In this document: positions 1-64,000 of the stretch, one piece after another
Position numbering within the stretch: the first letter of the stretch is position 1
How the letters are laid out: each line of letters begins with the position of its first letter
IMG/VR virus record: IMGVR_UViG_3300024999_000066
Coordinates: 25,920-89,919 of that record
Length of the DNA stretch: 64,000 nucleotides
Reading direction: 5' to 3' (one strand)
Source of the DNA: a virus
Position numbers and translations under genes: made by a program
The notes under the pieces: model-generated
The model's database searches: none
What the model was told of the DNA's origin: nothing
The model's input: the letters and a program-made list of their open reading frames with translations, nothing else

Positions 1-5
1 AACTA

Positions 6-35
6 TTGACAAACGGACTTGCGATAGTTTACTCT
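6..35 (+). promoter_or_regulatory. sigma70-like promoter
   Basis: TTGACA (6-11), 18 nt, TACTCT (30-35). Confidence 0.45.
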
Positions 36-68
36 TCACTTATAAATTTAATTAAGAGGAAATATAAT

Positions 69-275
69 GTGAAATGCAGATGCTGCAATATTGAGATGCT
101 TTGGCGTGAATTCAGGATGCTGCAAGATGATGGGTCTGAAGAAGACATGTGTTCCAGTTGCCTGAACATCGTCTATTATCCAGAATATTGTGAGCCTCCA
201 CATTACGCTTTTTCCGATATAACTGAGATGGCTGTTCCTTTCATTGTAACTCCACCAAAGAAAGTTGAATATTAG
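69..275 (+). CDS. small Zn-binding protein (CxCC...CxxC)
   Basis: ORF 6..275; better start is GTG at 69 after the AGAGGA RBS; MKCRCC...MCSSC. Confidence 0.6.
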   Translation: MKCRCCNIEMLWREFRMLQDDGSEEDMCSSCLNIVYYPEYCEPPHYAFSDITEMAVPFIVTPPKKVEY

Positions 276-276
276 C

Positions 277-305
277 TTGACAACGTTATATTATTACTTT
301 AATAT
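277..305 (+). promoter_or_regulatory. sigma70-like promoter for the tRNA/ncRNA island
   Basis: TTGACA 277-282, 17 nt, TAATAT 300-305. Confidence 0.55.
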
Positions 306-342
306 ATTATGACCGTGGGTTAACGGTAATTTTATATATCTA

Positions 343-417
343 GCGGATATAACTCAGAGGCAGAGTGTCAGCCTTCCAAGCTGTTCGTCGGGATTTCGAA
401 ATTCCCTATCCGCTCCA
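343..417 (+). tRNA. tRNA-Gly (anticodon TCC)
   Basis: Acceptor GCGGATA/TATCCGC, anticodon loop CTTCCAA, T-loop TTCGAAA, discriminator T plus encoded CCA. Confidence 0.9.
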
Positions 418-424
418 GTTTCAC

Positions 425-652
425 CCCAACACGAAGAATCAATTCTAGAAAGTTGGGTTTCTCCCGCTGGCTCATCTCTCCTTCCAGCACTTAAGCGTGT
501 AGAGTTTCTCCTCCTTTATTGCGCTATTGACCTTGAGCAACTTGTTAACTGCCTCTCCTCAGAATAACGAGTTACACCAACAGGGTCATTTCTAAATAAT
601 CTTGTAACTCTTCAGTTATAATGCCAGTAAGCTGGTCAGGATTATTTAGAAA
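425..652 (+). ncRNA. candidate structured ncRNA with four single-stranded UCUCC segments
   Basis: Five consecutive stems, including the 16-bp 589-604/637-652; G-U pairs favour the + strand; no ORF. Confidence 0.65.
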
Positions 653-665
653 GTATTATTTCTCA

Positions 666-753
666 TGTGTTCTAATAGCTTAATTCAGGTCGCTCCTGAT
701 TGGAAGAGCAAGCATATGAGGCTAGTGTAAGTTCGAATCTTACTTAGTTCACA
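666..753 (+). ncRNA. degenerate tRNA-like element with a hairpin inserted in the D-loop
   Basis: Perfect T-arm GTAAG-TTCGAAT-CTTAC, D-stem GCTT/GAGC, mismatched acceptor stem, no CCA. Confidence 0.55.
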
Positions 754-786
754 GCAGAAATATTATTTATAAATAGGTAAACACAA

Positions 787-1203
787 ATGGCTGGTCCAAC
801 TAAAGACAAGCAAACAGCAGCACAGAAAGCTCATCGTTTTGATGGCGAGAAAAGCAATCGTAACACTAAGGGCAATTCCAAGGTTCGTATCAATAAATCA
901 AAATTGCGTGTTCTTGCAGAGAAGCTGCTTGAGCGTCAAGATATTGCATTAGAGTTGGTCGATAAGAGTCTTGCCGGAAAAGAAACTAATCCAGAAAGTA
1001 CTGCCAGTGCTAAATGGGTGCTCAACTCAATCGTCAGTGTGATCAAAGCAGCCTCTGCTGAAGAGCTTGGATCGTTCAATGCTCGTCTCAAAGGTAAGCG
1101 TGATGATGAACCTGAAGAACAAACTCCTGCGGAAATCAGCAAAGAATTGAAGCCACGTCTTAGTCTGGTCTACGTTGACCCAGAGGACCAAGACGACGAA
1201 TGA
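787..1203 (+). CDS. hypothetical protein, possible terminase small subunit
   Basis: 138 aa, basic N-terminus (RFDGEKSNRNTKG), helical core, acidic tail, upstream of terL; TerS call is inference. Confidence 0.45.
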   Translation: MAGPTKDKQTAAQKAHRFDGEKSNRNTKGNSKVRINKSKLRVLAEKLLERQDIALELVDKSLAGKETNPESTASAKWVLNSIVSVIKAASAEELGSFNARLKGKRDDEPEEQTPAEISKELKPRLSLVYVDPEDQDDE

Positions 1204-1323
1204 TGTAACCCATAAGTCACATATACTAAACATTATCTTCTAAATGTTATATTTAGTGGACAATATATGGGAATTATACTAGATTATTTGAATTACTATA
1301 ATCGGTCTATAGTCGTCTATAAT

Positions 1324-1339
1324 TATATATATATATATA
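1324..1339. repeat. (TA)8 run at the end of an AT-rich tract
   Basis: tatatatatatatata read directly. Confidence 0.8.
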
Positions 1340-1790
1340 AAAGAATTTACAGGGCACAGCGGAGAATCTAAGACGCTGATCCGGCAAGATTGGAAGGCTT
1401 GTTCCTTTGTTAAGCTGACGAAGGATAACGGTGCATAATTCCCAGTGGGCATGTTGGTATGGAATGACCTTAAAATGGTCTGAGTTGGTTCGACTCCAAC
1501 CCCCTTGGGTGAAGATGAAGTGAGTACATCCCCTGTAAACCTAACTAAGCTTCGGCCTAGTATCTTCAAGTAAGTCCTAGTTCCTTGAAGAAAGCTTACT
1601 AAACCAACTAGTAAGTGTAATACCATTTCATGAAGAACAATACTTTCAACGTTTGTTGAAACCTTAGTGGATGGTGAAATGTCTACCCGAAAGGGCGTGG
1701 AGAGACTGAGTAAATCTTGTGCTCAGAGAGTTGTCAGGTCAGGTTAAGATTGTGGACGCTGACACAAGTATTTTATAAACCATATTAGAA
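1340..1790 (+). ncRNA. large highly structured ncRNA (ROOL/GOLLD-like candidate) with embedded tRNA-like module
   Basis: More than 12 stems, long-range 1346-1354/1531-1539 pairing, UUCG and GAAA tetraloops, T-arm at 1484-1500, no credible + strand ORF. Confidence 0.7.
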
Positions 1791-1838
1791 GTGTGGTTGT
1801 GATAAAGCATTCCAAACAACAAATATTAAAGGAATGTA

Positions 1839-2681
1839 ATGAGTGTATACAAGCTACAAACTACAAGTTGGATTAACTTATCTACCTTATCTTCAATTGA
1901 TATAACACTCAGCAGCGTAAAAGTTACAAATCTTAGTAGTGGTACTATATATGTAACAAGATCAGCAACTATTCCAGAACCTTCGTTTGTAGGTAATCAA
2001 GTCTTCCCAAAAGAGACTAGCTCTATTACCAAGGACACACTTCAAACTTGGATTAGGGCGCCATACCTTGGTGCTATTGACGTTGAGCCTCTGCTTTCCA
2101 ATTCCATAGAACCATTTACATCGGTAGACCTACCCTCTGATGTGTGGACATCGGTGAGAGAGGGTTATAGACGGCTTAGGGTTGATTCAGCACAGACAGG
2201 ATTCTTTGAGGGAAGGGAGTTTCGCACTTTTAAGGAGCTTAGCATTTCCTCTGGTGCAACTTTGGTGATGAGAATCACAGTCCCTGTAAATACGATCCTA
2301 CAGAATGTTAGGCTTTCCTTAGATGCGGGGTCTATCAAACTGCGTACTGTAGTTGGTGGGACTCCAACGGGGGTGTTTGGTGAAACTCTGCCAACCATCT
2401 CTAAAAATACAATGACCGGTGGAGTATTTCCTGCACCACCTATTCCGTTGTATGTTGCTCAGAACACAATTATGTCTGGTGCAACAGCTTTAACAGGCGG
2501 GGTTGACATTGACGTCATCCGCATTGTTGTAGCTAACGCAAGCGGTCAAGCACAGTCAGTGGGTGCAGCGGTAGATGATTCTCGTGGTGTGGGCCCAGGA
2601 ACTTACTATTGGATTTTCAATAACTTTGGTTCAGGGACTGCTACAGGTGTGTTCTCAAGTTTTTGGGAAGAGCGTCCTTAA
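1839..2681 (+). CDS. hypothetical protein, probably virion-associated beta-rich protein
   Basis: 280-aa ORF with AAGGA RBS; Ser/Thr/Gly/Val-rich. Confidence 0.6.
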   Translation: MSVYKLQTTSWINLSTLSSIDITLSSVKVTNLSSGTIYVTRSATIPEPSFVGNQVFPKETSSITKDTLQTWIRAPYLGAIDVEPLLSNSIEPFTSVDLPSDVWTSVREGYRRLRVDSAQTGFFEGREFRTFKELSISSGATLVMRITVPVNTILQNVRLSLDAGSIKLRTVVGGTPTGVFGETLPTISKNTMTGGVFPAPPIPLYVAQNTIMSGATALTGGVDIDVIRIVVANASGQAQSVGAAVDDSRGVGPGTYYWIFNNFGSGTATGVFSSFWEERP

Positions 2682-2752
2682 GTAATTCTGAGAGGCTATT
2701 AAAGGATTAGTAGCTTCATATTGAAATTATTTTAAGTTTATTTTGTAAATAC

Positions 2753-2782
2753 TTGACAGAATGACTTTCAGTTTGATATAGT
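2753..2782 (+). promoter_or_regulatory. sigma70-like promoter
   Basis: TTGACA, 18 nt, TATAGT. Confidence 0.55.
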
Positions 2783-2817
2783 TCATCCTCAAGTTTAAGA
2801 ACTAAGGAGAATTTATT

Positions 2818-3180
2818 GTGAATGAATATAAAGTACTAGTTACAGGTAATGATAGCATTGGCTACAGCTTCATGAAAAATGTGATTGAGCTGGCCAGTAT
2901 GGGCGCTACTCTTGAAGAAGGCAAGGTGCCTACAATGCGCTTCCCTTTCTCAGCTTGGATGTATCTCCAGACTGATGAGCTTATGGAAAGTAAACCAGGG
3001 TTTCAGTTCCAGATTATGCAAGAGAACTTTACTAAAGAGCAACTTGATGATATGGATTGGTCAGAATTCAAAGCTGTAGTAAAGAAAAAGTATGGCATCA
3101 CAGGTCGTGATCGTACACTTCTTACCAATCAGTATTTGAAAGCAAGTGGTCAAGTAGAATCTTCCAAGGAAGAAAAATAA
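2818..3180 (+). CDS. hypothetical protein upstream of terminase
   Basis: 120 aa, GTG start after AAGGAG. Confidence 0.7.
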   Translation: MNEYKVLVTGNDSIGYSFMKNVIELASMGATLEEGKVPTMRFPFSAWMYLQTDELMESKPGFQFQIMQENFTKEQLDDMDWSEFKAVVKKKYGITGRDRTLLTNQYLKASGQVESSKEEK

Positions 3181-3296
3181 CAAGTTGTGTAAACGGCCTC
3201 TGTTATAAAAGAATTCGGTGAACTGTAATACCAAACATGAGGCTGTCTTGACGGCTGGTGAGGTGAGGCACCGTTTTACTTTGAGAATTAATTGTT

Positions 3297-4262
3297 TTGA
3301 ATTACCAGAAAATTTATAATGCTTTAGTTGAGAAAGCTAAAGTACGAGGTCTTGATAAAAAGAAACACGATGGTTACTTTGAAATTCATCATATCCTTCC
3401 AAAGTGTTTGGGCGGTAGTGACGACAAAGAAAACTTGGTAATGTTTACTGCAAGAGAGCATTATGTCTCTCACCTACTCCTCTGGAAAATGAATCCCGGA
3501 CACGTTGGTCTGTTTACTGCTGCTTTCTTTATGAGTAAGAAGAGATTATTTAAGTTTAGCTCAAAACTTTACGAAGTTTTAAAGTTAGAGCAAGCCAAAC
3601 AACTAGCTGAATTCAACTCTACGAACTCTGGGTTTAATAGTCCTGTATTTAAAGATTTGACTGGTGAGGTTAGGGGTAGGCTAACTGTAGTATCTTTTGA
3701 AGATTGGATTTTTCAGAAAAGTGGTACTAGAACATCTACTTGGAATTGTCTTTGTGATTGTGGAAACTCCTTAACATTAGCGGCAAAATTTCTAACTAAA
3801 AAGAGTGGAACACGCTCCTGCGGCTGCGCTCGAGTGGAAAAGATGAAAGCTCATACCGGCGAAAATAATCCATTTTACGGCAAGAAACACTCACCTGAAA
3901 CTCTTGAAATACTAAGAGAAAAGGGTAAAGGGAAAGGTGGTTGGAATAAAGGTTTAGTTCGCACTGAAGAGCATAAACGTAAAGTTTCAGAAGGTTTGAA
4001 AGCAAGAAACCGCCCCGCATGGGAAGCTGGAACAGTCATGAATAAAGATGAGCAACTAACTAAATGGTTGATGGCTGACTATTATTACGAATTATATCTT
4101 ACTAATACCACACTAACTTCTGCAAAGTTCACCACTCTGTATAATCGGCTACATAACGATAATTTGCCAGCAAGAGCTTTTACTGCAATGCACAGAGAAT
4201 TTGTTAAAGGTTGGATTCCTTTAGAAGATGAGAGGTGGGTGAAGTTTTCTAAGGGATTCTAA
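3297..4262 (+). CDS. free-standing HNH homing endonuclease (MobE-like N-terminus, Zn-ribbon, NUMOD3)
   Basis: EIHHILPKCLGG..NLV.FTAREHYVSH; WNCLCDCG..SCGC; GENNPFYGKKHS. Confidence 0.85.
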   Translation: MNYQKIYNALVEKAKVRGLDKKKHDGYFEIHHILPKCLGGSDDKENLVMFTAREHYVSHLLLWKMNPGHVGLFTAAFFMSKKRLFKFSSKLYEVLKLEQAKQLAEFNSTNSGFNSPVFKDLTGEVRGRLTVVSFEDWIFQKSGTRTSTWNCLCDCGNSLTLAAKFLTKKSGTRSCGCARVEKMKAHTGENNPFYGKKHSPETLEILREKGKGKGGWNKGLVRTEEHKRKVSEGLKARNRPAWEAGTVMNKDEQLTKWLMADYYYELYLTNTTLTSAKFTTLYNRLHNDNLPARAFTAMHREFVKGWIPLEDERWVKFSKGF

Positions 4263-5968
4263 ATGACAGAACAAAAGAAACTTCCGGGGCCGTGTTCATT
4301 ACGTCAAAGTATGTATATCGCCTCGGAGGCTGACGTAACCTTATTTGGTGGCGCAGCCGCGAGCGGAAAAAGTGAAATCGGCGTTATTGACTTCCTGAAG
4401 TATACAGACATTCCCAATTTCATTGGTGTAATGACACGTCGCACAACACCCCAGCTTAATGGTCCGGGTGGGTTGCTAACTAAATGTAAGCGTGTATTTA
4501 GTCAAGCATATAAACCAGATGAATATACTTGGCGAGCAAAAGATGGTAAGTTCGTGTTCCATGCCAGTGGTGCTGAAATTTATCTCAAGCACTTTGAGAA
4601 TGATGCAGCAGATGTGAACTGGCAAGGTTCTGAAGCGAATCTTTTCTATATCGATGAGGGAACCCAATATACGATGTATATGATACAATATATCATGTCT
4701 CGTATGCGTAATCCTTCATGCCCGTCAATCAAACCTCACCTCAAAATCACCTGCAATCCAGATGCCGATCACGGCCTCAGAAAGTGGGTAGAGCCCTACT
4801 TGCAAGAAGATGGTACTCCTGACCGTTCAAAAGACGGGATGTTGAGATACTTTTCTTTCATGGATGGTGACTTTGTTTGGGCTGACACTAAAGAACAACT
4901 CCTAGCTGAATACGGTGTAAGAGAGCAAGATGCTCTGTCTTTTACCTTTATTAGTGCTAACGTTTATGACAACAAAATTGTAGAAGAAGTTAACCCTAAG
5001 TATGTTGCTTGGCTTAAAGGTCTTCGCGGAACTGAACGTAAACGGCTCCTAGAAGGGAATTGGTTCGTTCGCGAAAGTGCAGCAGGATTCATGAAAAAAG
5101 AATTCTGTAGTAAGGTTAATTTGTTTGATAAAGAGATTGTGTCTTATTGTCGTGCGTGGGATATAGCAGGTTCGATTCCATCGGAAGCACTACCAAATCC
5201 CGACTGGACTGCTGGTGTTCTTATTGCTAAGACAAAACAAGGCAGATATATAGTAGTTGATGTAGTTAGATTTCGTGCAAGGTTTGGCGAAGTTATGGCT
5301 AAGATTATTGAAACTGCCAAGTCTGACCCTGAAGGCACACAAATCATTATCCCACAAGAACCCGGACAAGCTGGTAAAGCCGCTGGGCAGATGATGATTA
5401 AAGAACTTCTATCTGATGGATTTTACGCAAGAATGCGTCCATCTAATAAGTCCAAGATAATCAGGTTTCAGCCCTTCGCAGCAGCAGCAGAAGCTGGTCT
5501 TGTTGACTACGTTGAGGCTGATTGGAATGATACATATTTCGACGAGTTGGAAAGTTTTGACGGAAGTCGTAAGAATAAAGACGATTTATTAATCTTGGTC
5601 GTCTATAAACCCATTGAATTCGGTGGACCTCTCGTAAGAGACAATACCGAGCGAAGCCTAGTGATAGGAACGTGTAACGACTATCGAAAGCGCACAGTAA
5701 TGTGGAAGTGAGTAGAGTAGGGTCAAGTGACCCGAAGCGGTGGGCAAACAAAACTGTTTGAAGATATAGTCTCCTCTGTACAGTGATGTGCAGCAGTCGT
5801 ATACGACTGGATAAGATATAACGAATCTTATTTAAGATGATGCAAGTTGATGCTACAAGCGATTCTTTCATAACTTTAGCTCAAAGACAAGTTATTCCAA
5901 ACTTCTCATCCGGCCTACTCTCCGCAAATTTAACTCAATCTAACCCCTTCCTTAATGCAGGAGCTTAA
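4263..5968 (+). CDS. terL: terminase large subunit, spliced join(4263..5585,5843..5968), 482 aa
   Basis: Walker A GGAAASGKS, Walker B FYIDE, TCNP, RAWD; splicing restores the nuclease motif KDD-QVDATSDSF and puts the stop directly before the portal ATG. Confidence 0.93.
5586..5842 (+). mobile_element. self-splicing group I intron (IA-type), 257 nt, no ORF
   Basis: P1 GACGAU/GGUCGUC with U-G at the splice site; P GAAUUCGGUGGA, Q AAUACCGAGC, R AACGACUAUC, S AAGAUAUAGUC; terminal G; P10 CUUG/CAAG. Confidence 0.92.
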
Positions 5969-7459
5969 ATGGCTGACGAAGCAGAAATCTCCCTAGAGGT
6001 AGGGGAAAATGATATTCCAGCACTTGCTCTTGGTGAGGCTGGTTATAATGGCCTAAAAGTTTTGGGCGGCGAAATCTTAGAAGAATGCTCACACGAACTA
6101 CGCTGGCCTCAAGCAATTAATACATTTAAACGTATGGAAAAAGATGGTGCTATTGCCCCAGCTCTTGCATATGTTGAGATGATGATTTCTCGTGTGGACT
6201 GGACAGTAAAGATTCCAGAAGGCTATGAAGAAGAGTTGAAAGATAAAGCCATATTCATGCGTCAGTGTATGAATGATATGGAACATGACTTCAAGTCCTT
6301 TATCAAACAAGCTGTTAGCTTTAATCGTTACGGTTTCGCCCCTGTAGAAAAAATATATAGGATGCGTTATCGTGATAAAGGCTCTCAATACAACGACGGT
6401 TTGATTGCTCCAAAGAAACTTGTATTGCGCTCTCAGGATACTATTGATAGTTGGGTGTTTAAGAATAAAGGCCGTGACCTTGCTGGACTTAATCAGCGTA
6501 TTAATATCCCAAGTAACAGAGCTGAAAATCCTTACCAATCCCTTACCGAGCTTACTGAGGATGGTGTAAAGTTCATCCCTCGTAAAAAATTCATGTTGTT
6601 TCGTAATACCGGAAGCAAAAACAACCCTGAAGGGCAATCTCCTTTGGTTGGTTGCTGGACAGCTTGGAAATATAAGACTGCCTATCAAGAATCGGAAGCT
6701 ATCTCTGTAGCTCAAGATTCGAACGGCTTTAAAGTTCTTTATCTCCCTCCACAGTACATGACTGAAAATGCTACTGCTGAAGATAAGGCAGTATTCGAAC
6801 ATTACAAAACTGTAATCAAGAATATGCACCAAGCTAAAGAGTCTGGTTTGATTCTTCCTCTTATTCTGGATGAGTCTGGGAAGAAGATGTTTGAGTTTGA
6901 TATTATGTCTGTAACTGGACAAAAATCTTATGATACAAACCTTATTATCCAACGCTATACAGCAGAGATTCTGACTGCATTGTTTGCAGACTTCTTAACA
7001 CTGGGTAGTAACGGCTCAGGCAGCTTCTCCCTTGCTGAAAGTAAGATCAGTGTTGTGGAAATGGCTATTCAATCCAAACTTGACGAAATTAAAACTCAGC
7101 TTAATTTTGACCTTGCTAAACAGATATTTTCGCTAAACGGCTGGTCAACAGACGTAATGCCAGAATGGACTTATGGTGAGATTGGTAAAGTTAGTCTTGA
7201 TGAAATTTCTAAGTTCATTCAACGAACCGCCGCCGTCGGCCTAATCCCGAAAGCACCAAAAGTGGTTAACTGGATTATGGATCAAGCTAACATCCCTTAT
7301 AAAGTCGATGAAGACTTGAGTGTTGAAGAGTTGTCTAAACAATTGACACCGGAAACATCTAACAGTGGGGCCGGGATGACTGAAGGAATGCCTAACGGTA
7401 CAGGAAGCTCAAACGGTTCTTCCGGGGATAGCTCAACATCTAACACGGAGAACACCTAG
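5969..7459 (+). CDS. portal protein
   Basis: 496 aa directly after terL; NPEGQSPL and GSFSLAESK motifs typical of myovirus portals. Confidence 0.88.
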   Translation: MADEAEISLEVGENDIPALALGEAGYNGLKVLGGEILEECSHELRWPQAINTFKRMEKDGAIAPALAYVEMMISRVDWTVKIPEGYEEELKDKAIFMRQCMNDMEHDFKSFIKQAVSFNRYGFAPVEKIYRMRYRDKGSQYNDGLIAPKKLVLRSQDTIDSWVFKNKGRDLAGLNQRINIPSNRAENPYQSLTELTEDGVKFIPRKKFMLFRNTGSKNNPEGQSPLVGCWTAWKYKTAYQESEAISVAQDSNGFKVLYLPPQYMTENATAEDKAVFEHYKTVIKNMHQAKESGLILPLILDESGKKMFEFDIMSVTGQKSYDTNLIIQRYTAEILTALFADFLTLGSNGSGSFSLAESKISVVEMAIQSKLDEIKTQLNFDLAKQIFSLNGWSTDVMPEWTYGEIGKVSLDEISKFIQRTAAVGLIPKAPKVVNWIMDQANIPYKVDEDLSVEELSKQLTPETSNSGAGMTEGMPNGTGSSNGSSGDSSTSNTENT

Positions 7460-8823
7460 TGTCTCATCAACTACTCAGACTGAAAGAAAAGATTTGTAAT
7501 ACTCCTCACTTGATGCACCCAGCATCGTTTGAAATTGTTATTCAATATCTTAACGAACGAAACAGCGAAGACTTCAAACTGGACACAGCAGTTGAAGATA
7601 ATCGTGAAAGTAACTCCCGATATTCTTTTAACAAAGATATCGGAGTCGCTGTTCTCAATATCGACGGACCACTTAGCTACAAACCAGTCACTATGATGGG
7701 TTTTGATTGTGGTGGTGCATCTTACCAGCAGATTAAAGAAGACTTTACCTACCTTGTAGACAGTGGTGCAAAGACTATTGCACTTAGTGTTTCTAGTGGT
7801 GGCGGTGAAGCCTTCCAGATGATGCCAACTGCCAATTACATGCGCAAATTGGCTACTGAAAACGACGTTCGTATCATCACCTATGTAGATGGTCTGTCCG
7901 CTTCAGCAGCCTATGGTTTGTCTGTAATTGCCGATGAATTGATCATGGCTCCAAGCTCAGAAGTTGGTAGTGTTGGTGTTCTGGTTCGTTTGATGAATGA
8001 TTCCAAAGCACTTGAGAAAGAAGGCTACGAACGTACCTTTATCTCTGCTGGCGATGACAAGATTCCATTTGACGCTGACGGTAGTTTCCGTAAGGAGTTC
8101 TTGGAAGATATTCAAGGTAAAGTTGACACACTTTACGAAGAGTTTACTGGGTTTGTTGCAGAACATCGCAACTTGTCAGTAGAAGCAGTGAAGTCCACAC
8201 AGGCGCGTACCTTCTTGCCAAAAGAAGCTATTGAGCTTGGACTAGCTGACCGTGTTATGACTCTTGAAGAGTTTTACACACATTTGGCTGATACAGCTCA
8301 AAAACAAGAAGGTGGTATGTTAAAAACCAAACTGTTTGCCCAACTTAATAAAACCGAGGAAACTCTAGAAATGACTCAACTTGCCGAACTGCAAGAACAA
8401 CTTCAGGGCGCTCAATTGAGTGTTTCTGATCTTACCTCTAAATTCGAAGCTGCTTCTTTGCTGCTTGCTGAAAAAGAAACCCTGTTGTCTGCTGCACTCC
8501 AAGAAGCTGCACAGATGAAAGAAGCTGTAGCCTCTGCTGAAGCTGCTGCTGTAGCCGTTAAAATGTCCAGTCGTAAGACTGCCCTTGCTGCTGTTATGTC
8601 TGCTGACAAAGTAGAGGCTGTATCCGCTTCTCTTTCCAGCCTTGACGACTCGGCATTCGAAACTGTTCTGAGTGGTTTTGCTGCACAGAAACAAGCTCTT
8701 GAAGCATCCGATATGTTTACAGAACTTGGCGACCAAGGTACAGAAGTAGTTCCTGAAGCTAAGGCTTCTAAGTCTAAAGATGTTACCGAAGACCTTATCA
8801 AACAAAAACTAGGTTTGAAATAA
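7459..8823 (+). CDS. prohead protease (S49/SppA family) fused to scaffold
   Basis: SSGGGE, ASAAY, VGSVGV motifs; Ala/Glu-rich coiled-coil C-terminus. Confidence 0.88.
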   Translation: MSHQLLRLKEKICNTPHLMHPASFEIVIQYLNERNSEDFKLDTAVEDNRESNSRYSFNKDIGVAVLNIDGPLSYKPVTMMGFDCGGASYQQIKEDFTYLVDSGAKTIALSVSSGGGEAFQMMPTANYMRKLATENDVRIITYVDGLSASAAYGLSVIADELIMAPSSEVGSVGVLVRLMNDSKALEKEGYERTFISAGDDKIPFDADGSFRKEFLEDIQGKVDTLYEEFTGFVAEHRNLSVEAVKSTQARTFLPKEAIELGLADRVMTLEEFYTHLADTAQKQEGGMLKTKLFAQLNKTEETLEMTQLAELQEQLQGAQLSVSDLTSKFEAASLLLAEKETLLSAALQEAAQMKEAVASAEAAAVAVKMSSRKTALAAVMSADKVEAVSASLSSLDDSAFETVLSGFAAQKQALEASDMFTELGDQGTEVVPEAKASKSKDVTEDLIKQKLGLK

Positions 8824-8862
8824 TTAGCCTTAGCTAATCTCTCTATTTTAAAGGAATCAAAT

Positions 8863-9327
8863 ATGCCTTTCGTTGCTGAAACTTTCACCCAACGCCTCTC
8901 TGATCTTGTTGTGCATGAGATGGACCCATCGGTTGGTTATAGCCGCCGTGACCTGAACATCACCCCTATTACCCCAGCCATCCGTTTGGGTACTGTTGTT
9001 TATCGTGCTAAATCTGCTGACCTGACTGCTGCTTGGACCGTACTGGCCTCGGCGACTCCTCTAGTTCTGACCAATGAATTTGCCGTTGTTTACGGTGATC
9101 ATTACTCCTTCAACCCTTCGTTTGTTCCTCGTGCAATTGCAGCCAATCAATATAACGCTGTTGGCTTTGTTGGTACTTCGGGTGCTCTGCAACTGAAAGA
9201 ATACTACATCAAACAAGTTGCTAAGTCTACCGCTGCCACTGGTGGTGCTGATCTGACTGATGCTCAAGTTGAAACCCTGAAGGGTCTGCTTGAACAACAA
9301 GGCATCCAAGTACTTAAAACAGTTTAA
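8863..9327 (+). CDS. head decoration protein
   Basis: 154 aa between protease and major capsid protein. Confidence 0.7.
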   Translation: MPFVAETFTQRLSDLVVHEMDPSVGYSRRDLNITPITPAIRLGTVVYRAKSADLTAAWTVLASATPLVLTNEFAVVYGDHYSFNPSFVPRAIAANQYNAVGFVGTSGALQLKEYYIKQVAKSTAATGGADLTDAQVETLKGLLEQQGIQVLKTV

Positions 9328-9372
9328 GCGACTGTTTAAACAAATTCTATAAGCTAAGGAATCATAAATAAT

Positions 9373-10440
9373 ATGGCTATTGTACTAGATCGTCAGAACC
9401 TCGGTAAAGTTGTTGACCGTACCGACTCGCTGATTGTTATCCCCAACACCGTTGGTATCACCAATGCACTGGGTCTGTTTGAAGATGTATACTCCGCCCA
9501 GAAGACTATCGAGATTACTCGTAGTACCCGTAAATCCCATCTGCTGGAAGATCGTAACTGGGATGAGCGTAACCAAACCATCGCTGGTCGTGAACAAGAC
9601 AGCCTGTTGCTGAAAATCCCTCACTTCCCATTGGATGATGCAATCACTCCAAACGATGTTGACGGTATTGTACAAGCTGGTTCTCTGGCAGAGTTTGCTG
9701 AACTGGAAACTGTTGCGTCGGTTCGTGCTGACAAGATGATTGACGTTCGTGAAGCTCATGCACTGACCAAAGAAGCTGCTCGTATGCAGTTGATTACCAC
9801 TGGTACTGTGTATGCACCTCGTGCCACTGTAGTTACCAACTTCTACACTGAGTTTGGTGTTACTCGTATTGAGATTGTTACCGATCTGTCCTCGGCTACT
9901 GATCCTCGTGCAGACTTCAACGATGCCAAGAAAGCTACCCGTAACGCACTGCGTGATGGTCAAGCTGGCACTGTTCGTTCTTTCGTTGTTCTGTGCTCTG
10001 ACTCGTACTACAACGCTGTTCAACAGAATGCTTACGTCACTGACGCATTCAAGTATGTAGACCAAGGTCAAGCTACCCGTATCCTGTTGGGTGCTGGTGG
10101 TGTGGATGTACCGGGTCTAGATGCTCGCTTTGAAATGATGAGCGTGTTTGGTATGACCTTCATCAATGCTGGCGCTGCTGGCTATGAGAATGCTGCTGGT
10201 ACTTTCGTACCGTTCATTCCAGAAGGTGATGCTTACATGATGCCTGTTGGTGTCCGTAACTTCCTGAAAACCTACTACGCTCCGGCTAACCGTTTTGGTA
10301 GCATCAACCGTCGTGCTCAGGGCAGCTATTTCTTCGAATACCTGAACGAGAAAGATGATCAGATCGAAATTATGACTGAACAGAACTTCTTGAACGCGTG
10401 CTTGAATCCAGAAGCTATCGTGCGTCTGTCGTTGACCTAA
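9373..10440 (+). CDS. major capsid protein (lambda E-like family)
   Basis: 355 aa; IPHFPLDDAITP, NFYTEFGV, YYAPAN; strongly biased codons. Confidence 0.9.
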   Translation: MAIVLDRQNLGKVVDRTDSLIVIPNTVGITNALGLFEDVYSAQKTIEITRSTRKSHLLEDRNWDERNQTIAGREQDSLLLKIPHFPLDDAITPNDVDGIVQAGSLAEFAELETVASVRADKMIDVREAHALTKEAARMQLITTGTVYAPRATVVTNFYTEFGVTRIEIVTDLSSATDPRADFNDAKKATRNALRDGQAGTVRSFVVLCSDSYYNAVQQNAYVTDAFKYVDQGQATRILLGAGGVDVPGLDARFEMMSVFGMTFINAGAAGYENAAGTFVPFIPEGDAYMMPVGVRNFLKTYYAPANRFGSINRRAQGSYFFEYLNEKDDQIEIMTEQNFLNACLNPEAIVRLSLT

Positions 10441-10498
10441 GAATCAAATGGAGATGGGGACATTACGTCCCCTCCCCTTATTGACGGAGTAAAAGAAT

Positions 10499-10726
10499 AT
10501 GGCTGTAACAACTAAAAATGGTTGGATCTTTGGCCTGCAAGAACTTGAGGCAAGTGTAGCTTCTGGTGCTGCTGTTCCTGTTGCAACTGAAACCACTAAT
10601 GGTACTGTAAAGGCTGCTAACTTTGTAGCCGTGCCAGCAAGTTTTGCTGATTTGGCTGCTGTTAAAACCTATTTGGATGCACTTCAAGCATCTATGGTAG
10701 CCGCCGGTCAAATGTCCGAATCGTAA
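10499..10726 (+). CDS. small head-fibre-like structural protein
   Basis: 75 aa; VPVATETTNGTVK..LQASMVAAG. Confidence 0.55.
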   Translation: MAVTTKNGWIFGLQELEASVASGAAVPVATETTNGTVKAANFVAVPASFADLAAVKTYLDALQASMVAAGQMSES

Positions 10727-10766
10727 TACTCTGGGCAGCTTGTCTGCCCTCCTTTAAGGAGAGGCT

Positions 10767-11201
10767 ATGGCTCTTACCCCAGTAGAACAAGTTAGACTGC
10801 TTATTGGTGATGTACCAAACAGTCCATTTTATCAACTCTTTACGGATGAAGAGTTACAAGCATTCTTAGACATGACTAATCAAAATGTCTTCGCCGCTGC
10901 TCGTTTAGCTGCCATTGCTGCATCTTTCCAACTTGCTGGCTGGAGTACAAGAGAGAGGACCGGTGATATTGAAGTCTGGTCTAGTCTGTCCACTCAGTAC
11001 CTTAAAGCTCTTGATTATCTTATTAGTAATCCAGGAACTCTGATTCCCTCCGGGCTTATGCCTTGGTCTGCTAATAGTTGCCCAAGTAAGCTGATGAATA
11101 TTGAAGTTTGTGATGGTGATAATTGCAAGGAAGCGGCTTGTTGTGAGACTGGTTGTGCATGCAATGACTGTCACGCTGCTGGTGAGACATTTGTCTATTA
11201 A
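10767..11201 (+). CDS. head-tail adaptor with Cys-rich C-terminus
   Basis: VRLLIGD..FTDEEL motif; position after capsid genes. Confidence 0.75.
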   Translation: MALTPVEQVRLLIGDVPNSPFYQLFTDEELQAFLDMTNQNVFAAARLAAIAASFQLAGWSTRERTGDIEVWSSLSTQYLKALDYLISNPGTLIPSGLMPWSANSCPSKLMNIEVCDGDNCKEAACCETGCACNDCHAAGETFVY

Positions 11202-11210
11202 GGAGTTGAA

Positions 11211-11579
11211 ATGCTAAAACCTCAATTCCTTTTAACAAATAAGATTCCTCTCACTATTTATCGTAGGTCATTAGGTGAATATGTAGACGGTGAATGGGTT
11301 GAAGGACAGACCGTTGAAGTTCCTGTTCAAGTGAATATCCAACCTCTGAAACCTCATGAAATTCTCCAGCTACCTGAATCAGAACGTACACGGGTTTGGT
11401 GGAAACTGTATTCTGCTGATGTACTTCGTACAGCCAAGGAAGGTTCTCATGATGCTGATGAATTTATTTGGAAGGGTGATCGCTACAAGATCATGAAACT
11501 AGATGATTGGCAAAATGGTATGCAAATTTTGGAACATTCAAAGGCATACGCAACAAGAATAGAACTAACCCCAAATTAA
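11211..11579 (+). CDS. head closure protein
   Basis: GEYVDGEW..NIQP motif; synteny. Confidence 0.7.
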   Translation: MLKPQFLLTNKIPLTIYRRSLGEYVDGEWVEGQTVEVPVQVNIQPLKPHEILQLPESERTRVWWKLYSADVLRTAKEGSHDADEFIWKGDRYKIMKLDDWQNGMQILEHSKAYATRIELTPN

Positions 11580-11592
11580 AGGATAAATAAAC

Positions 11593-12075
11593 ATGTCTTT
11601 TAAATTGAAGGTTGATAAGTCTGGTTGGAACAAGATGAAGAAGGAACTTCTAAAAGGTTCATTACTAGAAGTTCAAGTTGGTATTGTTGAACCTACAAAC
11701 TACGGACCTGACAACGATAACCTCTCTGTTGCTCAAGTCTGGCAATGGCAAGAGGAAGGCGTCCCAGCCCAAAATATCCCCACTCGTCCAGCTATCCGTG
11801 TTGGTTTTATGGCCCCTATCAAGAAAGGCGCATACGATAAGATGTTTGTTGAGAGTATGCAAAGAATTGCTGAGGGAAAAAGCACCTTCAAGGAAGAATA
11901 CACGAAGATTGGGATGAAAGCTAAAACCGACTTAAAACAAGCTGTAGCTGATTGGGATACTCCTCCAAACGCTCCATATACAGTGGCTGAGAAAGGATTC
12001 AATAATCCTCTGATTGATAGTGGACTTCTCTATGAGTCTATTGATTTTAAAGTAGACAAGAAAGGAAGTAGTTGA
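11593..12075 (+). CDS. neck/tail completion protein
   Basis: IPTRP, PPNAPYTV.KG..PLIDSG motifs. Confidence 0.75.
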   Translation: MSFKLKVDKSGWNKMKKELLKGSLLEVQVGIVEPTNYGPDNDNLSVAQVWQWQEEGVPAQNIPTRPAIRVGFMAPIKKGAYDKMFVESMQRIAEGKSTFKEEYTKIGMKAKTDLKQAVADWDTPPNAPYTVAEKGFNNPLIDSGLLYESIDFKVDKKGSS

Positions 12076-12614
12076 TGCCAATCTACACTGATGTCAGACA
12101 AGCTATCCGCAAAGGTGCTCTAGCAGCATTATCAGAATATCCTACCACTCCTGTGATTTTTAGCCACACGAACGGTACAGAACCTGCTGAAAGCTATGTT
12201 GTGATTAATATTCTGAATGTTGTTCAGCAAGGCCATCACAGCACATCAACTTTAGTAAATGATAACGGAACCCTAACCTTTCAGGTTGCATATGAAGTTA
12301 TGGCTCAATTGAGTTTTATTGGAAGCTTGAGTGGAGATATGTCACAAAGCTTTAATAACAATATCAATAACAACCCCCTTACAAGGTTGGAGTTGAGTAG
12401 AAATAAACTAGCTTTTATGAGGAAAAGCCAGATACGTAGGGCACCTCAGAAGCGAGATACACAGTGGGTTGAATATCACAACATGGATGTGACGTTTAGT
12501 TATGTTGTGACCACTGATCAACTTATAGATTCAATTGAAGGCGTAGTCATTGCTGATGAGACTTCAGATATTCCAGTAATTATAAAAATTCCAGAAAGTA
12601 TTATTTACCCGTAG
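12072..12614 (+). CDS. tail terminator-like protein
   Basis: 180 aa immediately before the sheath gene. Confidence 0.6.
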   Translation: MMPIYTDVRQAIRKGALAALSEYPTTPVIFSHTNGTEPAESYVVINILNVVQQGHHSTSTLVNDNGTLTFQVAYEVMAQLSFIGSLSGDMSQSFNNNINNNPLTRLELSRNKLAFMRKSQIRRAPQKRDTQWVEYHNMDVTFSYVVTTDQLIDSIEGVVIADETSDIPVIIKIPESIIYP

Positions 12615-12647
12615 CAATCGCTACATAATTAAGGATCATAATAAAAT

Positions 12648-13931
12648 ATGAGTGATTTAGATGATGTAGTAAGGGTAGTAATTACCGATCAAACTACTGC
12701 TATCGCTACGGCTTCGTTTGCAATCCCAATGGTACTTGCAACGTTCACCAACTTCTCTGAGCGTGCTCGCACTTACTTGAACATTACTGAGGTAGGTGCA
12801 GATTTTCCAACTACTAGTAATGTCTATAAAATGGCTGCCAAAGCTTTTGGGCAAGACTCTGTAATTGGTGCACCAATCCCTTCGTTGGTTGTAGGTCGTC
12901 GTCAAGTAGACAGTGTTGTATTCACCCCTACTGTTGCTGATAGCACTGCGTACACTGTCACCCTTAATGGCACTCCATACACTTTTACTTCCGGTGTCGG
13001 TGCTACAGCAACCACTATTGTTACTGGACTCAAAGCCGCTATTGGCAGTCCTGCTGGTATTACTGTTGGTGGTACGACTACTTTGACGTTGGCTGCAACT
13101 ACTCCCGGTGCTGCTTGGAGTGTAGTTCCTTCTTCGAATTTGGTTGGTGTAAACACTGCCACTGAAACTTGGCCAGATGCTCTGTTGGCAGTTGATGCTG
13201 ATAATGACGTCTGGTATGAATTGCTTGCTGAAACCCAAGTTGTTGCTGAGCAAGAAGCTCTGGCTGACACTATCCAAGCAATGGACAAGATTTATGGTCT
13301 GTCATCTGCTGATGCAGTGGCTCCAACAACTGGTATTACTGACATTGGTTATAAGCTGAATGCTAAGTCTGCTGGTCGTACTTTCGGTGTTTACTCTGCA
13401 ACTTCCGCAACTGAATTCCCTGAAGCAGCTTGGTCAGGCAGCCAACTGGCTGTTACTCCCGGCTCCAATGACTGGGATTTTAAACGTGCTGCCGGGGTTA
13501 CTCGCAGTATCCTTAGCTCGACTCAGATTGTAAACTTGCGCGCTAAATCATGGAACTTTTTCCGCCGCAAAGGCGGGGTTGATGTATTCCAAGACGGCAA
13601 CATGTTTGATGGGAAGCCAATCGATATCCAAATCTCGAAGGATTGGTTAAAGGCCCGACTTCAGGAGGGTATTTATTTCCGTATTATCAACAGTCTCAAG
13701 ATTCCAATGACTGACCCCGGCCTCCTAATCGTAGAAAATGAAATCCGCTCTGTTCTATCTTTGGCTGAAAGCAATGGCATGATTGATTCTGGGTGGACCG
13801 TTCAGACGCCGCCAGTGCTTTCAATTAGTCCTACACTTCGCGCCCAACGGGCTGCTGGCGTATTTGTGATCCAAGCACGTCTTGCCGGTGCGATCCGCAG
13901 CGTCGATATAAATTTTTACTTAAGTGTATGA
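12648..13931 (+). CDS. tail sheath protein
   Basis: 427 aa; PGSNDWDFK, DWLKARLQE, ARLAGAI motifs. Confidence 0.88.
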   Translation: MSDLDDVVRVVITDQTTAIATASFAIPMVLATFTNFSERARTYLNITEVGADFPTTSNVYKMAAKAFGQDSVIGAPIPSLVVGRRQVDSVVFTPTVADSTAYTVTLNGTPYTFTSGVGATATTIVTGLKAAIGSPAGITVGGTTTLTLAATTPGAAWSVVPSSNLVGVNTATETWPDALLAVDADNDVWYELLAETQVVAEQEALADTIQAMDKIYGLSSADAVAPTTGITDIGYKLNAKSAGRTFGVYSATSATEFPEAAWSGSQLAVTPGSNDWDFKRAAGVTRSILSSTQIVNLRAKSWNFFRRKGGVDVFQDGNMFDGKPIDIQISKDWLKARLQEGIYFRIINSLKIPMTDPGLLIVENEIRSVLSLAESNGMIDSGWTVQTPPVLSISPTLRAQRAAGVFVIQARLAGAIRSVDINFYLSV

Positions 13932-13935
13932 CGAC

Positions 13936-14001
13936 TTGCATTAAAACCCCTTACGTGATAAATTATATATTCGTTGATTTATTTTGGAGGGGTTTTAATG
14001 C
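13936..14001 (+). promoter_or_regulatory. promoter overlapping an RBS-sequestering hairpin for the GIY-YIG gene
   Basis: TTGCAT-17-TAAATT; 13938-13952 pairs with 13987-14001, covering the RBS and ATG. Confidence 0.7.
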
Positions 14002-14864
14002 GTAAGTTTTATCTGTACAAGATTACCAATAAGGTAAACCAAAAGATTTACATTGGTATGACATGCCGGCCAGAAACTAGATTTAAAGAGCACTGTAGCC
14101 AACACTCAACATGCACAAAACTTCGAAACTCTATTCAAAAACATGGAGTTGTTAATTTTCAATACGAAGTTTTGTGCATTGGCTCAGAGAAATATATTCT
14201 AGATCTAGAAGAAAAAGCAATTATTGCATATAATTCTATTACTGATGGATATAACTTAGTTCTAGGTAACCCTAAGACTGGCGCCATACTTTTATCTGAG
14301 GAAATGAAAGCAAAAATCTCAGTAGGGTTAAATAAGTATCACGCAGAGAATATTGCTTGGAATAGCGGGATCATTATTGGCCGAAGAAAAGAATATGATC
14401 CGCACTATGTTTCTGGCTTCTGGTTCCCACACTTGGAAGATGCTTGTTTTTCTTTAAATTTGAATATTACTCAACTACATAAATGGCGAAGAGATGGAAC
14501 TCTTGGAGATGTACAACGTCTCCGTAAAGATTCTGTCCAAGTGCCTTGCTATGTTGCGGGATTCTGGTTTGATACCTTAACCAGAGCTTCTCATGTACTA
14601 GATAAGAAACCTTCTACGCTTAATAAAAGAATCAGGGAAGGTTCTGTTGAACAAAAAGAAAAACAGAAAGGTCAAGTTGGAGAAGACGCCCATATGTTCG
14701 GAAGAACAGGTTCTGCCCATCCAAGATCTAAGTCTGTAGAAATTAATGGTGTTGTCTATGGCTCTATTTTAGAGGCAGCTAGAAATACTGAATTTACTAA
14801 GAAGATGATTAATACCCGTCTTAAGAATAATACACCCGGTTTTAGCTGGGCAACACAGGAATAA
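13998..14864 (+). CDS. free-standing GIY-YIG homing endonuclease
   Basis: YLYKITN..KIYIG..RFKEH..GYN; repeated C-terminal DNA-binding modules; ATG at 13998 after GGAGG. Confidence 0.88.
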   Translation: MRKFYLYKITNKVNQKIYIGMTCRPETRFKEHCSQHSTCTKLRNSIQKHGVVNFQYEVLCIGSEKYILDLEEKAIIAYNSITDGYNLVLGNPKTGAILLSEEMKAKISVGLNKYHAENIAWNSGIIIGRRKEYDPHYVSGFWFPHLEDACFSLNLNITQLHKWRRDGTLGDVQRLRKDSVQVPCYVAGFWFDTLTRASHVLDKKPSTLNKRIREGSVEQKEKQKGQVGEDAHMFGRTGSAHPRSKSVEINGVVYGSILEAARNTEFTKKMINTRLKNNTPGFSWATQE

Positions 14865-14870
14865 ATACTA

Positions 14871-15404
14871 ATGGCCTCAAACTTTATCGGTAATTACAGC
14901 CCTGACGATTTCACGATTGTTATTTCGAAAGGTGATTTTGTACACACTGTCAGCGGTTTTGCAGACGGCACTTTCGTCTCAATGAATAGGCTCGTACCCT
15001 CGTCCACCCCTTATCAGGGCGTGGGTACTTCTAACTCGTTTGGTCGTGTGAAACGTAAAGTAACTGGTATGACTGTTGATGTAACTTTGCATCAATATTC
15101 ACCGTCAAACACTGTTCTTCAACAACTTCAGATTGCTGATGCACAGACTACAGATAACACTTGGGTATTCTCAGTAACCATCAAAGATTTGAGTGGTCAG
15201 ACTGTAGTATCTTCTAATAGTGCTATCATTGCAGCGCCTCCCGCCGTAGAGTTCAGTTCAGAAACATCCACACGTGACTGGCAAATCTACCTGTTTGGTA
15301 GTGACTTGTTTGTTGGCGGTAACATCCCTCTGGCCCCGGCTGAAGTAGCCGCTGTTGAAGCTGCCGGTGGTACTGTTGAAGCTCGCTGGCGGTTGAATCC
15401 TTAA
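14871..15404 (+). CDS. tail tube protein
   Basis: YSPDD..VSGFADGTFV..IKDLSG..RDW; follows sheath. Confidence 0.8.
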   Translation: MASNFIGNYSPDDFTIVISKGDFVHTVSGFADGTFVSMNRLVPSSTPYQGVGTSNSFGRVKRKVTGMTVDVTLHQYSPSNTVLQQLQIADAQTTDNTWVFSVTIKDLSGQTVVSSNSAIIAAPPAVEFSSETSTRDWQIYLFGSDLFVGGNIPLAPAEVAAVEAAGGTVEARWRLNP

Positions 15405-15448
15405 TGCCTAATAGGGGCTGAAAGGCCCCTTGTACTTAAGGAGTAATA

Positions 15449-15946
15449 ATGGACTTAGCAAATTATTCACCAGAAGATGTTAATTGTTTAGCTTTTGGCA
15501 TACCCCTAAATGGTTTTGCTGATGGAACATTTATCACTATTAGTAAAGATAAAGTTCCCTACGGTGCAACAGAAACAGCAGATGGACAAGTGGCTAGGTT
15601 GTATACCAACAGCCAAACCTATACAATCTCCTTGACTTTCCACCGTGGCTCGACGTCAAATGATATTTTGACAAAGTTGTGGCAACTGGATGAGCTTAGT
15701 CAGGCCGGGAAATTTCCCATTTTTATTAAGGACTTATCAGGCACCGATCTTTTCTTCTCGACTAACACTTGGATTGAAGGTGTCCCTAATATGGTTCAGA
15801 GTACAAATTTTGACACTCGTACTTGGGTTTTGAAATCTTCACAAGCTGTGATCAATATTGGCAGCAACCAAGACGCTAGTGGAATTCTCCAAGACCTTGT
15901 TAATTTGGCAACCGGCGCTGCTTCTATTATTGAAGGGGTGCTATAA
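15449..15946 (+). CDS. tail tube-like paralogue
   Basis: YSPEDV..GFADGTFITI..IKDLSG shared with 14871..15404. Confidence 0.7.
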   Translation: MDLANYSPEDVNCLAFGIPLNGFADGTFITISKDKVPYGATETADGQVARLYTNSQTYTISLTFHRGSTSNDILTKLWQLDELSQAGKFPIFIKDLSGTDLFFSTNTWIEGVPNMVQSTNFDTRTWVLKSSQAVINIGSNQDASGILQDLVNLATGAASIIEGVL

Positions 15947-16443
15947 TGTCAAATAACTTTACAGTCCAAACGTATAATCCCAAGGATGTGATACTTACGA
16001 TTGGCGGGTATCAACTAACTGGCTGGCAATCTGTCACGATTTCACGGACAGTTAAGGGATTCACTGTAATTAGGGGTATTCGTGGAAAAAACACACGGGT
16101 CAAGAATGTAGACACTTCTGCAACTTTGACAATATCCCTTCTACAAACTGCTCAAGGTAATGATGTACTTTCGTATATCCACGAACTGGATCTTGAAGAA
16201 GGTACGGCTCGAATTCCCCTAATGCTTAAAGATAGGTCTGGTCGGAGTGTGTTTTCCTCCAACGAAGCTTTTATTACAGGCTACCCTACGGCAACATTCT
16301 CCGGGCAGTTTGAATACCGCAATTGGGAATTCTTTGTGCAGAGCACGGACACTTATACTGTGGGAGGAAATGCCAAGCCCGCAACTGACCTACTTGATAG
16401 GGCACTCAGCGAAGCTGGTAATTTCATTGACAGTATTTTCTAA
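15946..16443 (+). CDS. tail tube-like paralogue
   Basis: YNPKDV..TGW..LKDRSG..RNW. Confidence 0.7.
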   Translation: MSNNFTVQTYNPKDVILTIGGYQLTGWQSVTISRTVKGFTVIRGIRGKNTRVKNVDTSATLTISLLQTAQGNDVLSYIHELDLEEGTARIPLMLKDRSGRSVFSSNEAFITGYPTATFSGQFEYRNWEFFVQSTDTYTVGGNAKPATDLLDRALSEAGNFIDSIF

Positions 16444-16466
16444 TTTAATTTTCTGAGATAAAATAA

Positions 16467-16790
16467 ATGGCAGCCCCACAATTTCAAGTTTTAGAACAAA
16501 CAACTATTACAGTTGATGACGTAGACTATTTGGTTAGTGCTATGCCTGCAACCAAAGGCCTGATGTTTATTGAAAAGCATCAAGCAGCTATTGATGAAGG
16601 TAAGGCTGATCTTAGCCAAATGAAACAAATTATTTGTAACTATGTCTCCAAAGATAATATGCAAATTACTGAAAAGTCTTTTGACATCACTTTTGCACGT
16701 CGTTATGCACATTTGAATAAGCTTTACAAGGAAGTGTTGAACTTTAACTTTGAAGAGCTTTTTCAGGCACCCGATACAGAAGAAGTCTGA
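16467..16790 (+). CDS. tail assembly chaperone (G)
   Basis: 107 aa upstream of the tape measure gene. Confidence 0.8.
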   Translation: MAAPQFQVLEQTTITVDDVDYLVSAMPATKGLMFIEKHQAAIDEGKADLSQMKQIICNYVSKDNMQITEKSFDITFARRYAHLNKLYKEVLNFNFEELFQAPDTEEV

Positions 16791-17047
16791 CTCACAGCGA
16801 GTCACATGTATCGGGTAAAACCCCCCCTACTAAATTAGAAAAAGAAATTGATTCAACATTCTCTCAGTCGTGGAGTATATATAGGATTGCCATGCATGAG
16901 AAGGGCAGTCTTGAATTAGCTGCTGAAATGGAGTGGAAATATTCTACAAGACAAATGCTAAAGCTGCTTGAATTGCTGGATGTCTACGATGCTTTAAATC
17001 AACAAGCTATTAATAAAGCCAAGGCTGAAAAGAACAAACCTAAGTGA
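16467..17047 (+). CDS. tail assembly chaperone GT, -1 frameshift product (about 193 aa)
   Basis: CTT TTT C at 16758-16764; -1 frame open 16754-17047; 10-bp hairpin starts at 16769. Confidence 0.75.
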
Positions 17048-17061
17048 CGGAGTAATGAACA

Positions 17062-18882
17062 TTGCAGATTAGTAAATACTTCGCCTCAATGGGTATAGAG
17101 GTTGATAAATCCTCAGTCAAGAAAGTTGATAAAACTCTTGATCATATTGAAAATAGGCTCAAGAAATTAGGTACTTTTGCGAATAAGCCTATTGTTCTAA
17201 GTATCGGTAATTTTGATGTAGACCAAAGAAAACTTAATATTGCATTAGGTAATGCTTTGGATATGGCAAGTAATCGCCTTGTCTTTGACATTAGTCGATT
17301 TAATGTAAATCAAGCAGCTCTCAATCGAGATGTGGCAGCAGCGATGCTCAGAGCATCTGTCGCAAATCCTCTTAATGTTAATACTCGGGGAGCTGGTGGT
17401 TCGAGGGTCAGGGAGTCCGCTGCTGCGGGTGCTGTGGCAGGTAGCGTTGGTGGTCTTAGGGGCATGCCTAATCTCTTCGGACCAGCTCTTGCATTGGGTT
17501 TGGGTGGATATGGCCTGGGGGCTCTTAACAGACGTAACCAAGAAGTAGTGAGTGCCCAACTTCAATCCACAGCAGTGGTACAACAGGCAGGCGGTACAGC
17601 CCAACAGGGTAGTGATTCCTTTCAATACTTAAGATCGGAAGCAAACCGCGTAGGTTTCAATTTCCTCGATGCATCAGGAGATTATAACAAACTTATCTCA
17701 GGTCTCACTGGCTCGGGTATTGGACTTGGTCAAAGCCAAAAAGTATTCTCAGGTTTTGCCGAATTAGCTCGTGTAAACAAGCTTGACAAAACAACTCAAA
17801 ACAGACTTTTCCGTGCCCTGTCCCAAGTGGCAGGTAAAGGTAAGTTGATGAGTGAAGAACTCACCGGGCAAATTGCAGAAGCATTGCCCGGAGGAACAGC
17901 TCTGTTTGCTCAAGCTTACCAACAGCAAATTGGTGGGAACAAAACTGGTGCAGAAGCTATCCAACAGCTTCTTGATGATATGAAAAAGGGCAAGGTTAAG
18001 AGTAGTATCTTGACGTATGCAGGAGCTGCCGCTTCTCAACGTGCAAATCAAGGTGGTGCACTAGATGCAGCATCTACAGCCTCTCAAGCCGAACAAGCTC
18101 GTTATCAAAACTCCGTAAATGATATGGCCGTACTGGCTTCTGGATCCGGGGTTGAAGAGGGTTTTGCTCGTATCTTTCGTACTCTTAACGCTGGCTTGAG
18201 TGAAAGTGGTAGTCTAGTGAAAGGTCTGTCAGAAGGCTTCAACGAGGCCACTAAATGGGCTGATGACTTGCTTCTGTTCCCGCAATCCTTTATACGTGCC
18301 TTGGAAGGTAAAGACAGTGTTGTAGCGGATTGGTTAGGGGTTGATAAGACTTCTCAGCTAGTACAGGATTGGGCTGCCATTAAGCAAATCTTTACTGATA
18401 TCTCAATGATTAAGTTTGACTTCCTACCAACACTGGAAGCTACTTCTCGTGAAATTGCTGCTATTATGGGAGCTATAGCCGAATTCCAGCGGTGGAAGAG
18501 TGGTCAATTTCCTACTGAGATATCCACCGACACTAGCTCTGTTGCAGCAACAATTGGCTCTGCCACTAATAACTTCATGGTTAATGTTGGTAAAGCACGT
18601 GAACGTGGTAGGGCTGTCTATGAAGATCCAAGTTCCCCATATTATCAGGATGCTGCTGGGTATGACGACCAACAGGCTGAAATGGCTAAGGCTGCTGCTG
18701 AAGATAAGGCAATGGGTATTGTCAACAACAGTAACGAGATAAACATTGAAGTGAATGTAGATGGGTCAACCTTACAGGGTATGGATGCTAGTGCTCAAGC
18801 TCAAGCTATTGGTGAAGCTGTTGCAAATATGTTTGTTCAGTCGTTTGATCAAGTGAATGTTCAATTCCCAGTGAAACAATAA
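17062..18882 (+). CDS. tape measure protein
   Basis: 606 aa, Ala/Gly-rich; ALSQVAGKGKLMSEELTGQIAEALPG tape-measure domain. Confidence 0.9.
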   Translation: MQISKYFASMGIEVDKSSVKKVDKTLDHIENRLKKLGTFANKPIVLSIGNFDVDQRKLNIALGNALDMASNRLVFDISRFNVNQAALNRDVAAAMLRASVANPLNVNTRGAGGSRVRESAAAGAVAGSVGGLRGMPNLFGPALALGLGGYGLGALNRRNQEVVSAQLQSTAVVQQAGGTAQQGSDSFQYLRSEANRVGFNFLDASGDYNKLISGLTGSGIGLGQSQKVFSGFAELARVNKLDKTTQNRLFRALSQVAGKGKLMSEELTGQIAEALPGGTALFAQAYQQQIGGNKTGAEAIQQLLDDMKKGKVKSSILTYAGAAASQRANQGGALDAASTASQAEQARYQNSVNDMAVLASGSGVEEGFARIFRTLNAGLSESGSLVKGLSEGFNEATKWADDLLLFPQSFIRALEGKDSVVADWLGVDKTSQLVQDWAAIKQIFTDISMIKFDFLPTLEATSREIAAIMGAIAEFQRWKSGQFPTEISTDTSSVAATIGSATNNFMVNVGKARERGRAVYEDPSSPYYQDAAGYDDQQAEMAKAAAEDKAMGIVNNSNEINIEVNVDGSTLQGMDASAQAQAIGEAVANMFVQSFDQVNVQFPVKQ

Positions 18883-18892
18883 GGAGTCACCT

Positions 18893-19678
18893 ATGAGTTT
18901 GGCAATCGGATGGGGTGACTCCTCTATTCAAGAGGGAGGCTTCATCTACTGTGATGCGGTTCAAATTTACACTCAGAACTATTCAGGTAGTGTGACAAAG
19001 CACCCCGTGGACCAAGGCGGGAACATCACGGACCATTTCGTTCGTAACAATCCCGTGTTTACGGTGGGTGCTGTAATCACAGGCGTGGATATTTCTACAG
19101 GAACTTATCTAATCCAAGACTTGGATGGTAATTCTCCCTACAACAGTAATGAAGCCCCTACCGCTGTTAGTGTGAACTCTACGGATCAAAGTGTTCTTAA
19201 GAAATTCATTCCGGATAGCATTGGTCAGTTTCTTTCTGACAGTACTCCGGAAGTTGTTGTGGACAGTAGACGTACCGATCTTATAGAGCAGATTAGACAA
19301 GCCTTGATTGATCTAACAGCTGGTGTTATCTTTAACGAGAAGACTGGTCAATTCGATCCTAGTATTCAGCTTGTTCGTTTGTTTGAATACGATAATACAC
19401 TGCTTCGAAAAGTAATCAACAATCTTGTGATGACTAAAATTACTTTTAAAGAAGACGCTAACACCGGATACGGTCTATACTGTGATATTACTTTTGAGCA
19501 AGTTACTTTTGCTTTCTTGAAGAAAACTGTTATTCCGAAAGATGTGCAAGATTCTCTTAAGAAAAAAGCTGCACCCAAAGCATCAAAGGGTAAACAGGAC
19601 AGCACACCACAAGATGTGGGAACTGGTAATTCCCCTAAAGATACTGACCCACTAAGGCAGGCTAGAGAAAATGGGTGA
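18893..19678 (+). CDS. tail tube initiator / baseplate protein
   Basis: VTKHPVDQGGNITDH motif after TMP. Confidence 0.7.
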   Translation: MSLAIGWGDSSIQEGGFIYCDAVQIYTQNYSGSVTKHPVDQGGNITDHFVRNNPVFTVGAVITGVDISTGTYLIQDLDGNSPYNSNEAPTAVSVNSTDQSVLKKFIPDSIGQFLSDSTPEVVVDSRRTDLIEQIRQALIDLTAGVIFNEKTGQFDPSIQLVRLFEYDNTLLRKVINNLVMTKITFKEDANTGYGLYCDITFEQVTFAFLKKTVIPKDVQDSLKKKAAPKASKGKQDSTPQDVGTGNSPKDTDPLRQARENG

Positions 19679-20006
19679 AAAATATGTAGTAATGCCTTTA
19701 TTCCCAGATGCCTTCTACACATATACGATTGCTCTTCAAGGGGATTCGTATATCTTTGAGTTCATATACAATGAAAGAGCTAAGCTTTATTTCATAAATT
19801 TGTATGATGCTGACTCAAACCCTATTGTTATGGGCGAGGCTTTAGTTCCGAATTATCCAATCTTTTTAGATTATGCTCTATTTCCATTGACAGGATTTAT
19901 TTGGATGGAAGAAAAAGCTGATATAATTAGTGAACCTTACCAAGTTTATCCTGATTCAATTGATCAATATTATAATCTTTTCTATATCTACACAGAGGAA
20001 GACTAA
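19671..20006 (+). CDS. baseplate-associated protein
   Basis: 111 aa, YNERA..Y.INLYD; synteny. Confidence 0.65.
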   Translation: MGEKYVVMPLFPDAFYTYTIALQGDSYIFEFIYNERAKLYFINLYDADSNPIVMGEALVPNYPIFLDYALFPLTGFIWMEEKADIISEPYQVYPDSIDQYYNLFYIYTEED

Positions 20007-20908
20007 TGGACTTAATCCAGAGAAACCGCCAGTATAGGTTAGTGATTGGTGACTATAACTCTGGTGAAGCCTTAGAAATTACTGATCTTCAAGTTCAGTT
20101 CGATATTAGTAAAAGCACAGATAATAAAAAGAAAACTAATTCTGCTTCTATTGAAATCACCAACCTATCCCTTGAGCATATTCGCTTACTTGACACAGAC
20201 TATCCCGCAGCGGTCTTTGAGGCAGGCTACCTTGACACTGGAGGACCTAAGCGTCTTTTTTCAGGTCAAGTTACACATGTGTCTACTAGAAAGTCTGGGA
20301 CAGACAGAGTTACGCAGCTTCAACTTGGTGATGGATACACAGAATTAAATCATCAGATACTTTCTGAATTAGTCGCACCGGGCCAAACTGTTAAGGATGT
20401 TGCTGAAGCTATTCGTAAGAATCTTCCGGGTGTTTCTCGTGGAGTTTACAATGGCACCAATCTCAATAATGAGATTATTTATGGTTATCCTTTGATGGGT
20501 ACTCCAAAAGAAATGTTGGATGAGCTTGCCGAGAAATATTCTCTAGATACTCAGATCGATGATGGTGTGCTTTATGTTCACAACAATGACCGTGCCGCCA
20601 CTGAGAACTTCAATCAAGCCTATGTTATCTCTAAATATACAGGCTTGATTGAAACTCCTTATAGAGTTTCTGGTGATCGCCGTAGATCAAAAAAGGACAA
20701 AGCTAAAAAGCCAGGAATTCAGATGAAGATCCTTCTTAATCCAGATATCAAAGCTGGAGATATTATATATCTAGAAGATACTCTCATCACGGGTTGGCTT
20801 AAGGTGGAGTCTCTCAGACATTCGGGTGGCTGGCGTTCATCAGGCTGGTATACAGAAATAAAAGCATCTAGCTTAGAAAAAGTAATTCAATCTGGAGGTG
20901 GTCAATGA
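20006..20908 (+). CDS. baseplate hub protein
   Basis: FDISKS..N.ASIEITNL..AGY; TGLIETP; LLNP. Confidence 0.8.
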   Translation: MDLIQRNRQYRLVIGDYNSGEALEITDLQVQFDISKSTDNKKKTNSASIEITNLSLEHIRLLDTDYPAAVFEAGYLDTGGPKRLFSGQVTHVSTRKSGTDRVTQLQLGDGYTELNHQILSELVAPGQTVKDVAEAIRKNLPGVSRGVYNGTNLNNEIIYGYPLMGTPKEMLDELAEKYSLDTQIDDGVLYVHNNDRAATENFNQAYVISKYTGLIETPYRVSGDRRRSKKDKAKKPGIQMKILLNPDIKAGDIIYLEDTLITGWLKVESLRHSGGWRSSGWYTEIKASSLEKVIQSGGGQ

Positions 20909-21693
20909 GTTCTGAAGCTGTTGCTGCAATCCAGAGTACAATGACTAGCGCTTTTGATAGTTTAATGAACAACAAATATACCGTAATCCCGTGTATTGTT
21001 GTGGCTGTTAGGGATGGGCTTAATGGTCAGATGGTTGATATACAACCCACCATTAATCAGAAAGAGCAAGATGGGACTGTTAAAGAGCGTGCCGTAATTC
21101 CGGGGGTGCCCGTCTCTTTCCAAGTTTCTAAGAAAGCTGGCTTCACATTTCCTATTGAGGTAGGCGACACTGGAACTGCCATGTTCTCTATGAGAAATAT
21201 GGATGGTTGGAAATCTGGTAACGGCAGACCTTCTAGTCCAATGAACTTTGCCAAGATGGATAAAAGTGATGCTATCTTTCTTCCGGGAATCCAACCACCA
21301 GGAGTGGCTGTGAATAATCCAGCCAAACATGTGCTCACACATGATACTAAGGATACTGTTTTATTCGCCAACTTAGGTGGTGTCGAAGCTGAGGTAAGGT
21401 TACGGGTAGATGGCAGTATTGGTATCACCACAAGTAACATGCCGATTATTATTGAAGGTTCTGATGTAACAATTAATGCAGCTACTAGCTTATCTTTGAA
21501 TACCCCAAGTTTGACTGTTGATGCAGACACTACTCTGTGGCTAGGTGATATAACTTATCAGAGTAATATCACTCATGTAGGTAGCTACTCCCATACCGGT
21601 AACTACATTGGTGTTGGTGTGCAGACTTTCAACGGCGTTATTTTCAGTACACACCGCCATGCGCCAGCCGTCATCCCACCAACTAATCCATAA
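20905..21693 (+). CDS. baseplate central spike
   Basis: VDIQP..FPIEVGDTG; beta-helical C-terminus ending in HRH metal-binding motif. Confidence 0.82.
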   Translation: MSSEAVAAIQSTMTSAFDSLMNNKYTVIPCIVVAVRDGLNGQMVDIQPTINQKEQDGTVKERAVIPGVPVSFQVSKKAGFTFPIEVGDTGTAMFSMRNMDGWKSGNGRPSSPMNFAKMDKSDAIFLPGIQPPGVAVNNPAKHVLTHDTKDTVLFANLGGVEAEVRLRVDGSIGITTSNMPIIIEGSDVTINAATSLSLNTPSLTVDADTTLWLGDITYQSNITHVGSYSHTGNYIGVGVQTFNGVIFSTHRHAPAVIPPTNP

Positions 21694-21703
21694 GGAGATT
21701 GAT

Positions 21704-22078
21704 TTGGATTTCAAGCTCAGTCCCGATAGTTGGGATATCATTTGGCATAATGGTCCGCTGAGAAAAGAGGAAACCACTCAGCCACTAACAGAGACTGTAG
21801 GTCAGCGACTAAAGATCCGTTTATTGACTTTCTATTCCGAATGGTTCATTAATACAGTGTACGGCGTCCCGTACTTCGAACGCCTGTTGGGCCAGAAGCA
21901 AACTTCAAAAGCAGCGGCTGATTTGATTTTTCAAAGTCAGATTCTTGCTGAGGAGGGTGTTAAGGAGATTGTTAGTTTTGATTCTACTTTTATCAACCGT
22001 CAATATTCTCTGGTATTCACAGTTAAAGTTGTTACCGGTGCCATAACAGCACCGATAGTAATTCAACCTTTAAACTGA
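21704..22078 (+). CDS. baseplate wedge / sheath initiator (gp25-like)
   Basis: QRLKIRLLTFYSEWF..YGVPY; TTG start at 21704 after AAGGAG. Confidence 0.75.
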   Translation: MDFKLSPDSWDIIWHNGPLRKEETTQPLTETVGQRLKIRLLTFYSEWFINTVYGVPYFERLLGQKQTSKAAADLIFQSQILAEEGVKEIVSFDSTFINRQYSLVFTVKVVTGAITAPIVIQPLN

Positions 22079-22641
22079 ATACCATGTCGCGGAGAATAGT
22101 TTAATTCAAGTTCCCACCTCTTCCGTATACAGCAAGCTTCAAAGAAGTCAGGGTTCGAAGTAACCCTGTTCTGTTTCTCTAATACGCCAATTTGGATAAT
22201 CCAACGACGCTTATTGTTGTCCCAAGAAATCCCACTAACCCCTGTTTTATTATCTGATCTTTTCTTGGTGTTTCTGGAATTTACAAACCCAGCACAAGGC
22301 CTAAGATTAGAGATTGAATTGTTTAGAGGGTTTCCGTCGTAGTGATCAATTTCTGGCGGACAAGAGTCATTATGAAATAAAGCATAAATTACGCGATGCT
22401 CACTAAAACTTAACTTTCTACCGAAATTCACATGTGAAATGGTTAGTACCCTATAAAACATTCCTTTTGTGAGTTTCAAGCTTCCCGTAGGTTTACTTGC
22501 ATACTTAGTGGTCCAGCATTTGTGAGCCCTTAGACTTCCAAAATGGTGGGTTGGCCTTTGATCTTTCCACTTGACATGCCCTGTGTCGAAATTAACTTCA
22601 TAGGAGTCTGAAAGTATCTTTAAATCTAGGTGAATTGTCAT
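22063..22641 (-). CDS. HNH homing endonuclease with AP2-like domain, antisense in the baseplate operon
   Basis: EHRVIY..EIDHYDGNPLNNSISNLR..N; NKTGVSGISW..W. Confidence 0.85.
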   Translation of the reverse strand: MTIHLDLKILSDSYEVNFDTGHVKWKDQRPTHHFGSLRAHKCWTTKYASKPTGSLKLTKGMFYRVLTISHVNFGRKLSFSEHRVIYALFHNDSCPPEIDHYDGNPLNNSISNLRPCAGFVNSRNTKKRSDNKTGVSGISWDNNKRRWIIQIGVLEKQNRVTSNPDFFEACCIRKRWELELNYSPRHGIQFKG

Positions 22642-22670
22642 AATATTTCCTTGTTTTTAAATGAGTAGAT

Positions 22671-22699
22671 ATTCTAGCAGATAGATACTTGTTTGTAAA
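22671..22699 (-). promoter_or_regulatory. promoter of the antisense HNH gene
   Basis: TTTACA-17-TAGAAT on the - strand. Confidence 0.55.
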
Positions 22700-22723
22700 A
22701 TAAATAATTTTAAGGATTCCAAC

Positions 22724-24175
22724 ATGGCAGGCGTAACTGACGCTGGATTTATCATTAAACGCTTAGCTGATATCTTAGCCGATGATCGTGCTTTAGCAGT
22801 ACAACTCTTTCAAGATTTGGTAGTTCCGGGTGATACCGTTGACGTATCAGATTCTTCCGCCCTAGGCCGACTCATCTCCCTAGCAGCTCCCTCTGAAGCT
22901 GACCTATGGGAAGCTGCTCAAGAAGTATATGCAGCCTTTGACCCAAACTCAGCAACAGGCATTGCTCTTGATAATCTTGTAGCATACGCTGGCATCACTC
23001 GTAAAGAACAAACCTTCACCACATCCTCTATTCTTGTTGCTGGTGATACTAACACACTAATTCCTGTAGGACAGACTGTAAGTAGCTCTACAACTGGCGA
23101 ACAATTTACCACAGTTAGTGCCATTTCTCTGTCCCCAAGCAGCGCTAGTGGTATCACCGTCTCTGTGGTCACTCTACAGAATAGCACAGCTTACACTATT
23201 AGTTATGCCAATACAACTAGCACAAACACCATCACATTTACATCTGATGCAAGTGCCAATGTTGCTGAAATCATAAATGGATTGCAAGCTGTCATCGTAA
23301 GTGCCCACCCCACACTGACCAGTTCTGTGGTTGGGACAGGGGCCAGTTCTACGCTTGTTATTGATCGTAACGATGTCTTCCAAACTGTAAACTTCACTAC
23401 ATCCGTCAATCTTGGTATCATTAAAGTAAGGACAGTTGGGGAAGTAGTTGCGGTGGTTGCCGGTCCTATGGATCAACCCGCAAATACAATTGATACCATT
23501 CTTACGCCAATGCTTGGTTGGGACAGCGTAATCAACCCAATTGCTGCAAGTTCTGGGGAGGATCGCGAAACAGATGAACAACTTCGTCTAAGGTTTCGCA
23601 ATGGTAAGTTTGATAGGGCAACCAATTCTCTTGACTCCATCTACTCTGCCTTGATTAATCTAGATGGTGTGACTGAAGTAACTATTTATGAGAATGATAC
23701 AAGTCTTCCAGATGCTAATGGTGTTCCGGGGCATAGTTTCCTACCTATTATTTCTGGTGGATTGAGCACAGAGATTGCTAATGCTATTTGGGAAAACAAA
23801 CCAATTGGTATCTTGAGCTACGGCAACACCACAGTAAGCATCAATGATCAACAAGGCTTCCCACACGCAATCAGTTTCTCTCGTCCAAACCCTGTAGTTA
23901 TCTATATCACCATGGATATTACAACGGATGTGGACTTCCCAGCCAATGGTCAAGATCAAATTCGTTCTGCCTTGATTGAATATTTTGCTGAGAACTTTGG
24001 CACAGGTGATGATGTTATTTATAGTCGTCTTTATACCCCAATTAACAGTATTCCTGGGCATCAAGTTAATAGTTTGACTGTAGGAACTTCTCCTAGTCCC
24101 GTTGGTGAGTCAAACGTTGTAATCGCTTTTGATCAGATTGCTAGCTTAAATAGCCTCAATATAATTATCACTTAA
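22724..24175 (+). CDS. baseplate J-like wedge protein
   Basis: ATGIALD, GEDRETDEQLR, YENDT, FSRP motifs. Confidence 0.88.
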   Translation: MAGVTDAGFIIKRLADILADDRALAVQLFQDLVVPGDTVDVSDSSALGRLISLAAPSEADLWEAAQEVYAAFDPNSATGIALDNLVAYAGITRKEQTFTTSSILVAGDTNTLIPVGQTVSSSTTGEQFTTVSAISLSPSSASGITVSVVTLQNSTAYTISYANTTSTNTITFTSDASANVAEIINGLQAVIVSAHPTLTSSVVGTGASSTLVIDRNDVFQTVNFTTSVNLGIIKVRTVGEVVAVVAGPMDQPANTIDTILTPMLGWDSVINPIAASSGEDRETDEQLRLRFRNGKFDRATNSLDSIYSALINLDGVTEVTIYENDTSLPDANGVPGHSFLPIISGGLSTEIANAIWENKPIGILSYGNTTVSINDQQGFPHAISFSRPNPVVIYITMDITTDVDFPANGQDQIRSALIEYFAENFGTGDDVIYSRLYTPINSIPGHQVNSLTVGTSPSPVGESNVVIAFDQIASLNSLNIIIT

Positions 24176-24185
24176 GGGGTAGTTT

Positions 24186-25010
24186 ATGTCTGAAATTATT
24201 CCTTTTGAAATTCAGCAGTATTTAGATGTCGCACGCTCTCGTGTAACTCAGCAATTTATGCTTGATGCTGACGGATCAGGCCCGGTCGTGTTTGATTCTT
24301 ATCTCCAACTACTTCTTGGTGGAAAGATTGAACTTCAAGAAGTATTCAGACAACTAATGCAAGAACGTTCAATAGACACCGCTGCTGGTGCTCAGCTAGA
24401 CATCATTGGCGAGATTGTTGGACAGCCCAGGGAGTTGATTGACACAGCCCTTCTTACCTATTTTGCTTATTTAGGTTATCCAGATGCTCAGTCCTACGGA
24501 GATTTAGGTATTTCAGGGGTTGGAGGGTCTTATAGGGGGTTGAATGATCCTTTAGCGGGTAATACAACGCTTAGTGATGAGCAATACAGACTCTTTATTA
24601 AAGCTAAAATCATCAAAAATAACACCAGTGTTACACCCCCTCAATTCGTTGAGTTCATGCAGTTTGTTTTCGGAATCGAAGCAAGTATTGTTGTGGCTGA
24701 AGGTAATGCCGAATTTACCGTAATGCTTGGTCGCGCATTGTCATCCTTTGAAAAAGTTCTTTTAAATTATGTTTCATATTCATCGGGTTATCCGTCCAGA
24801 TTTGTTCCAAAACCTATTGGTGTAAGGATCAATTTTGGAGAGTTTGACATTAACAACTACTTCGGGTTTCAGGGCGCCCCTGGTGCCAAAGGGTACGGGG
24901 ATTTGACAACAATTGCAACTGAGGGTGGTTATGGAGATTCTTACGGGATGCTTTACGGTGGCCCTGATTCAATTGTAGTGGGCGGTGGTAAATATGCCTC
25001 CTTGTTGTAA
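24186..25010 (+). CDS. baseplate wedge protein (DUF2612-like)
   Basis: IDTAAGAQLDIIGEIVG..LSDEQYR..IKAKIIKN. Confidence 0.8.
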   Translation: MSEIIPFEIQQYLDVARSRVTQQFMLDADGSGPVVFDSYLQLLLGGKIELQEVFRQLMQERSIDTAAGAQLDIIGEIVGQPRELIDTALLTYFAYLGYPDAQSYGDLGISGVGGSYRGLNDPLAGNTTLSDEQYRLFIKAKIIKNNTSVTPPQFVEFMQFVFGIEASIVVAEGNAEFTVMLGRALSSFEKVLLNYVSYSSGYPSRFVPKPIGVRINFGEFDINNYFGFQGAPGAKGYGDLTTIATEGGYGDSYGMLYGGPDSIVVGGGKYASLL

Positions 25011-25033
25011 CACAAATTTTAAGGAATATTATT

Positions 25034-26065
25034 TTGGCTGAGATCAATAAACCCGACTATTCTCAAATATGGGCTTCGGGGGGAGCAATCGTAGCTCCTA
25101 GTGATGTAAAAATTCAAACAGGTTGGACTGCTGAAGTTCCTCCTTTTCAGTGGGAAAATTGGTCCCAAAATAGGCAAGACCAAGCCATTACCCACATTCT
25201 TCAGAAAGGCATCAGCGTTTGGTCTGCAACTGGAGAATATTATTTTACAAGCGCTGGAGAAAGATCCTATGTACAAGGAAGTGATGGTAATATATATGTA
25301 GCAGTTGCAGATAGTGTTAATCAAAATCCTGTTACAGATATAACTGACACCTATTGGAAATTAGCATTTGCCACCACCAATTTAGCTACCACAACTACAG
25401 CTGGTATTGTTCAGTTAGCTACCACAGCCAACATGACAACAGGTACTTCGAACACCCTTATTCCCCCAGTTTCTGCCATCTCGGCTCAGCTACCTTTTCG
25501 TGGCTTCCAAGCATACACGTCGCCCGGTTCTTTCACATGGACCGTCCCGTCTGGTGTTACCAGATGTTGGGTGGAAGTTATAGGTGCGGGCGGCAGCGGT
25601 GCTTTTTATGCATTAGCCACTGGCCCAAGTGGGGGTGGGGGTGGTGGAGTGGCCAAGAAACTTGTAGACCTTACAGGGGTCACTTCTGTGGCTGTAGTTG
25701 TCGGCTCAGGGGGCGCTTCACAAACTACGTTGGGTAATAACGGTACAGCAGGGGGTAACAGCTCCTTCGGCGCTTTCTGCTCAGCAACAGGTGGTGGTGC
25801 TGGCCAGATTAGTGGCAGTGCCTCCTCTTCAGGGGTTGGTACTGGTGGTGATATCAACTACGGTATCGGTCAGGGTAGTCCCGCGCTAATGCTACCACCA
25901 GTAGCAAGCCCTGTTATGGGTGGTGGTGCAGGTGGTGGTGGCGAAAGTACGTTCGCTGCTTCGGGTGGTGCAAACCCAACTCAGGCTGGCATGGGCGGCG
26001 GCGGCAGGGTATCTGGTTCAGGATCAATCTCCGGCGCGGCGGGTGCTGTGCGTATCTGGTATTAA
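25034..26065 (+). CDS. tail fibre protein with Gly-rich C-terminal domain
   Basis: WASGG..GW.AEVPP.QWENW N-terminus; FTWTVPSGVT..GAGGSG. Confidence 0.8.
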   Translation: MAEINKPDYSQIWASGGAIVAPSDVKIQTGWTAEVPPFQWENWSQNRQDQAITHILQKGISVWSATGEYYFTSAGERSYVQGSDGNIYVAVADSVNQNPVTDITDTYWKLAFATTNLATTTTAGIVQLATTANMTTGTSNTLIPPVSAISAQLPFRGFQAYTSPGSFTWTVPSGVTRCWVEVIGAGGSGAFYALATGPSGGGGGGVAKKLVDLTGVTSVAVVVGSGGASQTTLGNNGTAGGNSSFGAFCSATGGGAGQISGSASSSGVGTGGDINYGIGQGSPALMLPPVASPVMGGGAGGGGESTFAASGGANPTQAGMGGGGRVSGSGSISGAAGAVRIWY

Positions 26066-26102
26066 CAATAAAATATATCTAACATCAATATGAGTGAATA
26101 CT

Positions 26103-28052
26103 ATGGTACAGAAAGTCTCCCCATTTCTTGAAGGGAAATACGGTTGGAGTTTAGGAGAATCTAACTGGAATTTGGGCATGGACGAAAACTTAGTAAAGTT
26201 TTCGTATATGTTCAATAGGAACATTGATGGGGTGGTTTCTAGCCTCCCGGCCCCGGTTAACGGGGAGGCATATTTCCTGACAACAGACAATAGATTGTAT
26301 TTTGCTGTTGATGGAATATTTTACAGCTCCCCTACCCCAAAATGGTTCACTGTTTACATTAAAAGCACTGGCCAAGCTTTCCAGTTTAATGGCACGACAT
26401 TAGTAGAAAGTGATATCTTAAATCAGGCGAATGACTACACAGACGTACTTCGCGCAGATGTTTTAAACTCAGCCGACCCTTTGAAGGGTGCGACCATCGT
26501 TGGCTATGATGGCACTAACGTAGCCGCCCACCTTGATTCTATAAATTTTAGTTTGTCTGCTCTTGCAATTGCTACAAATACTACCCAAGGTGCAGGTCTG
26601 ATTGGGTATAGAGGAAGAACTGTACACGATAGGCTGGACGACTACCTTGATGCCGCAGACTATGGCGTTGTAGGCGACGGCGTAACAGATGATTGGGCTG
26701 CAATTAACGCATTTTTAGACCTGGCCTATGCTCAAAATAAGGTGGCAAAGTTCCCTGGCTGGATGGTTTGTGCCCACTCACAGAAACTTGAGCTTTACCG
26801 GGGTAATAACTTTGCGATTGTTGGGGATGGATTCCCTACACTAAAATACACGGGTATTATTGCTGATGTTGCGGTATCTATAGACCGTGGACCGATGGGT
26901 GGTGCGTATGGAATAGTTTTCCGAGATTTTAATATTGAAGGAAACTTTGTTTGTACCGATGCATTTTATAACCGAGCCATTAGTCACTCTGATATAAGCA
27001 ACATTAGAGCATGGGGTGGTACAGCTTGTCTTTACAGAGTCGTAAGTGGTGTATGTAATAACTATACTAATTTACGACTAACCAGTGTAGGTGGCAGAGT
27101 AGGGGCGCCAACAGGGACTCCAGCTGAAGGTATTCGGTTAGAAAGTCGAAGCGCTGGGGACTATTTGGCTTGGTGTACATTTGCCAACTTGATTGTAGAA
27201 AATGTACTGAACACAGGTATCCGTGCTTTAGATGCAACAGGAAACCTTTTCACAAGCGGCACCTCGGAGGGTAACGGTCGAGGGTTGTTGTTTGAGGAGC
27301 CTTGCAGAAACAACACTGTTATTAACATGGACTTTGAAGCTAATGGCGCGGCAGGCGACATTGTTGTAAATGGTCATTGTAACAGTTTTCACAATCCACA
27401 GTGTATCTCTAGTGGTTCTTCAGTCAATATCTCTGTCCAAGTTTCAAAGGGAGCTACTTTCTTTGGTGGGTACTTACGGGCAGCGAATCTACAATCTGCC
27501 TCCTCAGATACAACTTTCATCGGGTGTGAATTCTCTGATAACGGTGCGTTAGGTATTACTGGGACAGGCTCTCACAGACGAATAGGTTGTTATAAAACAG
27601 ACAACGCAGGAAATATCACCTCTCGTTATGTAGACATTCTAGGGGCATTTGGTAGCTTCACACCTAGTCTGGTGGGGTCTACAACCCCCGGAGTGAATAC
27701 ATATAGTGTAAGAACGGGGAGGTATGAGGTTATAGCGGGTCGGTGTTTCTTTGAAATAACTATTGTGTTAACTGCTAAGGATGCTGCAATGGCAGGTATT
27801 GCCACAATTTCTGGGCTCCCTGTTGCTTCTTCTAATATAGCTAACTTAGCAGCTTCCGGTCAAGTGGGGACTTTTGGTAACATTGCATCGCCTGGCGCCG
27901 GATATACTGGACTGGGTTGGCGAATAGATCCTAACAGTACAAGTATGTTGTTGATTACATCTGGTTTCGGTAATGCTACAGCTACTGTCAGCTCAACCTC
28001 AATTGGGGCCACGAGCACACTTAATATTTCTGGCAGCTATCCAATTGCTTAA
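26103..28052 (+). CDS. tailspike / putative polysaccharide depolymerase (beta-helix)
   Basis: DYGVVGDGVTDDWAAI pectate-lyase-like start followed by beta-helix-like repeats; N-terminal anchor. Confidence 0.8.
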   Translation: MVQKVSPFLEGKYGWSLGESNWNLGMDENLVKFSYMFNRNIDGVVSSLPAPVNGEAYFLTTDNRLYFAVDGIFYSSPTPKWFTVYIKSTGQAFQFNGTTLVESDILNQANDYTDVLRADVLNSADPLKGATIVGYDGTNVAAHLDSINFSLSALAIATNTTQGAGLIGYRGRTVHDRLDDYLDAADYGVVGDGVTDDWAAINAFLDLAYAQNKVAKFPGWMVCAHSQKLELYRGNNFAIVGDGFPTLKYTGIIADVAVSIDRGPMGGAYGIVFRDFNIEGNFVCTDAFYNRAISHSDISNIRAWGGTACLYRVVSGVCNNYTNLRLTSVGGRVGAPTGTPAEGIRLESRSAGDYLAWCTFANLIVENVLNTGIRALDATGNLFTSGTSEGNGRGLLFEEPCRNNTVINMDFEANGAAGDIVVNGHCNSFHNPQCISSGSSVNISVQVSKGATFFGGYLRAANLQSASSDTTFIGCEFSDNGALGITGTGSHRRIGCYKTDNAGNITSRYVDILGAFGSFTPSLVGSTTPGVNTYSVRTGRYEVIAGRCFFEITIVLTAKDAAMAGIATISGLPVASSNIANLAASGQVGTFGNIASPGAGYTGLGWRIDPNSTSMLLITSGFGNATATVSSTSIGATSTLNISGSYPIA

Positions 28053-28140
28053 CTTTTACTCTTTCTTATAGGGGTAAGTAACTGTCCCGGTAGGGTGTGG
28101 TAAACATAAACACCTCCACACTAATTATGAGGCGCTGATA

Positions 28141-28680
28141 TTGAAAATCAACACACAAATTGCCAAGAAACTTGCAGCCTATGGTGCTGCCATAGTTTTA
28201 GCTGGTGCTGGGACTGTCTCATACTACGAAGGTAAAGAGAACAAGGCTTATCTCGACCCTGTTGGAATTATCACAATTTGTTATGGCTCCACTAAGAATG
28301 TAAAGCTTGGCGATTACAAGACAGATGACCAATGCTACGAAAGTCTTGCAGAAGACTTAGTAGCACATGACAAGATCCTGATGTCTGTAGTTAAAGTTCC
28401 TATGACAGACTATCAACATGCTGCATTCTTGTCATTCATTTATAACGTTGGTCCCGGTAAGAAGGGGGTGAAAGATGGATTTGTTCACCTCAAGAAGACA
28501 GGTAAACCTTCAACAATGTTACGCAAACTCAATGCTGGTGATTATGAAGGGGCTTGTAATGAGTTTCTGAATTGGATGCAGAAAGGACAAGGGATGTCCG
28601 GTATTGAGAAACGTAGGCGAGATGAAATGGCTATGTGCAAAGGAGAATATGATGAAGCTAAAAAAGCCAAAGTTGATTGA
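28141..28680 (+). CDS. SAR endolysin (GH24 lysozyme)
   Basis: E-8x-D-5x-T triad (YEG..AYLDPVGIITICYG); weakly hydrophobic Gly/Ala-rich N-terminal segment. Confidence 0.88.
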   Translation: MKINTQIAKKLAAYGAAIVLAGAGTVSYYEGKENKAYLDPVGIITICYGSTKNVKLGDYKTDDQCYESLAEDLVAHDKILMSVVKVPMTDYQHAAFLSFIYNVGPGKKGVKDGFVHLKKTGKPSTMLRKLNAGDYEGACNEFLNWMQKGQGMSGIEKRRRDEMAMCKGEYDEAKKAKVD

Positions 28681-28900
28681 TGATTGGAAAAAACAACTAA
28701 AGTCATATTCCGCACTCAGTTTATTTGCCAATGTCCTCATAGCTCTGGCATACGGCCTGTCTCTAGCATTTGGAATGGGGCTTGTTTACATGAGCCCTTT
28801 CTACATTGTTCTTGTAATGGGTGGTGTAGCGAGTCTAGGTTTTCTAGGTCGATTCATCAAACAAGTGGAAGATGACGAGGATGAGGATAATGTTCAATAG
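28649..28900 (+). CDS. holin / pinholin candidate
   Basis: Two hydrophobic segments, charged ends, AGGAG RBS, between endolysin and spanins. Confidence 0.65.
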   Translation: MMKLKKPKLIDDWKKQLKSYSALSLFANVLIALAYGLSLAFGMGLVYMSPFYIVLVMGGVASLGFLGRFIKQVEDDEDEDNVQ

Positions 28901-29321
28901 CTGGATGTTCTACCTCATCCTTGGTTTGTCTGCAAGTACAGCAGCTTTAGGCTATCTTTCTCTATCTCTACACGATGATAAAGTGGTGGCTGTGGAAGCA
29001 CTCAAGCAATCACAGGAAGCAGTTGCGGGGTATCAAAACGCCCTTAACTTGAAGTATTTATCTTGTCAGATTGATGAGGCTTCAACTGTACAATTAGAAG
29101 CTGATAAGAAAGGCCTTCAAACCCAGATAGAAATTATATCTGACAACATTGAGAAGCTAAGAAATTCCAAGCCTCAAGCTAAACAAGAGAACGTTAAGAA
29201 TGAAAATCTTAAACCTAATGTCCTGCCTGATGATGGGTTGCTTAGTCCTAACATTGTCCGGCTGCTTCGGGAGGGGTACTGTGCCACCTACCCAACAGAC
29301 AGTGAATGTCTTCCCAAGTGA
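28890..29321 (+). CDS. i-spanin (Rz-like)
   Basis: N-terminal TM, coiled coil, C-terminal cysteines. Confidence 0.75.
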   Translation: MFNSWMFYLILGLSASTAALGYLSLSLHDDKVVAVEALKQSQEAVAGYQNALNLKYLSCQIDEASTVQLEADKKGLQTQIEIISDNIEKLRNSKPQAKQENVKNENLKPNVLPDDGLLSPNIVRLLREGYCATYPTDSECLPK

Positions 29322-29490
29322 TTCACTTTTGATCAATCCCTGCAAAGCAAAACCTGCTGGTGAAAGTTTGATTGATCTAGCCAAAGCTCAAAACAGCAAC
29401 GTTGGTTGTATTGGGTTGTGGGAAAAGCAAATGGAAGCTATACGTAAGAACAAGCAGCAGCAAATGGAGCTTTACAAGAATGCAAAATGA
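29200..29490 (+). CDS. o-spanin lipoprotein (Rz1-like), overlapping
   Basis: Lipobox LSGC; P..LL.PC motif; overlaps the i-spanin 3' end. Confidence 0.8.
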   Translation: MKILNLMSCLMMGCLVLTLSGCFGRGTVPPTQQTVNVFPSDSLLINPCKAKPAGESLIDLAKAQNSNVGCIGLWEKQMEAIRKNKQQQMELYKNAK

Positions 29491-29785
29491 TGCCAACAAC
29501 CGGATGAACAATCTATTTGAAAGATCAGCTCTTGCACTTCTGGGTGTCCTTTTTACCATTCTTTTCACAGCCTCCCAATACCAACGAGCTGACTTTAAAG
29601 CCTTGGAAGAAAAAGTATTGGTCATGCAGATGAATAAGGTTAACAAAGAAGACCTTAAGGACGTAGAGAATCGTCTTAACATTAAGATGGATGCATTGGC
29701 CATCAACATGAGCCAAGAAGTTAGGAACACACGGGCAGATATTATCGACCGTATTGACATGGTGTTTGGTAAAGTTAAAAAATGA
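29480..29785 (+). CDS. membrane protein (one TM plus coiled coil)
   Basis: ALALLGVLFTILFTA segment; in lysis operon. Confidence 0.6.
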   Translation: MQNDANNRMNNLFERSALALLGVLFTILFTASQYQRADFKALEEKVLVMQMNKVNKEDLKDVENRLNIKMDALAINMSQEVRNTRADIIDRIDMVFGKVKK

Positions 29786-29797
29786 CGGGGGTCATTA

Positions 29798-30139
29798 ATG
29801 ATATGGGTGATCATACGAAGGGTTGCAGACTTACTTACTTTGGTCTTGCTTATTATAATGATCTCCATTGTAATGACAAACAACAAAAGTGTTGAAGATG
29901 TTGGTAACTTTGAACTAAAGCTTGATAACCTAAAACAAGATATGATCACTGTAATTGGTAAGAACGTTGACTATATGGACAGACGTTTAAACGGTTATGC
30001 TGAAACTCAAGATAGGTATCAAGTAAGTACAGATCAACGAGTGTATGTGTTGGAGCAAAGAGTGCTTCAACTACAGAATGATAAGAAGACTAATCAGAAA
30101 ATCATTAACAATAATTTAAATACTCTCACAACGAATTAA
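29798..30139 (+). CDS. membrane protein (one TM plus coiled coil)
   Basis: LLTLVLLIIMISIVM segment; last + strand late gene. Confidence 0.6.
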   Translation: MIWVIIRRVADLLTLVLLIIMISIVMTNNKSVEDVGNFELKLDNLKQDMITVIGKNVDYMDRRLNGYAETQDRYQVSTDQRVYVLEQRVLQLQNDKKTNQKIINNNLNTLTTN

Positions 30140-30201
30140 AGCTAAGAACAAGAAGTCTCCTAAGACACATTAAGGATCGCCATATCCTTTCTCAGAACTT
30201 C

Positions 30202-30236
30202 GCCCCGCGTCCGAAAGGATAGCGGGGCTTCTTTTC
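30202..30236 (+). terminator. intrinsic terminator ending the late operon
   Basis: GCCCCGC-(TCC GAAA GGA)-GCGGGGC then TTCTTTT, at the strand convergence. Confidence 0.8.
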
Positions 30237-30249
30237 GTCTGTAATAAAG

Positions 30250-30423
30250 TTACTCAGTGGTTTTTACAGCAGCTTCAAATTTAAACTTATCAACCCGGTT
30301 ATCTATAGAAGTATTTTCAACAACTACTTCTTTCTCCTTCTTGTGAATGTAATACTGTCCAATAGCAACAACCATTAACATACACATGAGGATGGCAGCA
30401 ACATCGATTAGAGGGTTTTTCAT
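30250..30423 (-). CDS. small membrane protein (57 aa, not in ORF track)
   Basis: AAGGAG RBS, MKNPLIDVAAILMCMLMVVAIG. Confidence 0.55.
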   Translation of the reverse strand: MKNPLIDVAAILMCMLMVVAIGQYYIHKKEKEVVVENTSIDNRVDKFKFEAAVKTTE

Positions 30424-30440
30424 AATTGTTTCTCCTTATT

Positions 30441-31079
30441 CTAGTCCCAGAAAGAAAATAACTTACGTTGGATAATCTTACAAACCAAGTCAAGATCATT
30501 TTGTTTAACACTTTCTCGCATTTTATAGAAGTTTTTACAGTTGATGTTAGGTAGTGTATTTGGCTTCTGATAGAAACCCCCGCCCATGAAATCTCCCTCT
30601 TTACGCTTCCAGCCTTGCACATCATTCGTATAATTATCTTCACGAATACGTTTTAGAAGTGTTGACACGATTAGCAGCTCCTTGGCTGTCTTCTCAGATT
30701 TCATAGCCATACCGTGATTCTTGTGGCACTCAGACATATCTTTTGTAGCAGCTTCCATGAACAAAAGCAAGCCTGAATAATCCCAACAACGATATTGACG
30801 AAGAGCTTTGTGGAAGATGTATAGGTTCCTAAAGTATTTCCAAATATCGGCTACTTTAATTGCTGTGTAAACATCTGGAATAAAGTATACAACATCTTGA
30901 GCAATGTTGAATCCCTTAGTTGTGATCCAATTAACTACAGGAGCTTTCTGCTTACACTCCTTGCGATGTTCAGCCCAGCCTTCCCATGTCAATGAACATG
31001 GATTCTTAAGGCCTGCTTTAGTTCGTATCCACTTAGCTAAAGGGCTTAGGGACCAATATGAGTATCTACGTTTGTACAT
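30441..31079 (-). CDS. hypothetical protein
   Basis: 212-aa ORF with GGAGAG RBS. Confidence 0.7.
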   Translation of the reverse strand: MYKRRYSYWSLSPLAKWIRTKAGLKNPCSLTWEGWAEHRKECKQKAPVVNWITTKGFNIAQDVVYFIPDVYTAIKVADIWKYFRNLYIFHKALRQYRCWDYSGLLLFMEAATKDMSECHKNHGMAMKSEKTAKELLIVSTLLKRIREDNYTNDVQGWKRKEGDFMGGGFYQKPNTLPNINCKNFYKMRESVKQNDLDLVCKIIQRKLFSFWD

Positions 31080-31091
31080 TTATTTCTCTCC

Positions 31092-31126
31092 AAAAGAAAA
31101 GGACCAGAGCTTTCGCCTTGGTCCTT
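31092..31126 (-). terminator. intrinsic terminator after nrdA
   Basis: GGACCA..GC GAAA GC..TGGTCC then TTTTCTTTT on the - strand. Confidence 0.7.
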
Positions 31127-31155
31127 AGTTTAGGCTTCTTTCAAAGCTGTGTCAA
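31127..31155 (-). promoter_or_regulatory. sigma70-like promoter abutting the terminator
   Basis: TTGACA-17-TAAACT on the - strand. Confidence 0.6.
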
Positions 31156-31165
31156 ATTTTATTTT

Positions 31166-32854
31166 CTACTGACAAGCTAGACACTCGTCCTTGCTGGCTT
31201 GCACACCAGCCATGCTGTATACGTAATACAATCCGAGAATATCTGGATTCAAGAAAGCTTCCTTATGCACCTCATTGATGTAAGCTTCGTCTTCACCAGC
31301 AGCGAAGAACAAATTCAACGATTGCCACTGATCCATAAACTTCCCACGAGCAGCAGCTAGGCGGATGATTGTATGTTGATTGATTTCAAAAGCTGTGCGG
31401 AACACAAGTTTCTCTTCTTCAGTCAACCAATCAACGTGTTGTACACTCCCCATCTTGTCACGAACATCTTCTACGTGAGCTTTTGTGAATACTCCCTTCT
31501 CTTTCATCAATTTCAAAAGATAGGGATTAACTCGGTCAACTTCACCACCAGCACTCTTCTGGGTGTACACCATTGCGGTGTCTGGGTTAATCCCTTCACT
31601 AACACCACCCATGATAAGGGCTGTTGACTTAGTTGGTGCAATAGCAATCAAGTGTGTATTAGCTCGGCCATACCCCTTCATCCACTTAGGCTCACCCCAT
31701 ACACTTGCAAGCCACTCAGAAGCCTTAATTGCTTCATCTTGAATGTACTTGGCAATTTTGTTGTTTACCATATGTGCATCAAAGCTTTCAAATGCAATCA
31801 TATTCTTTTGCATGTATGAATGCAGCCCACATTGCCCAAGCCCCAACGCTCTGGAGTTCTTAGTAAATGCTACAGCTTTCTCAAGACCGGGAATATTCTT
31901 AGCCCGCTCAATGAACTCTTGGCATACAGCATCAAGAAATACAATTGCCGTGTTTACAGCGTCAGTACCATACCACTCATCAAAAAGCTCTACGTTCATC
32001 GATGCCAGTACACAAGTATAAGTAAAGTCCTTGCTTGAGTGGAGCATAATTTCGTTACACAACTGTGGAGCTTTAACATCTAAGTTCTGATCCACATACC
32101 ACTGTGGACGTTTACGCTCTGCTTTTTGAGGGAAGAAGAAATATCCTTTCCCCGTCACCATCTTAGTCTTAAGAGCTTTACCATAACGCTTCACTGCATC
32201 TTCATCACCAGATTTCAGACGTTCAATGAACTCATCAGAGATATTCCAGCCGATGTTATTACCATCGGGATGTTGCTCTAGATAAGTACAAACTTCATTG
32301 AAATCACCATGATCAATAGGCAAATAACCAGCCCAAGAACCACGTCGAGCCGTACCCTGAGCAACGTACTCCATGTCACGTTGAAACCCCTCAATGACCT
32401 GCATAACCCCGGTAGAAGTACCACCTACGCTAATCGATTCACCACGAGCACGGACATCACCAAGATAACCCGCCGTACCAAATCCCATCTTAGTCAGCAT
32501 TGCAGTTTCATGCTTTGCTTTGTAGATGCCATCAATACTATCAGGGATGTAACTACCCGCACAACTGATAGTATTGATGCGATTAGTTCCTGTATTAGCC
32601 AAGATCGGAGTACTAGGACTCAGCCAACCTTTCCACATAATATCAAAGAACTTCTCTTTCCAATCAGACGGATCAGGAGTATGTGCAGCCAACGTAGCAG
32701 CAATACGCTGATATTGTTCTTTTGGATTAGCTGCTTGATACAGATATTTATTCTTAAACAACTGCCAAGAGCCAGTAGACCAGTGAGCAGGCATCAAACC
32801 ATCTTCTTGCAACTTCTTACGTTCTTCACTCAATACACGATAACTGTTTGTCAC
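31166..32854 (-). CDS. nrdA: ribonucleotide reductase class I alpha subunit (no ATP cone)
   Basis: SPSTPILAN, SC, QLCNE, CVLAS, APTKST, LYY, C-terminal CLAC. Confidence 0.92.
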   Translation of the reverse strand: MTNSYRVLSEERKKLQEDGLMPAHWSTGSWQLFKNKYLYQAANPKEQYQRIAATLAAHTPDPSDWKEKFFDIMWKGWLSPSTPILANTGTNRINTISCAGSYIPDSIDGIYKAKHETAMLTKMGFGTAGYLGDVRARGESISVGGTSTGVMQVIEGFQRDMEYVAQGTARRGSWAGYLPIDHGDFNEVCTYLEQHPDGNNIGWNISDEFIERLKSGDEDAVKRYGKALKTKMVTGKGYFFFPQKAERKRPQWYVDQNLDVKAPQLCNEIMLHSSKDFTYTCVLASMNVELFDEWYGTDAVNTAIVFLDAVCQEFIERAKNIPGLEKAVAFTKNSRALGLGQCGLHSYMQKNMIAFESFDAHMVNNKIAKYIQDEAIKASEWLASVWGEPKWMKGYGRANTHLIAIAPTKSTALIMGGVSEGINPDTAMVYTQKSAGGEVDRVNPYLLKLMKEKGVFTKAHVEDVRDKMGSVQHVDWLTEEEKLVFRTAFEINQHTIIRLAAARGKFMDQWQSLNLFFAAGEDEAYINEVHKEAFLNPDILGLYYVYSMAGVQASKDECLACQ

Positions 32855-32864
32855 TTAATTCCCC

Positions 32865-33422
32865 TTAAATATATTTTCCGGTCCAACCTTTATAAGATTT
32901 CATCGAACCTCTACAGACGGTTGCCATATTGCCACGGTTTAGGTTGTGTAGCTTACAAAACTCACTTAGGTTCAAGCCTGTATATATTTCTCCACTTGGG
33001 CTTGTAACTTCAAAGTTTTTACTAACCTTAACTGATTGGGCTAATGTACTTGGATGTGTTTCTTTGTTTTTACTCCGGTGTTTTTCAGCCATGGCATCTC
33101 TTCCTCCATTTTCTTTCCACTCCAATATATTCTGATCCCTTGAAACAAATCTACAGTTATCTACGGAGTAGTTACCTATATCACCATAGCGAGCGAGCTG
33201 GTAACTCTGCATACTAGTTCCTATCTGTGATGGACTGGACAAGCCAGCCTCGACAGCCAGAATAACGTACTCTTCAAACGAAAGGAGACAAAGAAGCTCA
33301 CGCCTCCCTGCGTGATAAATCAATCTCTGCCACTTTTTACGCCAAATATTCACGTCTTGTGGGTTTAGATTTATAGAGCTTAGAAAACCCTTCCTTTGCT
33401 CTGTTAGTGGTATCTTTCTCAT
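32865..33422 (-). CDS. putative free-standing homing endonuclease between nrdB and nrdA
   Basis: ARYGDIGNYSVDNCRF..N nuclease-like motif; C-terminal NUMOD1-like LSEFCKLHNL..YKGW. Confidence 0.65.
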   Translation of the reverse strand: MRKIPLTEQRKGFLSSINLNPQDVNIWRKKWQRLIYHAGRRELLCLLSFEEYVILAVEAGLSSPSQIGTSMQSYQLARYGDIGNYSVDNCRFVSRDQNILEWKENGGRDAMAEKHRSKNKETHPSTLAQSVKVSKNFEVTSPSGEIYTGLNLSEFCKLHNLNRGNMATVCRGSMKSYKGWTGKYI

Positions 33423-34406
33423 TTAAAATTTAAAACCCTCTGAGTCCCAATCGCGAGTATACTGGTTACCTTGACTATTGAAAAAGTCGATCTGACTGTA
33501 GCCATTAATACCGGCATAGAACCAAACTGCCACAGGATTGTAATCTACTTTATAAAGATTCTCATATCCAAGATTACGAAGGCACAGGTTAATACGACTC
33601 TGTGCAAAGTACTCTAGCTGTGTATCAGTAATCCCCTCAATACGTCCCTTCTCAAAGATCTTCTTGATAATTGCTTTCTCGTGTTCCATCACGGTTTCAG
33701 CAGCAAGATAAATATCTTTCTTCAGTTCATCTTCAAAAGCTTGGCCAATGTAGCCAACTTCTTTCTTTTCTTTAAGAAGTGTACGGAACAACCAAGCTGC
33801 CGCTTCGGAGTGAAGATTCTCGTCACGAGCAGAGAAGTTAATACCACTCACCACATTCAACAGCTTATTCTTACCTTGGCTCTGGAAGTGCTTCAAGAAA
33901 GCAAAACTAGAGTAAAGAATTGCACCTTCACCGAATGTGAAACAACCAAGAGCACGAAGATCATCTTTACTTGCCAAAGTATCTTCTAAGAAAGCAACTC
34001 GTGCAGTTAGGTCTTCGTCTTCCAAGTACTGGTTATAGAACTCATCTGTTGCAAGTCCAAGTTCTTCATTCAGTGTACTATAAAACTTTTGGTGAACTGC
34101 AAGTTCCATTGCCCCAAACATTGCAGCCATTGGTTGAATGTCAGCAGGACGTGGAAATTTCTTCATTACAAAGTTAATCCAAAACTCATTCCCGATGATA
34201 GCTTCATACTTGGAAAACAGTTTCAGTGTTGTGATTGTTCCATGACTTTCAGATTCAGTCATGTTTACCAGAATATCTTGTTTATCTTTGTGAACTTTTA
34301 CTTCGAAGTGAGGCCAGAACACAGAAGCTTGTTGATCAGTAAACTCACAAGCTTCTGGATAATCTACAGTGAACTCCGTCTTAGGCGTTTGGATACGAGT
34401 TAGCAT
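33423..34406 (-). CDS. nrdB: ribonucleotide reductase class I beta subunit
   Basis: FWP.FEV, ELAVH..FY, EGAILYSSF, RDENLH, DFF. Confidence 0.92.
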   Translation of the reverse strand: MLTRIQTPKTEFTVDYPEACEFTDQQASVFWPHFEVKVHKDKQDILVNMTESESHGTITTLKLFSKYEAIIGNEFWINFVMKKFPRPADIQPMAAMFGAMELAVHQKFYSTLNEELGLATDEFYNQYLEDEDLTARVAFLEDTLASKDDLRALGCFTFGEGAILYSSFAFLKHFQSQGKNKLLNVVSGINFSARDENLHSEAAAWLFRTLLKEKKEVGYIGQAFEDELKKDIYLAAETVMEHEKAIIKKIFEKGRIEGITDTQLEYFAQSRINLCLRNLGYENLYKVDYNPVAVWFYAGINGYSQIDFFNSQGNQYTRDWDSEGFKF

Positions 34407-34415
34407 TACCTCTCC

Positions 34416-34790
34416 TTATTTATTTGCATGCCGTTCTAGTTGATCAAGGATCATACCAGTATTATTACTTTGCTTACCCATTGTCTTAAGATCGATCCTA
34501 AGATCCAAACTACAGTCTTCAACAATCGCATCCCAAGACGCAGCGCCAGACTTTAGCCATTCATCAGAGCGTTCATGCCCTTGGTACATCAAGCAGTCTA
34601 CAACATTACCACGAAGATTACGATGCTTACAAACTACTTCATCAACCCCCATTGAAACATCTAAACCATTATCAAAAAGAAACTTATTAATTGCTGCCTT
34701 ATTATCTTCACCGAATGCTTGAGCAAACCCTTCACAGAGAAGGAGGTCTGACAAACTCAAATTAAAACCTACAGCCATACTACACCCCAC
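34416..34790 (-). CDS. hypothetical protein
   Basis: ORF in operon context. Confidence 0.65.
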   Translation of the reverse strand: MGCSMAVGFNLSLSDLLLCEGFAQAFGEDNKAAINKFLFDNGLDVSMGVDEVVCKHRNLRGNVVDCLMYQGHERSDEWLKSGAASWDAIVEDCSLDLRIDLKTMGKQSNNTGMILDQLERHANK

Positions 34791-34977
34791 TCATGAATTT
34801 ATTAAAAGCTGCTTTAGGACTCAACCCACTCTCGTACAAGAACACCCACTCACTCAATGTCTCAAGAATCCTTACATGAGCCACTCTATGCTGAACTCCT
34901 TCTCGGATTGCCATCAAAGATGCTACTTCTAGGATAAAGAATTCGATAGGATTTTCTTCTGAATTGTTAAAGCTCAT
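34780..34977 (-). CDS. hypothetical protein
   Basis: 65 aa with AAGGAG RBS. Confidence 0.55.
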   Translation of the reverse strand: MSFNNSEENPIEFFILEVASLMAIREGVQHRVAHVRILETLSEWVFLYESGLSPKAAFNKFMSGV

Positions 34978-34980
34978 ACA

Positions 34981-35658
34981 TTACTCCTTAAAAGTGAGCG
35001 CAGCCCAACTCACTGGGAAAATTCGTTCTGCTTCTTTACCAACCAACTCAGCAACTACTTGTACTTCTTTCTGTGCATTTGTATCAGTTCGCTTATTGTA
35101 GAAGTTAGCGAAGCTTACCAGATTCCCGGTCCAAATCCAATTAACAATTGCACCTTGTGGAAGAATAAATCGGCATTGTTCCGGGCATACACCATCAGAC
35201 AACATTCGGTTATACAAAGCAACTGAAGCTTTAGTTTGAATTGTATACTGCTCTAGCCAATACTCTGAATCTTTGTGTTTCTCTCCACTACCTTGTTTGA
35301 TACTCCCCTCCGGCTTAGACCGAAAGAATTCAGGAACAAAAATCTCTGGAGTTGTAGAGATATACCGACGACTCTCTTCGTTCTCAACCATTCCCACTTT
35401 ATGTTTAAAGCATTGTGTACGAATTGGGACAGGTGCTGCAATACGGAACTTCAAAGCTGTATGGGCGAATGGTGTCCAGTGGTCATGTTTTGCAAGATAG
35501 TTGATAAGTTTGGTGTCAGCATCAGAGAGTTTCATATGATCTTCATAAGTGCTCCCCCACTCATATTCACTTTCCTTGCTGAAGGAAACTCTTGCGGCGT
35601 TGACTACAGCAAGGTCGTCACCCATACGATCTAGCAATTCTACTTTAATCTGTGACAT
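34981..35658 (-). CDS. thyX: flavin-dependent thymidylate synthase
   Basis: VNAARVSF, HWTPF, KH..NEESRRY, PEQCRFILP; start at 35658 after GGAGGAGG. Confidence 0.92.
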   Translation of the reverse strand: MSQIKVELLDRMGDDLAVVNAARVSFSKESEYEWGSTYEDHMKLSDADTKLINYLAKHDHWTPFAHTALKFRIAAPVPIRTQCFKHKVGMVENEESRRYISTTPEIFVPEFFRSKPEGSIKQGSGEKHKDSEYWLEQYTIQTKASVALYNRMLSDGVCPEQCRFILPQGAIVNWIWTGNLVSFANFYNKRTDTNAQKEVQVVAELVGKEAERIFPVSWAALTFKE

Positions 35659-35821
35659 TCTTTTCCTCCTCCAAAATTGCTTTACATTCTTCCCACGAGC
35701 CCGGTAGTTCAGGATAGAACTCCCACGCGTGTCCTGTGTCAACCAAACGATGATAATACTCTTTAGTTTTTACGTCAAGCTTCCAATTCATTGTAGGAAG
35801 TTTTTCATCTGCGTAGATCAT
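35645..35821 (-). CDS. small hypothetical protein (58 aa, not in ORF track)
   Basis: ATGA overlap with the dut stop; fills the dut-thyX gap. Confidence 0.5.
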   Translation of the reverse strand: MIYADEKLPTMNWKLDVKTKEYYHRLVDTGHAWEFYPELPGSWEECKAILEEEKNVTD

Positions 35822-36249
35822 TTGCCGCTACTCCCAAAACCTTTCTCACCACGAATAGTCTCACTCAAACTATACACTTCCTGAAACATAACTTTCTGAT
35901 AAGGAATTACCATCCCTTGTGCAATTCGATCACCAGCATTAACTTCAAGTCCCCAACCTTGTTTATCACAAGACAACTTGACTTTAAGCTCTCCACGGTA
36001 ATCTGAATCAATTACACCAACACAATTACTTAGACGTACATCATTCTTGAATCCGTGACCACTACGACTAAAGATTAGCATTACATGGTCTTCTGGGATT
36101 TCAAATGCAAGACCAGTGGAATAAGTGTGTGGTGCATTGTAGTCTGTATCACCATTCAGCATTGTGTAGATATCAAAACAACCACTTCCATCTGTTGCGT
36201 AGGTTGGAAGCTTAGCGGCTTCGTACAGACGTTTTACTTTGACTTTCAA
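35818..36249 (-). CDS. dut: trimeric dUTPase
   Basis: SRSG, GVIDSDYRGE, GDRIAQ, RGEKGFGSSG. Confidence 0.95.
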   Translation of the reverse strand: MKVKVKRLYEAAKLPTYATDGSGCFDIYTMLNGDTDYNAPHTYSTGLAFEIPEDHVMLIFSRSGHGFKNDVRLSNCVGVIDSDYRGELKVKLSCDKQGWGLEVNAGDRIAQGMVIPYQKVMFQEVYSLSETIRGEKGFGSSGK

Positions 36250-36252
36250 AAT

Positions 36253-36432
36253 TTACTCCTTAATCAAGCTTTTAATAATATCACGAGTTCGTTCAAACAT
36301 GAACTCTTCAATTTCCAATTCTTCTTGTTCATTCAGATCCAAACTCCAAGCTGTTTTATCTCGGGAAATGTCTAGTTGTTCTTCAAGAAAGTCAACTAGC
36401 AAATATAATTCATCTTGATCATATTTAATCAT
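36253..36432 (-). CDS. small acidic protein (59 aa, not in ORF track)
   Basis: GGAGA RBS; open frame fills the gap. Confidence 0.45.
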   Translation of the reverse strand: MIKYDQDELYLLVDFLEEQLDISRDKTAWSLDLNEQEELEIEEFMFERTRDIIKSLIKE

Positions 36433-36649
36433 AAATAGTTTCTCCTGCCAACTTGTTATTAAAATGACGCCTTACAACATAACCCCTACCCAGACTCCAC
36501 ACTGTACAAAGAATAGTTGTAGAGGTAGCAATCCCAACAGGAGTTGTAAAGAACATCAAACAACCCATTGTAATTAACCAACTTCCTACCATGCCTATTG
36601 TAGTGTTTGTGCAGGTTTCAATCAAGGATTGTTTCTTAGTTTGTTTCAT
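36425..36649 (-). CDS. small two-TM membrane protein
   Basis: MKQTKKQSLIE..SLGRGYVVRRHFN. Confidence 0.65.
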   Translation of the reverse strand: MKQTKKQSLIETCTNTTIGMVGSWLITMGCLMFFTTPVGIATSTTILCTVWSLGRGYVVRRHFNNKLAGETIYD

Positions 36650-37191
36650 TTAATTTTACCAGTAAGAACCAATTCAAGTTCAGCTAAGATATTAAATGCT
36701 GTGTGGGCTAAGTGGACAATGTTACTCTCTTCATCAGTCCTGTCAATAGCTGCCACACCTTCAGCCTTCTGAATGAATCCTTTTACACGGTGACGACTAG
36801 CAGCGGCCGAGAATTCAGTTTCAGCGTTAGGAAGATTCTTAAAATCATTTGGCTGATAACCTTTAGCAGTCTCTGCCCAAGTCATTACCTTTGCAATCTC
36901 TAGAATAGCATTAGGGAATCCTTCATCAAACAGCTGCATCTTTACTTTACCAACTTTACGTTCTTCTAGTACAGGGCGTGCAATAGAAGATTCCTCGACC
37001 AATTCTACATGATCCGCACTAACCCAAACTGATTGACCGTAACGAGGAAAATCTTTTTCTGTTACATATGCATCTTCTTTGGGTAAATACATTTCAACCA
37101 CAAACTCTTCTTTAGCTTGATACCAAGTGTCTGAGCGTTCATGATCGTGATCTGCCAAAACTTTAATTGTTTGACCTTTAACGTAAGTCAT
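36646..37191 (-). CDS. dATP/dGTP diphosphohydrolase-like protein (DUF5664-like)
   Basis: GKVKMQL..IAKVMTW..AAASRH..DEESNIVHLAHTAFN. Confidence 0.7.
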   Translation of the reverse strand: MTYVKGQTIKVLADHDHERSDTWYQAKEEFVVEMYLPKEDAYVTEKDFPRYGQSVWVSADHVELVEESSIARPVLEERKVGKVKMQLFDEGFPNAILEIAKVMTWAETAKGYQPNDFKNLPNAETEFSAAASRHRVKGFIQKAEGVAAIDRTDEESNIVHLAHTAFNILAELELVLTGKIK

Positions 37192-37338
37192 CTTTCTCTC
37201 CTTTCAATCGTTTAATCTGCTCAAGCATATCCGCTTGCTGTTGTTTTAGAGTATGAACTTCTCGGCTAAGATTGTCAACAGTTAATTCTAATATTTCAAC
37301 AGTGCGAATCAATTTGTAATTCTCGATTTTAGTTCTCC

Positions 37339-37965
37339 TTAATAAACTAAGAAACTTGTAGTTATATTTCCAGCGTTACTATCTAGCCTAAGAGCTTCAG
37401 CTTTTCTCCTTAACGCATCAACTACAAAAGGTTTTACGTGCTCTTCTTTAGAATAGTCATACGCTGCCTCCAATATGATTTCTACTTTTTCTTGCTGCCA
37501 AACTTTATGAGCTTCTTGTGGTGTGTAGAATGAACCAAGACACTTTCTCACACCTTTATAGTTGATTTCAGAAACATACCGTCTAACTCTGTCGTCTTTA
37601 TACACAACACCTAATGGACACTCTTGTTTTCTTGCCTGAGTGTGCAGTAAAGAGTTTAGCCAATCAGGCACCATTACACAAGCATCTTTTGAATATTCCT
37701 TATTGTTAGGGACGAGAATATCCTTGTCAACTTGAGCACCCATGAAGAACTCACAATCATACCAAGACTTATAGTCGCTGAAGCTCCACCAATCTTCTCT
37801 TGTCGTACATTCTTTGTAGGTTGGTCTAGATATATGGGTAGATGCATCATAACACCTACGCAGCATGGAAAACCAATTTGCGTAAGACTTTATAATTTTA
37901 TTATCTTCCTTGACCTTACCAGACCAATCATTTACACCTACACCATATACTAGCTTATTTCTCAT
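37339..37965 (-). CDS. HNH-like homing endonuclease with AP2-like domain
   Basis: VYGVGVND, W.SMLRRCY, VDKDIL..YSKDAC, LGSFYTPQEAH. Confidence 0.8.
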   Translation of the reverse strand: MRNKLVYGVGVNDWSGKVKEDNKIIKSYANWFSMLRRCYDASTHISRPTYKECTTREDWWSFSDYKSWYDCEFFMGAQVDKDILVPNNKEYSKDACVMVPDWLNSLLHTQARKQECPLGVVYKDDRVRRYVSEINYKGVRKCLGSFYTPQEAHKVWQQEKVEIILEAAYDYSKEEHVKPFVVDALRRKAEALRLDSNAGNITTSFLVY

Positions 37966-37967
37966 AG

Positions 37968-38894
37968 TTACCCTGTAATATTAGAAAGCAAAGAATCTCT
38001 CTTTTCTTTTGGCAAGAGATTCACTCGGCTCCTGCGTTGAACACCAGTGTTTTTATTCCGATACCGCTTATATTTACCTACGTTAGAGTAATGGAAACCA
38101 TCTTCTTCCCACACAGACATATCTAGAATTTCATCTACATATACGTCAAAGTTAGGGAGTGTATTATCCCAGCTACTAAGAATGTCGTAGAGTTCTTCTA
38201 GAGAAAGAACATCATTAACATTGTAGAGCTTCATTTCAGCCCAAGCTTCTGGATTGTTTTTCATACACTCTGCCCAAAGCAGATGACCAGCAAACTTACC
38301 ATGCTCAAGTTTCTTGTAACGTGTGCAGAGCTTGTCAGTCATATACTGTAACTTGTTACTAGTGAAACCAAATTGAGCTTTAGCAATGTTTAATGTATCA
38401 ATCTGCCGGAATGTACTTGGCTTAGGATAACCATTAAGTACCAGACGGGCATTGATTTTCTTCACATCAAATCGCTTACTATTCTGACCAACAATAATAT
38501 CAGCTTCGTTCATCAACTTCCACAAATTACCGAGAAGTTTACTATCATCTTCAAAGTCTTCTGAGCCTTGTAAGTCTTCATAGATGATTTGTTCTGAGCC
38601 TTTCCATTTAGCACAATAGCTTAGGATGCTCCAATCTTCTTGAATCTGATTAAGTCCTACGTTCTGATCCCACAATGCCCACACTTGAGCAAGGATAGGT
38701 TTCAGCTCAATATCGATAAAGAGGATCTTTGGTCCAGTTGTATCAATTGTGCAAGTTTTCTTACTGTCAAACATAGACTTAAAGAAGTCATTTACGTGCG
38801 TCTTACTTTTACCAATAATATTAGCAATCGCTCGACCACTAAATCCTTTGTCTCGTAGACTCAAAGCTTCCTTGTGCCATTCTTTACTAATCAA
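37968..38894 (-). CDS. DEDD/RNase H-fold 3'-5' exonuclease with N-terminal HTH
   Basis: LFIDIE, GQNSKRFD, IDTL, YNVNDV. Confidence 0.8.
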   Translation of the reverse strand: MISKEWHKEALSLRDKGFSGRAIANIIGKSKTHVNDFFKSMFDSKKTCTIDTTGPKILFIDIELKPILAQVWALWDQNVGLNQIQEDWSILSYCAKWKGSEQIIYEDLQGSEDFEDDSKLLGNLWKLMNEADIIVGQNSKRFDVKKINARLVLNGYPKPSTFRQIDTLNIAKAQFGFTSNKLQYMTDKLCTRYKKLEHGKFAGHLLWAECMKNNPEAWAEMKLYNVNDVLSLEELYDILSSWDNTLPNFDVYVDEILDMSVWEEDGFHYSNVGKYKRYRNKNTGVQRRSRVNLLPKEKRDSLLSNITG

Positions 38895-39097
38895 TCCAAT
38901 TCCCCTTTAAGTTTTAATACCAATTCATAGAGTTGGTTATTGATTGTTAATACAGTATCAAGCGTCTCTTGCTTCTGATATACGCTGAACGAATGAAAGT
39001 CTCGGCTGATGATTTCATTCCTACCTCGCCAGAAGTCTAGCTTAGAGATAATCGGTATAGTTGCCTTTTCTGGAAATAAGTCTATAACACTTCCCAT
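38891..39097 (-). CDS. hypothetical protein
   Basis: MGSVIDLFP; coupled to the next gene. Confidence 0.5.
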   Translation of the reverse strand: MGSVIDLFPEKATIPIISKLDFWRGRNEIISRDFHSFSVYQKQETLDTVLTINNQLYELVLKLKGELD

Positions 39098-39188
39098 ATC
39101 TATACACCCAATTGTGAACACCACACATTGAAATAAATGCTAAACTGAACAAACTCACACCAGAAAATTGCTGTCCAATAATCTTTAA

Positions 39189-39380
39189 TCACTTGTATGT
39201 CTCCGTAAATTCTTCATCTGTTGGGATAGTTCCTGAGATAACTACGTCACCAATAATATTTACAGTGTTATCTTTCATTGCAAGTTGAAGTAGCTTGTCT
39301 ACAGATGCTTGAAGTACAGCAATTTGAATGCTGAGTTCCGTATAGGCAGCACTGTTCACTTTCAATTTTTTGTCAGTCAT
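39189..39380 (-). CDS. hypothetical protein
   Basis: 63-aa ORF. Confidence 0.5.
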   Translation of the reverse strand: MTDKKLKVNSAAYTELSIQIAVLQASVDKLLQLAMKDNTVNIIGDVVISGTIPTDEEFTETYK

Positions 39381-39523
39381 TTTTATTACTCACTTTGAAT
39401 GTGTAAGTATCGAGAGGGAAATCCATAAGAACACCCTCTATGCGGAAAATCTGATCTTGTAGGGAAACTTCTTCTACATTAATAAATGTAAAGACTAACT
39501 TACCTGTCTCTTTGTTATGAATA

Positions 39524-40117
39524 TCAACTTCCACTGTCTTTCTCCTCAATTAAACACTGTCTTACAGCATTTCTTCGTGCCTGTGGATTCTTAGCAACCT
39601 TTACTCCTCGATCACCAAGCCATTTATCAATCTGTGCAGCTTTCATCTTACAAATCTGAATTACTTCACGTTCGATCTTAGCATCATCAAAAGAGATGTT
39701 CAAGGACTCACTCAATGTTTTTGTACGATGGCAACCTTCTTTGCACAGCACTTGCAGACCATCAAAATTAACCATCAAAATATTATTGAAGTAGTTAGGA
39801 AAGTCTTCAACCTTTGTGAAGCTACTTCCTCCTACATGTACGTGGTCAATTTCTACGTCAGAAAGCTTGAACAAACCTTCACAAATCTCGCACCTTACCA
39901 ACCACTTGGTTCTAGTGCTATCGTCCATATCAGGTATGGTTTTGCTATACAAATAGGCCAATTTAACGTCTGATTTCATCCAAGCCTGTCTGATAGCAGA
40001 TCGTACAACAGAGACAACATGCTTCTCTTGTGGTGAACCGTCTTCGTTGAGCTTCTTCATGAACTCTTTTAGTTTGTCTTCACGCTTCTTGATATCTAGA
40101 GTTGATGGGACTGTCAT
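39524..40117 (-). CDS. HNH endonuclease in the replication module
   Basis: CEIC..EIDH..LQVLC..CHRTKT; ATGA-coupled to the exonuclease. Confidence 0.75.
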   Translation of the reverse strand: MTVPSTLDIKKREDKLKEFMKKLNEDGSPQEKHVVSVVRSAIRQAWMKSDVKLAYLYSKTIPDMDDSTRTKWLVRCEICEGLFKLSDVEIDHVHVGGSSFTKVEDFPNYFNNILMVNFDGLQVLCKEGCHRTKTLSESLNISFDDAKIEREVIQICKMKAAQIDKWLGDRGVKVAKNPQARRNAVRQCLIEEKDSGS

Positions 40118-41115
40118 TCAATGCCCATCCGTTCCAAAACATCATAAGCGCTAACTTCATCACCTTCAAACCTCAACATTCTAGCCATCTGAAGTTGTTC
40201 GTTCAAGACATATTTCCAGTCAATCTCAAACTCATCTCCTTTCCAACCTGTCACTACTTTAGGTTCTGGATACAAAGTTTTAAAGATTTCAGCAGCTTTA
40301 ACCCAAGACTCTTTATCATTGGTGCAATCTTTCAAAGCCTCGTAAGCTGTTACCTCGCCCCAGTAAACATCAGAGAAGGCGTGAGCTTTATAGTTGTCAG
40401 AATCGTCTTGTCCACATACCTGCCACATTAGATGGAGACGCCCTTCTCCACGTACTTTACCCTTAGAATCTCGCCACAAAGAGCCGAACTTATCGCAGTT
40501 TACAATGCCACGCTCAGGACTATTTACATTGAAGACGTTGACAGGGCATCCCCAGAAATCTTTATCTTCGCAAAGGATAAAGTGGTCTGGTTTCTTGTAA
40601 GCTTCCATCACACATTTGTCGTCATTCTCAATGTGTGTAACTACTTCAGCTTTAAACTTCTTGGTAAGGTATTCGGACACTTCATCAAGTAAAAGCGCTT
40701 TGATTGTGTTATCGCGATTCCCTTTGTATTTGAGCAATGTACTCTTCTGTACTCGGAAACTTTCACCTTTACCAATAAAAGCTTTATAACCTGTTGCACC
40801 AGAAGCTTCAATTGCTCGTTCAACCATAAGCTTTGCTGAGTGTAGCACATTTTCAATCGGCTGAGCTACTTGAATGTCTTCATAAGTAAAGTGCTCTGGA
40901 AGTGCAATCTTTTCAGGTTCACGACCTTCGTTTACGTCGGCTAACCAACCACCAGCCTTTTTCTTATGATGCCCGTAAAACTCAGTGCGTGTTTTAAAAG
41001 ATTTCTGCCAACCAGTTTCTTTATGTTTAACTAGGACTGAACGATCTTCACCAACACTTGCAACTCCATGCTTGAACATGTCTAAATCTATGACTGCAAT
41101 TTTACTCATCTTCAT
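40114..41115 (-). CDS. 5'-3' exonuclease (T7 gp6 / FEN-like)
   Basis: IAVIDLD, FR..YKGNR, ENDD, EDKD, DDSDNY. Confidence 0.85.
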   Translation of the reverse strand: MKMSKIAVIDLDMFKHGVASVGEDRSVLVKHKETGWQKSFKTRTEFYGHHKKKAGGWLADVNEGREPEKIALPEHFTYEDIQVAQPIENVLHSAKLMVERAIEASGATGYKAFIGKGESFRVQKSTLLKYKGNRDNTIKALLLDEVSEYLTKKFKAEVVTHIENDDKCVMEAYKKPDHFILCEDKDFWGCPVNVFNVNSPERGIVNCDKFGSLWRDSKGKVRGEGRLHLMWQVCGQDDSDNYKAHAFSDVYWGEVTAYEALKDCTNDKESWVKAAEIFKTLYPEPKVVTGWKGDEFEIDWKYVLNEQLQMARMLRFEGDEVSAYDVLERMGIE

Positions 41116-41311
41116 ATTCCCACAGATCAAAGATATCCTTAATTTGAGGATCATCATAATAATCTGATTCACAAAGATTATCCCAATCTTGACACTCAAG
41201 AGCTTCATTGACATCAACGAGAATAGTCTTGAATTGTTTGTCACTTACTTTAGCTTCACGAAGAGCTTCAACTAGTGTGTCAAAGATTTGTGTTCCACCA
41301 CCCCAGCCCAT
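41102..41311 (-). CDS. hypothetical protein
   Basis: GAGGAG RBS, MGWGGGTQIFD. Confidence 0.6.
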   Translation of the reverse strand: MGWGGGTQIFDTLVEALREAKVSDKQFKTILVDVNEALECQDWDNLCESDYYDDPQIKDIFDLWEYEDE

Positions 41312-41356
41312 AATATTTCTCCTCTTATAGAGAAGGGGCTTTCGCCCCATTCAAAT

Positions 41357-41614
41357 TCAATCATTATACTGAGTAAGTTCTTCATACTTCTTGAACACAG
41401 CATTTGCAGCATCTTTCTTTTCCTCAAAATCGCGTTTAGCTTCAAACTTAGCGGCTGCTGCAATGAGTTTGATTACTTCGGCAGTAAGACCTTGAGGACA
41501 ATCATCTTCATTATACTTACTGTCTGCTTTGAGCTGTCGGATGTCTTCAGCCAACACAAGTTTCTGAGATTCCAAGTCTGCCAGTCGGTCGAACAACTCT
41601 TTTTCGCTAATCAT
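41357..41614 (-). CDS. GapR/T4 DsbA-like dsDNA-binding protein
   Basis: LFDRLADLE.QK..LAEDIRQLKAD..GL..EVIKLI pattern. Confidence 0.55.
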   Translation of the reverse strand: MISEKELFDRLADLESQKLVLAEDIRQLKADSKYNEDDCPQGLTAEVIKLIAAAAKFEAKRDFEEKKDAANAVFKKYEELTQYND

Positions 41615-41624
41615 TTTATTCTCC

Positions 41625-41759
41625 TTATCGTGTCAGTCGTTGAATTGCAGAACTCAGTACATTAATCAAATCAGCTTGCTCTTTAGCGATAGCTGAATCG
41701 AGTGCTGCATAGAGTTTGCTCAGTGTTTGTGCTTCTGTGTTACGAGCTTCTACAGTCAT
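41625..41759 (-). CDS. small hypothetical protein (44 aa)
   Basis: GGAGA RBS, ATGA overlap. Confidence 0.45.
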   Translation of the reverse strand: MTVEARNTEAQTLSKLYAALDSAIAKEQADLINVLSSAIQRLTR

Positions 41760-42289
41760 ATTACATTCTCCATTTCATTTAGTTTGTCGGGATCACGTCC
41801 CAGTTCATTCAAGCGTTTGTGTTCTTTACCATGACAACTTGTACAAAGCCAAATAACATCAAGCCAATGTTCAGGTAAGTAAGACCAGTGATGGCCTTGG
41901 ATTTTCTTTTCAGAAGTTCCACAGTGTTCACAGATAGGTGGTCTAAACAGCCTTCCATCTCTTAAAGCATTTGATACAGCATATTGCGCTTTTCGTTTGT
42001 GTTGATTATTAAGTCTCCACTTTTCTTTATGAGCTAAGATACTAGACCTAAATTCTTCATCTGAATTATAAAGTTCCTTAACCCTAGCAGCGCATTTTAG
42101 TGCCCGCTCTTCTGAGTTAAATCTGTTTCGATCAAATTCATCGTAATACTCTTTTTTGTCAAACCTGTTATCACGAACATCTTTCTTATTGCACTCTTTG
42201 CACTTATTTACAGTGCCGTCTGGCATTTGAGGGTGCTTATAGAACTCAGTTAACTCCTTCTCAATACCACATTTAAAACACTTCTTCAT
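41756..42289 (-). CDS. HNH endonuclease with Zn fingers
   Basis: CFKC..CKEC; CEHC..QGHH..WLCTSCHGKEH. Confidence 0.8.
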   Translation of the reverse strand: MKKCFKCGIEKELTEFYKHPQMPDGTVNKCKECNKKDVRDNRFDKKEYYDEFDRNRFNSEERALKCAARVKELYNSDEEFRSSILAHKEKWRLNNQHKRKAQYAVSNALRDGRLFRPPICEHCGTSEKKIQGHHWSYLPEHWLDVIWLCTSCHGKEHKRLNELGRDPDKLNEMENVI

Positions 42290-42331
42290 AAAAGTTAGCC
42301 TTTGAAAATGGACTTCCTTGTCCAACACATC

Positions 42332-43057
42332 TTAGATGATCATAAGCAACCGATCACTGATGCGCATAAAGGGCAGATCTTGTTCGAAAGAAGTGTCCAC
42401 ATCTTCAACTACTGGGGCAGCTTTAGCCTTTGGTGCTGGAGCTTCTTGCTCCTCTGCTTTAGGCTCAGCTTTCTTCACCTTGTAGCTGCCCAGAATATCA
42501 TCAACAACTTCATCTGAAGAAGTCTTACCTTCATATGCAACGTGTTCAATCACTTGCACAGTGTCAATGGTAACAGTAAGCTGACCTTCAACGTTTTTAT
42601 ATCCGAAGAGCTTAAGAGTACAGATGCTCCCATTGCCAATGTTGTCAGTGAAAGCATTACCATCTTTATCAATGACATTCACTGTCATCTTATTGCCTTT
42701 CTTGCTGAACTCAGGCTTGGCTACAGTGAACCCGTGCATACCAGCAACAACATCGTAGTTTACTTTCCCTTCTTCAACCTGCGAAGACAGGGGAAACTTG
42801 ATGCGTCTCGGCGCCTTAGAAGTTTTGGTAACACCAACCTCAGCAAAACTCTTGTTCAACATAACTTCATCAATCAATTTGTCCTTAGTCTCTTCACTTA
42901 CAAAGGATTGAAGACTGAACTCTTTATCTGTTGATTGGTATTTGGTACGAACATCATGTACCGATGCATAGAACACAGGTGTGTTCAAGATGTAGACGTT
43001 GAAAGTTTCCAAAGTACCGGACTTAGGGAGTTGCTTTACAATTACGCTAGTAGTCAT
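42332..43057 (-). CDS. single-stranded DNA-binding protein (T7 gp2.5-like)
   Basis: IGNGS..VQVIEHVAY, acidic tail with DLPF. Confidence 0.7.
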   Translation of the reverse strand: MTTSVIVKQLPKSGTLETFNVYILNTPVFYASVHDVRTKYQSTDKEFSLQSFVSEETKDKLIDEVMLNKSFAEVGVTKTSKAPRRIKFPLSSQVEEGKVNYDVVAGMHGFTVAKPEFSKKGNKMTVNVIDKDGNAFTDNIGNGSICTLKLFGYKNVEGQLTVTIDTVQVIEHVAYEGKTSSDEVVDDILGSYKVKKAEPKAEEQEAPAPKAKAAPVVEDVDTSFEQDLPFMRISDRLLMII

Positions 43058-43124
43058 TTAATTTTCTCTATTAAGTTGTGTATATTATTTAGTTCACATT
43101 ACGTTGAGTATTTTAAGACTCGTT

Positions 43125-43418
43125 TTATTTAGCAATCTTATCCGCTTTGTTAGCCGAGATATTCTTACCAAATTCTTTTGCAGTTTTCTCAAACTGTTGA
43201 TAGGTATTTACAGTGAGAGCCAACGAATGATCATCACTAATACCAGCAGCTTGGAAAGCTTTGTATATTTTAATTTTGTTAGTAACAGTACGGTCAATTA
43301 CAAAATCTGTAATTTCATTGTATTCAGCCTCATAAGCTTTCAGACCATCAATCACTTTACGTGCAACTGGTTGGAATTGTGGCAGCAGATCGATGTATTG
43401 CATAATTTCCTGAATCAT
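43125..43418 (-). CDS. hypothetical protein
   Basis: 97 aa, AAGGAG RBS. Confidence 0.6.
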   Translation of the reverse strand: MIQEIMQYIDLLPQFQPVARKVIDGLKAYEAEYNEITDFVIDRTVTNKIKIYKAFQAAGISDDHSLALTVNTYQQFEKTAKEFGKNISANKADKIAK

Positions 43419-43436
43419 TTTATCTCCTTAATTAAA

Positions 43437-43646
43437 TTACTTCTTATCCAGATATGCAATGGTAATTGCAATCAACCCAACAACGGCTGCAATAGCTAGT
43501 ACTACAGCAATTGGCAACCAAAATGGACTCAACACCCAAAGCCAACTCCAAGTTGCTACAGTTCCAATCTCAGCCAACTTAAGTGTTACAAAGATCAGAC
43601 CTAGAATACCGAAGATTGGGAAACTTACAGATTTAGTTTTACTCAA
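43437..43646 (-). CDS. small membrane protein
   Basis: IFVTLKL..TWSWLWVLSPFW. Confidence 0.65.
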   Translation of the reverse strand: MSKTKSVSFPIFGILGLIFVTLKLAEIGTVATWSWLWVLSPFWLPIAVVLAIAAVVGLIAITIAYLDKK

Positions 43647-43900
43647 TGTTTTGTCTCCTTTGCTTTCTTTTTCACGTCAATGAAGGGTTTAGCTGGCTCA
43701 GAGTTACCGAAGATATCACTTCCTTCAGGATCTGTAAACAATCCTTCACCACCAAGATTAAATCCTTTGACAGCATTAGTCAGACGTTCAACCTTAATAT
43801 CTTCCCAAGCGAAGAAGTCACTCGCATCCGTGAAAGTGTACTCAGTTTCGTAGCTTACTTCACCAACTTTTTCTTTGCTGTTTACTTTGATGCTGCCCAT
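43643..43900 (-). CDS. hypothetical protein
   Basis: 85-aa ORF. Confidence 0.55.
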   Translation of the reverse strand: MGSIKVNSKEKVGEVSYETEYTFTDASDFFAWEDIKVERLTNAVKGFNLGGEGLFTDPEGSDIFGNSEPAKPFIDVKKKAKETKH

Positions 43901-43901
43901 A

Positions 43902-44066
43902 TCAACGTACTACTTTAGATTTAACAAACTGTACAATCTGAAATTGATTACCAGAGTTATAGCTTTCAAACTCACGCTTAATTTCTCGTGCAGCTTCGCG
44001 TGTAGTGGTTGCTTCAAGAGTCAGACCAGTTGCTTTCTCGATTACTGCGTAGATTGCATTTTTCAT
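43902..44066 (-). CDS. small hypothetical protein (54 aa, not in ORF track)
   Basis: GAGGA RBS, MKNAIYAVIEKATG. Confidence 0.5.
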   Translation of the reverse strand: MKNAIYAVIEKATGLTLEATTTREAAREIKREFESYNSGNQFQIVQFVKSKVVR

Positions 44067-44701
44067 TTTGATTCCTCATAATTTTGATATTTATTTACTA
44101 AAGCTTTTGTTACTCGTTCATCATTTATCTTCTCTGCCCACAATAGGGCAAACTCTAACTTCCTTCCTCTCCAAGCATTGTGAGCCTCCTCAGCTGTGTC
44201 AAAATATCCTAAATACTCTACTTCACCATCAAAAGGGTTACAAACTTTACTCATAAATCTACCACTTGTTGTTGGGTAGGCACCTTTTGGTAGTTCTGAA
44301 TTCTTACCTTTTCTTTGAAAATCTATCAAAAACTTATTTAATTCTTGTGGGATAAAAATACAAGTCTCTGGTGAGTATATCTTATTTTCTCCTGAAAGCA
44401 AATCTTTATCTAACTGCTTCCCTTCCCAATCTTGTGTCTCCATCCAACACTTGAATTTAGAAAAGTATATCCAATCGGAAAATAAATCAACATTTTCATA
44501 GGTCGGATATTTATTTATCCACTCTGGACTAAATCTATAAATTAATTTAGTCCACACTAAATGGAATGGACAATGCCAAATTTGTCGTTGCCTTTGTTTA
44601 CCATTGGTATCGATATATTTTTCAGTCTTGGAAGTGACATAATCTGCATCATTTATTCCTAGACCATATGTCATACCTCTACTCTTACTCATACCTCTCA
44701 T
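44063..44701 (-). CDS. HNH-like homing endonuclease with AP2-like domain (paralogue of 37339..37965)
   Basis: YGLGINDA, QLDKDLL..YSPETC, YLGYFDTAEEAH. Confidence 0.8.
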   Translation of the reverse strand: MRGMSKSRGMTYGLGINDADYVTSKTEKYIDTNGKQRQRQIWHCPFHLVWTKLIYRFSPEWINKYPTYENVDLFSDWIYFSKFKCWMETQDWEGKQLDKDLLSGENKIYSPETCIFIPQELNKFLIDFQRKGKNSELPKGAYPTTSGRFMSKVCNPFDGEVEYLGYFDTAEEAHNAWRGRKLEFALLWAEKINDERVTKALVNKYQNYEESK

Positions 44702-44771
44702 TTATTCATCCTGCATTTATTTTTCATACATCAATTTTGACACGATTTTATCAACCTGTAAAGCAGTATTT

Positions 44772-46958
44772 TCAATTTTCTTCGACTGCCGTAACTCGTT
44801 CACAATTCTTACCTTGTTTATCAGTTACATCCTCCGACACTGCTTCAATTAGTTTAGCTGCCTGATCAATGTAATATTTATAGTCAACTCCCCATGAGAA
44901 GTCATTAATGTTGTTGCATGTCTTTACATTCCAATCTGTGTCAATACCTAACCGTCGAACATCGCCACCTTCAACCAGTGGGGGCATAAGTTTAATCAGC
45001 TTACCACCACCTTCCTTTGCCGGATAATAGCGACAAATGTTTTGTTGGGGTACATCTTCTTCATCAACCACTAAAACCAAGCTACTACTACGAGGCACCT
45101 TCGTTCTCAACATAAAGTCAAACTTGTTTTCATGCAGGCGAATGAACTCTTCAAAGTCCGTTCCATCAATCAGGTGAGCCTTTACAGCCATAGGAATTAC
45201 CATCGCTGAATGGTTCTTGTGCCAACCAAGTTTATCGAAATCCATAAACTCATAGGCTCCTTTCAGTTTAATCTTACCTGACTCAGTAACGCTTATGTAA
45301 TTATTTACGTCTCGGATGAACATTTGGTTATAAGTATCACCTTCCATCTCAAGCTTGGTAAGCTCTTCCCACCATTTCACCCACTTATCAGCTTCTTCAA
45401 ATTGTTCAACGTCAACAATGTATTCAAAACCATCCGTGTTACACATGATAATCCGAGCATTACAATTATCAATCAGCTTTTCCATAAGCATGCACAAGGA
45501 CAACTGACCACCAATAGTAATTGCCATTGTATAAGCCGGATCAAGCAAGGGACTGAACTCGTTGTTACTATCCCCGTACACCCCGTTGAGTGCCAATTTC
45601 AGTGCTGCGTTAGCCGCTGACCCTTTTGGTTGTTGTGTACGCTGTTCGTATAAATCAGCGTACACCTTACAGAAGGTCTTACCCAAATGCTCTGGATAAA
45701 TCTGGTTAGCGATTGCCATGTTTGGGTAATAACTTTTAACGTCAAGCGTTCGAATCTTTCGCTTCTCAGTGCTACGGATTGTCCCTTGTGTTGCCCCATG
45801 AATACCACCTACGCCATAATCATAACGAAAGCCGTTAATCATAACGTTCAATGTTTCAGCTACATTCCAACACCAATAATAGCTTTTGGCTCCCTTTGGT
45901 GACTTAAGTTCCTTCTCTTCAATCCAGCCCATTGGTTGTTCTTTACGCTTCTCAGCAATAACTTCCTCAGATGGAACGTATCGTTTATTCTTTTTATCTA
46001 CAGGATCAGACAGTTTCTTTTTCTTGACAACCATTTCAGCATACTTGGCTACATCTCCAAGCTGATGCTCCATCAAATCACTGAACACACCTTTAGTCTC
46101 AGTGATAACTTGATCCTGAAACCATTTGTGTACAGCTTGAAATTCTGCCCGATCAAACTTAATATACGGAAACAAGCAATCCTTAATTACAATCTTGTCA
46201 CGTTTGGTCTGCCGTACTTCCTTACCATATTCAGTTTTCATGTAACAACTACCCGGAGCTTCCTTCTCCAATGTACGAATGAACAACTCTTTACCAATCT
46301 TGGTATCATTAAAGTTTGTGCAATCAAAGCCAAATTGTGTAGTCAGATCAGCGCGAAGCTTCAGATTCTCATAAGAATACCAATAGAACTTCAGCGTTTC
46401 ACTAACGTCGTGTTTGTTGTATTTGATTAAGACATCTTTCTGATTATCATCCAGCACAGTACCAACAGGATAAGGAAGATCCTCAATATTGGTGGAACGC
46501 ATATTGTATTCAAGCATTTTCAAAGATGTAGAACGTGCTTTGTTATCAAAGTGATGAACCTTGAACAAATCAACCTGCGGAATGACCACATCTTTCTCTT
46601 TGATTGCTGAGCCAAACTTGTTTTCTTTGCTTGAATTAATAAGCTTCATCGCAACATCATAAAGCTCTTTCGCTGTTACTTTTACTTTCTTATCAGTCCC
46701 ATGAACCTTGCGGGCTTTCTGTAAGATGTGGTGGATAACCGGATAGTCAAAGTTATTGTTATTGAATCCTACAAAACGATGACCGGCAGATTTCACCTTG
46801 CGAAAGAAGTCAAGGAGTTCTTCTACTTCATTTTTACGATCACTGATTTCAAATGCTCGCATACCCTTACCGTTCGAATAAACTGCTGCGAACGTGAAGG
46901 TGTTCGGGAAAGTTTCAATGTCAAAAACCCAATCCCCCTCAAAGAATTTCTTTTCCAA
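44772..46958 (-). CDS. family B DNA polymerase with 3'-5' exonuclease
   Basis: FDIET, GFNN..FDY, YN.HDV; DVKSYYP, KLALNGVYG, NTDG. Confidence 0.92.
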   Translation of the reverse strand: MEKKFFEGDWVFDIETFPNTFTFAAVYSNGKGMRAFEISDRKNEVEELLDFFRKVKSAGHRFVGFNNNNFDYPVIHHILQKARKVHGTDKKVKVTAKELYDVAMKLINSSKENKFGSAIKEKDVVIPQVDLFKVHHFDNKARSTSLKMLEYNMRSTNIEDLPYPVGTVLDDNQKDVLIKYNKHDVSETLKFYWYSYENLKLRADLTTQFGFDCTNFNDTKIGKELFIRTLEKEAPGSCYMKTEYGKEVRQTKRDKIVIKDCLFPYIKFDRAEFQAVHKWFQDQVITETKGVFSDLMEHQLGDVAKYAEMVVKKKKLSDPVDKKNKRYVPSEEVIAEKRKEQPMGWIEEKELKSPKGAKSYYWCWNVAETLNVMINGFRYDYGVGGIHGATQGTIRSTEKRKIRTLDVKSYYPNMAIANQIYPEHLGKTFCKVYADLYEQRTQQPKGSAANAALKLALNGVYGDSNNEFSPLLDPAYTMAITIGGQLSLCMLMEKLIDNCNARIIMCNTDGFEYIVDVEQFEEADKWVKWWEELTKLEMEGDTYNQMFIRDVNNYISVTESGKIKLKGAYEFMDFDKLGWHKNHSAMVIPMAVKAHLIDGTDFEEFIRLHENKFDFMLRTKVPRSSSLVLVVDEEDVPQQNICRYYPAKEGGGKLIKLMPPLVEGGDVRRLGIDTDWNVKTCNNINDFSWGVDYKYYIDQAAKLIEAVSEDVTDKQGKNCERVTAVEEN

Positions 46959-47003
46959 TGCAAAATCTCCTAAATTGAACGTAGGATTTTACGCCTCCTT
47001 TAA

Positions 47004-48755
47004 TCAAAAGTCAACCATGTGTGCAGGAACTTCTAGTGCTTCCACAGAAGGTGGTTCATCAAGGAACTCTTCTACATATGGGTCAGACGTTGCAAACATA
47101 TGTGTTGTAGCTCCATCATAACGCAACCATCCAGCATCACCAGTGTTACCAGTACGACGACACTTAACCAATTGCAGTTTAGTGGCTGACTTTTTAATCG
47201 GACAAGGGTTCATCTTATCACGGCTGATCAGGATAGTATTGAACGCAATTTGATTCAAAGAACTGGAACCCATTAATTGGTATTCCGTAACTGCGTGTGG
47301 GTTTTCCTCAGAAGGCTTACGCATGTGTGAGATTGCCACCACACAAGTATCTGTCTCCTTTGCAAATTTGAGTAATGTATCCATGAACTCAATGATTGCA
47401 CCGTTATCACTACTGTTCACACCAGCTTGAACTGGATCGATAACAATTACATCACAGTTCTCAGCCTTGGCGAGATAGTTGAGCTTATCAAAAATCTCTG
47501 CTGTGGAAATACTACCTTGGTGGTCAACATACACGAATTGATCTTTCTTTGCAAGGTTCTCAAAGAATCGATTCTTCAGCGCTTCAATGTCTACGTTCTC
47601 ACGATTGACAGTCCGTAAGTTCATACCAGCATCAAGCGACAACAAGTCACGTACAACCTCACGCTTTGTGCCTTCCAGATACATTGCACCAACTTTGAAT
47701 GTTGTGTTCTCGATCAATGAATATACGACGTTATTAACGATAGAGGACTTCCCGATACTTGTCAACGCACCAATGATTGTAATTTCACCCTTCTCCATAC
47801 CACCATTCATCATCTCATTAAGATGTGCCCACGATGCAGGGAAAGGAATCTTTACGTTATTGTCTTCACTTTCAAAGTCATCCCACATTTGACTCAAGTG
47901 AAGCACATCAACACGGCTAAAAGGAGTAGCTTTCCAGAAGAGTTGTTTAAGCTCTGCTGATCGACCTGTTTTAACCATGTCAGAGGCATCTTTAACGCCT
48001 TGTGGAAGCTTTGCAATGAACGCCTTACCCGGAGTTAGTAGGCGAGCAGCTTCTTCTACATACTTCTGTGCCGATTCGTCTTGATCAAACGATAGAATGA
48101 CCTTAGAAAAACTGTTGATATATTCAAAGTTAGCCTTGAACTGTTTGATGATACTACCATCACCACAAGTCACACTAACAACAGGTGTCCAGTATTCTAC
48201 ACCGTCTTTCTTTGAGTAAAGTGCTTGGGCAAATGCCAATGCATCTTCTTCTCCAGTTGTTATGACAAGGTACTTCTGACCAGCTTCAAAGACAGATTGA
48301 CCAAACAGTTCATTAGTTGCCTTTGTGCTACCAATCCCAACAAAGTCTTTAGGATTCAAACGTTTCTTAAATCCTACAACCTTACCATCAGATGTTGAAG
48401 GATAGTAACGAGCAACAACATCAAAATTGTTCTCTACTTCTGTATGTACACCATACTTAGTGCTTACTGGTTGACCAATACCACGTTCCTTCCAACCACG
48501 GAATGGAATCGCTTCAATACTCGAAAAATCTACAACTTCTGTCAATTTACTTTTCCCCTCTTTGATCTTAATCCCAACTTCTTCAAGTTGAGAATGATTG
48601 AAATAATTAGTGCAGACAAAACAGAAAGCATCATTCACTTTCTCTCCATCAATTTCCTTCTGGTACACAGCCATCCCATCAGAGGATGAACACTCATCCC
48701 CAATGCAGGAAGCATGATACAGAAGCTCTCCATCCGGTCGCTCTTGTTTACTCAC
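47004..48755 (-). CDS. primase-helicase (T7 gp4-like)
   Basis: Zn finger C..C..CFVC, TOPRIM GEEDA / FDQD, Walker A ALTSIGKS, ISHMRK, GSSSL.Q, KCR.TG.TG. Confidence 0.92.
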   Translation of the reverse strand: MSKQERPDGELLYHASCIGDECSSSDGMAVYQKEIDGEKVNDAFCFVCTNYFNHSQLEEVGIKIKEGKSKLTEVVDFSSIEAIPFRGWKERGIGQPVSTKYGVHTEVENNFDVVARYYPSTSDGKVVGFKKRLNPKDFVGIGSTKATNELFGQSVFEAGQKYLVITTGEEDALAFAQALYSKKDGVEYWTPVVSVTCGDGSIIKQFKANFEYINSFSKVILSFDQDESAQKYVEEAARLLTPGKAFIAKLPQGVKDASDMVKTGRSAELKQLFWKATPFSRVDVLHLSQMWDDFESEDNNVKIPFPASWAHLNEMMNGGMEKGEITIIGALTSIGKSSIVNNVVYSLIENTTFKVGAMYLEGTKREVVRDLLSLDAGMNLRTVNRENVDIEALKNRFFENLAKKDQFVYVDHQGSISTAEIFDKLNYLAKAENCDVIVIDPVQAGVNSSDNGAIIEFMDTLLKFAKETDTCVVAISHMRKPSEENPHAVTEYQLMGSSSLNQIAFNTILISRDKMNPCPIKKSATKLQLVKCRRTGNTGDAGWLRYDGATTHMFATSDPYVEEFLDEPPSVEALEVPAHMVDF

Positions 48756-48803
48756 ACCAATCTCCTAATCAATATTCTTCGCCACAATCTTCAAGCCTGC
48801 AAG

Positions 48804-49028
48804 CTAATTCAACTCAGCTTCACACTCCGAACACCAGTCTGAACGACTACCCTCAGCATACTCAACAGCCTTGTCTAATTCATCTTTAGACACCATTCCT
48901 TGAAACAGATATTCCAGAAAGCTATCAAGATCATAGCCGTTACAAGTCAGCAATCCTGAATAGGCTAGTGACCGAAGCTCTTCACTAGAATACTTACGAT
49001 AATCTTTAGCGATATTTACCATAGCCAT
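48804..49028 (-). CDS. hypothetical protein
   Basis: 74-aa ORF. Confidence 0.5.
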   Translation of the reverse strand: MAMVNIAKDYRKYSSEELRSLAYSGLLTCNGYDLDSFLEYLFQGMVSKDELDKAVEYAEGSRSDWCSECEAELN

Positions 49029-49143
49029 TATTTAAACACCCTATCAATAATTTCAAGATCCAGAATTACAGGCAATACGAATAACCAGCCGCTCCAACTT
49101 GACCCACAGAAATATTGCAAAGCGATGTATGAGATTACTGTGA

Positions 49144-49356
49144 TCATTCCAACACTCCCAAAACAATCTCACGATTACTCTTAAGAAACCCATAAAAGTC
49201 ATCTTTATAGGCAAAAGTTAGCTCATCATAGCGTCCAAACTCAGAATAGGCAATGTCCCATAGGCTTTCCTTTAGCTCGTGTTGGAGAGCTTCTTTCTTC
49301 GTTACAAACATGGTTCCGTCAGAGGATTTGTACATAGTTACTTGCTCAATTGTCAT
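49144..49356 (-). CDS. hypothetical protein
   Basis: YKSSDGTMF..EALQHE motif. Confidence 0.6.
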   Translation of the reverse strand: MTIEQVTMYKSSDGTMFVTKKEALQHELKESLWDIAYSEFGRYDELTFAYKDDFYGFLKSNREIVLGVLE

Positions 49357-49586
49357 CAGTAACACCCCTTACCAAATACTGCATCAGTTTTACTCGTGAC
49401 AGCCTCTAATGCCTTAAAAGAAACGTCTTCAGGGTCACTTTGACTGGTGACGTTAACACGAACGCCATTAAAAGTAAATGATACTTGTGTGTTCAAAAGT
49501 TTAGCAATCTGTACAGCATCATCACACATTTCATAGATTGCACCACAACGCCAGCCTAGGTCAACATGTCGCCATTTGCAGTTCAT
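49356..49586 (-). CDS. hypothetical protein
   Basis: 76 aa, translationally coupled. Confidence 0.6.
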   Translation of the reverse strand: MNCKWRHVDLGWRCGAIYEMCDDAVQIAKLLNTQVSFTFNGVRVNVTSQSDPEDVSFKALEAVTSKTDAVFGKGCY

Positions 49587-49876
49587 TATTTCTGCCCCTT
49601 ATAAAGTGGATCAGCCAAATAAATCTCTTCTGGTGCATCAGGCCATTCTTCACGCAACGCATCGAAGTTACCTTCATTCCAGCAGCGTAGGAATTCTATA
49701 GGTTCTTCACAATAGCCTTTACCAAGCATGTAGCTGATCACTGCATTATAAGCTGTCTCTGTCTTATTCAGCTCATCCACTGCTTCTGTGTGCAAACTAA
49801 AGAACATGTCATCATCCAGCCCACCACGTTCAACAAGATTGTGGATTTCTTCTTCACTCATTTCAAGATAGCTCAT
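49586..49876 (-). CDS. hypothetical protein
   Basis: 96 aa, FLRCWNEGNFD. Confidence 0.6.
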   Translation of the reverse strand: MSYLEMSEEEIHNLVERGGLDDDMFFSLHTEAVDELNKTETAYNAVISYMLGKGYCEEPIEFLRCWNEGNFDALREEWPDAPEEIYLADPLYKGQK

Positions 49877-50166
49877 TATTTCTTCTCCTGTAGAAAGTTA
49901 AGAATAGCTGTGTGTATTTCTTGAGCAGTCATCTTTGAAGCAAATGGATTAACTCCATTCAGCAGTAATTGTCTAGCTTTCTTCATCTCTTCTTCCAACT
50001 CCTCAATCCGAGCTTCAGCCTTCAAAGATACTTCAGCAGCGGCATGGCGTGCATCACGATGTCCTTGCCGGTACATCAAAATAGGGCTGCTACCACCCTC
50101 TTTAATAGCTTGAATCTCTTGGACCTTTTTAGTTTGAATATTCATAATATCACTGTGCAAATTCAT
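49876..50166 (-). CDS. hypothetical protein
   Basis: GHRDARHAAAE motif; GGAGAG RBS. Confidence 0.6.
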   Translation of the reverse strand: MNLHSDIMNIQTKKVQEIQAIKEGGSSPILMYRQGHRDARHAAAEVSLKAEARIEELEEEMKKARQLLLNGVNPFASKMTAQEIHTAILNFLQEKK

Positions 50167-50252
50167 ATTCTCTCCACCCCTATATTTAAATTAATCTTGC
50201 ATACACCACATACGTGTATTTGTTTCTTCGAAATGTCAGCGACATTGAGAGG

Positions 50253-51245
50253 TTAAGAAATCCTTGTAAGAATCTCAGCTTTAGCAGCCTCCTTACCACG
50301 CTCATATGCTTCACCTTCAAAGTCACTAATAGTGAGCATCCACTGTACAATCTCCATCAGTTCTGAAATAGCTTCTGAAGGTTTTAGGTTGTGAGATTCT
50401 ACATGCCATTGAATCTCTTCGTAAACACCTTGTTTGAATGTGCCGTCACCAAATGTACTCATTTTTTGACTCCTCCAAGATTTCTTCATTTGTTTCTGTT
50501 TAAGATCGTGCCAAGGTTTCCAGCCTTTAGGTTTCTCAATTACAATACTCGGAATCTTAGCAAACTCATCATACCATGTAAAGTCACTACTTTTACCTGT
50601 CAACATTGGGTTATGATACTTACCCGCAAATGTTTCTAGTCGATTGAAGCTCAAATCAATCGTGTGTTTTTCTTTAGCCTTAATTTCAATCCCAACCAAA
50701 TGAGACAACCTATTTGCTTTGACAGAAGCATACCCTTCATCTTCAGCGCTGTCAATATAAGATTTGAAAGCCTTCTTCACCAATTCTTTGCAACTATCTG
50801 TCATCTGATAACCAAGACGACGAAAGTATTTCAAAGCCCACACCCAAGCATTATATTCACGATCAATTGTGGCATTACAGTTGGAAAATCCACCAAAGAA
50901 ACCGCGATTAGCACTAGCTGGTTGCTTACTCTTGTTGTGGCCCAATTCATGGAAATACACCAACAAATCATCGATACTTTCAGGGATTACAGAGCTAATA
51001 TGTGAACCCATGTGAGTGGATGCAGACCATTTGTCTTGAATAGGGACAAATCCAAGATTATCTTTGGTAAGACGATAAGAAATGTATTCTGCAAACGAGC
51101 GACCGGCCACAGGAATAGCCGTCTTGACAGTGCGTTTCTTTGGTTTTGCAATGGTGAAATCAGGAATAGTTGCCCAACCTGTGACCGGAATCTGGTTGTT
51201 ACCGCTGCCAATCGTGATCGTAACGTCTGATGGTGTAAAGGCCAT
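50253..51245 (-). CDS. HExxH metallopeptidase-like protein, apparently fused in frame to a downstream 69-aa gene starting at 50462
   Basis: Start at 51245 after AAGGAG; YFHELGH..EYNAW; internal GGAGGAG RBS before ATG at 50462. Confidence 0.6.
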   Translation of the reverse strand: MAFTPSDVTITIGSGNNQIPVTGWATIPDFTIAKPKKRTVKTAIPVAGRSFAEYISYRLTKDNLGFVPIQDKWSASTHMGSHISSVIPESIDDLLVYFHELGHNKSKQPASANRGFFGGFSNCNATIDREYNAWVWALKYFRRLGYQMTDSCKELVKKAFKSYIDSAEDEGYASVKANRLSHLVGIEIKAKEKHTIDLSFNRLETFAGKYHNPMLTGKSSDFTWYDEFAKIPSIVIEKPKGWKPWHDLKQKQMKKSWRSQKMSTFGDGTFKQGVYEEIQWHVESHNLKPSEAISELMEIVQWMLTISDFEGEAYERGKEAAKAEILTRIS

Positions 51246-51285
51246 TTTGCTACTCCTTGTCGGGAATGTCTGTTTGATGGGGTCA

Positions 51286-51314
51286 AATCTACGCCCATTT
51301 CTCACCTCTGTCAA
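51286..51314 (-). promoter_or_regulatory. leftward sigma70-like promoter at the divergence point
   Basis: TTGACA-17-TAGATT on the - strand. Confidence 0.7.
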
Positions 51315-51370
51315 CCCTCCTCCCAACAAAATTCTCCCCAGAATCTTTGTGAATAAATTCACATCCCCTC

Positions 51371-51398
51371 TTGACTTCACCCCTTGATCTGTTATGAT
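51371..51398 (+). promoter_or_regulatory. rightward sigma70-like promoter at the divergence point
   Basis: TTGACT-16-TATGAT with extended -10 TG. Confidence 0.65.
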
Positions 51399-51442
51399 TG
51401 GCCTACATTAATTGAGGAGGGGCAGCAGAGCTGCTGGTTGTT

Positions 51443-51718
51443 ATGAATATTGAAGGTGCAAAAGTCTTGTTGAGAACTGCCTTACCATGTCCTTGGTGTG
51501 GAATCCAGCCAGTATTGCAGACTAAGCGAGTTGGTCACAGAGATGACCCAGACAGGGTTGTGTACCTTGAATGTTCTGGATGTGCTGTCTCCAAGAAAGT
51601 TTATGTGCTAGATTCCGATCAGGACAAGGCACACAAACTAGACTACCGTTATGAGACAGCAGTTGCTATTGTTTGTCTGGAAAGAGTCCTAACGGCTTGG
51701 AATATGAGGAAGAACTGA
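51443..51718 (+). CDS. Lar-like (restriction alleviation family) Zn-finger protein
   Basis: LPCPWCG..YLECSGC..AWNMR. Confidence 0.6.
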   Translation: MNIEGAKVLLRTALPCPWCGIQPVLQTKRVGHRDDPDRVVYLECSGCAVSKKVYVLDSDQDKAHKLDYRYETAVAIVCLERVLTAWNMRKN

Positions 51719-51906
51719 ATGAAAAAGAAATTTAAAATTATTGACGCATGTTCTGGAGAGAATCTTAAGCTTGGGGAGGGGAAAGCGTGATGAACAACCA
51801 AGGGATTTTCTTCCTCGTAGGAAATTTTATGGATTATGATACGTATGTCAGGAAGCTGTCTGATGTTTGTCCGAAGTATGATGTGATTTGGGTAGGAGGA
51901 GAGTGA
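51719..51906 (+). pseudogene. probable frameshifted small gene
   Basis: MKKKFKII..GEG stops early; another frame continues VMNNQGIFF..YDVIW to a TGA overlapping the next ATG. Confidence 0.4.
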
Positions 51907-52009
51907 TGACTCTACAAGAATCCCTAGAAAAACTGCATCGTTGTGTTGATGATATTAAGAAAGAATTTATTAAAGCTTTTCCCATCTTACTCCTGTTGAG
52001 GAAAAAGAA

Positions 52010-52183
52010 ATGAGAAACAAATACCCCGGCATATGCTACAGATGTGGACAAATGTGTGAGAAAGGGGCTGGACATTTTGAGAGATATAAGGGAAGCTTTC
52101 GTGTACAGCATGCTGAATGTGCTATTAGGTGGAGGAATATGAAGAATGAAACACGCACAGGTCTTGTGGATAGGGGCTTGTAG
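52010..52183 (+). CDS. small Zn-binding protein (57 aa, not in ORF track)
   Basis: MRNKYPGICYRC..HAEC; GAGGA RBS. Confidence 0.55.
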   Translation: MRNKYPGICYRCGQMCEKGAGHFERYKGSFRVQHAECAIRWRNMKNETRTGLVDRGL

Positions 52184-52256
52184 CCAGATATGTTGCACTA
52201 TCTATACGAACTATATTATCTTACTAATACAATACATATCCTAAGGAGATATATGA

Positions 52257-53630
52257 TTGACAATTAAGTTATGGAACATGAGTAGTGAAGAGAGGAAAGA
52301 AGTGATGGTGGTGTGTACTCACTTCAATATTCACTACAATAGAACAAAGAAATATGAACCTATTTATAAAGCACTTGAAGCTTCTGTTGGTGCTGGCTAC
52401 AGTAAAGAGATATGGTCTTTGATTACCAATACAGCGAGAGCTTTAAAGTATGGTGCTAAGGGTATCACAATTCCTCGCCACTTCTCCACTTACACAGCTA
52501 ATAAACAGGGTGTGAGGCCAAGAAAGATGATTTCTCTTGTTGACACGCTAGCTAATATGGGTTATCTTCTTTCGTATGTTGGCGGTGTTGTGGATTGGAA
52601 AGAGATGGATTTAATCTCAAGTCGTGTACTATTTACAGAAAAATACTTCTCTCTTTGGAAGGGTGTAGATGTATCTGATGAAAAAGAAGTGATTGATTTT
52701 GTTGAGATCAACAATCGTGAGACTAAAGAACCTAAAAGCACACGAGGTGTTAAAGGTGTTAAAGAAATCAGGCTACAGATGGAAAAATTCAATACTCTGT
52801 TGTCTGAAACACAAATTGAACACGAAGGTGTTGTATTACCTACACAGGTCTATAAACGTTCGTTCATTGACAACATTCTAACAGGTGGTCGTATGTACAA
52901 TACAGTTGGTGGTGTGCAGGTGCTGAATCAAAAAGAGAGGTCGGAATTGAAGTTAAATGGTAAAGATGTTGTGGAATTAGATTTCAAAGCTATGCACGCT
53001 TCTCTACTCTATGAACGAGAGTGGCAAGAAAATAAAGACGGTTTGGATCTGTGGATTACAACTGAATGGAATGGGGAATACAACCCTTACAATGCAGACT
53101 TGTCATTTTTAAGTGTAGATTCGCAGAAGATCGAAGAATTTAAAGTAAAATACAATATGCCTAGTTACAACCCAATTCGTAACTTGCAGAAACGAATTGT
53201 CATGGTCGGTCTGAATGCAAAATCATATCGCGATACAGTGCGAAGTGTGACCGAACACTATAAGAATGACTACGATAAACGAGATACAGAAAACGAAGGT
53301 GGTTGTGTTTATTTTGGCATTGAACCTGACTTCGACAGCAAGGGTGAGCTAGAATTCCGTGCTGGTCATTGTGTTCAAGCCGTTGCATACCATAACAGTC
53401 CGATTGCAAAGTACTTTTTCAAAGATCAGGGCGTTCATCTGCAATATCTTGACAGTGAAATCCTGTCGGATGTGATGAGTAAATTGATTATGCAAGGGGA
53501 GGTATTGCTTCCAGAACACGACTCTGTTATTGTGCTTGAAGAATTGGAAGGTGTTGCGCTACAATACATGAAAGATGCCTATCTAAAGGTGATGGGCTCA
53601 GATAAATTCTGTTACGTGGAGAAGAAATAA
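52257..53630 (+). CDS. TV-Pol-like protein (PolA / T7 RNA polymerase superfamily palm)
   Basis: GGRMY, VELDFKAMH (motif A), RNLQK (motif B), PEHDSV (motif C). Confidence 0.7.
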   Translation: MTIKLWNMSSEERKEVMVVCTHFNIHYNRTKKYEPIYKALEASVGAGYSKEIWSLITNTARALKYGAKGITIPRHFSTYTANKQGVRPRKMISLVDTLANMGYLLSYVGGVVDWKEMDLISSRVLFTEKYFSLWKGVDVSDEKEVIDFVEINNRETKEPKSTRGVKGVKEIRLQMEKFNTLLSETQIEHEGVVLPTQVYKRSFIDNILTGGRMYNTVGGVQVLNQKERSELKLNGKDVVELDFKAMHASLLYEREWQENKDGLDLWITTEWNGEYNPYNADLSFLSVDSQKIEEFKVKYNMPSYNPIRNLQKRIVMVGLNAKSYRDTVRSVTEHYKNDYDKRDTENEGGCVYFGIEPDFDSKGELEFRAGHCVQAVAYHNSPIAKYFFKDQGVHLQYLDSEILSDVMSKLIMQGEVLLPEHDSVIVLEELEGVALQYMKDAYLKVMGSDKFCYVEKK

Positions 53631-54127
53631 TGTTCAGCCTTATCAAGAAACTGTTCAAATCAGCACCAAAAGAAACTGTACAAGACAGGGTTGACGATAC
53701 CACTAAAACTATGGTAGGGGAGCCTGTCATCTCTTTTGTTCGGTGTCTGAAAGCTACACCAAAAAGGTTTAAGCTTAAGATCCACAGCCGATATGAGGCG
53801 GAATCTTCTGGTAAGTGGCCTGAGATTTACCCTTGGATGATTGATAAGCTTGAACTGCACACAGGATTTTGTTCACTGCTAGACAAGAAAGATGGCAGCG
53901 TGTATTATGCTATCGTTCACAGAGGTCAGTTTTACAGTGTGAAAGGTCTTAAGTTCTCCTTGAATGGTTGGGAATCTAAATACATTTGTGAGGCATTCAG
54001 GGATTGGCGTAAGCCTGTAATTATCCGAAGAGACAGAATTAACCAAGCTTACTGGGAACGTGAGCGGTTGGTTAAGGATATTGTCGAGAAGCAAGAACGG
54101 CTTAAGTTAATGGAGAAATTTGTATGA
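53630..54127 (+). CDS. hypothetical protein
   Basis: 165 aa, translationally coupled. Confidence 0.65.
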   Translation: MFSLIKKLFKSAPKETVQDRVDDTTKTMVGEPVISFVRCLKATPKRFKLKIHSRYEAESSGKWPEIYPWMIDKLELHTGFCSLLDKKDGSVYYAIVHRGQFYSVKGLKFSLNGWESKYICEAFRDWRKPVIIRRDRINQAYWERERLVKDIVEKQERLKLMEKFV

Positions 54128-54330
54128 CACCACTACTAATCACCCTATACATCCTAAGCATTCTCCTATGCTTCACAGGAATTATCCTGTACGAACGTAA
54201 GAAAATGTACATTGACCAAGAAGCTTTGTTTGCAATTAGTTTGTCTTCAATTGTCTGGCCTCTGTGTCTAGCTGCTCTTATCATCTTTAAGGTTTATGCG
54301 TGGTTGGAGGAGGTGGTGAACAAGAAATAA
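54124..54330 (+). CDS. small membrane protein
   Basis: Two hydrophobic segments, IVWPL. Confidence 0.6.
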   Translation: MTPLLITLYILSILLCFTGIILYERKKMYIDQEALFAISLSSIVWPLCLAALIIFKVYAWLEEVVNKK

Positions 54331-54333
54331 CCC

Positions 54334-54370
54334 AAAGCCCTCTCAAGAAACCCTTGACTGAGGGCTTTTT
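54334..54370 (+). terminator. intrinsic terminator
   Basis: AAAGCCCTC...GAGGGCTTTTT. Confidence 0.7.
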
Positions 54371-54382
54371 GACGCCTAAAAT
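54354..54382 (+). promoter_or_regulatory. sigma70-like promoter nested in the terminator
   Basis: TTGACT-17-TAAAAT. Confidence 0.65.
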
Positions 54383-54415
54383 TCTCACATCAGCCACTCA
54401 CACAGAAGCTTTCTC

Positions 54416-54811
54416 ATGACTCGTATCAATGTTATCGCCCCATCTGAATTGCACAATAAACACCTTCTAGGTGAGCTGCATGAGATAACCCGTGTTTTTG
54501 GTCTTGTGCGTAAAGCTCAAGATAGGAAAATTAACAAATACAATTTCAAAGATAAGATTAAGCAAACATCAGCTTACACAATGGGCACAGGGCATGTCGT
54601 TTGGTTTTATGATAAGCTTGACTTCATCACTAAGAGGTATTATTCTTTGTGTAATGAAGCTGTAAGTCGTGGTTATAAAGTAAGTACTATTGACAGAGAC
54701 AGTCTGATTGAAGGAATCAACAGCTGGTGGTTTGGAGATTACATTCCTACACAAGAAGCTATTGAAATTAATCGTCAGCGTATTAATGAACGTTTGGGAG
54801 AGATGAAATGA
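54416..54811 (+). CDS. denV: pyrimidine dimer DNA glycosylase (T4 endonuclease V family)
   Basis: MTRIN..EL..KHL.GE..EI.RVF; YTMGTGHV.WFYDKL. Confidence 0.92.
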   Translation: MTRINVIAPSELHNKHLLGELHEITRVFGLVRKAQDRKINKYNFKDKIKQTSAYTMGTGHVVWFYDKLDFITKRYYSLCNEAVSRGYKVSTIDRDSLIEGINSWWFGDYIPTQEAIEINRQRINERLGEMK

Positions 54812-55281
54812 CTCAGATTAAAGATGGTGACGTGTTTAAGTGGAAGTACAAAGACGATGCAGCCTATCGTGCCAAGTGTCCGAATGGAACAGCTTACTGG
54901 TGTATGGATAACCAATGCTTTGCTACAGTTCGTGATGGTGTGACATATCTCATTGACACCTATTGGGCTCACTACGGCTGTGAGTATATTGGCAACGAAG
55001 TTAAGATTATAGATGTTGAACGTGTTGATCTTGAATTCATCTGTAATCTAAACCAGATTGAATGGATTAGTGAATACTACATTCAAGACTATGACAAGGT
55101 GTACAACCTTAGTCGTCAGAGTCGTTGCTATAAACATTATGCAATTGATAAAGGTGCACAGCCTAGTAAGGAAGCTATTCTTAAGAAGATCACTGCTGAA
55201 CGGGATCAATTGGTAAGAGATGTTGATCACAGCCAATGGCGAATTAAGATGTTGAATGAACAGATTGAGGGGTTGAAATGA
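54808..55281 (+). CDS. hypothetical protein
   Basis: 157 aa, ATGA overlap. Confidence 0.65.
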   Translation: MTQIKDGDVFKWKYKDDAAYRAKCPNGTAYWCMDNQCFATVRDGVTYLIDTYWAHYGCEYIGNEVKIIDVERVDLEFICNLNQIEWISEYYIQDYDKVYNLSRQSRCYKHYAIDKGAQPSKEAILKKITAERDQLVRDVDHSQWRIKMLNEQIEGLK

Positions 55282-55481
55282 AAGACTACCTAGGCCCAAA
55301 TGAGATTCCACTGGTTGACCCTGAATTTACACGGGAAGAGCAGTGGAATAATGCTATTCGAAGGTATGGCGTAAAGAATGCTCATATCTGGTTTGGTGTA
55401 GAAGATTTGAGTGAGATGCAATTGACAAGGAATGTTTTACTTGAACGATCAGGAATCACTGTAGGGGAGAATGGAGAATGA
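55278..55481 (+). CDS. hypothetical protein
   Basis: ATGA overlap. Confidence 0.55.
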   Translation: MKDYLGPNEIPLVDPEFTREEQWNNAIRRYGVKNAHIWFGVEDLSEMQLTRNVLLERSGITVGENGE

Positions 55482-55657
55482 ACGTACGACTTAAAACAAC
55501 ACTCACAGCCAACCAATATGCAAGTGCAATCAGTGCAGGACTTAGCCTCAGCTCAGTTTACCAAGTTGAGTATGAGAAAGTTATGGATGGGCATTTGTGC
55601 TATAAATTGGTTGGTGGGTATATCTATTTGGCAGATTATTTTGAGGAAGTGAAATGA
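55478..55657 (+). CDS. small hypothetical protein (59 aa, not in ORF track)
   Basis: ATGA overlaps at both ends. Confidence 0.5.
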   Translation: MNVRLKTTLTANQYASAISAGLSLSSVYQVEYEKVMDGHLCYKLVGGYIYLADYFEEVK

Positions 55658-55830
55658 AACTATTCTCGAAATGCGAAGGCACAAACTGCCCAGTATCATC
55701 CACATGTTTCAGATACACTGTGCCACCAGCCCCTAAGAATCAACCTTGGTTATGCATGATCGTAGCTTGTAAAGATTTGAATGAGAATGGGTGTAAATTT
55801 TATATTGAGAATGAGGAGAAAAGTAAATGA
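55654..55830 (+). CDS. small Cys-rich protein (58 aa, not in ORF track)
   Basis: KCEGTNCP..TCFRY..C; ATGA overlaps. Confidence 0.55.
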   Translation: MKLFSKCEGTNCPVSSTCFRYTVPPAPKNQPWLCMIVACKDLNENGCKFYIENEEKSK

Positions 55831-56048
55831 AAGGCACTCAGACAGAAGTTTCAACGGATTGTAGATCAGAAGAGGGTATAACTGTTGGATTAGTTGACTC
55901 TCTAATTTCTATTTGTAGGGTGTTAGCTAAGCGCAATCTTGAAGGGTTTAACGTAGGTTGGGCTCTTTGTGATTTAATCTCTGATGAGGATTTTAATACT
56001 ATCCTAGCTAAAGGTAAGTCTGTTACCATGGAGACTCAGAATGAATGA
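55827..56048 (+). CDS. hypothetical protein
   Basis: GAGGAG RBS. Confidence 0.55.
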   Translation: MKGTQTEVSTDCRSEEGITVGLVDSLISICRVLAKRNLEGFNVGWALCDLISDEDFNTILAKGKSVTMETQNE

Positions 56049-56259
56049 TTACGATGTTTCCTTGGACATAGCAGCCTCGGATATACGCACAGAGCTGTCA
56101 AGAAAAATTCAAGAAGTGGTTAATAGTAATCAAGAATCTTTCATTGCACATTGGATTAAACAACACCCTGATACAGACTTCTCTACGATTAGACTGTGTC
56201 ATAGCTTTAGGGGAAATTATTACCAGTTTTGGATTGAGGAGAAAGATAATGCTTCCTAA
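56041..56259 (+). CDS. hypothetical protein
   Basis: GGAG RBS. Confidence 0.55.
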   Translation: MNDYDVSLDIAASDIRTELSRKIQEVVNSNQESFIAHWIKQHPDTDFSTIRLCHSFRGNYYQFWIEEKDNAS

Positions 56260-56455
56260 CCTACCACTAGATGTAAATAATAAACAAATACGTGTAGGAG
56301 ACACCGTTGTCTTTGGTGCCGATAATAGTTCTTATCTTCATGTAGGAAAGGTGTACAAAATCACACCTTGTTTCGTCTGGATGAAGCTTGCTTATCCGTT
56401 TGATCACGGTAGTTTTCGTAGAGATTTTAGGCGAGTTGCCATCATTTCTCCTTGA
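56249..56455 (+). CDS. small SH3/KOW-like protein
   Basis: DVNNKQIRVGDTVVF..GKVYKIT; start at 56249 after GAGGAG. Confidence 0.55.
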   Translation: MLPNLPLDVNNKQIRVGDTVVFGADNSSYLHVGKVYKITPCFVWMKLAYPFDHGSFRRDFRRVAIISP

Positions 56456-56480
56456 CATCCATTCCACAATCATCCACAAT
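56452..56480 (+). promoter_or_regulatory. sigma70-like promoter
   Basis: TTGACA-17-CACAAT followed by an AC-rich leader. Confidence 0.55.
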
Positions 56481-56517
56481 ACAAACACAGAAAGACAATA
56501 TTTATGAGGAGAATGTT

Positions 56518-56913
56518 ATGAAAATCACAACACGAACAGAACAAGTCATTACAGTACGTGATTGGGACACTTTGGTAGAAACCACATATGGTCGTCCCTA
56601 CAGCTTTCAGCAACAAGATGGCTGTAAAGAACGGCAACGTGTTAAGATCGCAATTCCTGATTATGCTGAAGATTATGATAACCACGAAGTTCCTGAAGAA
56701 GTAAATCACGAAGAAATGGGTGTTAGTTTCAAAGCTTGGCTTGAACGTGACCCTAAGCAACCGCTTAATTCACCTGATGAGTGGGACCGTAAGAATGGTC
56801 TTAGTATGTGGTGGGAGCGTAATTTCTATCCAGCTGTAGAAATGATTGCAAATGATCTACATGCAAAAGGGTTGATTGAAGCTGGTACATACACAATTGA
56901 TATCGATTGGTAA
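56518..56913 (+). CDS. hypothetical protein
   Basis: ATG at 56518 after GAGGAG. Confidence 0.7.
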   Translation: MKITTRTEQVITVRDWDTLVETTYGRPYSFQQQDGCKERQRVKIAIPDYAEDYDNHEVPEEVNHEEMGVSFKAWLERDPKQPLNSPDEWDRKNGLSMWWERNFYPAVEMIANDLHAKGLIEAGTYTIDIDW

Positions 56914-56925
56914 AGGAGAAAAATA

Positions 56926-57144
56926 ATGTCAGCACCAAAGAAGAAAGTCTCAGTATCCAAACGCCCATCTGCTGAACAGATTCAGGATAGCTTGAAGTGG
57001 GCAGCCTTTGTAGCAGCCAGTCAGGTTGAATGGGATGAGTTGTCAGAATCTTACAAAGACTTCTTTGAAGTGATTGGGAATACCAAATCTTCTAGTGAAG
57101 AAATTAATCAAGCTATCGTCAAAGCAATGGGAGAGAATAAATGA
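56926..57144 (+). CDS. hypothetical protein
   Basis: AAGGAG RBS. Confidence 0.6.
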   Translation: MSAPKKKVSVSKRPSAEQIQDSLKWAAFVAASQVEWDELSESYKDFFEVIGNTKSSSEEINQAIVKAMGENK

Positions 57145-57341
57145 ATATTGATCTTGGTTATTTGGGTAAAGTAGTTCTGGAAGAAATTGAAATCCCTATC
57201 ATGCCTGTGTTCACAAGTTTTACAGTTATATTAGATGGTTACACCGAATCAGGTATTCGTGTTCATGGCGTGCTTGATAACAGAGAATCTGCATTCTATC
57301 CATGTGTCTGGCAAAATGCTATTTTGATTAAGGTGAATTGA
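57141..57341 (+). CDS. hypothetical protein
   Basis: ATGA overlap. Confidence 0.5.
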   Translation: MNIDLGYLGKVVLEEIEIPIMPVFTSFTVILDGYTESGIRVHGVLDNRESAFYPCVWQNAILIKVN

Positions 57342-57342
57342 G

Positions 57343-57576
57343 ATGAACCTACAAGAGCTTAAACAGAACATCCGAGTAGAGACAGATATGAGTGATATCT
57401 ACTCCAAGATCAAACGTTATGCACAAGGTGGTGTAAAAGAAGTTTATTTCAACCACCGTGGAAATGAAGAGGAGGATGAAATCTCTGATGTACAGGTATC
57501 GATTCTTCGTGAAGCTGGTTATACAGTTGAATGGAATCGTCCATGTCTTTGGTATGAAGTGAGTGGATGGCAATGA
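57343..57576 (+). CDS. hypothetical protein
   Basis: LREAGYTV..YEVSGW. Confidence 0.6.
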   Translation: MNLQELKQNIRVETDMSDIYSKIKRYAQGGVKEVYFNHRGNEEEDEISDVQVSILREAGYTVEWNRPCLWYEVSGWQ

Positions 57577-57728
57577 CTGTTAAAGAACTGAAAGAGTTCC
57601 TATAGAACCTACCAGATGATGCAGAATGCCTCTCTTACGAAAGCCACTGTACTTACACTGGTAAAATCTATTGGGAAGAGCTTACAGTAAGCTATCGCGA
57701 AGACACTAAAGAGGTTAAATTCTCATGA
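57573..57728 (+). pseudogene. small gene with an in-frame amber codon
   Basis: MTVKELKEFL*NLPDDAE..; TAG at 57603; ATGA overlaps at both ends. Confidence 0.6.
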
Positions 57729-57873
57729 TCACTTACACTATCAGCATCAATAACATCACACAAGGCTCCATCCAAGCCAATTCTCGCAAGGAGGCTGTTA
57801 TCCTTGCTCAAGCATTCAAGACACATTGTATGCAGAGAATTCATGTAGAAAAACCACAGAATTAGGTGACGTG

Positions 57874-58077
57874 ATGAACGAGTTAACTGAGTTGCTAGAA
57901 CGTCTTAGAGCATGCGAATTGGCCTATAAAACGGCTAAAACATCGCTTGATGGAAGCACCGCACTAATTACTGCTAAACAAGAGTTGAAAGAAGCACGCT
58001 TTAGTTGGCTTAAGGAATGTGAATCACATATTCTTGAGCATGTTCTTAAAGAGAATCCTGAAAATGTATACGAGTGA
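57874..58077 (+). CDS. hypothetical protein
   Basis: AGGTG RBS. Confidence 0.5.
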   Translation: MNELTELLERLRACELAYKTAKTSLDGSTALITAKQELKEARFSWLKECESHILEHVLKENPENVYE

Positions 58078-58246
58078 AGTCATGTACGAATGTTGGGGTT
58101 GGATAGGGACAGATTGGGTAAGAGGATTTGAAATTGGTTTGGATGCTGAAAAACAATTGTATGTGTTCTTTGTGAATGATAATGTAAGACAAAGATATTA
58201 TTTAAAAGAGAGTGAACTAAATTATTCCAAGGAGAAACCCGAATGA
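58064..58246 (+). CDS. hypothetical protein
   Basis: Overlapping chain of small ORFs. Confidence 0.45.
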   Translation: MYTSEVMYECWGWIGTDWVRGFEIGLDAEKQLYVFFVNDNVRQRYYLKESELNYSKEKPE

Positions 58247-58533
58247 ACGAAGAAACAGAAGAAAACAAAACCCTTATCCAAACCTACGTGTTCTTTTCAA
58301 GTGAAACACAGGAAGATAAGGCATTTTTCGTGTCTACAATCGATAGACAAAGCTCATCCATGTACGGAGGCCGGTACGCTGAAACAATCGTTTGGGAATG
58401 GGATTCTGTCGACAGAAAGCGTGGTGATATCGTACATATGGACTCGGGCATGCAAGGATCTATTCGTATTCATCAAATCGTATGTGAGGAACTATATAAA
58501 CACGGTAAAATCCTGACTGCCGAGGACGAATAA
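58243..58533 (+). CDS. hypothetical protein
   Basis: FFVSTIDR..YAETIVWEWD; AAGGAG RBS. Confidence 0.65.
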   Translation: MNEETEENKTLIQTYVFFSSETQEDKAFFVSTIDRQSSSMYGGRYAETIVWEWDSVDRKRGDIVHMDSGMQGSIRIHQIVCEELYKHGKILTAEDE

Positions 58534-58809
58534 ATGAACGCTAAATTCTCAGAAGGAGAAGTTGTAATCCTCCAAAGTGTCCACTACCCAGAAGAGAATG
58601 GTGAGACAACTGTTATCAGTATGAGATTTAAAGAAAATCCTGTAAACACCGTAACTTTTGAAGTGATGGACAGTGGTTGGACATACACCCTTGAGGGTAA
58701 AACTGGAGATTGGCATGAGTGTGCAATTCGTAAACGGCAGTAGCCTGGAACGCTTACATATGATCAGCTCATGCAAACCCTACGCTCTCCAATCTATGAA
58801 GTGAATTAG
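58534..58809 (+). CDS. hypothetical protein, ORF to 58743 with a likely amber-interrupted extension to 58809
   Basis: KFSEGEVVILQS..AIRKRQ*PGTLTYDQLMQTL. Confidence 0.55.
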
Positions 58810-58818
58810 GCCATAGCC

Positions 58819-59007
58819 ATGAAATTCCTAAAAGATTTCCTTACAATTTTCTCTATTCTCTTCTGTACAATTCTCATCATTGGCTGTATGTTCATCTTGT
58901 TAAAAGCAATCTTTGGAAATGTAGCAACATTTATTTCAGCGATTGTGCTTGTGTTTATTGTTTCGATGATTTATGCTTGTGTTAGCTACATTAATAGGAA
59001 TTATTAG
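58819..59007 (+). CDS. small two-TM membrane protein
   Basis: Highly hydrophobic 62 aa. Confidence 0.55.
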   Translation: MKFLKDFLTIFSILFCTILIIGCMFILLKAIFGNVATFISAIVLVFIVSMIYACVSYINRNY

Positions 59008-59016
59008 GAGAAGATT

Positions 59017-59244
59017 ATGGCTTTTACAATAGAAAAGATCCTTCGTGTGTTTGATGAAGAGAATGCTGTCTACCTAGAGATTCGTCAGAACCCTGACTTT
59101 CCAGAAGATGGGATTGAAATTCATACAAATAACAATAAAGATAATGAAGAGTGGTATGGTAAGATTTCTTTGCCTATCAATTCAAAAGAGCATGCAAAAG
59201 CTCTTGCAAATGCAATTCTTGAAATGGCTGAGATGATAAAATGA
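59017..59244 (+). CDS. hypothetical protein
   Basis: AGGAG RBS. Confidence 0.6.
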   Translation: MAFTIEKILRVFDEENAVYLEIRQNPDFPEDGIEIHTNNNKDNEEWYGKISLPINSKEHAKALANAILEMAEMIK

Positions 59245-59495
59245 CAAACCCTCTAGAAATCCTAAAGACTCAGCTAGAGAAATCTTTGGATGAGACAAGC
59301 GAGACAGAAGATTTCAAAGAAAGTTTGCGAGATGCTATCAATGCATGCAATCTGAATAGTGTTGCTGCTTTGGAGCAGTGGCTAAATCCTTGGACTTATG
59401 GTTATACACTGATCACTGAAGAAGGCGACATACAGTATTATAACGGTGTACAATTCGTAGAAGAAAAGTGGCATGCCATCACTGGGATGTTTTAA
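59241..59495 (+). CDS. hypothetical protein
   Basis: ATGA overlap. Confidence 0.55.
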   Translation: MTNPLEILKTQLEKSLDETSETEDFKESLRDAINACNLNSVAALEQWLNPWTYGYTLITEEGDIQYYNGVQFVEEKWHAITGMF

Positions 59496-59521
59496 TAGAT
59501 AGGATAATGGGAGAGAAGGCT

Positions 59522-59707
59522 ATGAGTAGTAATAAGCCAAAAAGAGTAGTCGCAAAAATTACACGAACTGTCACGGAGTGGGCAGTTGTAGTTCTTGATA
59601 GGAACGGCTGCGTTGATGAGTTCGAAGAAACCATCGAAGAGCTTGAACATCACGAAGTCCTAGAAATTCACAGCATCAGAGACGTTAGGAGTACCCATGA
59701 CCAATAA
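59522..59707 (+). CDS. hypothetical protein
   Basis: GGAGAG RBS before ATG at 59522. Confidence 0.5.
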   Translation: MSSNKPKRVVAKITRTVTEWAVVVLDRNGCVDEFEETIEELEHHEVLEIHSIRDVRSTHDQ

Positions 59708-59861
59708 CCCAACGATTGGCACGGGCGAACCTCTGAAATTCTACGAGGCTTTCCAGTGTCCAGAGTGCGAGACCGGAACACTCAAAGAACAAGGCTACGC
59801 ATGGCACTGCGATAGCTGTTACTTCATTGCCCCAGAACAGGATGGCGACCTTGATGAATAA
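59697..59861 (+). CDS. small Zn-ribbon protein (54 aa, not in ORF track)
   Basis: AGGAG RBS; CPEC..WHCDSC. Confidence 0.55.
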   Translation: MTNNPTIGTGEPLKFYEAFQCPECETGTLKEQGYAWHCDSCYFIAPEQDGDLDE

Positions 59862-60318
59862 CCCAACTATTGACGGCGTGTCGCGGGAGTTGTCGATCCC
59901 GATCAAGATCACCGCTCAGCATGCCGAAGACCTCCTTCGGTTTTTCGACACCTGCGAGGACGATCAAGGTTACGACGTACCCAAGCCTCGTATGAAATCT
60001 CTGGCTCGCGTTGGCTTGATCCGATCGACCGGTTTTTCTCGTTACGAAATAACGGATCTCGGTTACTCAGCTGTCGAAAAGCTCTGCGAGCCAGCCGATG
60101 CGCCAGCGGTCGAGCGGCAAGAGTTGAAACCAGTGGTCAGGGTTTGTGGTGCCGGCTACGACGCCGAGCGCAATACCGTATGGATGGAAACCGGTGTTGT
60201 GGAAATGCCGATCATGCGCAAGGTTGAAGTAGGTGAAGAGTTGGTATTCATCTCAGAAGCGCAATCCACCATCGCCCGCCTCGAAGCGCGGATAGCAGAG
60301 CTGGAGAGTAAAAATTAA
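59854..60318 (+). CDS. GC-rich mosaic hypothetical protein
   Basis: MNNPTIDGVSREL..DAPAVERQE..IARLEARIAELE. Confidence 0.6.
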   Translation: MNNPTIDGVSRELSIPIKITAQHAEDLLRFFDTCEDDQGYDVPKPRMKSLARVGLIRSTGFSRYEITDLGYSAVEKLCEPADAPAVERQELKPVVRVCGAGYDAERNTVWMETGVVEMPIMRKVEVGEELVFISEAQSTIARLEARIAELESKN

Positions 60319-60351
60319 AAATAAAAGTTCAAAATAATTTTCAAATCCTCC

Positions 60352-60379
60352 TTGCAATCCGCTGCGCTTGAGATAAGCT
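60352..60379 (+). promoter_or_regulatory. early sigma70-like promoter with AT-rich UP region
   Basis: TTGCAA-16-TAAGCT; AC-rich leader. Confidence 0.5.
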
Positions 60380-60442
60380 TGTAAACAGAGGGAGACAAAT
60401 CTGCTTAACAAACGACACACAACACAACGGAGCACACATAAA

Positions 60443-60703
60443 ATGAACGCTATCACTAACAACATCAACTTAAACGTTCTGCAAATTAAGCAAGCTATCG
60501 AATCCTTTCCTCACAGTGAAGCTCGTAGCGATTGCCTGTCAGCATTGGCTCATAGCAAAGATGCTTTGGTGAGACACCTTGACCAACACCTTTGGGTGCC
60601 TGACAGCTACCAGTTTGATAACGACGAAGACAAGAAATATTACCAAGATTGTGGGCAGATTGAAGAAAAATTGGTAAGCGAATCATTGATTTATGCTGAT
60701 TGA
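60443..60703 (+). CDS. hypothetical protein
   Basis: GGAG RBS. Confidence 0.6.
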   Translation: MNAITNNINLNVLQIKQAIESFPHSEARSDCLSALAHSKDALVRHLDQHLWVPDSYQFDNDEDKKYYQDCGQIEEKLVSESLIYAD

Positions 60704-60736
60704 GAAATTATTTGAAAAATATTGTGTGATGAGGGG

Positions 60737-60765
60737 TTGACAGCCATGAGCTAATACCTTAGTAT
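60737..60765 (+). promoter_or_regulatory. early sigma70-like promoter
   Basis: TTGACA-17-TAGTAT. Confidence 0.65.
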
Positions 60766-60890
60766 TAATCACACAAGAAGAGGACAACAGACATGAGTCC
60801 TCTCCTCCGAAGTGGAAATATGTAGAGAGAAAGGGAATGCAATCGTGTGTTCCCCATCCTTAAAGCCTAAGTCCTATAGGGGTAAATATC

Positions 60891-61094
60891 ATGGCTAATC
60901 AAGTGAAAATGGTCAAAGGTGAGTTCAGTCCTATCAGCGGAAACTCTACACGGCGAGTGTTCGATGTTGCTGGGAACTTCAAAGGGTTGATCATCAAGTC
61001 AAAACAGGGGTACATGGTTCAACGTGTTGATGGGAAACATCGCATGAAAAAGACTCTGCAAGAAGCCTTTCGTAGTATCGCTAGGCAAAATTGA
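60891..61094 (+). CDS. small basic protein
   Basis: 67 aa, Lys/Arg-rich. Confidence 0.6.
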   Translation: MANQVKMVKGEFSPISGNSTRRVFDVAGNFKGLIIKSKQGYMVQRVDGKHRMKKTLQEAFRSIARQN

Positions 61095-61102
61095 TGTACA
61101 CC

Positions 61103-61129
61103 AAAGCCTCTCTAACCAAGAGGCTTTTT
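61103..61129 (+). terminator. intrinsic terminator
   Basis: AAAGCCTCT...AGAGGCTTTTT. Confidence 0.75.
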
Positions 61130-61163
61130 ATTTGCCTGTAAGAAAATAATTTAAGAAATGTGG

Positions 61164-61192
61164 TTGACAGGGTGTCCCCTGAGCTATAGAAT
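61164..61192 (+). promoter_or_regulatory. early sigma70-like promoter
   Basis: TTGACA-17-TAGAAT with AAAATAATTT upstream. Confidence 0.75.
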
Positions 61193-61231
61193 TCAAGACA
61201 TCAAAGACAAACATACACAAGGAAACACATC

Positions 61232-61408
61232 ATGACCAACTTCAAATTCTACGTTCAATCTAAGATAGGCACAGTCAAGGGTAAAGACGGTTTGAGCTAT
61301 GATACTTGGAGTTTCGATGCTAAAGATCAAGCACATGCTGATAAGAAAATGCAAGACTTGATTTGTAAAGAAGGTCTTGATCCAAGCCATGTTAAGAAGG
61401 AAGTATAA
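61232..61408 (+). CDS. small hypothetical protein (58 aa, not in ORF track)
   Basis: AAGGA RBS, first ORF after the promoter. Confidence 0.6.
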   Translation: MTNFKFYVQSKIGTVKGKDGLSYDTWSFDAKDQAHADKKMQDLICKEGLDPSHVKKEV

Positions 61409-61603
61409 ATGACACGTAGAGCAATCAAACTTGTAGGCACAGATATCATCCTAGAACTATCCAAAGTCACAGCAGTACGAACTAAACAACGTATGCTGCA
61501 CCTTGACGAATTACCAGACGGCACTTGGCGGCTAATCTACAACGGTGAGCACATTCCAGATTTCACTAAAATTGAGTGCTTTAAGATTGTGAGGGAAGAT
61601 TAA
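61409..61603 (+). CDS. hypothetical protein
   Basis: Abuts the previous stop. Confidence 0.6.
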   Translation: MTRRAIKLVGTDIILELSKVTAVRTKQRMLHLDELPDGTWRLIYNGEHIPDFTKIECFKIVRED

Positions 61604-61887
61604 TGAGCGAACAGAAGATGATTCCATGGGATGTTGTCACTGAAATCCTTAACAAGTTTCAAGCCAATAATCCCGGACTGGCATCACAACGTGTTAATAA
61701 ATATATCAACGATGAGATTTATGAATGGTTCAATGAAAACCAAGTGCCACATCTTGGCTCCTCAGAAGAAAACCACCTGCTGAACTTGGCTGAAGAAGCC
61801 GGTGGTGGGCGTATCCATGAAAATATTGTACAAATGACTAAAGAAGATCTTGAAAGGTTTATTTACCTGTATGGTGAAGGGTATTGA
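61603..61887 (+). CDS. hypothetical protein
   Basis: TAATG coupling. Confidence 0.6.
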   Translation: MSEQKMIPWDVVTEILNKFQANNPGLASQRVNKYINDEIYEWFNENQVPHLGSSEENHLLNLAEEAGGGRIHENIVQMTKEDLERFIYLYGEGY

Positions 61888-61890
61888 GGT

Positions 61891-62052
61891 ATGAAAAACT
61901 CAGAGAAGCGCAGCCAAGCTCTAGCCATCCGTTGTTACAGACTCCGTGAGCAAGGACTGTCTATGTCAGAAATTGCTGAAATGACTGGTGTTGATCGTGA
62001 AAAGGTGTATAGTCGTATTATTCTTGGAGAACGCTTGGAGAGTTTGAAATGA
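61891..62052 (+). CDS. small HTH protein (sigma region 4-like, 53 aa, not in ORF track)
   Basis: LREQGLSMSEIAEMTGVDREKVYSRI. Confidence 0.6.
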   Translation: MKNSEKRSQALAIRCYRLREQGLSMSEIAEMTGVDREKVYSRIILGERLESLK

Positions 62053-62261
62053 CACGTAAAACTATTCAAATCTGTGTGACAGGCGTTGAGAACACACAAC
62101 AAAAACAATCAGATTTTATCCTAACAGCTCTTTGCAATGATGGTACTATCTGGAATCGTTTTGGTCATCAGAGTAATTGGTTGAAGGTTGAGCCTATTCC
62201 ACAAGATCTTCGTAGAGAACCTTACCCAGATCCACCACCCACAACGGAGAGAACTAAATGA
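62049..62261 (+). CDS. hypothetical protein
   Basis: LTALCNDGTIW..W..VEPIP. Confidence 0.6.
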   Translation: MTRKTIQICVTGVENTQQKQSDFILTALCNDGTIWNRFGHQSNWLKVEPIPQDLRREPYPDPPPTTERTK

Positions 62262-62569
62262 TTAATTGGACCCGCTGTACAGATGCTATGCCAGACACTG
62301 TAGGTGAATATCTAGTGTGTTATGAAATACTAGGTCATCAGCATATCTCGATTGCCTATATTAATGATGATGTCTTTGAGGTGTTTGATATTCAAGGAGA
62401 TCACTATGAGCTACAAGAGCCTACACATTGGTCAGAACTTAACAAACCACTTGGAGTTGTGACATGCACAAACAATATACAGTGGGAAATATACAGCAGC
62501 TACAAGAGTCCCTTAGAGAACGTGTATTTCTTAACCAATCACGACAAGTATTTGAAGAGCTTTTGCTGA
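62258..62569 (+). CDS. DUF551-like protein
   Basis: WTRCTDAMP..YLV..THWSEL..P. Confidence 0.6.
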   Translation: MINWTRCTDAMPDTVGEYLVCYEILGHQHISIAYINDDVFEVFDIQGDHYELQEPTHWSELNKPLGVVTCTNNIQWEIYSSYKSPLENVYFLTNHDKYLKSFC

Positions 62570-62694
62570 CACGTTGGGAATATATTCAAGATCCAGACTT
62601 TGAAATCAATGCAGACACTGGTGAATACGAAGATGAGCTTGTCCATATGGCTTGGATAGGTTATTATTTAGCTTGGAATAAATGGAGTAAATAA
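62464..62694 (+). CDS. hypothetical protein
   Basis: GEYED..VHMAWIGY. Confidence 0.55.
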   Translation: MHKQYTVGNIQQLQESLRERVFLNQSRQVFEELLLTRWEYIQDPDFEINADTGEYEDELVHMAWIGYYLAWNKWSK

Positions 62695-62696
62695 AT

Positions 62697-62894
62697 ATGA
62701 ACAAAGAACAAATGGAACACCTGCAAAACCTTGTACGTGTACTAGAATCCTGTGAAGACGTGGGGTTGACATTCTCCTACGCCTCCCTCTTGATTAATAT
62801 AGAGAATGAGCAAAGCCAATACTTGGAGCATTTATCTGCGGAAAAACTTTCCGAGCTATTAAATTTTATTGATGGTTGTGGGGATATTAATTAA
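62697..62894 (+). CDS. hypothetical protein
   Basis: GGAG RBS. Confidence 0.5.
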   Translation: MNKEQMEHLQNLVRVLESCEDVGLTFSYASLLINIENEQSQYLEHLSAEKLSELLNFIDGCGDIN

Positions 62895-63121
62895 TGAAAG
62901 GTTGCTTTGAAAACATTGATGCTGCTGTAGACTATATCAAATATATGTCTTTTGATGAACCAAATATAAAAGTAAAACTTTACCGAGAAGCTGGCTGCTG
63001 GTACGTTAAAGGCTACGGTGGTACTGTTTGCAACGAGCCACCTGTTGGTTGGTATTGCACTAGACTTATAGGTCACGAAGGCCCATGTGCAGCTAATCCT
63101 TTACTATGCAGTTTACAGTGA
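62894..63121 (+). CDS. hypothetical protein with C-terminal Cys/His motif
   Basis: CNEPP.GWYCTR..GHEGPCAA. Confidence 0.55.
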   Translation: MKGCFENIDAAVDYIKYMSFDEPNIKVKLYREAGCWYVKGYGGTVCNEPPVGWYCTRLIGHEGPCAANPLLCSLQ

Positions 63122-63140
63122 AATTAATCGAAAATAATCG

Positions 63141-63169
63141 TTGACAAGAGTGTTCGCAAGGCCTATAGT
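63141..63169 (+). promoter_or_regulatory. early sigma70-like promoter
   Basis: TTGACA-17-TATAGT; AC-rich leader. Confidence 0.75.
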
Positions 63170-63207
63170 TACCTCACAGACAACGAAACACACAAAGGAA
63201 TACGGAC

Positions 63208-63363
63208 ATGACCACTTACACCATCATCGACATTCAGACCAAATCTCAAGTAGGTAAAGTCTATAACGACCGCAGCCGTGCTCGTAAACAAGCTGATCGT
63301 CTTGACCTGAAGTATGGAGCTGTACGGTACATCGTCAAACCACACTTTGCTGAAGAGGTGTAA
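63208..63363 (+). CDS. small hypothetical protein (51 aa, not in ORF track)
   Basis: AAGGA RBS; ARKQADRLDLKYGAVRY. Confidence 0.6.
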   Translation: MTTYTIIDIQTKSQVGKVYNDRSRARKQADRLDLKYGAVRYIVKPHFAEEV

Positions 63364-63364
63364 C

Positions 63365-63565
63365 ATGATCAAGCTCAAGTGTCACACATCTGTCGTTATG
63401 AACACTGGTGAAGTGGCCTTTAAGGCTGGGGAAGAGTATTGGTTTACCCTTAAGGCTAATGGGAACATTGAAAGGTGGACTGGTAATTCCTTACATAAGT
63501 TTATGTGTTATGGCCCTAGTAAGTGGGTGAATTATTTTGTTAAAGAATTGGAGGTGGTAGCATGA
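63365..63565 (+). CDS. hypothetical protein
   Basis: GAGGTG RBS before ATG at 63365. Confidence 0.55.
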   Translation: MIKLKCHTSVVMNTGEVAFKAGEEYWFTLKANGNIERWTGNSLHKFMCYGPSKWVNYFVKELEVVA

Positions 63566-63765
63566 GTATGGTAATGTGTCGCTGCAAGAATTGCAGTAGA
63601 AATACTCTAGGAGTTAAAACAGGTCTTTCAGGTGGTGGCCATTTTGTGGGTTTGGTCTTGACGCTGCTTACCGGACTGTTGTTTGCTCCCTTGTACTTAC
63701 TGATGATCCTGTGCAGCGGCACTACAAGGTGCTCAGTGTGTGGAAGCGTTGCGAAGAAGTTGTAG
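63562..63765 (+). CDS. Zn-ribbon protein with central membrane hairpin (LITAF-like architecture)
   Basis: CKNC..hydrophobic segment..CSVC. Confidence 0.6.
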   Translation: MSMVMCRCKNCSRNTLGVKTGLSGGGHFVGLVLTLLTGLLFAPLYLLMILCSGTTRCSVCGSVAKKL

Positions 63766-63830
63766 AGTAAAAATCGTTGTAAAAACTAAAGCCCTCTTGA
63801 TTGAGGGCACAATCTATGAGGAAAGGAAAG

Positions 63831-64000
63831 TTGAAAAGCTATAAGAGTGTTGAGGTGGGTGGTTTGTACGAGACAAACAATTTTGGTGTGCTTGAGGTGG
63901 TGTCTATCAATAGTTCAGTTAAAGCGACCATCAGATTCGTTGAGTCTGGATATATAACAGAGGCAGAACTAGGCTCTATCCGGACAGGCCAGGTAAAGGA
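63831..64000 (+). CDS. 5' part of a probable HNH-type homing endonuclease, cut by the window edge
   Basis: GGLYETNNFGVLEVV..IRFVESGY..SIRTGQVK resembles the N-terminal repeat of phage HNH/AP2 endonucleases. Confidence 0.45.
   Translation, partial: MKSYKSVEVGGLYETNNFGVLEVVSINSSVKATIRFVESGYITEAELGSIRTGQVK

Follow-up and report, generated by a model that had tools for sequence, protein, structure and literature searches.

We asked what lies directly behind the only tRNA gene of an 89.9-kb IMG/VR virus genome (IMGVR_UViG_3300024999_000066; completeness 100% by CheckV, G+C of 41% over the complete record) and whether it might be a functional RNA. To our knowledge, only a handful of regulatory RNAs have been understood in virulent-type phages, and the function of the tRNA-region RNAs of T4 and PAK_P3 is still not established. 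We analyzed a window of 64,000 nucleotides, corresponding to bases 25920 to 89919 of the record; all positions given here are those of the window. Judged by the portal protein (49.8% identity), the cultured phage nearest to this virus is Pseudomonas phage vB_PsaM_M1, the record of which is classed in Ounavirinae. The sole tRNA of the virus genome, a tRNA-Gly(UCC), is 97.5% identical to that of the Pseudomonas syringae KIL phages. As described below, positions 418 to 652 on the plus strand are best explained as a member of an uncatalogued family of structured noncoding RNAs of ~210 to 250 nt, and the phages that carry the family are best explained as a clade of uncultured tailed phages, 78 to 92 kb in size, with a distant relationship to Pseudomonas phages of the Ounavirinae type.

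Predicted fold of the element behind tRNA-Gly

An initial annotation, made by inspection of the DNA, had placed a structured RNA of five elements directly after tRNA-Gly. The tRNA gene, at 343 to 417, does abut the element, whose start we move from 425 to 418 in order to include a single-stranded GUUUCAC leader; the proposed end at 652 stands. Sequence 5′ of this leader is unrelated among homologues. When 418 to 668 was folded with RNAfold, the plus strand reached −63.5 kcal/mol (z of −3.77), a value that none of 200 dinucleotide shuffles equaled, while the opposite strand gave a z of −1.67, with 9 of 200 shuffles equal or better. Each of the five elements was recovered, at the positions listed below, in the minimum free energy (MFE) structures of both 418 to 668 and 418 to 652. 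Covariation counts in the list refer to two alignments of homologues, A6 for the 5′ half and A8 for the 3′ half, and give the pairs in which both sides changed.

277..305, plus strand: sigma-70-like promoter candidate, TTGACA-17-TAATAT, 10 of 12 (consensus scan, pattern match only)
343..417, plus strand: tRNA-Gly(UCC) with encoded CCA, 3′ end abutting the RNA (ARAGORN; Rfam tRNA model, 52.5 bits over 343-414)
418..424, plus strand: single-stranded 5′ leader GUUUCAC (GTTTCA in 11 of 13 rows of A6)
425..457, plus strand: hairpin 1, an outer 6-bp and an inner 4-bp stem with an AAUUCU-type sequence in the apical part (MFE; helices 1 and 2 of A6, both sides changed in 9/10 pairs)
458..465, plus strand: linker UUUCUCCC, unpaired in the MFE structure and holding the first UCUCC of the initial annotation (CUCC in only 6/13 homologues)
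466..488, plus strand: hairpin 2, loop CUCAUCUCUCCUU at 471-483 (helix 3 of A6, 5/5 pairs double-changed, 100% paired; loop CUCC in 12/13)
494..525, plus strand: hairpin 3, loop UUUCUCCUC at 505-513 (helix 4 of A6, 10/11 pairs double-changed; CUCC in 13/13 by sequence)
528..588, plus strand: hairpin 4, loop CCUCUCCU at 552-559 (helices 1 and 2 of A8, 18/20 pairs double-changed; loop CUCC in 13/13)
589..652, plus strand: hairpin 5, a three-way junction closed by a 16-bp A/U-rich stem (helices 3 to 5 of A8, 18/26 pairs double-changed)

Hairpin 4 takes a long or a short form, depending on the phage. No terminator-like site was called within 418 to 786, and hairpin 5 is followed by mixed A/U sequence lacking a U-run. 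The repetition of TCTCC that first drew attention to the locus is statistically unusual: the word starts at 460, 477, 507, and 554. These 4 copies within 228 nt compare with an expectation of 0.24 based on the remainder of the window (Poisson P of ~1e-4), and on neither strand of the 64-kb window does any other stretch of this length exceed 4 copies.

Homologues and covariation

Homologues were sought in three ways. A search with the downstream 280-amino-acid (aa) open reading frame (ORF) returned 28 loci, 3 of which hold the element by blastn; a DNA pattern returned 8 hits, comprising 5 true copies (2 of them new) and 3 chance matches in coding DNA that were dropped (L031, L034, and L036); and a search with the adjacent 138-aa ORF (ORF138) returned 19 loci. 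Alongside nhmmer, we used two covariance models, each derived solely from the window sequence: R1 for 418 to 526 and R2 for 527 to 652. Among the 28 loci from the 280-aa ORF, the models were run on the 11 numbered L004 to L014, and blastn or nhmmer was used on all loci then collected. Altogether, full-length homologues were found in 13 other IMG/VR phage contigs: with nhmmer, R1, and R2, both the 5′ and the 3′ half were recovered in each of 12 other contigs, and an additional full copy lies in record G002. Counts over 13 sequences (folds, loops, and context) include the window itself. Most homologues were found via neighboring proteins, so that adjacency to ORF138 is partly by construction. 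Likewise, since L035 and L038 were found by a pattern requiring TTCTCC and CTCTC, neither the linker nor loop 2 of these two can count as independent evidence of conservation.

The five-module architecture was recovered in each of the 13 sequences folded individually, with CU-rich loops on hairpins 2 to 4. In the 5′ half (A6), 24 of 26 pairs show double-sided change and 97.6% of cells are paired; in the 3′ half (A8), the corresponding values are 36 of 46 pairs and 95.8%. None of 500 shuffles reached the observed values in either half, and sliding the partners by 1 to 3 columns, a control for both alignments, lowered pairing to 34 to 44%. Although A6 and A8 were fitted to the structure of the window and are hence biased toward it, this concern is mostly removed by the single-sequence folds, which are independent of the alignments. 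The element is a real structured RNA, as the initial annotation had supposed, and it is conserved; the same fold is predicted independently for 13 sequences and is accompanied by very strong covariation.

The RNA is not carried by all relatives. No copy was detected with R2 in the complete records G001 and G003, in a search of limited sensitivity (the G002 copy, although evident on visual inspection, escaped R1), which suggests, within that sensitivity, that the RNA is dispensable.

The plus strand carries the folded RNA

The stems of the homologues contain 682 Watson-Crick cells, 53 G.U cells, and 5 A.C cells. Since each G.U would become a C.A mismatch on the opposite strand, this imbalance identifies the plus strand as the one that folds. 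Folding energies agree, with z scores of −4.2 to −7.7 on the plus strand versus −1.4 to −4.2 on the minus strand and the plus strand better in 6/6 sequences, and conserved U.G pairs are exchanged with C-G and U-A across homologues. Furthermore, the tRNA, the flanking ORFs, and the candidate promoter all lie on the plus strand. Promoter-like sites number 8 in positions 1 to 2000, against 5.4 expected.

The initial annotation had considered a minus-strand reading in which the loops would read AGGAG and resemble a CsrA/RsmA sponge, and had disfavored it on the strength of the wobble pairs, a judgment that the G.U and A.C counts and the z scores bear out. Such an antisense transcript would show AGGAGAGG / GAGGAGAAA in its loops and might work like the sponges RsmY/RsmZ. 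CsrA/RsmA sites are typically a GGA core in a hairpin loop, and every loop of the antisense transcript would display one; the multi-hairpin display of one short loop motif is shared with the CsrB, RsmY, and RsmZ sponges, and antisense RNAs are annotated in the tRNA region of PAK_P3. However, those sponges carry GGA on the transcribed strand, whereas here GGA appears only on the strand that would replace 53 G.U pairs with C.A mismatches and regain only 5 G.U pairs from A.C, that folds worse in each of the six sequences, and that runs opposite to the neighboring genes and promoter candidate. Rfam returned no CsrB, RsmY, or RsmZ match on either strand. We therefore regard a minus-strand sponge as very improbable.

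Equally improbable, in our view, is that the locus makes no functional RNA, being a relic of a tRNA array or a DNA-level site such as a pac site, with repeated CTCTCC boxes bound by a packaging protein, beside the terminase region. Its appeal lies in the surroundings: more distant relatives (L008 to L010) have 15 to 20 tRNAs at the equivalent locus, compared with 1 here, and lack any element detectable with R1 and R2, while the gene for the terminase large subunit lies 3.6 kb downstream of the element. However, 60 of 72 pairs have changed on both sides in a compensatory manner, which neither decay nor a double-stranded DNA site can explain, and the excess of G.U over A.C is a signature of RNA. 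Inside 418 to 652, the tRNA model gave no match at an E value of ≤10 and ARAGORN found none at a relaxed threshold, and ORF138 bears no likeness to TerS or to DUF5681 proteins (see below).

Three conserved CU-rich loops

What is conserved in sequence is mainly the loops, while the stems drift. CUCC/CUCUCCU occurs in the loop of hairpin 2 in 12/13 sequences and in the loops of hairpins 3 and 4 in 13/13 each, and the pyrimidine core of the family loops can be written (C)CUCUCC(U). The loops are nearly pure pyrimidine and 7 to 17 nt long, their length varying around this fixed core. Of the 13 sequences, 6 have precisely CCUCUCCU as the MFE loop of hairpin 4, and 9 contain the octamer within the loop region. 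Over all 13 MFE folds, 50 of 65 CUCC occurrences are wholly unpaired. The comparison of loop with stem conservation that had been suggested as a check thus came out in favor of the loops, with CU-rich loops kept in 12 to 13 of 13 sequences while the stems covary. The earlier count of four unpaired UCUCC segments needs amending: all four are present in the window and the three loop copies are features of the family, but the linker holds CUCC in only 6/13 homologues (others read AUUCAC, GUUUAUC, and similar), and we therefore count three family loops, not four. Conservation extends to the AAUUCU-type word of hairpin 1, to the three-way junction, and to a spacer, CUUAA, that separates hairpin 2 from hairpin 3.

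Complementarity of the loops to ribosome-binding sites

We next consider what the loops might recognize. The initial annotation had pointed out that UCUCC complements GGAGA, the core of many ribosome-binding sites (RBSs) in the window, and among crudely called ORFs this is the case: GGAGA is the commonest pentamer at positions −18 to −4, occurring upstream of 33 of 154 ORF starts, compared with 6 of 154 for GGAGG. CUCUCCU is the complement of AGGAGAG. Moreover, when 8-mers complementary to loops 3 and 4 were located in the genome, the non-self copies lay just before ATG or GTG in every instance (8/8 for GAGGAGAA and 3/3 for AGGAGAGG). The RNA therefore exposes a conserved seed complementary to the Shine-Dalgarno (SD) sequence, in that the MFE structures of the 13 sequences leave the CUCC loops single-stranded and GGAGA is the commonest pentamer before starts. 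The RNA itself holds no conserved purine-rich partner, so the loops are presumably available to a partner in trans. This complementarity is generic, and any CU-rich loop would match.

A search for individual targets, which had also been proposed, turned up no conserved specific RBS. The best candidate, the RBS of the gene at window position 10767, has a perfect 8-nt match to loop 4, yet AGGAGAGG is kept in only one of five element- or variant-bearing relatives (L061); the other four have AAAGGAAT or AGGAGTGG at the RBS of the orthologue. This comparison lends the candidate no support.

The most likely role of the element, to which we assign a probability of roughly 0.4, is the masking of ribosome-binding sites of the GGAG(A) type by a processed, tRNA-linked RNA. 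The RNA would be cotranscribed with the tRNA from the upstream sigma-70-like candidate promoter, and its 5′ end would be freed by the nucleases that mature the 3′ end of the tRNA. The conserved R-G-UUU at the tRNA/RNA boundary presumably fits the preference of RNase E for RN|WUU. The three exposed loops, together with the linker in some members, could then pair with purine-rich AGGAG(A)(G) Shine-Dalgarno sequences, and such pairing would compete with the 16S rRNA tail, so that translation initiation on host and/or phage mRNAs might be lowered or timed. With several sites per molecule, the RNA would be multivalent; the initial annotation had suggested a multivalent translational repressor of early or host mRNAs, a purely hypothetical role. 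Several observations weigh against masking. No specific target is conserved, and the genes of the phage rely on this SD as well, so that a blocker acting without specificity would also affect the phage. In addition, the RNA lacks the U-run or terminator 3′ end of the Hfq-dependent sRNA kind.

A bolder version of this proposal, which we consider speculative and rather unlikely, takes the generic complementarity to be the point. The RNA might be a phage-made multivalent mimic of the mRNA-docking tail of the ribosome, expressed early under a host-type promoter and matured with the tRNA. Each molecule would sequester three or four SD sequences at once, whatever message they belong to, and would thereby reallocate ribosomes during infection. 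If so, translation could, for example, be shifted from strongly SD-led host or early messages toward weak or atypical RBSs, like that of the neighboring AUAGGU-led gene, and a general decoy of translation initiation would have been described for the first time in a virulent-type phage.

Alternatively, the loops may be read by a protein. Single-stranded C/U-rich RNA is preferred by Rho, through YC dinucleotides, and by ribosomal protein S1, and three pyrimidine loops might bind one of these, or a phage protein, thereby titrating or recruiting it. Several hairpins with the same short motif are the architecture of CsrB/RsmZ-type sponges; loops that are nearly pure pyrimidine and vary in length around a fixed core suit recognition by a protein as well as pairing; and a conserved RNA target was not found. 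On the other hand, the conserved core is a specific word, CUCUCC(U), that goes beyond mere pyrimidine richness and is the exact complement of the SD flavor of this phage. Nor is a candidate partner gene known. The neighboring ORF138 matches no Pfam, PHROG, or PDB family and also occurs where no RNA is adjacent (five loci, and two whole records with no RNA detected by R2). We consider a protein decoy possible but doubtful, and masking of ribosome-binding sites remains our preferred reading.

Genomic neighborhood and the downstream gene

The RNA gene lies in the tRNA/packaging-gene region and begins right at a tRNA 3′ end or a short way past it. The association with a tRNA gene is variable in its detail. 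A tRNA ends at the base immediately preceding the element in 4 of 13 sequences (tRNA-Gly in the window and tRNA-Thr in L004, L046, and L054), and in some other homologues a tRNA lies ~85 to 115 nt upstream. On the 3′ side, ORF138 starts ~25 to 40 nt past hairpin 5 in 9 of the 13. In four (the window, L006, L047, and L058), and also in G002, a tRNA-like module of ~100 nt lies between the element and the next gene; in the window, it occupies 669 to 751, where the Rfam tRNA model gives 26.4 bits, short of its cutoff of 29 bits.

These arrangements bear on the possibility that the element is a cis-acting leader, i.e., a structured 5′ untranslated region (UTR) of the downstream gene or genes that might stabilize their mRNA once the tRNA has been processed or serve ORF138 as a pyrimidine-rich platform for S1 or ribosome standby. 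The short distance from hairpin 5 to ORF138 in 9/13 sequences, with no terminator between, would suit a leader, as would the weak SD of ORF138 itself (UAGG/AAGG), and noncoding RNAs derived from 5′ UTRs are described as common in Pseudomonas phages (PMC10914365). The downstream partner varies, however, and this weakens the case. The tRNA-like module intervenes in 4/13 sequences and in G002, where, moreover, a different ORF (at least 438 aa) comes next and ~3 kb separates the element from the ORF138 homologue; because the G002 element precedes a different ORF, the RNA is not tied to one downstream gene. Conversely, ORF138 directly follows a coding region in five loci that have no adjacent leader RNA, the element not being seen within 420 nt upstream of ORF138 in L040, L044, L050, L052, and L055. 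Finally, the loops are not complementary to the RBS of ORF138, which reads AUAGGU or AAAGG rather than GGAG. A leader function is accordingly unlikely in our estimation.

ORF138 was also considered as a TerS or as an RNA-binding partner and rejected on both counts, with no Pfam match at an E value of ≤0.01 and only subthreshold noise at ≤10. It has no PHROG match, a PDB profile search gave one match at an E value of 0.08, and BLASTp against the PAK_P3 DUF5681 protein gave an E value of 0.083. A RegB-like protein (Pfam PF10715) was found in none of five records searched (G000, G001, G002, G003, and G005).

We observed a second structured RNA downstream of ORF138, at window positions ~1340 to 1790. 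Pairing of the element with this RNA was considered and rejected: of 19 sequences, namely, the window plus 18 loci of relatives, 13 have GGAGAG-type words in the 900 nt after ORF138, at unrelated places and in several cases as plain RBSs, and the other 6 have none there.

Comparison with known RNAs

The element matches no Rfam family. An Rfam 15 cmscan of positions 250 to 1900 at an E value of ≤10 returned only tRNA, tRNA-Sec, MIR4221, and HIV-1_SL4; positions 2140 to 2520 of L054, at the same threshold, gave no cuckoo- or ar14-type family; and 12 homologue loci at the gathering score gave only tRNAs and a group I intron. A search of a limited literature collection, without supplements, found no description of such a phage RNA.

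The closest likeness in architecture is to the cuckoo RNAs of Alphaproteobacteria (RSs0680/CcsR1-4, SmelC397, and relatives), which PMC4615179 describes as 2 to 4 adjacent hairpins that carry the same anti-SD-like loop on covarying stems. Hairpins 2 to 4 of the phage RNA answer this description, with 33 of 36 pairs double-changed across helices 3 and 4 of A6 and helices 1 and 2 of A8. In both, adjacent-hairpin arrays repeat an anti-SD-like pyrimidine loop, stem sequence is poorly conserved and rich in compensatory changes, and pairing with RBSs has been proposed (PMC4615179). In contrast, the cuckoo loop word is CCUCCUCCC, whereas the phage RNA has CUCUCC(U), and the cuckoo word is not found in the loops CUCAUCUCUCCUU, UUUCUCCUC, and CCUCUCCU. 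The CU hairpins of the phage RNA are also flanked by two extra conserved modules, hairpin 1 and the three-way junction. Furthermore, the phage RNA lies directly behind a tRNA in a virulent-type phage and has no match to the Rfam model, unlike the cuckoo RNAs, which belong to bacterial chromosomes. The architecture is thus cuckoo-like, yet by Rfam model and loop word the RNA stands outside the cuckoo family.

A similar principle is known from Gram-positive bacteria. In Listeria, according to PMC4132741, three redundant CU-rich sites of LhrC bind the SD region of lapB without Hfq, and LhrC, RNAIII, RsaE, and SprD have in common with the phage RNA redundant CU-rich single-stranded sites directed at a G-rich SD. 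Their motif is UCCC, however, not CUCC; they are ~100 nt long, end in terminators, and come from Gram-positive bacteria, and they have no homology in sequence or structure to the phage RNA.

In location, the phage RNA resembles the tRNA-region RNAs of other phages. Abundant processed noncoding RNAs are described in the tRNA region of the Pseudomonas phage PAK_P3 in PMC4933390 and PMC10914365, and T4 band C/D RNAs are mentioned among phage tRNA-region RNAs in the former, where a T-loop-like 11-mer is also proposed for PAK_P3 sRNA2 (PMC4933390). PAK_P3 ncRNA1 and ncRNA2 and T4 band C/D are encoded between or next to phage tRNAs, have no start site of their own, and are processed and abundant. 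The phage RNA shares their position beside a tRNA. A closer likeness to the PAK_P3 ncRNAs was sought and rejected, as R1 and R2 returned nothing in L039 and no CU loops were seen by eye.

The family combines a structure strongly supported by covariation with a clear sequence hypothesis, namely, complementarity of three loops to ribosome-binding sites. Should these loops mask RBSs, or bind Rho or S1, the phages would reprogram host translation or termination by RNA only, and the RNA would offer a compact natural scaffold for multivalent RBS-targeting tools. More generally, seemingly "empty" spacers in the tRNA clusters of metagenomic phages can hide conserved RNA genes.

Occurrence in other phages and data sets

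Outside the uncultured clade, the element is absent from Pseudomonas phage vB_PsaM_M1, where tRNAs are present, and a distant blastn search of GenBank phages (50,697 records) with 418 to 660 gave chance matches only (~30 nt, E value of ~10). None of the listed sequencing runs that hold the element is on record as RNA. Contigs of relatives from two wastewater libraries labeled "RNA-Seq cDNA" cover 459 to 767; that they derive from RNA is only a guess, contigs cannot show transcripts, ends, or strand, and we give them no weight as evidence. A more distant variant, L053, keeps hairpins 4 and 5 (R2, E value of 0.006). By eye, hairpins with UCCUCC loops are seen in two other loci, L048 and L056.

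RNA features flanking the element

The number of tRNA genes in the region examined distinguishes the record containing the window and its close relatives, which carry 0 to 3, from more distant relatives, which carry 15 to 20 at the same locus (L008-L010). In the former group, the place of the tRNA array is taken by structured RNAs. Three other features lie in the window around the element, the folded RNA with CU-rich loops directly 3′ of tRNA-Gly.

312-327: small GC hairpin with a T-rich tail, between the sigma-70-like promoter candidate and tRNA-Gly
669-751: tRNA-like module with a perfect T-arm, directly after the element
1340-1790: long structured noncoding stretch, the second in the region, 3′ of the 138-amino-acid ORF downstream of the element; tRNA-like part at 1441-1508

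The hairpin at 312-327 scored as terminator-like, but it may instead be a leader hairpin. Against the Rfam tRNA model, which has a cut-off of 29 bits, the tRNA-like module fell short at 26.4 bits, and ARAGORN called no tRNA at its position. The same module, beginning with CUCAUGUGU, was also found 3′ of the element at three homologous loci in other phage contigs (L006, L047, and L058) and in G002, the record of a relative with a full copy of the element. In that one relative, the RNA island and the 138-amino-acid gene are separated by an inserted ORF of at least 438 amino acids (positions 1810-3123 of L127).

Within the second structured stretch, the tRNA-like part scored 17.1 bits against the Rfam tRNA-Sec model, and ARAGORN, run at a relaxed threshold, returned a weak "tRNA-Phe(aaa)" at 1442-1508. 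A GGAGAG partner for the CU-rich loops of the element was not conserved in this stretch when the window was compared with the loci of 18 relatives.

Intron, homing endonuclease, and a conserved word upstream of a ribosome binding site

Two further features lie farther downstream.

3297-4262: free-standing homing-endonuclease ORF of 321 amino acids, with HNH and NUMOD3 domains
5530-5793: group I intron, scoring 75.8 bits with Rfam RF00028; located at the 3′ end of the ORF at 4263-5711

The stop codon of the endonuclease ORF is contiguous with the start of the ORF that follows. The ORF at 4263-5711 is immediately upstream of the portal gene, and its position suggests that it encodes the large subunit of terminase. 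A group I intron was likewise found in one relative (L042), at 88.3 bits.

In many relatives (L060-L115), CUGCCCUCCU occurs 5 to 12 nucleotides 5′ of AGGAG. The word thus lies immediately 5′ of the ribosome binding site of a 144-amino-acid gene, which is at 10767 in the window; the corresponding window segment is 10737-10766. This word may be the final stretch of the preceding gene, or it may act as a local anti-Shine-Dalgarno sequence folding onto the ribosome binding site of the gene at 10767.

Follow-up and report, generated by a model that had tools for sequence, protein, structure and literature searches.

The window analysed here, a 64,000-nt stretch of DNA from an uncultured virus, encodes a tail sheath and a baseplate wedge, which bears out its description as a myovirus in an earlier note made from the letters alone. 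The gammaproteobacterial affiliation given there is only suggested by our comparisons, in which the capsid comes closest to that of a Pseudomonas phage, at 40.6%, and the tRNA-Gly gene at 343-417 is 97.5% identical to tRNA-Gly of Pseudomonas phages. A strong promoter at 277-305 is followed by this tRNA and tRNA-like genes and then by a gene for a 138-aa protein. Behind that gene lies a stretch of about 450 nt which the earlier note took for an ornate, ORF-free non-coding RNA of the ROOL/GOLLD kind or of a new class (Table 1). The next gene begins 60 nt past the tail of the RNA, with no good promoter between, and the genes for the large terminase subunit (4263) and the portal (5969) lie farther on.

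Table 1. Features of the RNA locus, in window coordinates; paired segments are separated by a slash
Feature	Position	Strand	Remarks
138-aa gene	787-1203	+	precedes the RNA in all relatives
Long AU-rich hairpin	1214-1254	+	just past the stop codon; spacer, not conserved RNA
Spacer with CTATAAT-type repeats and TA run	1292-1339	+	resembles repeated GTCTATAAT units of L046
Leader AAAGAAU	1340-1346	+	conserved 5' boundary; opens nearly all members
Domain 1	1346-1539	+	lineage-specific expansion domain in slot; closed by UUUACAGGG (1346-1354) / CCCUGUAAA (1531-1539)
tRNA-like unit	1441-1509	+	inside domain 1
P1	1544-1561: 1544-1550/1555-1561	+	UUCG loop, one A-C mismatch
P2	1564-1590: 1564-1570/1584-1590	+	loop with family-invariant CUAG (1577-1580)
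P3	1595-1615: 1595-1601/1609-1615	+	loop AACCAAC; family loop UCUGGCGG
P4 region	1624-1696	+	insert, then P4 proper
P4 insert	1624-1630/1675-1681; inner hairpin 1644-1650/1655-1661	+	common to L189 and L179
P4 proper, CCC GAAA GGG	1686-1695	+	
Linker J4/5, GUGGAGAG	1697-1704	+	conserved
P5	1706-1726: 1706-1712/1720-1726	+	loop AAUCUUG
P6	1732-1764: outer 1732-1737/1759-1764, inner 1738-1740/1755-1757	+	conserved loop type RGGNAR..GUG
A/U-rich tail, ACAAGUAUUUUAUA	1765-1777	+	conserved 3' boundary

Positions 1340-1777 are one member of a family of structured non-coding RNAs, read from the plus strand, that has no entry in Rfam 15. A covariance model built from eight relatives, with the window left out (R1), matches window positions 1538-1777 at 57.2 bits (E 1.8e-11), and all of the window's pairs are standard save for one A-C pair in P1. 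The window also has the covarying helices P1, P3, P5 and P6 of the family and the position behind the 138-aa gene. We collected at least 40 matches to R1, at least 35 of them distinct sequences, from uncultured myoviruses of ~80-92 kb, with one copy of the RNA in each of five complete genomes. The earlier note had proposed to look for Rfam families, for covariation among homologues and for stability against shuffled controls. An Rfam 15 scan found no family over the RNA at the gathering score, and a cmscan of positions 1-2000 against the 4227 Rfam families at E ≤ 10 found none over 1538-1790. We are confident that this is a real conserved RNA family, and neither ROOL nor GOLLD.

The covariation is strong. 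In alignment A6, which includes the window, 98.9% of cells are paired, compared with 74.5% in shuffles, and none of 500 shuffles does as well; compensatory changes occur in 22 of the 30 pairs. P6 and the inner part of P5 lie outside the search model. Alignment A3 gives a similar picture, with 97.2% of cells paired against 70.3% in shuffles (0/500 reach it), compensatory changes in 14 of 18 pairs, and slid controls that are 31-44% paired. Among 369 cells, 41 are G-U and 2 are A-C, which fixes the plus strand and agrees with the strand originally read from the G-U pairs. Fold energy alone exceeds chance only modestly. For 1340-1790 the z-score is -1.71 on the plus strand, where 5 of 100 shuffles reach the same stability, and it is -1.54 on the minus strand; that of 1340-1545 is -2.10 (5/200), and that of 1538-1777 is -1.62 (14/200).

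The conserved unit, 1538-1777 in the window, is a row of six hairpins and not an ornate fold of ~450 nt with several domains; the remainder of the ~450 nt is a lineage-specific insert. The core runs P1, GGUAUC, P2, P3, a variable P4 region, GUGGAGA, P5, AGAG, P6 and the A/U-rich tail, with conserved purine-rich linkers joining the hairpins. Its length in full-core members is 147-241 nt, and these members preserve both the succession P1-P2-P3...P5-P6 and the sequences of the linkers. P1 (helix 1) is 96.7-97.4% paired, with compensatory changes in 3-4 of its 7 pairs, and the family's P3 (helix 2) is 98.7% paired, the window's own P3 lying in the same place yet unaligned to the model columns. In A6, P5 (helices 3 and 4) is 100% paired with compensatory changes in 7/7 pairs, and P6 (helix 5) is 99.2% paired with such changes in 7/9. 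Each of the 35 distinct members can form the P2 hairpin around CUAG, on very different stems. The P4 region takes at least four forms across members: hairpins with GAAAGA, GYAAG, GAAUAG or GAAA loops occur in 21/35 and the specific form UGAC-stem-GAAAGA-stem in 9/35, while the window has the canonical UGAC/GAAAGA hairpin nowhere and carries GAAA as its P4 loop. The linker G(U/C)GG(A/U)GA is present in every member that has the 3' module. At the 3' end, a terminator consensus scan found no terminator at P6 and the tail of the window, and a terminator-like hairpin follows the tail in L042. The conserved loops CUAG, UGGC and RGG..GUG suggest a shared higher-order function.

All of the stems listed in the earlier note were found in place, most of them in the minimum-free-energy fold, and comparison with relatives supports those of its second domain. 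C(UUCG)G, CTTACTA/TAGTAAG, CTGAGTA/TGCTCAG and TGTCAG/CTGACA are P1, P3, P5 and P6 and covary in relatives; CTTCAAG/CTTGAAG (P2) and CCC(GAAA)GGG (P4) fold in relatives from quite different stem sequences; and TTTCAAC/GTTGAAA recurs in L189 and L179. Other proposed pairings were not borne out. GTCT/AGAC would engage the conserved linker GUGGAGA, and no relative has an equivalent. The AATCTT/AAGATT pseudoknot, between the loops of P5 and P6, is confined to P6 with a UUAAGAUU insert: it occurs only in the window, L046 and L202 (one mismatch), six other A6 members have the loop AAUCUUG without AAGAUU, and there is no covariation elsewhere. The segments that the earlier note likened to ROOL map to P2, to the P4 insert and to the region of P4 and J4/5, and the ROOL model lends them no support. 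Three further pairings were tried and rejected. A closing helix between leader and 3' tail had a cognate mean of -2.98 kcal/mol against -2.66 for non-cognate combinations (permutation p 0.13, in a duplex test in which the wrong leader was taken for the window and L189), and by eye neither GGU/ACC around P2 nor the conserved CCC with GGG of the P6 loop covaries.

Members also vary in a slot that separates the leader AAAGAAU from the linker AAMCUAAC. The slot is empty in many members and holds mutually unrelated, stem-closed inserts in others; in 12 of the 15 slot-bearing members the closing stems differ in sequence and agree in place. In the window the slot is filled by domain 1, for which (1346-1537) no homologue was found in any fetched locus, so that the proposed AATCT/AGATT pseudoknot and all the inner stems lack comparative support; of the domain as originally drawn, the closing stem stands, with analogues in relatives. 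The tRNA-like module described within it does have a canonical T-arm (GUUGG UUCGACU CCAAC), an anticodon-like 7-nt loop (UUAAAAU) and a short D-arm, with no CCA, and it stays below tRNA thresholds. ARAGORN called tRNA-Gly alone in the window and left 1441-1509 uncalled, the best Rfam match of the unit is tRNA-Sec at 17.1 bits (E 4.6; cut-off 47), and comparison with 124 phage tRNAs returned generic T-arm similarity only. In canonical members we also observed complementarity between the loops of P2, GCC(U)AG, and P3, CUGGC. The window's P3 loop, AACCAAC, has its complement in GUUGGUU (1484-1490) of the T-arm. A self-contained RNA could make such pairings within or between molecules.

A tRNA-Met(CAU) takes the place of the 3' module in 4 of 35 members (L055, L185, L204 and L184), L197 carries a tandem duplication of gene end, leader and slot insert, a clean deletion in L045 and L047 reaches from the leader to the next hairpin, and intergenic regions have mosaic blocks in common.

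As far as we searched, the family is limited to one clade, made up of uncultured myoviruses of ~80-92 kb. When viral contigs were scanned with loose patterns, the matches listed were mostly due to chance, and filtering these with R1 added L004/L060, L071, L079, L090, L098 and L167. A second pattern scan with an nhmmer filter yielded no new members among the matches listed, and a 25-base pattern search matched the L189 contig only. In a search for the RNA beside more distant relatives of the protein, the single-protein queries P0010 and P0030 found no locus, and neither the window RNA nor two short-form relatives had DNA similarity to GenBank phages. We call the family uncatalogued as judged by Rfam 15 and a literature search; 8,495 candidate structured RNAs have been reported from IMG/VR (PMC10690425), and the family may be among these.

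The constant companion of the RNA is the 138-aa gene. The RNA lies 3' of it in all 34 matches listed, with an extra small ORF in between in L185, L199, L056 and L203. Because the genes downstream of the RNA vary among loci, and because even in the closest relatives by downstream gene the RNA is 1.8 kb away and again behind a 138-aa homologue, we conclude that the RNA is tied to its upstream rather than its downstream neighbour. In most members (e.g. L004, L049, L050, L040, L176, L179 and L039) the stop codon of the 138-aa gene, or of the ORF that comes just before the RNA, overlaps the leader UAAAGAAU, which leaves no room for a promoter. The window differs here: 135 nt with TATAAT-like repeats separate stop codon and leader, so that this copy may have its own promoter and not be a trailer, while most relatives are without such a CTATAAT-type spacer. 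The hairpin in the spacer is 80% identical to L195 1876-1916, and similar spacer hairpins were seen by eye in L038, L042, L051, L183 and L198. Promoters of TTGACA-N17/18-TATAGT type, which we take to mark where the transcription unit ends, lie ~40 nt past the tail in L040, L041 and L050 and also at 2753-2782 of the window, and tRNA genes lie upstream of the RNA in the window, L186, L189, L202 and L203.

The protein itself is basic at the N-terminus, helical in its middle part and acidic at the C-terminus. In an AF2 model (mean pLDDT 67.4) residues 39-102 are helical and the basic N-terminus is predicted to be disordered. Homologues occur in 19 viral and 29 metagenome loci. The window protein had no family in Pfam, PHROG or NCBIfam and no solved relative, tblastn found it neither in GenBank phages nor in 185,579 species genomes, and a DUF5681 match appears in 11 of 49 distant relatives. 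In PMC8954984, the only paper found that names DUF5681, such a protein is simply listed in a virion proteome. In three complete genomes (G010, G011 and G012) the 138-aa gene is kept and the RNA is absent, with the gene order unchanged, which makes an obligatory partnership of protein and RNA unlikely.

Based upon this arrangement, we infer, tentatively, that the RNA is a stable trailer processed from a transcript shared with the 138-aa gene. The RNA would be transcribed from the promoter at 277-305, and the message would be cut at the leader, GA/AUU, which we take to resemble an RNase E site. The 5' end could then be buried in P1 or in the closing stem of the slot and the 3' end shielded by P6, so that the freed RNA might persist, and protein or RNA might contact its conserved loops and purine-rich linkers. 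The 138-aa protein would be an obvious candidate partner, and the tRNA-like insert and the replacing tRNA-Met may be handles for processing by host tRNA enzymes, or stabilisers. It is also conceivable, and in our judgement improbable, that the core is no trailer and works as a self-contained RNA machine, with specific contacts made by its near-invariant loops, together with the DUF5681-related 138-aa protein, as a new phage ribonucleoprotein whose plug-in slot for tRNA mimics engages the host's tRNA or translation enzymes, or defences that target tRNA.

Alternatively, the RNA could act in cis on transcription where the tRNA/early unit gives way to the packaging and structural genes, either as a nut- or put-like RNA for processive antitermination working with an N-like 138-aa protein or as an attenuator in which P6 and the U-rich tail form a conditional terminator. 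The location between the upstream unit and the structural genes would suit such an element, as would the window's promoterless 60 nt before the next gene and the terminator-like hairpin of L042; yet the downstream genes are not conserved, those that follow in L040, L041 and L050 have a sigma-70-type promoter of their own, and the gene order is the same in genomes without the RNA. The UGAC-stem-GAAAGA-stem form of P4 in nine members and the basic, predicted-disordered N-terminus of the protein would fit antitermination too, but the window's P4 is of the GAAA type and no boxA-like linear element was seen, and nut and put sites need far fewer than six covarying hairpins. On balance we regard control in cis as unlikely. 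We hold in similar doubt the idea that the locus is a row of independent small tRNA-island modules such as leader hairpins, boundary hairpins and decayed tRNAs, each a local processing or protection signal, shuffled by recombination at shared boundary sequences. Unrelated slot contents, the several forms of P4, the tRNA-Met replacements, and the duplication, deletions and mosaic blocks are all what shuffling would leave behind. However, full-core members keep the order of the hairpins and their linkers, each complete carrier genome has a single copy, the closing stems insulate inserts in the manner of expansion segments of one folded RNA, and the conserved loops suggest a common higher-order function.

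Three other explanations have much less in their favour. The neighbourhood of terminase and portal, the complementary loops of P2 and P3 and of P3 and the T-arm, and a protein layout (basic N-terminus, long helix, acidic tail) that to us resembles a small terminase subunit would all be compatible with a packaging-associated RNA like phi29 pRNA, a loop-loop oligomer acting with terminase or portal. We consider this very unlikely, since the RNA is missing from three complete genomes of the clade and so is not an essential packaging part, a tRNA replaces its 3' half in four members, no Rfam family matches 1538-1790 at E ≤ 10, and the candidate loop pairs are invariant and hence outside the covariation test. 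Even smaller is the chance of a divergent ROOL or GOLLD RNA, as the earlier note had suggested from a phage-borne RNA beside tRNA genes with an embedded tRNA-like element; its alternative of a new class agrees with our Rfam 15 results. At E ≤ 10 the ROOL model (RF03087, gathering score 99.1 bits) found nothing anywhere in the phage's genome; the control genomes were equally without a match, which makes this one search weak by itself, but ROOL was absent also from the full Rfam scans (at the gathering score, and at E ≤ 10 on 1-2000). GOLLD (RF02032, 150 bits) likewise had none at E ≤ 10 in the phage's own genome, whereas its control was matched in 5 of 14 genomes; neither RNA was found in 14 homologous loci, and a serial row of hairpins is not a multidomain model of 400-600 positions. 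In the same way we set aside bacterial RNase P RNA, short motifs in the RNA being reminiscent, as we see it, of M1 RNA: RF00010 gave no match at E ≤ 10 in the phage's own genome and its control was matched in 11 of 14 genomes. That domain 1 is instead part of a protein gene on the minus strand is just as hard to credit. The stretch is not strictly ORF-free, given an ATG-initiated, 115-aa minus-strand ORF at 1279-1626, but the product it would encode is of low complexity, is rich in isoleucine and tyrosine at one end and matches no PHROG at E ≤ 1; the ORF enters P1-P3, which are conserved as plus-strand RNA in relatives without the ORF, and it is opposite in orientation to every neighbouring gene.

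Phage tRNA regions are rich in unexplained structured RNAs, and this family accounts for a recurrent "empty" gap of 150-750 nt upstream of the packaging genes in its clade. Several traits make it tractable: a compact and strongly covarying core, a fixed partner gene, one copy per genome and natural deletion variants, together with a defined slot into which evolution plugs folded inserts, tRNA-like ones among them. If processing and stabilisation do occur, the principle of 3'-UTR-derived RNAs would reach lytic phages; if its slot and loops mediate capture of tRNA enzymes or assembly, it would be a natural scaffold displaying RNA modules.

Among known systems, the large RNAs ROOL and GOLLD assemble into RNA-only homo-oligomers (PMC12286853). 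Like them, the present RNA is a phage or prophage structured RNA near tRNA genes. Unlike ROOL (~570 positions) and GOLLD, with multidomain folds of 400-600 nt, it has a far shorter six-hairpin core, and it goes with a single protein gene, behind whose 3' end it lies. GOLLD can embed tRNAs; here there is a tRNA-Gly nearby, and the embedded unit is merely tRNA-like. The T4 RNAs species 1 and 2 are stable non-tRNA RNAs of the tRNA gene cluster, co-transcribed with tRNAs, and in this they are alike as non-tRNA phage RNAs of a tRNA region, a comparison made by description only; we know of no report that either trails a protein gene. Like lambda nut and HK022 put, the RNA lies beside the gene for a small protein, here basic in its N-terminal part and of no named family, between transcription units, but it is far larger, has no boxA that we saw, lies downstream of the protein gene and is dispensable in some genomes of the clade. 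The packaging neighbourhood and the loops that could pair between molecules recall phi29 pRNA, which we take to be an Rfam family; in contrast to it, the core has no Rfam match, the carrier is a myovirus with an ordinary large terminase, and three complete relatives lack the RNA.

Our favoured reading, a processed trailer RNA, finds its counterpart in the 3'-UTR-derived small RNAs of Gammaproteobacteria, such as CpxQ and SroC. As in these, there is in most relatives no space for a promoter ahead of the RNA, which begins at a stop codon or just past it. Its 5' boundary carries an A/U-rich candidate RNase E site, and at its 3' end a hairpin is followed by a U-rich tail. Unlike CpxQ and SroC, whose targets are met by a single-stranded seed, it is phage-encoded, far longer and far more structured, and its processing is one that we infer; in place of the seed it presents conserved loops, along with a modular slot that takes tRNA-like inserts.

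The window forms the final 64 kb of an 89.9-kb IMG/VR virus record, the source of which appears to be a groundwater metagenome. Genes for tail sheath, baseplate wedge, tape measure protein, large terminase subunit, portal and major head protein are present, and the sheath and wedge genes bear out the earlier note's assignment to a myovirus. The closest capsid match is a Pseudomonas phage at 40.6% identity, and no close cultured relative of the phage was found. A group I intron lies within the large terminase gene (5530-5793; RF00028, 75.8 bits, E 1.9e-17), in a region whose DNA is weakly similar (78%) to its counterpart in Pseudomonas PAK_P1-like phages. There are also two free-standing homing endonuclease genes (3297-4262 and 13974-14864; PHROG homing endonuclease families, the latter matching a GIY-YIG-type family); one is next to the large terminase gene, and the tail sheath and tube genes flank the other.

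Features around the RNA in the window
Feature	Position	Strand	Basis
Strong sigma-70-type promoter	277-305	+	
tRNA-Gly	343-417	+	ARAGORN
Structured sequence	between tRNA-Gly and 138-aa ORF	+	
tRNA-like element, sub-threshold	669-751	+	RF00005, 26.4 bits against a cut-off of 29
138-aa ORF	787-1203	+	
Gap with RNA	635 nt, between 138-aa and 280-aa ORFs	+	
280-aa ORF	from 1839	+	

The sub-threshold tRNA-like element stands directly 5' of the 138-aa gene, has a 25-nt insert in its D region and drew no ARAGORN call. Between tRNA-Gly and this element, positions 420-660 are non-coding and hold CU-rich (UCUCC-type) segments; the RNA studied here has conserved GGAG-containing linkers. Clustered at 50%, the family of the 138-aa protein comprises 99 representatives. 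No named family matched the close relatives of the window protein, DUF5681 matched 11 of 49 distant ones, and no relative of the gene occurs in 185,579 prokaryote species (one genome each). Its structure model is helical, with a basic N-terminus of low confidence.

Relatives of the RNA were sought through both flanking genes. The 280-aa gene led to 28 loci, none with DNA similarity to the window gap; the three closest have different genes in its place. Three distant relatives (L007, L008, L009) carry arrays of 15-20 tRNA genes upstream of the 280-aa homologue, occupying the place of the window's one tRNA, tRNA-like elements, 138-aa gene and RNA. The 138-aa gene was the productive route, yielding 19 viral and 29 metagenome loci, nearly all with a gap of 140-740 nt behind the gene, and mosaic blocks are common to these gaps, including the window's. 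Eight short versions were aligned with the window outside the seed, and the alignment showed three covarying helices (RNAalifold). The covariance model built from it, R1, matched window 1538-1777 (57.2 bits, E 1.8e-11) and also the three closest relatives by the 280-aa gene (L003-L005), where the RNA sits about 1.8 kb upstream of the 280-aa homologue, directly behind the 138-aa homologue. Across 54 sources R1 gave 40 matches, representing 35 distinct sequences, and 34 of the 48 loci fetched via the 138-aa gene matched at E <= 0.01. Among loci without a match, the sequence stops at or close to the gene end in L191, L194 and L201, and the contigs of L188 and L190 are those of L045 and L047; a divergent copy in L054 was recognized by eye only.

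Covariation among these homologues confirms the core structure. In the alignment of all 35 distinct members, which was fitted to the model and is thus biased towards helices P1, P3 and P5, these helices are 97.2% paired, compared with 70.3% in column shuffles, and 14 of 18 pairs have both-sided changes; none of 500 shuffles reached the observed values, and slid controls gave 31-44%. For the 14-member subtype that includes the window, pairs beyond the model were added (three in P5, nine in P6). Here pairing is 98.9% against 74.5%, with compensatory changes at 22 of 30 pairs, 0 of 500 shuffles as high and slid controls at 31.6-39.3%; P6 by itself is 99.2% paired, with seven of its nine pairs compensatory. 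Because G-U cells outnumber A-C cells by 41 to 2 among 369, the RNA is read from the + strand, like the flanking genes and as the earlier note had judged from its G-U pairs. The stems listed there are all present in the sequence, the majority also in the predicted fold. Folding z-scores are -2.10 for domain 1 (the slot insert) and -1.62 for domain 2 (the core), and over the whole stretch 1340-1790 they are -1.71 on + and -1.54 on -; thermodynamics by itself is unimpressive.

The family has a fixed module order. A leader, (U)AAAGAAU, is followed by an optional insert in a variable slot, the linker AAMCUAAC and then P1, which has a UUCG-type loop and is absent from nine of the 35 distinct members (L040, L043, L195, L198, L183, L003, L199, L176, L179). 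GGUAUC separates P1 from P2, in which CUAG is always present, either in the loop or in the 3' arm; the stem sequences of P2 are almost all different among members. Of 35 slices, 31 form this hairpin around CUAG, and the remaining four (L040, L198, L176 and the window), from which slicing had removed the 5' arm, form it when sliced differently. The P3 stem carries UCUGGCGG at its tip, which probably makes a UGGC loop with closing pairs C-G and U-G/U-A. The P4 region that follows is variable and contains the linker (G)UAAAUG(A)C; GUGGAGA(A/G)G leads from it to P5, and A(G/C)(A/G)G joins P5 to P6, whose stem has two levels and whose loop is of the RGGNAR..GUG type. The RNA ends in a tail rich in A and U, with AUA last. 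A P4 hairpin is found in 21 of 35 members, the remainder having larger inserts or lacking the P5/P6 end (the 3' module). Its loops are GAAAGA (nine members, as a UGAC-stem-GAAAGA hairpin), GYAAG (seven), GAAUAG (two) and GAAA (three: the window, L189 and L179). In the window the P3 loop reads AACCAAC, not UCUGGCGG, and is perfectly complementary to GUUGGUU, part of the T-arm in the tRNA-like insert of the same RNA. A comparable complementarity between loop and insert is seen in L054, the one further member of the AACCAA type. In canonical members, the P2 segment GCC(U)AG complements CUGGC in P3.

Domain 1 of the window (1346-1537) occupies the slot. No homologue of it occurs in any fetched locus, and two more pattern scans for window-like variants gave none new among the matches listed. 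Of 15 members with an occupied slot, 12 nevertheless have a stem-closed insert, the stem beginning immediately behind AAAGAA, stopping immediately before the linker and differing in sequence each time (UUUACAGGG/CCCUGUAAA in the window, UUUGUCUG/CAGACAAA in L041, UUUGAGG/CCUCAAA in L052, UUUCCAUUG/CAAUGGAAA in L039). The conserved feature is the design of the slot. The insert of L184 is a 313-nt multi-domain element, and those of L005 and L196 look tRNA-like by eye, with no ARAGORN call. In the window's tRNA-like unit (1441-1509) the T-arm is canonical and the anticodon-like loop has 7 nt; the unit falls below the ARAGORN and Rfam tRNA thresholds, and its resemblance to 124 tRNAs from related phages is confined to generic T-arm features. 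A tRNA-Sec-like hit (1441-1508, 17.1 bits) is the only Rfam match at E <= 10 within 1340-1790. The inner stems of domain 1 are predictions only, and so are the two pseudoknots proposed in the earlier note.

The RNA is tied to a single gene, at its 3' end: in all 34 matches listed it lies 3' of the 138-aa gene end. In most members the stop codon falls within UAAAGAAU, and therefore there is no promoter room before the RNA. An extra small ORF intervenes in L185, L199/L056 and L203, its stop in L199/L056 again overlapping the leader. The window is atypical in having a long AU-rich hairpin (1214-1254; GUYACAUAUNCUAAACAUU...AAUGUU...) between stop codon and leader, a hairpin that also lies just past the 138-aa stop in L195 (1876-1916), L038, L042, L051, L183 and L198. 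CTATAAT-type repeats resembling those of L046 follow it and could, from their sequence, be the window copy's own promoter. Right upstream of the leader, (G)TCTATAAT repeats recur at about 11-nt spacing (window 1292-1320, L046 4430-4475), with CCTATAAAGAAT at this position in L044 and L196; these may serve as promoter elements or as repeats for protein binding. Genes downstream of the RNA vary by locus. About 40 nt past the tail, L040, L041 and L050 have a sigma-70-type promoter (TTGACA, 17-18 nt, TATAGT), whose window counterpart (2753-2782) lies beyond the inserted 280-aa gene; in each case a CCUCAAG...GAGGA element follows and the promoter heads the next gene. Several loci have tRNA genes upstream of the 138-aa gene, and L055, L185, L204 and L184 have tRNA-Met(CAU) at the expected position of the 3' module.

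Five of five complete genomes contain exactly one significant copy. The complete genomes G010, G011 and G012 keep the 138-aa gene and lack the RNA, which argues against any essential role. In L045/L047 (4400-4537) the leader AAAGAAU is fused directly to a GGCCG...CGGC hairpin that follows the RNA tail in L042, and whole-genome searches found no copy elsewhere; the arrangement looks like a clean deletion. L197 (1780-1990) carries a twofold tandem repeat of a 138-aa gene 3'-end remnant, leader and slot insert, suggesting recombination at leader/linker sequences.

How might such an RNA work? We tentatively favor a processed, stable trailer RNA, a reading we hold to be plausible and still short of probable. 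The RNA would be co-transcribed with the 138-aa gene and released from the message at the leader, whose GA/AUU resembles the preference of RNase E. Helices would protect both ends, and the stable product may offer its invariant loops (CUAG, UGGC, RGG..GUG) and purine linkers as contact sites. tRNA-processing enzymes may also be involved, since slot inserts and tRNA swaps point there.

A cis-acting termination or antitermination element is a less likely account, and a row of independent processing modules seems to us doubtful to the same degree. A packaging RNA is very improbable. Still more so is a minus-strand gene: a 115-aa ORF overlaps domain 1 on that strand, so that the stretch is not strictly ORF-free as the earlier note had it, but the ORF looks non-coding. 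Membership in ROOL or GOLLD, as first proposed, is just as improbable, for neither model (RF03087, in a search in which the control genomes gave no match either, and RF02032) matched the phage genome at E <= 10; nor did bacterial RNase P RNA (RF00010).

The alternative offered with that proposal, a new class, agrees with Rfam 15, which has no match over 1340-1790 at gathering score. At E <= 1, 14 homologous loci gave tRNA matches only, and similar DNA is absent from GenBank phages. Within the reach of these tools, neither Rfam 15 nor cultured phages contain the family; PMC10690425 lists 8,495 candidate RNAs from IMG/VR, among which it may already appear. Of the roughly 450 nt first proposed, only the 3' 240 nt are conserved. 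What stands is a real structured RNA, smaller and more modular than envisaged, of a new family that is neither ROOL nor GOLLD.
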